From contig JBAWVI010000021.1 in NCBI GenBank assembly GCA_037147375.1, positions 1 through 12,539 of the forward strand: a DNA stretch of 12,539 bases, read 5' to 3'. Made by a program: the position numbers and the translations under genes. Position 1 is the stretch's first letter; each line of letters begins with the position of its first letter. The notes below the pieces were generated by a model. The model was not told the origin of the DNA. It saw nothing but the letters and a program-made list of their open reading frames with translations, and did no database searches. This DNA is from an archaeon (GTDB lineage: Archaea > Iainarchaeota > Iainarchaeia > Iainarchaeales > CSSED10-239). Positions 1 through 12,539 of the stretch are shown here, piece by piece.

Positions 1-23
1 AACTATTTAAAGGAAAAATAAAT

Positions 24-422
24 ATGGTTGAAGAACAAACTGGATCTATTCAAGACATAAAGGCATTACAGTCAAGTATACTTGTGTTATCACAAAAGAT
101 TAAATACTTAGTGCATAATGAAAAGATCTTAGGAAGAAACATACTTATTCTAAATAAGAAGATTGCATCTGCAAGTGGCACATCACAAGCAGGAGAAGGA
201 GCAGGAATAAATAGTGCGGAAGTTTTACAGATACTTGAAAAACAGAAAGCACTTGATGCGAGAATTAAGCAAATAGAAGCAACCCTTGAACTTTTCTCAA
301 AAAGATATGCAAGAAATGAAGAACTTAAGGAAATGAAATATATAATTGATAACATTAATCCTTTAGAGTACACAACAGTTGCTCAAGTTAAGAAGATAAT
401 TAAAGATACTCCAGTAAAATAA
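24..422 (+). CDS. Hypothetical coiled-coil protein (132 aa). Two heptad-like helical segments are separated by a Gly/Ser/Ala linker (ASASGTSQAGEGAG).
   Basis: Clean ORF. The opposite-strand ORF 50-373 looks like a low-complexity shadow. A weak AGGA lies upstream of the ATG. I do not recognise a family. Confidence 0.6.
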   Translation: MVEEQTGSIQDIKALQSSILVLSQKIKYLVHNEKILGRNILILNKKIASASGTSQAGEGAGINSAEVLQILEKQKALDARIKQIEATLELFSKRYARNEELKEMKYIIDNINPLEYTTVAQVKKIIKDTPVK

Positions 423-424
423 GA

Positions 425-979
425 TTATTTTTTCTTTTTCTTATAATCGCGCGTACATCTTTTAAGCCATAACCAATAGAAACCAAGAACAATTATCACA
501 AGGAAGAATCTAAATAAGAAACCATGAAAGAAGCTTGCCCATGAAAGATTAAGTGCAGTTATTAAGTAAGTAGTAAAGCTTATTCTAATTATATTAAATA
601 GAATTACTAAGGGAATTGCAAGAAGTACTCCAATTAATCTCTTCTTCCAAGAAACACTTGTGCTTGCAAGTATTGCAGATGCAAGAAGAGCAAACTCTAG
701 GATACCAGTACATAGAAAATTAATATAGATTGGATAATCAAGAGATGCAATTGTAATAACTGATGCACCATCAATTATATTATATGAAAAAGTAGTAACA
801 ATTCCAAATATATGATTAATTATAAAACTTGAAGTTATTCCAAAAAAATAGTTTATGTAATCATATAAGAAACTATATCCAAGAATAATATAAATAAAAA
901 CAAAAAATAAAATAAAAAGTAAAAGAAAAATAAAACCCTTTCTTAATGTTTGAAATTTCTTAGTTTTATTTTTTCTCAT
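425..979 (-). CDS. Exosortase/archaeosortase-family integral membrane protein (184 aa, short form)
   Basis: Polytopic hydrophobic protein. It carries the ordered family signature residues: Cys in FLCTGILE (family C-[ST]-G motif), Arg in FNIIRISF (N-x-x-R-[IV] motif), and a later His in FFHGFLF. It starts 20 nt after the rps8e stop on the same strand, so it is probably co-transcribed. Confidence 0.65.
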   Translation of the reverse strand: MRKNKTKKFQTLRKGFIFLLLFILFFVFIYIILGYSFLYDYINYFFGITSSFIINHIFGIVTTFSYNIIDGASVITIASLDYPIYINFLCTGILEFALLASAILASTSVSWKKRLIGVLLAIPLVILFNIIRISFTTYLITALNLSWASFFHGFLFRFFLVIIVLGFYWLWLKRCTRDYKKKKK

Positions 980-999
980 TCGTTATCAAAAGATTTAAT

Positions 1000-1395
1000 T
1001 TATTTAACAATAACTGCAGAAATTTGTCCTGATTGACCAGGGCGTGATGTAACTTTTGCTAAATGTTCTTTTCCATCAAGCATTATTTTAATTACTGCTC
1101 CCTTTGTAATAACCTTCTGTCTAACAAATTGCTTGTTTGCAGCATTTTCAGAAACATCAACTATTTTTGCTTTAGCTGTTTTTCCTGCTTGTGAGATTAA
1201 TATTGTTGTTGCTTTTGAGATCTTAACCTTACGACCTCCACCTCTTGTTTTTGTTTGATGTCTTTTATCTATTGCAGCAACTACAGTTTTTGAAAAAAGT
1301 CCACCTTTATCAGATAACTTTTTTGTTGCAGCATTAACTGCGTTATTTATTCCACCTGTTGCTTTTCTTCTTGATGTTTTTTTCCATTCAACCAT
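1000..1395 (-). CDS. rps8e: 30S ribosomal protein S8e
   Basis: The N-terminal W..S.RK.TGG, the central GGGRKV, and the C-terminal ITKGAVI...VTSRPGQSGQISAVIV are characteristic of archaeal S8e. AGGTGA lies 7 nt upstream of the ATG. Confidence 0.9.
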   Translation of the reverse strand: MVEWKKTSRRKATGGINNAVNAATKKLSDKGGLFSKTVVAAIDKRHQTKTRGGGRKVKISKATTILISQAGKTAKAKIVDVSENAANKQFVRQKVITKGAVIKIMLDGKEHLAKVTSRPGQSGQISAVIVK

Positions 1396-1472
1396 TTAAA
1401 TTCACCTTAATATTTTTTCTTTGAGAGGATTTTACTAAATTAAAAACCTTTTTAATAGTTTCAAGATAATAT

Positions 1473-2021
1473 ATGTTTATGATAACTAATAAATTTAAAA
1501 TAAACAACCACGATATAAGAATTCTTGAAATATTATATTCGTCTATAGATATTAATAATATAGAAAACTATTTAAAAAGAATTGAAAGAGAAGAAAAAGA
1601 GAAAAACCTTAAAATCTCATTTATTCCAAACAAATATCTATATTCTCTCAATCATCTCTTATTTGCAACATACATAACAGAGAATAGGTTTGTAGACCAA
1701 ATAAATATATCCACTTCATTTAATACAGAAATGCTTCTTGTTCTATCTGATGCAAAAGATCAAATAAATAAGATAAATAAAGAATTATACCTTGTTGAAG
1801 GAAAGAACAAGAATAAAGAAGTGTTTGTTCTTCTTTTATCTGATAAAGAGATAAAAGAAAAGGATATTGATTCAATAAAGAAGGAACTTAACTTAACAAT
1901 AATCTCAGATGAGAACATAAAGTTCAATAAAAAGGAAGCTCTTGAGTTTTATAAACTCAAGGAACCAGATGCAGAAGATAAAATAATTGAGATGATTGCA
2001 TTATCTATTATAGATAAGTAA
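1473..2021 (+). CDS. cgi121: Cgi121-like protein (putative KEOPS subunit). Assignment is tentative.
   Basis: The segment NHLLFATYITENRF....STSFNTEMLLVLSDAKDQINKI matches the Cgi121 pattern as I remember it (H.L.A...A......S...E.LL..SG.RQI..AI). The C-terminus (EMIALSIIDK) resembles the Cgi121 terminal helix. There is no SD. A TATA-like TTTTTAATA lies about 20 nt upstream, so the transcript may be leaderless. The start could be 1473 or 1479. Confidence 0.45.
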   Translation: MFMITNKFKINNHDIRILEILYSSIDINNIENYLKRIEREEKEKNLKISFIPNKYLYSLNHLLFATYITENRFVDQINISTSFNTEMLLVLSDAKDQINKINKELYLVEGKNKNKEVFVLLLSDKEIKEKDIDSIKKELNLTIISDENIKFNKKEALEFYKLKEPDAEDKIIEMIALSIIDK

Positions 2022-2022
2022 A

Positions 2023-2739
2023 CTAGTCATCTTCTTCTTTGCTATCTCCAAACTTTCTATCAAAAAGATATTTTATTTTATCAGCTTTCTTTGGGCCTAA
2101 ATTTTGAACTTTTTTTAAATCATCAATAGATGCATTTGCAACATTTCTTAAGGTCTTAAATTCTTTTAAAATTGATTTTGCGAGTGTTGGACCAACATCT
2201 GGAAATGATTCAAGAATGAAAAGCTGTCTTTGTGAAAAATTCATTCTTGTTTTTGCAAATCTTAGTTTCATTATATTGTTTCCATTTCCAAGCTGTTCTC
2301 TTTTTGCAATATTAAACAGAAACTCTGCGGTTTCCTTTTGATTTTTTGTAAAAAAGATTGGTAACTTATAATCAAGACCAATTGAGGTAATAAGACCAAT
2401 AAGTGCTTTCTTTTGAATTCTTGAATTATCAGAAAAAAGCTTACCTTGATCTCCCTCTATTATAAGGCCAGGCTTTTTTGCTTGCAAAAGATTTGGAAGT
2501 TGAGAAAATATTCTACCATCAATTATTGATGTTTCTAAATCAGAGATTGTTTTTCTTTCAATTACAACATCATCTGAAAGAATGTAATCTCCAACAGATA
2601 ATTGTTCAAGCTTAATCTTTACAATTGTTTCAAGAGAAGAAAGCTTTTCAAGCTCTACATTAACTTGAGATACACACTCTCGCATATCACAGATAATTGT
2701 AATCATATTATTTTTTGGTTCTTGTTTTGTTTCACTCAT
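2023..2739 (-). CDS. hef: XPF/Hef-type ERCC4 nuclease domain plus C-terminal (HhH)2 domain, encoded as a stand-alone protein (238 aa)
   Basis: ERCC4 signature: IICDMRE ... VGDYILSDDVVIERKTISDLETSIIDGRIFSQ. Tandem helix-hairpin-helix: ILESFPDVGPTLAKSIL ... LKKVQNLGPKKADKI. It starts 6 nt after the stop of the preceding gene. Confidence 0.85.
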   Translation of the reverse strand: MSETKQEPKNNMITIICDMRECVSQVNVELEKLSSLETIVKIKLEQLSVGDYILSDDVVIERKTISDLETSIIDGRIFSQLPNLLQAKKPGLIIEGDQGKLFSDNSRIQKKALIGLITSIGLDYKLPIFFTKNQKETAEFLFNIAKREQLGNGNNIMKLRFAKTRMNFSQRQLFILESFPDVGPTLAKSILKEFKTLRNVANASIDDLKKVQNLGPKKADKIKYLFDRKFGDSKEEDD

Positions 2740-2745
2740 TAAATA

Positions 2746-3228
2746 TCACTGTGTGTCTTTAAGAATAATTGGAGGTGATTTTTCTTTTACAAGTCCACCA
2801 TGGAACTCTCCTCTATAAACTGTTTTTTCTTTGTAATCAATTCTTTCAAATCCAACAAACTTATCAAGAGTTCCTTTTGGTTCACAAAAATATTCAAAAT
2901 CATTATTTTTGAAATATCTTGGGCCTCTGTATGGTTCTTCTTCCTTAACTTGTTTTAATACGTCTTTTAGAAAATCAAATACTTCTTTTGGAGAAATATC
3001 TAGAGATTCAACAAATCCATAATAATTCATACCCCAAATTATTTTTTCATCTTCAAAAACAATTTCGTTTCCAATAAATGGATTGTGACCAAAGTATTTG
3101 TCTGCATATCTAAGATTCGAATTTTCATAAATTAATTGTTTTGCTCCATCTTTACTTATCTTATCAGTTAGTCTTCCTGATGCATAAGTATCTTTTTTTG
3201 CTAAAACCAAAAACTCTCTTAAGTTCAT
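2746..3228 (-). CDS. DUF5680-like protein (160 aa from the ATG at 3228)
   Basis: FLVLAKKDTYASG...LRYADKYFG...IIWGMNYYG...EPYRGP...FEYFC...VYRGEFHGGLV resembles the bacterial DUF5680 domain as I recall it. This is from memory and needs HMM confirmation. The helicase TAA (3245-3247) is immediately followed by AGGAGGG. The ATG at 3228 is 9 nt downstream of that SD. The longer track ORF (to 3297) would overlap the helicase 3' end and has no SD. Confidence 0.55.
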   Translation of the reverse strand: MNLREFLVLAKKDTYASGRLTDKISKDGAKQLIYENSNLRYADKYFGHNPFIGNEIVFEDEKIIWGMNYYGFVESLDISPKEVFDFLKDVLKQVKEEEPYRGPRYFKNNDFEYFCEPKGTLDKFVGFERIDYKEKTVYRGEFHGGLVKEKSPPIILKDTQ

Positions 3229-3244
3229 TAAACACATCCCTCCT

Positions 3245-4861
3245 TTATTTAAAATCAATAAGACTTTTTTGGGTTTTCTTTTTCTTAATTGGTTCATTTA
3301 AATTAAAGTTTTTTAAGGTTCTTTTCATTTTTTTTTCTTTATTTTCTGAAACATAATAGTAATGCTCATCGAGAGTATCTTTGTTTAAGATTAAAACAAC
3401 TTTACCTACGTTAAATCTTCCTGTTCTTCCTCTTCTCTGGATTGATCTTATTTCAGAAGCTACTGCATCATAAAATACAACTAGATCAACTGATGGGATA
3501 TCAAGACCTTCTTCTCCAACTGAAGTGCACACAAGTATATTGTATTCTCCTTCTTTAAACTTAGAGATTGTTTCCATTTGTTCCTTTTGGGAGAGGCCAG
3601 CATCATTTTCTTTGTTTGCTTGTCCAACAAACTTTGTAGCTTTTATTTTTTTATTTCTATTAAGAACAGTAACTAAGTGAGATGCATTGTCTCTAAAGTT
3701 TGTAAAAACTAGAATCTTTGATGATTTATTTTCTTCTAAAAATAAATTAGATATTTCAATTAACTTTGCTTCCTTTGAATAAACTTGGTTTTCAAGAATT
3801 GTAGAATTTAATACTTTTCTAATTTCAATAAATTCTTTTGAGCCAAGCACTTGAGAAAGTGCTTTTGTTCTTTTCTTTTCAGTTCCTTCTGCTTCAAGTT
3901 TGTAAATATAATTTTTGAAAGGAATAATTCCTTGTGTTTCAATTAATTCTTTTGCATGATACATCTTTAGGATGCAAGCTGTAAAAGAGAGAGCTAAGAA
4001 ATTCATATTATTTTTAGATTTAGAAAGACGAGCAATAACTTGAGCTTGAAGCATAATGATTTGTTTCTTTGTATAGTTCTTTCCTATTGGAAAATTTAGT
4101 TTTCTTAAAACACTTATCTTTTGCTCAATAAACTCATCAATAAGTACAACAAGCTTTCTTGAGAACGAATCTAGTTCAGTAAAAATGATTTCAATTTCAG
4201 TTTCATTAATATAATCTTTAACGTCAATATCATTTTCTGTTCTTATTTCAACATGAGATATCTTTAGATTATCCGCAACTTCTCTTATTTTCTTTTTTTC
4301 GCCACCAGGAGATGCAGTTAATCCAAGCCTTTTTGTGTTTTCTGGAAAGAAATTAGATACTTTCGTGTATGAGTAATCTCCAACAGCTCTATGTGCTTCA
4401 TCAAAAATAATTAAATTAAAATCTTTTTCTCTAAGTAATCCATTATCAATATCATTTGCTATTGTTTGGGGTGTTGCACAAATAATTAATCCTTTTTGTA
4501 AATAAATTTGTTCTCTTTTTGCAGGAGTTATTTCTCCAGTTAATAGAATCATGTTTTCTTGCTCAATTGTTAGAAGCTTATCAAGACTTTTCTTGTGCTG
4601 AGAGATAAGTGGTTTAGTGGGAGCTAAGAGAAGAATTGATTTGCTTGAGTCATAAGTAAAAGCAATTAATAGAACAGCTACTATTGTTTTACCAAGACCA
4701 GTTGGTGCAACAACAAGAGTGCTTTGAGTAATAGCTTCAGCTGTTAGAAGCTCTTGATATAATCTTTTTTCAACTTTGTTCTTAGTGATGTATGGATGAA
4801 CTATAAACTTCTCATTTTCATTTGGTTCTAGTTTATTATTTAAAGGCATAATTATCAACAT
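3245..4861 (-). CDS. hef: Hef/FANCM-type SF2 DEAH helicase domain, encoded as a stand-alone protein (538 aa)
   Basis: All SF2 motifs are readable: I VVAPTGLGKT, II IIFDEAHRA, III LGLTASPG, V ILVCTSVGEEGLDIP, VI RSIQRRGRTGR. An inserted helical domain lies between the two RecA lobes, as in Hef. Its length matches the helicase half of the roughly 760-aa euryarchaeal Hef. The true start may be the second ATG (4849, MPLNN...). Confidence 0.85.
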   Translation of the reverse strand: MLIIMPLNNKLEPNENEKFIVHPYITKNKVEKRLYQELLTAEAITQSTLVVAPTGLGKTIVAVLLIAFTYDSSKSILLLAPTKPLISQHKKSLDKLLTIEQENMILLTGEITPAKREQIYLQKGLIICATPQTIANDIDNGLLREKDFNLIIFDEAHRAVGDYSYTKVSNFFPENTKRLGLTASPGGEKKKIREVADNLKISHVEIRTENDIDVKDYINETEIEIIFTELDSFSRKLVVLIDEFIEQKISVLRKLNFPIGKNYTKKQIIMLQAQVIARLSKSKNNMNFLALSFTACILKMYHAKELIETQGIIPFKNYIYKLEAEGTEKKRTKALSQVLGSKEFIEIRKVLNSTILENQVYSKEAKLIEISNLFLEENKSSKILVFTNFRDNASHLVTVLNRNKKIKATKFVGQANKENDAGLSQKEQMETISKFKEGEYNILVCTSVGEEGLDIPSVDLVVFYDAVASEIRSIQRRGRTGRFNVGKVVLILNKDTLDEHYYYVSENKEKKMKRTLKNFNLNEPIKKKKTQKSLIDFK

Positions 4862-4963
4862 CTATTGTAAATAGATATATAATAAACAAAATAAATAGGT
4901 TTCGGGAGGGGGGGTACGTGGCCAAGCATCAATGTACTTAAAATCATTTATGATGTTGGAATT

Positions 4964-5003
4964 TAAAAAAAAATAGAAAAAAGAAAATAGAGATATCTCT
5001 ATT
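4964..5003 (-). terminator. Putative terminator of the rpl1-rpl10-rpl12 operon
   Basis: A perfect 18-nt palindrome, AATAGAGATATCTCTATT (4986-5003), lies 40 nt past the rpl12 stop. On the minus strand it is followed by a T-rich tract (TTCTTTTTTCTATTTTTTTTTAAAT). Confidence 0.55.
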
Positions 5004-5042
5004 CCTTTTGTGTTTCTTTTAGAATTAAAGTTATTTCTAACT

Positions 5043-5330
5043 TTAACCGAAAAGAGCACCAAGTCCTTCAGCAGCAGATTCTTCTGTAACTTCTGGAACT
5101 TCTTCTTTCTTCTTTTCTGCCTTGTGTTCAGCAGGTGCTGCAGCAGCTACTGGCATACTTGCCTTTGCTATTGCATCATCAATGTTTATTTCTTTTAAAG
5201 TTGCTATAAGACCCTTTAACTTAGCCTCATCAGCAGTTACTCCACATGAAGATAAAACCTTCTTCATATGTTCTTCGTTTATTTCCTTCTTTGCGTTATG
5301 AAGTAATAATGCAGCGTATATATAATCCAT
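5043..5330 (-). CDS. rpl12: 50S ribosomal stalk protein P1 (L12e), 95 aa
   Basis: Canonical [12 protein letters not shown]-terminus, an Ala/Pro/Glu/Lys hinge, and the C-terminal factor-binding tail [19 protein letters not shown] lies 7 nt upstream of the ATG at 5330. The track start at 5348 adds 6 non-conserved residues. Confidence 0.93.
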
Positions 5331-5362
5331 ATATTTTTCACCTTTCATTTCTTAATTTTAAT

Positions 5363-6139
5363 TTATTGTCCCTCTGTGGGGTTTTTAGAAGCAATAGCAC
5401 TTTCAAGTGCTTTTGCTTTAAGCTCTGCCATCATTATCATTGGCTCAATAGTTAAGCTTGTAGCGTAACCCATTTCAACACCAATAGCAATTGCAGATCT
5501 TATTCCTATCATTATTTGTGAATTTATTTCATCAAGATCAACAGATAATACATCTTTCTTGTAGATTAATCCAGCTTCCTTAATGCATACAACATCAAGC
5601 ATTAATTCAATTGGCTTAATTCCAAGCTTTGATAATGTTGAAACAACATCAGAAGTAACAATAGCACCTTTCTTTGTAACAACAGCATCTTCCACAATAT
5701 GTATTGTTGGACCTTTAACCTGTGCCTTTAAACCAACCTTTTTAAGATCAGATAAAGCTGGTCCTGGTGGAAGTCCTGTATCACATTCTTGAATGATTAT
5801 ATCAATTGGTGAAATCATTCCAACCTTTGCTTTTGATTTTGATTTGTTCTTCTTAATTGAAGAATAAATTTCAAATGCATTCTTATTTGATAATATTAAG
5901 ATTGGTTGAGCAGGCAATTCCTTAATCAAATCAGTTTGCTTTTGTGCTTCAAGAACCTTCTTTAGAACATTCTTATTTGTAACTTTTAGTGTTACATCAG
6001 TTAAGTTCTTTTTTAGTTTATGAAGTAAAGCAGCAGGATAAGAAGAAACTGAACCTATTCCAATAACTTTGTATTCCTTAATAAGCTTATCAATTACATC
6101 AAACTGAGAATGTCTCCATTTCTTTAAATGTCTAGTCAT
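5363..6139 (-). CDS. rpl10: 50S ribosomal stalk protein P0 (L10), unusually short at 258 aa and lacking a C-terminal tail
   Basis: HLKKWRHSQFDVIDKLIKEYKVIGIGSVSSYPAALLHKLKK aligns with the archaeal P0 N-terminus. The TGLPPGP motif of the inserted domain is present. Its ATG overlaps the rpl1 TGA (ATGA at 6136-6139). Confidence 0.9.
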   Translation of the reverse strand: MTRHLKKWRHSQFDVIDKLIKEYKVIGIGSVSSYPAALLHKLKKNLTDVTLKVTNKNVLKKVLEAQKQTDLIKELPAQPILILSNKNAFEIYSSIKKNKSKSKAKVGMISPIDIIIQECDTGLPPGPALSDLKKVGLKAQVKGPTIHIVEDAVVTKKGAIVTSDVVSTLSKLGIKPIELMLDVVCIKEAGLIYKKDVLSVDLDEINSQIMIGIRSAIAIGVEMGYATSLTIEPMIMMAELKAKALESAIASKNPTEGQ

Positions 6140-6792
6140 TCGCCACCACCTACTTTCTCTGGCTTACTCATAGTTGTCTTAACATAGAGTGCTCTAACGT
6201 TGTGCTTTCCTGCTGGTAGCTTTTCAATAATTGAATTATAGATTGCCATAACATTTTCAGCAACATCTGGTTTACTCATACTCTTTCTTCCAACTTTTAG
6301 TTGAAGAGCAACAGATGATTTGTTTTTTGTGTTTGATACTTTAATCCTTGAAGTAGCTTGATCAATTATGTTTTTAATTGCTAGTGGATTTCCAGGAGCA
6401 ATAATTGGCATCTTTCCTCTTGGACTTAAAACTTGTCCTAGATATTTACCAATTGTTAGCATAACAGGTCCTTCTGCTAAAAAGACATCGTAATCTGCTG
6501 ACATTTTTTTAACTTCTTTTTTAGAAATTTTTTGGATATCTTCATCCAATATGATTTTATCAACTACACCTTTTAGACCTTCAGCTAAATGTTTATCTTT
6601 AACAAAAACAAGAGACTTAACACTTTGTAAATATGGATGTGGCATATTAACAAAATAATCTACTCTATGTTCTTTGTTTTTAATATTCAAATTTTTGAAA
6701 GTGATAATTAGTTCAATTGATTCATCAAACTTTCTTTCTTTTGCGCCTGAATAGAGTGTATTCAATGCACCTTCAATAACTTTTTTGTCCAA
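6136..6792 (-). CDS. rpl1: 50S ribosomal protein L1, TTG start
   Basis: Typical L1 sequence (FDESIELIITFKNL...VNMPHP...LAEGPVM...LGPRGKMP-like SPRGKMP). An in-frame TAG two codons upstream bounds the ORF. The first usable start is TTG at 6790-6792, 7 nt downstream of GGAGGTG. Confidence 0.93.
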   Translation of the reverse strand: MDKKVIEGALNTLYSGAKERKFDESIELIITFKNLNIKNKEHRVDYFVNMPHPYLQSVKSLVFVKDKHLAEGLKGVVDKIILDEDIQKISKKEVKKMSADYDVFLAEGPVMLTIGKYLGQVLSPRGKMPIIAPGNPLAIKNIIDQATSRIKVSNTKNKSSVALQLKVGRKSMSKPDVAENVMAIYNSIIEKLPAGKHNVRALYVKTTMSKPEKVGGGE

Positions 6793-6799
6793 AATCTAG

Positions 6800-6806
6800 C
6801 ACCTCC
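6800..6806 (-). promoter_or_regulatory. Shine-Dalgarno site GGAGGTG for rpl1
   Basis: Minus-strand sequence is GCAGGAGGTGCTAGATTTTGGAC. A 7-nt spacer separates the SD from the TTG. Confidence 0.7.
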
Positions 6807-6917
6807 TGCATAAAAGCAGTTATTAGCGGTTGAATTTATATTTAAAATATAAATAATATAGGTTAAGAAATGTTTATAAAGATACTAGATTATAATCATT
6901 TCTCAATAATTTTTAAT

Positions 6918-7433
6918 TTATTTCTTCTTATAGATGCCTTTTCTAAAATTATATGCTTTTAATCTTCTTTCTTTTTCTATAGCATCAGTTTCAATTTTTA
7001 ATCTTTCTTTTTTTAAAGCATCAGCTTTCAAAACACTTTCTGCTCTTATTTTATTTAATTGTTTTTCATTTTCTTCTAATTTAAATAAATAGTCTGCTTT
7101 TATTTTTAATTTAGAAAGTAGTTTTGCTTTTCTTGATGGATTTTTTTCTGCCCTATATAAATCCAATATAGCTTTAAATTCAGAATTTAATATTAATGTA
7201 TTAAAGAATGCTTTTTCAGTAAATAAACCAAGTAAAAATGCTTTAGTTCTTGCTTTTTCTAATAACTCGTGCTTGCCACTATTTTGAAAGTCCTTAATCT
7301 TTTTAAACGTATTTTCATTTAATTTTTCCTTAGTTGCTTTTGATAATTTATTTTCACCATTAATTCTACTAATAAATAGTGGTTTTTTTGCTTGTGGTTT
7401 TAAAGTTGGCATTTTAACAAGAATTTTAGGCAT
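6918..7433 (-). CDS. Array paralog P4: lysine-rich coiled-coil protein, unrecognised family (171 aa)
   Basis: The family N-motif begins at Met8 (MPTLKPQAKKPLFISRINGENKLS). C-terminus is RRLKAYNFRKGIYKKK. GGAGAC lies 8 nt upstream of the first ATG (7433). The alternative start is 7412. Confidence 0.8.
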   Translation of the reverse strand: MPKILVKMPTLKPQAKKPLFISRINGENKLSKATKEKLNENTFKKIKDFQNSGKHELLEKARTKAFLLGLFTEKAFFNTLILNSEFKAILDLYRAEKNPSRKAKLLSKLKIKADYLFKLEENEKQLNKIRAESVLKADALKKERLKIETDAIEKERRLKAYNFRKGIYKKK

Positions 7434-7449
7434 ATTAATACGTCTCCAT

Positions 7450-7986
7450 TTATTTACGTTTATAAATTCCTTTTCTGAAATTATATGCTTCTAAACGTTT
7501 TTCTAATAATAAAAATTTCTTTTTTAAGTTCTCTCTTTCTTTTATTGAGCTTACATTTAATGCTTTTTGTTTAGTATTAAAACTTTCTTTTTCAATCTTT
7601 AATTTAGAATTAATTTCATCTAATATTTTTTGGTATTGATTGGATATTGCTCTTTGTTTTTTAATTCTTTCAAATAAGTCAAGTATTTCTTTTGGGTTTC
7701 TGTTACTATCTAAATCTTTTAATCCAGTATCAAGGAGATTATTTAAACTAACATCCATTTTATGTTTTTGATAAGTTATTTCATCAAGATGTGCAGTTAT
7801 TTTATTTGAATTAACATTCAACTCTTTATTTAGTTTTTCTTCTAAAAATCTTTTTTTATTTCCAATTGCTTCTTCACGAGATAGTAAACGTTCATCAATG
7901 TTAGTTAAAGTTTTAATTGATAATTTATTTTTACCTTTTGATCTTGAAATAAATATTGGCTTTTTAATTGGTGGTCTTGTTGGCAT
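7450..7986 (-). CDS. Array paralog P3: lysine-rich coiled-coil protein, unrecognised family (178 aa)
   Basis: N-terminus is MPTRPPIKKPIFISRSKGKNKLS. C-terminus is KRLEAYNFRKGIYKRK. GGAGAT lies 9 nt upstream of the ATG. Confidence 0.8.
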   Translation of the reverse strand: MPTRPPIKKPIFISRSKGKNKLSIKTLTNIDERLLSREEAIGNKKRFLEEKLNKELNVNSNKITAHLDEITYQKHKMDVSLNNLLDTGLKDLDSNRNPKEILDLFERIKKQRAISNQYQKILDEINSKLKIEKESFNTKQKALNVSSIKERENLKKKFLLLEKRLEAYNFRKGIYKRK

Positions 7987-8003
7987 GTGTTTTTCATCTC
8001 CAT

Positions 8004-8465
8004 TTATTTACGCTTGTAAATTCCTTTTCTAAAATTGTATTCTTGTAATCTTCTAAACATTTCATAATATTTCATATAAACAGAACCAAACTCTTCTATT
8101 TTTTTCAGAGACATTTCTGCATTTTTGAATTGTAAACTATTTATTTCTTTATTAATTTCACTTACTTTCTTTCCAAGCTCAAGTAATTTAATGTTAATAT
8201 ATTCTTTATTTTCAAGACCCAAAGCAGCATTTTTTAAAGTTTTTATCTTTAATGTCTCTATAGCCTTAAGTAGTTTATTAAAGTTAATCTTATTTATATT
8301 ACTTTCTTGTAACATATTATAATGAGATTTTATTTTATTAATTTCATTTGCTTCTTTAACATCAAGTTTAGTTAATGTTTTTTTTGAAAGCTTATTAATT
8401 CCATTTTTCCTTTTAATAAAAATTGGATTTTTAATCTTTGGTCTTATTGTAGGCATAATTTTCAT
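8004..8465 (-). CDS. Array paralog P2: lysine-rich coiled-coil protein, unrecognised family (153 aa)
   Basis: The family N-motif begins at Met4 (MPTIRPKIKNPIFIKRKNGINKLS). C-terminus is RRLQEYNFRKGIYKRK. The first ATG overlaps the P1 TGA (ATGA). The alternative start is 8456. Confidence 0.8.
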   Translation of the reverse strand: MKIMPTIRPKIKNPIFIKRKNGINKLSKKTLTKLDVKEANEINKIKSHYNMLQESNINKINFNKLLKAIETLKIKTLKNAALGLENKEYINIKLLELGKKVSEINKEINSLQFKNAEMSLKKIEEFGSVYMKYYEMFRRLQEYNFRKGIYKRK

Positions 8466-8944
8466 TTCCTTCTATATATTCCACCACGTAACTTAACAAG
8501 TTCTCCTGATCTGCCACGTGTCCAATCTAACTTACTTCTGAAGTTATATGCTTTTAATCTTCTTAGTATTTCTTTATATTTTTGTTCAATTTCTGGATTT
8601 CTTAAATCCATTTCCTTTTTTCTATTTTCTTCTATAAGTCTTAATAACTTAGGAATATTTTTAAGATCAGTATCAATTTCTTCAATCTTTTTAGTATATG
8701 CTTCTAATTTTTTTGGATTATCTTTAATAGAATCAAGATTATCAGTATATAATTTTCTTATTTCTTTTAATGATTTAATTTCTTGTAAATCAGATATTTG
8801 TTTATCAAACTTTACATGTATATCATTAAAAGCTTTAGTTTTACGTTCATTAAAATTAGTTTTTGTTTTTCTTGAAAGAATGTTCTTTTTATTTAATCTT
8901 AAAATAAAATTCGGAGACTTAATTGGTTGGCGACTTTGCGGCAT
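8462..8944 (-). CDS. Array paralog P1: lysine-rich coiled-coil protein, unrecognised family, with a C-terminal insertion (160 aa)
   Basis: N-terminus is MPQSRQPIKSPNFILRLNKKNILS. C-terminus is RRLKAYNFR-[SKLDWTRGRSGELVKLRG]-GIYRRK, so the family motif is split by about 17-18 extra residues. Confidence 0.8.
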   Translation of the reverse strand: MPQSRQPIKSPNFILRLNKKNILSRKTKTNFNERKTKAFNDIHVKFDKQISDLQEIKSLKEIRKLYTDNLDSIKDNPKKLEAYTKKIEEIDTDLKNIPKLLRLIEENRKKEMDLRNPEIEQKYKEILRRLKAYNFRSKLDWTRGRSGELVKLRGGIYRRK

Positions 8945-8963
8945 ATAATCTACCTATAATTGT

Positions 8964-8972
8964 TTTATAAAA
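8964..8972 (-). promoter_or_regulatory. Candidate TATA box for the paralog array
   Basis: On the minus strand, TTTATAAAA ends about 19-20 nt upstream of the P1 ATG. This implies a leaderless or very short-leader transcript. It is an AT-rich motif in AT-rich DNA, so support is weak. Confidence 0.3.
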
Positions 8973-9006
8973 AAATAAAAGAAATGTAAGTAAATGAAAA
9001 AATCAT

Positions 9007-9861
9007 TTACTTAAGGTATTTAATTGTATTAACAAAGATTGCTTCTGATAATCCTGGATTGTAATTAAAATAAATTACTTTTCCAAGTAATAATGGTTGC
9101 TCAACAATAGCTGGTACAACCTTACCACTTCTTGCATCTTGCAAGTAAGCAATTTCTGTTCCTGTTGGACTAACATCGAATGTAACTGTTTGTATTAATC
9201 CTGCTGCTTCAAGAGCTGGAACTCTATCTATTCCATACATTATCTTATAACCTGCACTCTTACTATCAGACTTTGTAGCATAGATTATTCCATTCATGTT
9301 TAATTGATTCTTACAACTTGGAACACTATAAAGTGTAGGATCACATTTAACTGGTATGATATCTCCAAATGTTGCTGTCCAACCAATAACTGATGCATCT
9401 CCTGGTCTTTCAATACCAGAGTTTAATACAAGTATGAATTTACCACCTGATTGAACATAAGATTTAATTGCTTCACCAACAGTTCTTGTAATTGATTTAT
9501 CTGAAGATAAACTTTGATCTAAGATAATTATATCATAATCCTTTATCATATCTTTTGGATTATGTTGTATTGAATCTATAGTAACTGTTCTTAAGCTTCT
9601 AATAACATCTTTATTTTCAGCATCATTTAGAACTCTAGTAAATTCTGGTGAAGGAGAACCTATAACAAGTACTGCTGCTCCCTTTCCTTCAAATAATGGA
9701 ATTCCTCCTGATAGAACATTTGTTTTAAAAACAATTAACAATATTACACCTATTATAACAATTATAGGGATTATTGTTTCAAGTTTAAGTTTTAAATTGC
9801 TTGAAGACTTTCTCTTTTCAGAAAATTCTTCAGCATCGAAAGATTCTTCTTCGCCTGCCAT
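9007..9861 (-). CDS. Single-pass (N-in, type II-like) membrane protein with an acidic cytoplasmic N-tail and an external alpha/beta domain (284 aa). The domain may have a class I glutamine-amidotransferase-like / DUF4350-like fold.
   Basis: N-tail is MAGEEESFDAEEFSEKRK. One TM helix follows (IIPIIVIIGVILLIVF). Then VLVIGSP...YDIIILDQS...IKSYVQSGGKFILVLNSG resembles the 'YD-hh-hh ... GGxhhhh' pattern of GATase1-like non-catalytic domains. GGTGA lies 6 nt upstream of the ATG. The fold assignment is tentative. Confidence 0.75.
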   Translation of the reverse strand: MAGEEESFDAEEFSEKRKSSSNLKLKLETIIPIIVIIGVILLIVFKTNVLSGGIPLFEGKGAAVLVIGSPSPEFTRVLNDAENKDVIRSLRTVTIDSIQHNPKDMIKDYDIIILDQSLSSDKSITRTVGEAIKSYVQSGGKFILVLNSGIERPGDASVIGWTATFGDIIPVKCDPTLYSVPSCKNQLNMNGIIYATKSDSKSAGYKIMYGIDRVPALEAAGLIQTVTFDVSPTGTEIAYLQDARSGKVVPAIVEQPLLLGKVIYFNYNPGLSEAIFVNTIKYLK

Positions 9862-9981
9862 TTTCAGTCACCATTTAGTTTTAATTAATATATATCTTTA
9901 CTACACTTATTATAAATAAATATATTTATAAATAAATGTATATTTAAAGGTATCGTTATCTCTTAAAGTTAATAAGTTAGT

Positions 9982-9993
9982 GGTGATGGAAAA
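9982..9993 (+). repeat. Copy 1 of the 12-mer GGTGATGGAAAA
   Basis: Exact 12-nt match to 10079-10090, 97 nt upstream of it, in the divergent intergenic region. Confidence 0.8.
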
Positions 9994-10078
9994 TTCCTAA
10001 AAGAAAACAAATGTTTATAAACTATTTGGGAATACTTTAATATTTAATTACATTAAGATTAATGAATTAAAAAAGAAG

Positions 10079-10090
10079 GGTGATGGAAAA
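10079..10090 (+). repeat. Copy 2 of the 12-mer GGTGATGGAAAA. It contains the SD (GGTGAT) for the small ORF at 10091.
   Basis: Exact 12-nt match to 9982-9993. It lies immediately upstream of the ATG at 10091. Confidence 0.8.
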
Positions 10091-10258
10091 ATGGGTTATT
10101 CACAAATTAGTAAAAAGAGTAAGAAGACATATTACTTACATAGTAAAGGACATTTATTCTTTTTCTCAGGAGATCCTAAAGGTGGAATCGATTTACCAGC
10201 AGGATACAAGACTATTGAGAATGAAAGAACTGGACTTCCAATGATGAAGAAGAAGTAA
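10091..10258 (+). CDS. Small basic protein, 55 aa, not in the supplied ORF track (MGYSQISKKSKKTYYLHSKGHLFFFSGDPKGGIDLPAGYKTIENERTGLPMMKKK)
   Basis: I translated it manually. GGTGAT lies 6 nt upstream of the ATG. The stop sits inside a hairpin plus T-tract terminator. The Gly/Pro-containing composition is protein-like and unlike the AT-driven junk frames. It resembles small 'YYL.SK...FFFS..P.G..DLP.GY...EN.RTGLP.LKK' proteins that I recall from archaeal metagenomes. That resemblance is unverified. Confidence 0.55.
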   Translation: MGYSQISKKSKKTYYLHSKGHLFFFSGDPKGGIDLPAGYKTIENERTGLPMMKKK

Positions 10259-10305
10259 ATCTTTATTTTATAAAGATTTATTATTTTTTCTTTTTTTTAT
10301 TTTCT
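10257..10305 (+). terminator. Hairpin plus T-tract terminator between the convergent small ORF and enolase
   Basis: AAATCTTTA (10257-10265) pairs with TAAAGATTT (10271-10279) across the loop TTTTA. It is followed by ATTATTTTTTCTTTTTTTTATTTT. Confidence 0.6.
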
Positions 10306-10309
10306 AATT

Positions 10310-11590
10310 TTATATATTTAATTGCTCTATTTCAATTAGCCTATTATACTTACAAGTTCTTTCTCCTCTAGCAGGAGCTCCAAACTTTACAAAGTCTGCA
10401 CCTAAACCAATTGCAAGATCAGAGATGAAAGTATCTTCTGTTTCTCCTGAGCGGTGTGATACAACAACTTTCCACCCAGCTTTCTTTGCTAAATTAAATG
10501 CATCTATGGATTCAGATAAGGTTCCAATCTGATTTGGTTTTAGGAGAAGAGAATTACAATAGTTCTTCTGGATAGCTTCCTTAATAAGCTTAGGGTTAGT
10601 TACAAGAAGATCATCTCCTATAATATTAATTTTCTTTCTTTCAAGATAATAAAAATCAACCCAAGCTTCTTTATCAACTTCAGAGAAAGGATCTTCAATT
10701 GATGTAATATTAAATTCTTTAACAAGTCCTAAATAATAATTTATTAATAAATCTTTATCATATTCTTTATTGTTTACTGTATATGTTTTTTTCTTTTGAT
10801 TATAAATTGTATTTGCTGCGCAGTCAAGACCAATAGTTACGTCTTTTGAATAACCTGCTTTATTGATTGCATCGAAGATTAATGCAATTGCAAGATGTGG
10901 GTCAGATATATTTGGTGCGAATCCACCTTCAAGCCCAACATTTGTTGCGCTAGTGCCATACTTTTCAAGAAGTTTCTCTTTTAGTTTATGATAAATTTCA
11001 GTTGATGCTTGAATGTTTTTTTCAATTGTATTAAAGTGAGGAATTATTTGAAATTCTTGGAAAGGTAAAGAATTACCAGCATGTGCTCCACCATTTATTA
11101 TGTTTAGAATAGGAGTTGGCATAACATACTTATTATTTTTATTTAATCTTCCAATATATTTGTAAAGAGGAATATTAAGTTCTTGAGATGCAAGACGTGC
11201 AACTGCAAGACTTGTGGAAAGAATTGCATTTGCTCCAAGATTTGATTTATTATCAGTTCCATCAAGTTCAATTAATTTATTATCTATTGCTTTTTGATCA
11301 AAGATAAACATTCCTTTAAGTGCTTTATTTATTTTTGTATTAATGTTCGCAATTGCATGCTTAACATCAAGACCGAAATACATTTTATCTTTGTCTCTAA
11401 GTTCAATAGCTTCTCTTGAGCCTGTGCTTGTTCCTGATGGAACAATTGCAGAAGCAACAGCTGTGCCTGAGAATACAAAAGTCTTGATTGTAGGAATACC
11501 ACGAGAATCAAGAACCCTTATTGCTTTAACTTGTTTAATTTCTCCAAATTCTGGAACTTTTACATTTGATTTATTTTTGTTCTTCATCAT
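10310..11590 (-). CDS. eno: Enolase (phosphopyruvate hydratase), 426 aa
   Basis: Motifs: VLDSRGIPT, PSGTSTGSREAIELRD, IGDDL, LLLKPNQIGT, SHRSGETEDTFISDLA, GAPARGERTCKYNRLIEIE. The start overlaps the 3' end of the upstream gene by 20 nt. Confidence 0.97.
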   Translation of the reverse strand: MMKNKNKSNVKVPEFGEIKQVKAIRVLDSRGIPTIKTFVFSGTAVASAIVPSGTSTGSREAIELRDKDKMYFGLDVKHAIANINTKINKALKGMFIFDQKAIDNKLIELDGTDNKSNLGANAILSTSLAVARLASQELNIPLYKYIGRLNKNNKYVMPTPILNIINGGAHAGNSLPFQEFQIIPHFNTIEKNIQASTEIYHKLKEKLLEKYGTSATNVGLEGGFAPNISDPHLAIALIFDAINKAGYSKDVTIGLDCAANTIYNQKKKTYTVNNKEYDKDLLINYYLGLVKEFNITSIEDPFSEVDKEAWVDFYYLERKKINIIGDDLLVTNPKLIKEAIQKNYCNSLLLKPNQIGTLSESIDAFNLAKKAGWKVVVSHRSGETEDTFISDLAIGLGADFVKFGAPARGERTCKYNRLIEIEQLNI

Positions 11591-12290
11591 TCAAGTCATC
11601 TTCTTTAGCTTCTTTTAATTTTTTTTGTATTTCTTGTTCTTGTTTTTTCTTAATTATTGAAGCCATATCAAGTTTCCCAAAATCAATAGCTCCAATTAAA
11701 CTTCTTTGTAAAGCCTTTGTTGCATATGAGTTAAGATATGAATAATCAAATTCTGGTTTTTCAACTAAGTATTTTTTAAATAATTCATACTCAGGAGTAA
11801 TTACATGTAATTTTTTAATTTCTTCAATAAATGGTTTGTGATTGTTTGATAAAGTTTCCTTTACAAGTATTACGTTTGCTTTTGTATATCTTCTAACATA
11901 AAAAGCATCAGTCCAAATATCATGACCAATAACTAATGAATCATCTATGTCTAATTTATTTTCTTTTAAAAAATGAACCTTATGATAATCATCTTCAGCA
12001 TTAGGGTTTTCTTTAAACTTTTTTTCTTTTAGTTCCTTATCTTCAGGAGATAAACTATTTAAGTAAGAATCATCTATGTATGCAATATTATTTTCTTCAA
12101 AATAATTTAATAAGTTGTTTTCTTTAATTATTGGTTCTGCAATTTCTTTTCTAAGCCCAGTAACCAAATACATTTTAATATTGTTTTCTTTACAAAAAGT
12201 TTTAAGATCACTAAGGTATTCTAGTTGCATATCCTTATACGCGTGACCTTTTGTTAAAACATCATAAAATCCAAAAATAATGTGTTTCAT
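11571..12290 (-). CDS. HAD-superfamily-like protein with an apparently degenerate motif I and a charged C-terminal tail (239 aa)
   Basis: The layout is HAD-like. IIFGFYDVLT sits where hhhDxDxT is expected, MYLVTG fits motif II, and LVIGHDIWTD fits motif IV. The C-terminal KKKQEQEIQKKLKEAKEDDLNDEEQK tail is low complexity. Confidence 0.5.
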   Translation of the reverse strand: MKHIIFGFYDVLTKGHAYKDMQLEYLSDLKTFCKENNIKMYLVTGLRKEIAEPIIKENNLLNYFEENNIAYIDDSYLNSLSPEDKELKEKKFKENPNAEDDYHKVHFLKENKLDIDDSLVIGHDIWTDAFYVRRYTKANVILVKETLSNNHKPFIEEIKKLHVITPEYELFKKYLVEKPEFDYSYLNSYATKALQRSLIGAIDFGKLDMASIIKKKQEQEIQKKLKEAKEDDLNDEEQK

Positions 12291-12414
12291 CTTAATTTCC
12301 TCAAAAATCTTATAAATTCCATCTATTTATATACTATTATAAAACAATAATAAATATAAACATAATTGATATATATATATACGATTAATAATATACTTAA
12401 AGGGTGCTATTGAT

Positions 12415-12539
12415 ATGGGAAAACAACTTGCAAGTGGAATTTTAATAGGAATTGGTATAGGACTTTACATTCCAGATTTACCAGGAATATTATCTAAAGT
12501 AAACATGTACTTAGGATTAATAGTTATTGTTGTTGGAAT
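12415..12539 (+). CDS. 5' part of a membrane protein, truncated by the window edge (MGKQLASGILIGIGIGLYIPDLPGILSKVNMYLGLIVIVVG...)
   Basis: I translated it manually. AGGGTG lies 8 nt upstream of the ATG. Two hydrophobic segments are visible and the frame stays open to the window end. Confidence 0.45.
   Translation, partial: MGKQLASGILIGIGIGLYIPDLPGILSKVNMYLGLIVIVVG

Follow-up and report, generated by a model that had tools for sequence, protein, structure and literature searches.

A tandem array of basic, end-conserved proteins with a predicted helical-hairpin rod in a narrow clade of DPANN archaea

Four co-oriented paralogous genes on the minus strand of an archaeal contig belong to a genus-level orphan family, found only in a narrow DPANN clade related to Iainarchaeota/Diapherotrites. 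They are real coding genes under purifying selection that evolve much faster than their neighbours, and the array they form was inserted recently between mem284, which encodes a conserved membrane protein, and rpl1. From strain to strain its composition shifts, as genes are duplicated, lost or exchanged at the ends that code for the motifs. The conserved N- and C-terminal motifs of the proteins are predicted to meet in one small head, from which a long antiparallel alpha-helical hairpin would extend, its predicted arms measuring some 47-71 residues, or roughly 7-10 nm. A large share of the genes of DPANN archaea is unannotated, and the array offers a clean, tractable case among them: a family born in a genus-level clade, already under purifying selection and with a well-defined predicted architecture.

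Results and discussion

Genes, starts and junctions

Throughout, the window is the whole 12,539-nt stretch of DNA that was analysed. The four homologous minus-strand ORFs reported in it are all present, and full-length comparison of the paralogs by BLASTP gives E = 1e-6 to 1e-12. Family members start with a conserved Met-Pro, which is MPT in most and MPQ, MPA, MPP or MPI in some. With these starts the proteins measure 160 (P1), 150 (P2), 178 (P3) and 164 aa (P4); the Met-Pro starts of P2 and P4 (8456 and 7412) agree with orthologs called at 150 and 163 aa. The lengths first proposed, 160/153/178/171 aa, are thus kept for P1 and P3, and are shortened for P2 and P4 by the conserved start. The genes and the elements between them are as follows.

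8963-8971, minus strand: TATA-box-like element TTTATAAAA, 18 nt upstream of the P1 ATG, recognised from sequence only
8462-8944, minus strand: P1 gene, 160 aa including a 17-aa insertion in the C-terminal motif; NCBI WCF78_02150, hypothetical protein
8004-8456, minus strand: P2 gene, 150 aa, MPT start; an alternative upstream ATG at 8465 gives 153 aa
7987-8003, minus strand: P2/P3 spacer, 17 nt, with a GGAG Shine-Dalgarno-like element
7450-7986, minus strand: P3 gene, 178 aa; WCF78_02140
7434-7449, minus strand: P3/P4 spacer, with the same TAAATGGAGA junction as P2/P3
6918-7412, minus strand: P4 gene, 164 aa, MPT start; the annotation, WCF78_02135, has 171 aa and uses an alternative ATG at 7433

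Because the family-conserved start of P2 lies at 8456, the ATGA overlap described for P1 and P2 is probably not a real junction; with that start the two genes are separated by a spacer of 5 nt. The sharing of TAAATGGAGA by two junctions, P2/P3 and P3/P4, was found as described. The TATA-box-like TTTATAAAA suggests that the array has its own promoter, and that its first cistron may be leaderless or near-leaderless. Rfam and tRNA scans of the window gave no match.

Conserved ends and a variable centre

In the four-way alignment, 21 of 23 invariant columns fall in the first 27 or the last 16 aligned residues. When the termini are removed, no pair of paralogs is significantly similar by BLASTP (best E = 0.04), which bears out the earlier view of proteins conserved at both ends around a centre that is hard to align. 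Both terminal motifs are basic in all four paralogs. At the scale of the family, 11 columns are invariant across 18 sequences whose centres cannot be aligned; among these are F/Y/F/Y as well as R, R and N, and the named positions are R15, R164, Y168, F170 and Y175. The corresponding segments are located below.

7909-7986, minus strand: N-terminal head motif of P3, MPTRPPIKKPIFISRSKGKNKLSIKT, net charge +8, with a beta-hairpin predicted at residues 13-16/19-22
8864-8944 (P1), 8376-8456 (P2) and 7332-7412 (P4), minus strand: its equivalents, by alignment
7450-7500, minus strand: C-terminal head motif of P3, KRLEAYNFRKGIYKRK, with the stop codon, from the alignment and repeat families D1, D3 and D4
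8004-8054 (P2), 6918-6968 (P4) and 8537-8566 plus 8462-8482 (P1), minus strand: its equivalents, by alignment
8483-8536, minus strand: P1-specific segment SKLDWTRGRSGELVKLRG, 18 residues in place of the single K between YNFR and GIY (net +17 aa)
7690-7698, minus strand: putative apex turn N97-P98-K99 of P3, from the alignment, AlphaFold and midpoint breaker statistics
8711-8719 (P1, NPK), 7134-7142 (P4, NPS) and 8208-8219 (P2, GLEN), minus strand: its equivalents

The C-terminal motif had been claimed for all four proteins. It is found in P2, P3 and P4, and in P1 its contiguity is broken by SKLDWTRGRSGELVKLRG, a segment that is kept in P0009, P0011 and L017 and for which AlphaFold predicts extra beta strands at low confidence. 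Nor does the motif always end exactly at the stop codon: the distant members P0016, P0018 and P0019 run on past GIYK. The central NP(K/S) was correctly placed in three of the four proteins, lying mid-protein in P1, P3 and P4, with GLEN at this position in P2.

Between the paralogs of the window, synonymous differences within the motifs amount to 0.3-0.8, near saturation. Terminal conservation therefore acts at the protein level, and recent gene conversion as its source in the window is ruled out by the same values.

Reach of the family

Family proteins are small (147-213 aa) and strongly basic, with a pI of about 10 and a net charge of +19 to +22. Among 5.8 billion clusters, 14 matches were obtained, and an exhaustive HMM scan of 1.84 billion proteins (representatives) returned 11 clusters only, all from one narrow archaeal clade; the family is carried by 11 metagenome loci. 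The best named match of the L10 protein encoded next to the array is 'Candidatus ainarchaeum sp.' (68%), followed by Diapherotrites (about 40%).

The family had been called unrecognised, and neither library nor structure searches matched it to a described one. No match above noise came from scanning Pfam, NCBIfam, PHROGs and PADLOC with the four proteins, with the long forms or with accessory ORFs, and head-only constructs had no Pfam match even at E <= 10. An HMM search of PDB sequences returned coiled-coil noise only (best E = 0.038). By Foldseek, neither the P1 and P3 models against PDB nor P3 against BFVD gave a match at E <= 0.001. Weak profile hits fell on the rod: an NCBIfam Rad50 match at E = 0.0015 is confined to it and scores 16 bits against a cutoff of 454, and PADLOC gave weak, isolated rod-region matches of P4 to AbiEii (E = 7e-4) and of P0019 to MTase_II (E = 0.0011), with none in the other paralogs. 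No such family was found described in a literature search. The novelty concerns the protein family only, the helical hairpin being a generic fold class.

A degenerate DNA motif scan did not find the family in the GTDB species representatives; its four matches, in bacterial MAGs, are attributed to chance because all are out of frame with stop codons. In addition, accessory ORFs upstream of long-form members resemble the C-terminal extension of P0019 at E = 0.008 over 17 aa, a match too weak to be used.

Predicted fold and charge distribution

In the AlphaFold predictions, the protein begins with a beta-hairpin, continues as an antiparallel helical hairpin and finishes with a beta segment at its C-terminus. 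In the P3 model (pLDDT 84), strands at residues 13-16 and 19-22 are followed by a helix (24-94), a turn and a second helix (98-167), with the end of the protein 10-15 residues beyond it; only two long helices are predicted. The P1 model has the same plan plus C-terminal strands. Confidence is low in the C-terminal motif: in P1, pLDDT falls from about 67-71 in two 10-residue blocks to 46-58 in the two that end the protein, and the final block of P3 scores 49. The YNFR-KG-IYK stretch of the motif probably forms a second beta-hairpin. All these are monomer predictions from an alignment of 14 sequences, with which an extended parallel dimer is also compatible.

The lengths of the N- and C-arms track each other (49/51, 52/55, 71/65, 64/57, 47/49, 48/48 and 57/54). 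In 9 of the 12 subfamilies, a Pro or Gly breaker is found no more than 4.5 aa away from the middle of the rod (permutation p = 1.6e-4), and it stays at the midpoint as rod length ranges from 97 to 137 aa across the family. The AlphaFold hairpin and this midpoint breaker are the reasons for placing both termini in one head. They point to a folded-back hairpin with a single head, and not to two docking termini linked by a rod, as the preliminary description had it. That description had also proposed a heptad-like, probable coiled coil: the helicity stands as an AlphaFold prediction only, and heptad periodicity is weak, 2 of 8 arms beating shuffled sequences (p<0.05).

The 43-residue head carries a net charge of +12 to +16, and the rods, of 100-137 aa, +4 to +10; the greater part of the net positive charge, like the invariant aromatics, is thus located in the head. 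The N-termini (MPTRPPIKKP...) are basic and Pro-rich, with no hydrophobic stretch, and no signal peptide was found in those of the family.

Comparison with known systems

Several known systems share features with the array proteins, and some of them suggest alternative functions. Skp is a protein of about 17 kDa and pI of about 10, in which an N-terminal beta segment, an alpha-hairpin and a C-terminal beta segment returning to the N-terminal strands follow one another. The array proteins resemble Skp/OmpH (PF03938) in size, pI and predicted order of elements. They could then be holdases, the head strands of several paralogs forming a small barrel from which basic hairpin tentacles clamp unfolded or nascent clients. 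Prefoldin alpha/beta, also archaeal and small, with coiled-coil tentacles and beta-hairpins, offers a second model for such a chaperone, and a hetero-oligomer would suit several paralogs, here taken as co-transcribed. Yet the array proteins have no signal peptide and their archaeal host has no outer membrane, and the head, of about 43 aa, is much smaller than that of Skp and far more cationic than an oligomerisation barrel needs. Prefoldin is permuted relative to the array family: its beta-hairpins are central and its termini lie at the tentacle tip, whereas in the array family the beta elements sit at either end of the chain and its middle, with a Pro/Gly turn, is the tip. The profile searches found no match to Skp/OmpH at E <= 1 in Pfam and none to prefoldin (PF02996 / PF01920), and a comparison of E. 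coli Skp with family profile A3 by hhalign gave a probability of 0.1%. In structure, the order of elements fits Skp, but the C-terminal strands have a pLDDT of about 46-67, and neither Skp nor prefoldin is among the best 50 Foldseek matches, none of which reaches E <= 0.001. Finally, arm lengths of co-encoded paralogs differ by up to about 20 residues, and the number of paralogs per strain ranges from 1 to 5. We consider a holdase unlikely.

The second alternative is a membrane-remodelling or cytoskeletal polymer of the ESCRT-III/PspA/Vipp1 type, in which hairpins side by side would coat acidic membranes and the basic head would anchor them. The long hairpin is of the alpha1-alpha2 type, the Foldseek matches include Vipp1/PspA filaments (TM-scores of 0.46-0.59, the best obtained) and, for P1, CdvB of S. 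islandicus, and the upstream neighbour of the array, mem284, is membrane-anchored. However, with E values of 0.4-1.2 these matches are not significant and reflect generic hairpin similarity, and neither Snf7 (PF03357) nor PspA_IM30 (PF04012) matched the array proteins in Pfam. Two long helices are predicted, without alpha3-alpha5, and in place of an amphipathic N-terminal helix the N-terminus is Pro-rich and predicted beta; conversely, ESCRT-III lacks the beta-containing head predicted here. As for mem284, it is conserved in relatives that lack the array, and therefore the two do not form an obligate pair. This alternative seems to us slightly less probable than the holdase.

Two further likenesses concern design. 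As in SMC/Rad50, both termini would contribute to a head at the base of an antiparallel coiled coil, and such a coiled coil joining the two head halves is indicated by the AlphaFold hairpin, the co-varying arms and the midpoint breaker; this is a shared design and not evidence of homology. For P1, the Foldseek matches are headed by Rad50/SMC heads with stubs of coiled coil (E 0.23-0.44), and for P3 they include a Smc5/6 arm, none significant. The array proteins differ in having no ATPase head, Walker/signature motifs, hinge or zinc hook, the head of about 43 residues containing no GxxGxGK[ST], and they are about 10 times smaller. In periplasmic adaptors (EmrA, HlyD, MacA, LipC), a helical hairpin likewise emerges between two beta half-domains, and the first Foldseek match of P3 is EmrA (E = 0.077, not significant). 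However, the array proteins lack lipoyl and beta-barrel domains as well as a membrane anchor, and are cytoplasmic and archaeal.

A candidate function

The best explanation, which we hold tentatively, is that the head is the functional site, docking a polyanion, most likely nucleic acid, and that the rod serves for projection. Both termini would fold back through the helical hairpin into one cationic head, which may dock on its partner (RNA or DNA, if nucleic acid). A polyanionic partner is plausible because of the concentration of positive charge in the head; no nucleic-acid-binding family or fold was matched in the Pfam, PDB sequence, Foldseek or head-only searches. The rod would act as a loosely constrained projecting spacer or interaction arm, needed mainly to be helical and symmetric, and the paralogs as partly redundant versions that differ in rod length and surface. 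Should the head prove to be a new nucleic-acid- or ribosome-binding module, one more small binding domain would be added to those known.

A more elaborate form of the docking hypothesis can be imagined, in which the paralogs make up a kit of graded rods, whose arms would measure about 50, 54, 61 and 68 residues (7-10 nm, roughly) and which would share one cationic beta plug. The plug would dock at a common polyanionic site, on the ribosome, the nucleoid or the DPANN host-contact apparatus, and strains would swap cassettes by recombination in the plug-coding ends. Such a kit would be both a new nucleic-acid-binding module and a new means by which a projecting surface diversifies, perhaps in the course of conflict between symbiont and host or with viruses. 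We regard it as improbable in this complete form.

Selection on the array genes

The dN/dS ratio between orthologs is 0.13 for P2, 0.16 for P3 and 0.21 for P4, and 0.01-0.09 for the flanking genes. In absolute terms, dN is 0.05-0.12 in the array against 0.0015-0.023 in the flanking genes, a several-fold to about 80-fold excess. In the variable centre, dN/dS is 0.17-0.22, well below 1, and therefore pervasive positive selection is not evident.

These values bear on the trivial explanation, that the ORFs are decaying or meaningless, AT-rich DNA yielding K/N/I/E-rich frames that look helical and recent duplication accounting for their similarity. The very low GC, the orphan status of the family and the occurrence of one truncated copy in L014 would fit such an origin. 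Against it stand the low dN/dS ratios, the 11 invariant columns together with motif synonymous sites near saturation, frames kept intact in at least 8 distinct loci, and the Shine-Dalgarno-like elements at the junctions. This explanation is largely refuted, and we give it hardly any weight.

Turnover between strains

Paralogs are gained, lost or truncated between strains with 99% identical L10 proteins. L001 has no P1, L004 and L014 have no P3, and the window does not carry the long form. Since individual paralogs are thus dispensable, the role of each is redundant or accessory. Several exchange points lie in the conserved ends. Between the window and L001, homology picks up again precisely where P1 encodes GIY; in L004, the third gene combines the first 18 residues of P3 with the body of P4; and in L001, 163a and 163b have identical junctions and an identical N-terminal 17 aa, yet are 50% identical overall, a pair with a converted N-terminus and junction. 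The suggestion that the family has diversified in situ is supported by this variation among near-identical strains. The array makes a mode of evolution visible, through duplication, loss and cassette exchange at conserved ends.

Genomic setting

At every carrier locus but one, the genes that immediately follow the array, in the same orientation, are rpl1-rpl10-rpl12. The exception is P0019, which adjoins a PCC/PPC-domain gene instead and has Fic, Bro-N and Imm5-like genes in the surrounding region. L024, L025 and L027 keep the order enolase-orf55-mem284-rpl1-rpl10-rpl12 without the array, and the adjacency to rpl1 is for this reason ascribed to recent insertion and not to an operon link.

The question arises as to whether the proteins are nevertheless lineage-specific ribosome-associated factors, the head binding rRNA near L1 or the P stalk and the genes being co-regulated with rpl1-rpl10-rpl12. 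Besides the adjacency, the cationic, aromatic-rich head, which is like many rRNA-binding protein tails, speaks for this possibility. However, the mem284-rpl1 junction is kept without the array in these related genomes, the 125-nt gap between P4 and rpl1 holds TATA-like sequences, and the location of P0019 breaks the association. Unlike ribosomal proteins, the family is not stably clade-wide (it is absent from L024, L025 and L027, and copy content varies, even between strains with nearly identical L10), and its dN exceeds that of L1 by a factor of 9-20 and that of L10 by a factor of 10-23. No ribosomal protein family in Pfam/NCBIfam matched the array proteins, and the neighbours L1, S8e, L10 and L12 gave strong matches. 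A ribosomal role, which we judge about as improbable as a membrane polymer, does not follow from adjacency; an attractive synteny inference is thereby corrected, the neighbourhood of the stalk operon being an insertion site and not an operon partnership.

Alternatively, the array may be mobile cargo from an unsampled virus or plasmid, or encode symbiont effector or anti-defence proteins engaged in an arms race. It is an insertion relative to sister genomes, its GC content (22-24%) is below that of its neighbours, its dN is elevated, and strains differ through cassette turnover. The stand-alone member lies near Fic, Bro-N and Imm5-like genes, and the nearby rpl12-Hef gap takes up bAvd and toxin-antitoxin genes in relatives. 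On the other hand, no integrase, transposase, capsid gene, att-like flanking repeat or tRNA was found in the window, and no match was obtained in IMG/VR (0 matches with the same degenerate motif), PHROGs, BFVD, PADLOC, or, by tblastn, GenBank phages and PLSDB plasmids. The dN/dS of the centre, well below 1, and the lack of a signal peptide also argue against this origin, which we rate as unlikely, on a par with the holdase. If it were nonetheless correct, the array would be a pointer to an otherwise invisible biology of uncultured symbiotic archaea.

A point against the docking hypothesis concerns composition: the high lysine content of the proteins is partly a by-product of the low GC of the array segment.

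Layout and coding status of the array

Four paralogous genes, P1 to P4, lie between rpl1 and mem284 (the gene of a 284-aa membrane-anchored protein), all in one orientation on the minus strand of this archaeal, AT-rich DNA:

6136-6792: rpl1, bounding the array on one side
6918-7433 (-): P4, longest frame
7450-7986 (-): P3
8004-8465 (-): P2, longest frame
8462-8944 (-): P1
9007-9861 (-): mem284, bounding the array on the other side
Other genes of the window: S8e, CGI-121, split Hef (helicase, DUF5680, ERCC4 nuclease), rpl12, rpl10, enolase, HAD hydrolase

The GC content of the array segment is 22-24%, versus 29-35% for its neighbors. Scans of the whole window detected no Rfam family and no tRNA, and the short, F/L/S-rich ORFs on the plus strand over the array are shadows of the K/E-rich frames. 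For P2 and P4, the likeliest starts are the Met-Pro-Thr codons conserved in the family (8456 and 7412), which give 150 and 164 aa, in line with their orthologs. With these starts, the ATGA overlap that the preliminary description took for a gene junction is incidental; the common junction TAAATGGAGA was found as described.

L001, a strain with 95-97% identical flanking DNA, served for comparison with the window. The dN/dS ratios of orthologs are 0.13 (P2), 0.16 (P3) and 0.21 (P4), and the centers alone give 0.17-0.22, also well below 1. The ORFs are real genes; that they are meaningless is extremely improbable, being at odds with the dN/dS values and with the invariant residues. Their dN (0.05-0.12) nevertheless exceeds that of flanking genes (0.0015-0.023) about 2-fold to about 80-fold, and the analysis shows an orphan family that is fast-evolving yet constrained.

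Conservation at the termini

Full-length P1-P4 pairs match in BLASTP at E = 1e-6 to 1e-12, but no pair is significant once the C-terminal motif and the 27 N-terminal residues are removed, and 21 of the 23 columns that are invariant in the four-way alignment are terminal. The preliminary observation of homologous ORFs conserved at their ends therefore stands, with corrections. The NP(K/S) landmark is present. The heptad-like character claimed for the center is backed by a simple periodicity test in just two of eight arms (half-rods, the rod being the region between the motifs), and not in the others. The C-terminal motif is conserved, but not always contiguous or at the stop codon: P1 carries a net 17-aa insertion, kept in its orthologs, in which SKLDWTRGRSGELVKLRG replaces K between YNFR and GIY, and distant members run past GIYK.

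Recent copying was considered as a cause of terminal conservation. Synonymous differences between paralogs in the conserved motifs amount to 0.3-0.8, which rules it out for the window copies: the termini are held by selection at the protein level.

Family size, host range and novelty

A four-protein profile search of 5.8 billion clusters matched 14 proteins, all unannotated, whose sources are JGI and ENA metagenomes or an NCBI MAG (WCF78_02135-02150). When 1.84 billion representatives were scanned exhaustively with an HMM, 11 clusters were recovered. A degenerate DNA pattern of the C-terminal motif was found at 11 loci on metagenome contigs. It gave no match in IMG/VR and no genuine match in 185,579 GTDB species representatives, with just four out-of-frame matches in bacterial MAGs. 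The neighboring L10 protein shares 68% identity with one labeled 'Candidatus ainarchaeum sp.' and about 40% with 'Ca. Diapherotrites' proteins, which places the host among DPANN archaea of the Iainarchaeota/Diapherotrites group.

Pfam, NCBIfam, PHROGs, PADLOC and PDB sequences returned nothing but sub-threshold coiled-coil noise. Constructs of the head (the conserved N and C motifs together) had no Pfam match even at E <= 10, tblastn found none in GenBank phages or PLSDB plasmids, and a literature search found no description of the family. Since no search returned a described relative, the protein family is new by all searches available, as the preliminary description had proposed. This novelty has limits: a helical hairpin is a generic fold class, DPANN genomes commonly carry orphan families, and any function is putative.

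Recent insertion and recombination at the ends

In all carriers the array lies between mem284 and rpl1, and its content varies by locus.

Array content of carrier loci (protein lengths in aa)
Window, L017: 160-150-178-164
L001: orf82 + 208-150-178-163a-163b
L020: orf82 + 208-150-178-163b
L004/L015: orf82 + 208-150-chimera
L014: truncated P1-150-163a
L006/L028: 167-205-147
L018/L003: a single long form (199-213, with an N-terminal extension of about 85 aa), with a helical accessory ORF before it
L022: a single long form, again with a helical accessory ORF before it

P0019, a divergent member with a C-terminal extension, lies outside the array and adjoins a PCC/PPC-domain gene. Three relatives, whose mem284 is 74% (L027), 67% (L024) and 55% (L025) identical, have just a 120-165-nt gap at the array position. 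All three keep the order enolase-orf55-mem284-rpl1-rpl10-rpl12 (orf55 being a 55-aa ORF); the Hef, nuclease and S8e genes downstream are also kept in L024 and L025, whereas L027 diverges after rpl12. In all carriers mem284 identity is at least 86%. The array is therefore a recent, roughly genus-level insertion. The synteny with rpl1 is thus constant among carriers only, and does not sustain the suggested ribosomal link: the place of the array beside the ribosomal stalk operon is best accounted for by its landing site. A specific ribosome-associated role, weakened by this insertion history and by turnover between strains, is quite unlikely.

Homology between the window and L001 ends upstream of P1 and restarts exactly at the P1 GIY codons, so P1 and 'orf82 + 208' are alternative cassettes. 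In L004, the third gene joins the first 18 residues of P3 to the body of P4, the P3 body being absent. In the L001 copies 163a and 163b, the upstream junctions are identical, as are the first 17 residues, but overall identity is just 50%. These three cases locate exchange points in the motif-coding ends. Diversification in situ is thereby upheld, and the comparison of loci shows a recently inserted family whose diversity arises from duplication, loss and recombination at the conserved ends.

Alternatively, the genes may be conflict-related or mobile cargo, as turnover, low GC and insertion would all fit. We regard this as improbable: no viral, plasmid or defense match was found, and pervasive positive selection is not evident. 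The array is accompanied by neither an integrase nor a transposase, nor by a tRNA or flanking att-like repeats.

On the metagenome contig L014, the P1 ortholog (867-1148, -) is cut to 93 aa, ending in ...KKLEILILILKISQNY; it is a pseudogene formed by a frameshift, or else an artifact of assembly. The accessory ORFs of L018 (2711-3142, -; 143 aa) and L022 (2540-2845, +; 101 aa) are homologous (E = 6e-19), and their C-terminal DPKTRKTMQKF weakly resembles NPKTRAMLQKM in the P0019 extension (E = 0.008); L001 orf82 (5688-5936, +) has no clear relation to them.

Predicted fold and possible function

The AlphaFold2 model of P3 (14-sequence alignment, mean pLDDT 84) has a beta-hairpin (13-16/19-22), a helix (24-94), a turn at NPK, a second helix (98-167) and a short ill-defined tail. 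P1 (pLDDT 70) follows the same plan, its C-terminal motif and insertion being modeled, at low confidence, as four short strands. A folded-back hairpin is supported by an independent test on the sequences. With the conserved motifs as anchors, 9 of 12 subfamilies have a Pro or Gly no more than 4.5 residues from the rod midpoint (permutation p = 1.6e-4), although rod length spans 97-137 residues. N and C arm lengths co-track (49/51, 52/55, 71/65, 64/57, 47/49, 48/48, 57/54), so indels have been accepted symmetrically, as expected if both arms pack together. A helical hairpin with a single head made from both termini thus has moderate support; the conserved ends would form one head at the hairpin base, rather than the two docking sites proposed earlier. 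The P1 insertion, in the KG turn of a would-be C-terminal beta-hairpin, is consistent with a single head.

Against PDB and BFVD, Foldseek gave no match at E <= 0.001, the top rows being generic hairpins (EmrA, HlyD, the Smc5/6 arm, Vipp1, Rad50/SMC heads with stubs, the SerRS arm, CdvB). An ESCRT-III/PspA-like or other filament-forming polymer seems distinctly unlikely. The predicted topology would suit a Skp/prefoldin-like oligomeric holdase, which we nonetheless hold to be unlikely, every sequence and structure test of it having failed.

The head (27 + 16 residues) has a net charge of +12 to +16 and includes the invariant I, R, N, T / R, L, Y, F, G, I, Y set; over 100-137 residues, the rods have just +4 to +10. 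We tentatively propose that the functional site is this small, strongly cationic, aromatic-containing head, with a polyanion as its ligand and nucleic acid as the likeliest one, while the rod would be a length-variable projection constrained chiefly in helicity and symmetry.

Neighboring genes

The mem284 protein has a transmembrane helix at its N-terminus and a domain whose Glyco_hydro_42M (glutamine-amidotransferase-like) match is weak (E = 0.017); its 77 homolog clusters are all unnamed archaeal or Diapherotrites proteins, and it is a conserved lineage-specific protein. Between enolase and mem284, orf55 (10091-10258, +; MGYSQISKKSKKTYYLHSKGHLFFFSGDPKGGIDLPAGYKTIENERTGLPMMKKK) has no Pfam match and is likely a real small protein; most of the related loci examined retain it at 70-100% conservation, and it was not detected in L025. 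The 184-aa polytopic membrane protein at 425-979 (-) has a sub-threshold exosortase/archaeosortase EpsH match (E = 2e-4, 21 bits versus a cutoff of 25.7), restricted to the C-terminal part of the profile.

In the split Hef (2023-4861, -), the helicase (3245-4861) and the ERCC4/HhH nuclease (2023-2739) have separate genes; the DUF5680 gene (2746-3297) between them overlaps the helicase ORF at its 3' end. The arrangement recurs in L024; L025 has two small unannotated ORFs in place of DUF5680. The rpl12-Hef gap is a second variable spot: empty in the window (4862-5042), it holds 443-aa and 130-aa genes and a bAvd-like gene (PF22296/23S_rRNA_IVP; bAvd is the accessory protein of diversity-generating retroelements) in L001 (10652-12871), and an RHH_12 and YafQ/ParE toxin-antitoxin pair in L006 (8016-8638). 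L007 shares its sample (ERZ27248956) with contig L028, which carries the array. Its P0019 region (1-14215) contains Imm5-like, Fic, Bro-N, KTSC and radical-SAM genes and looks like a variable or accessory island.
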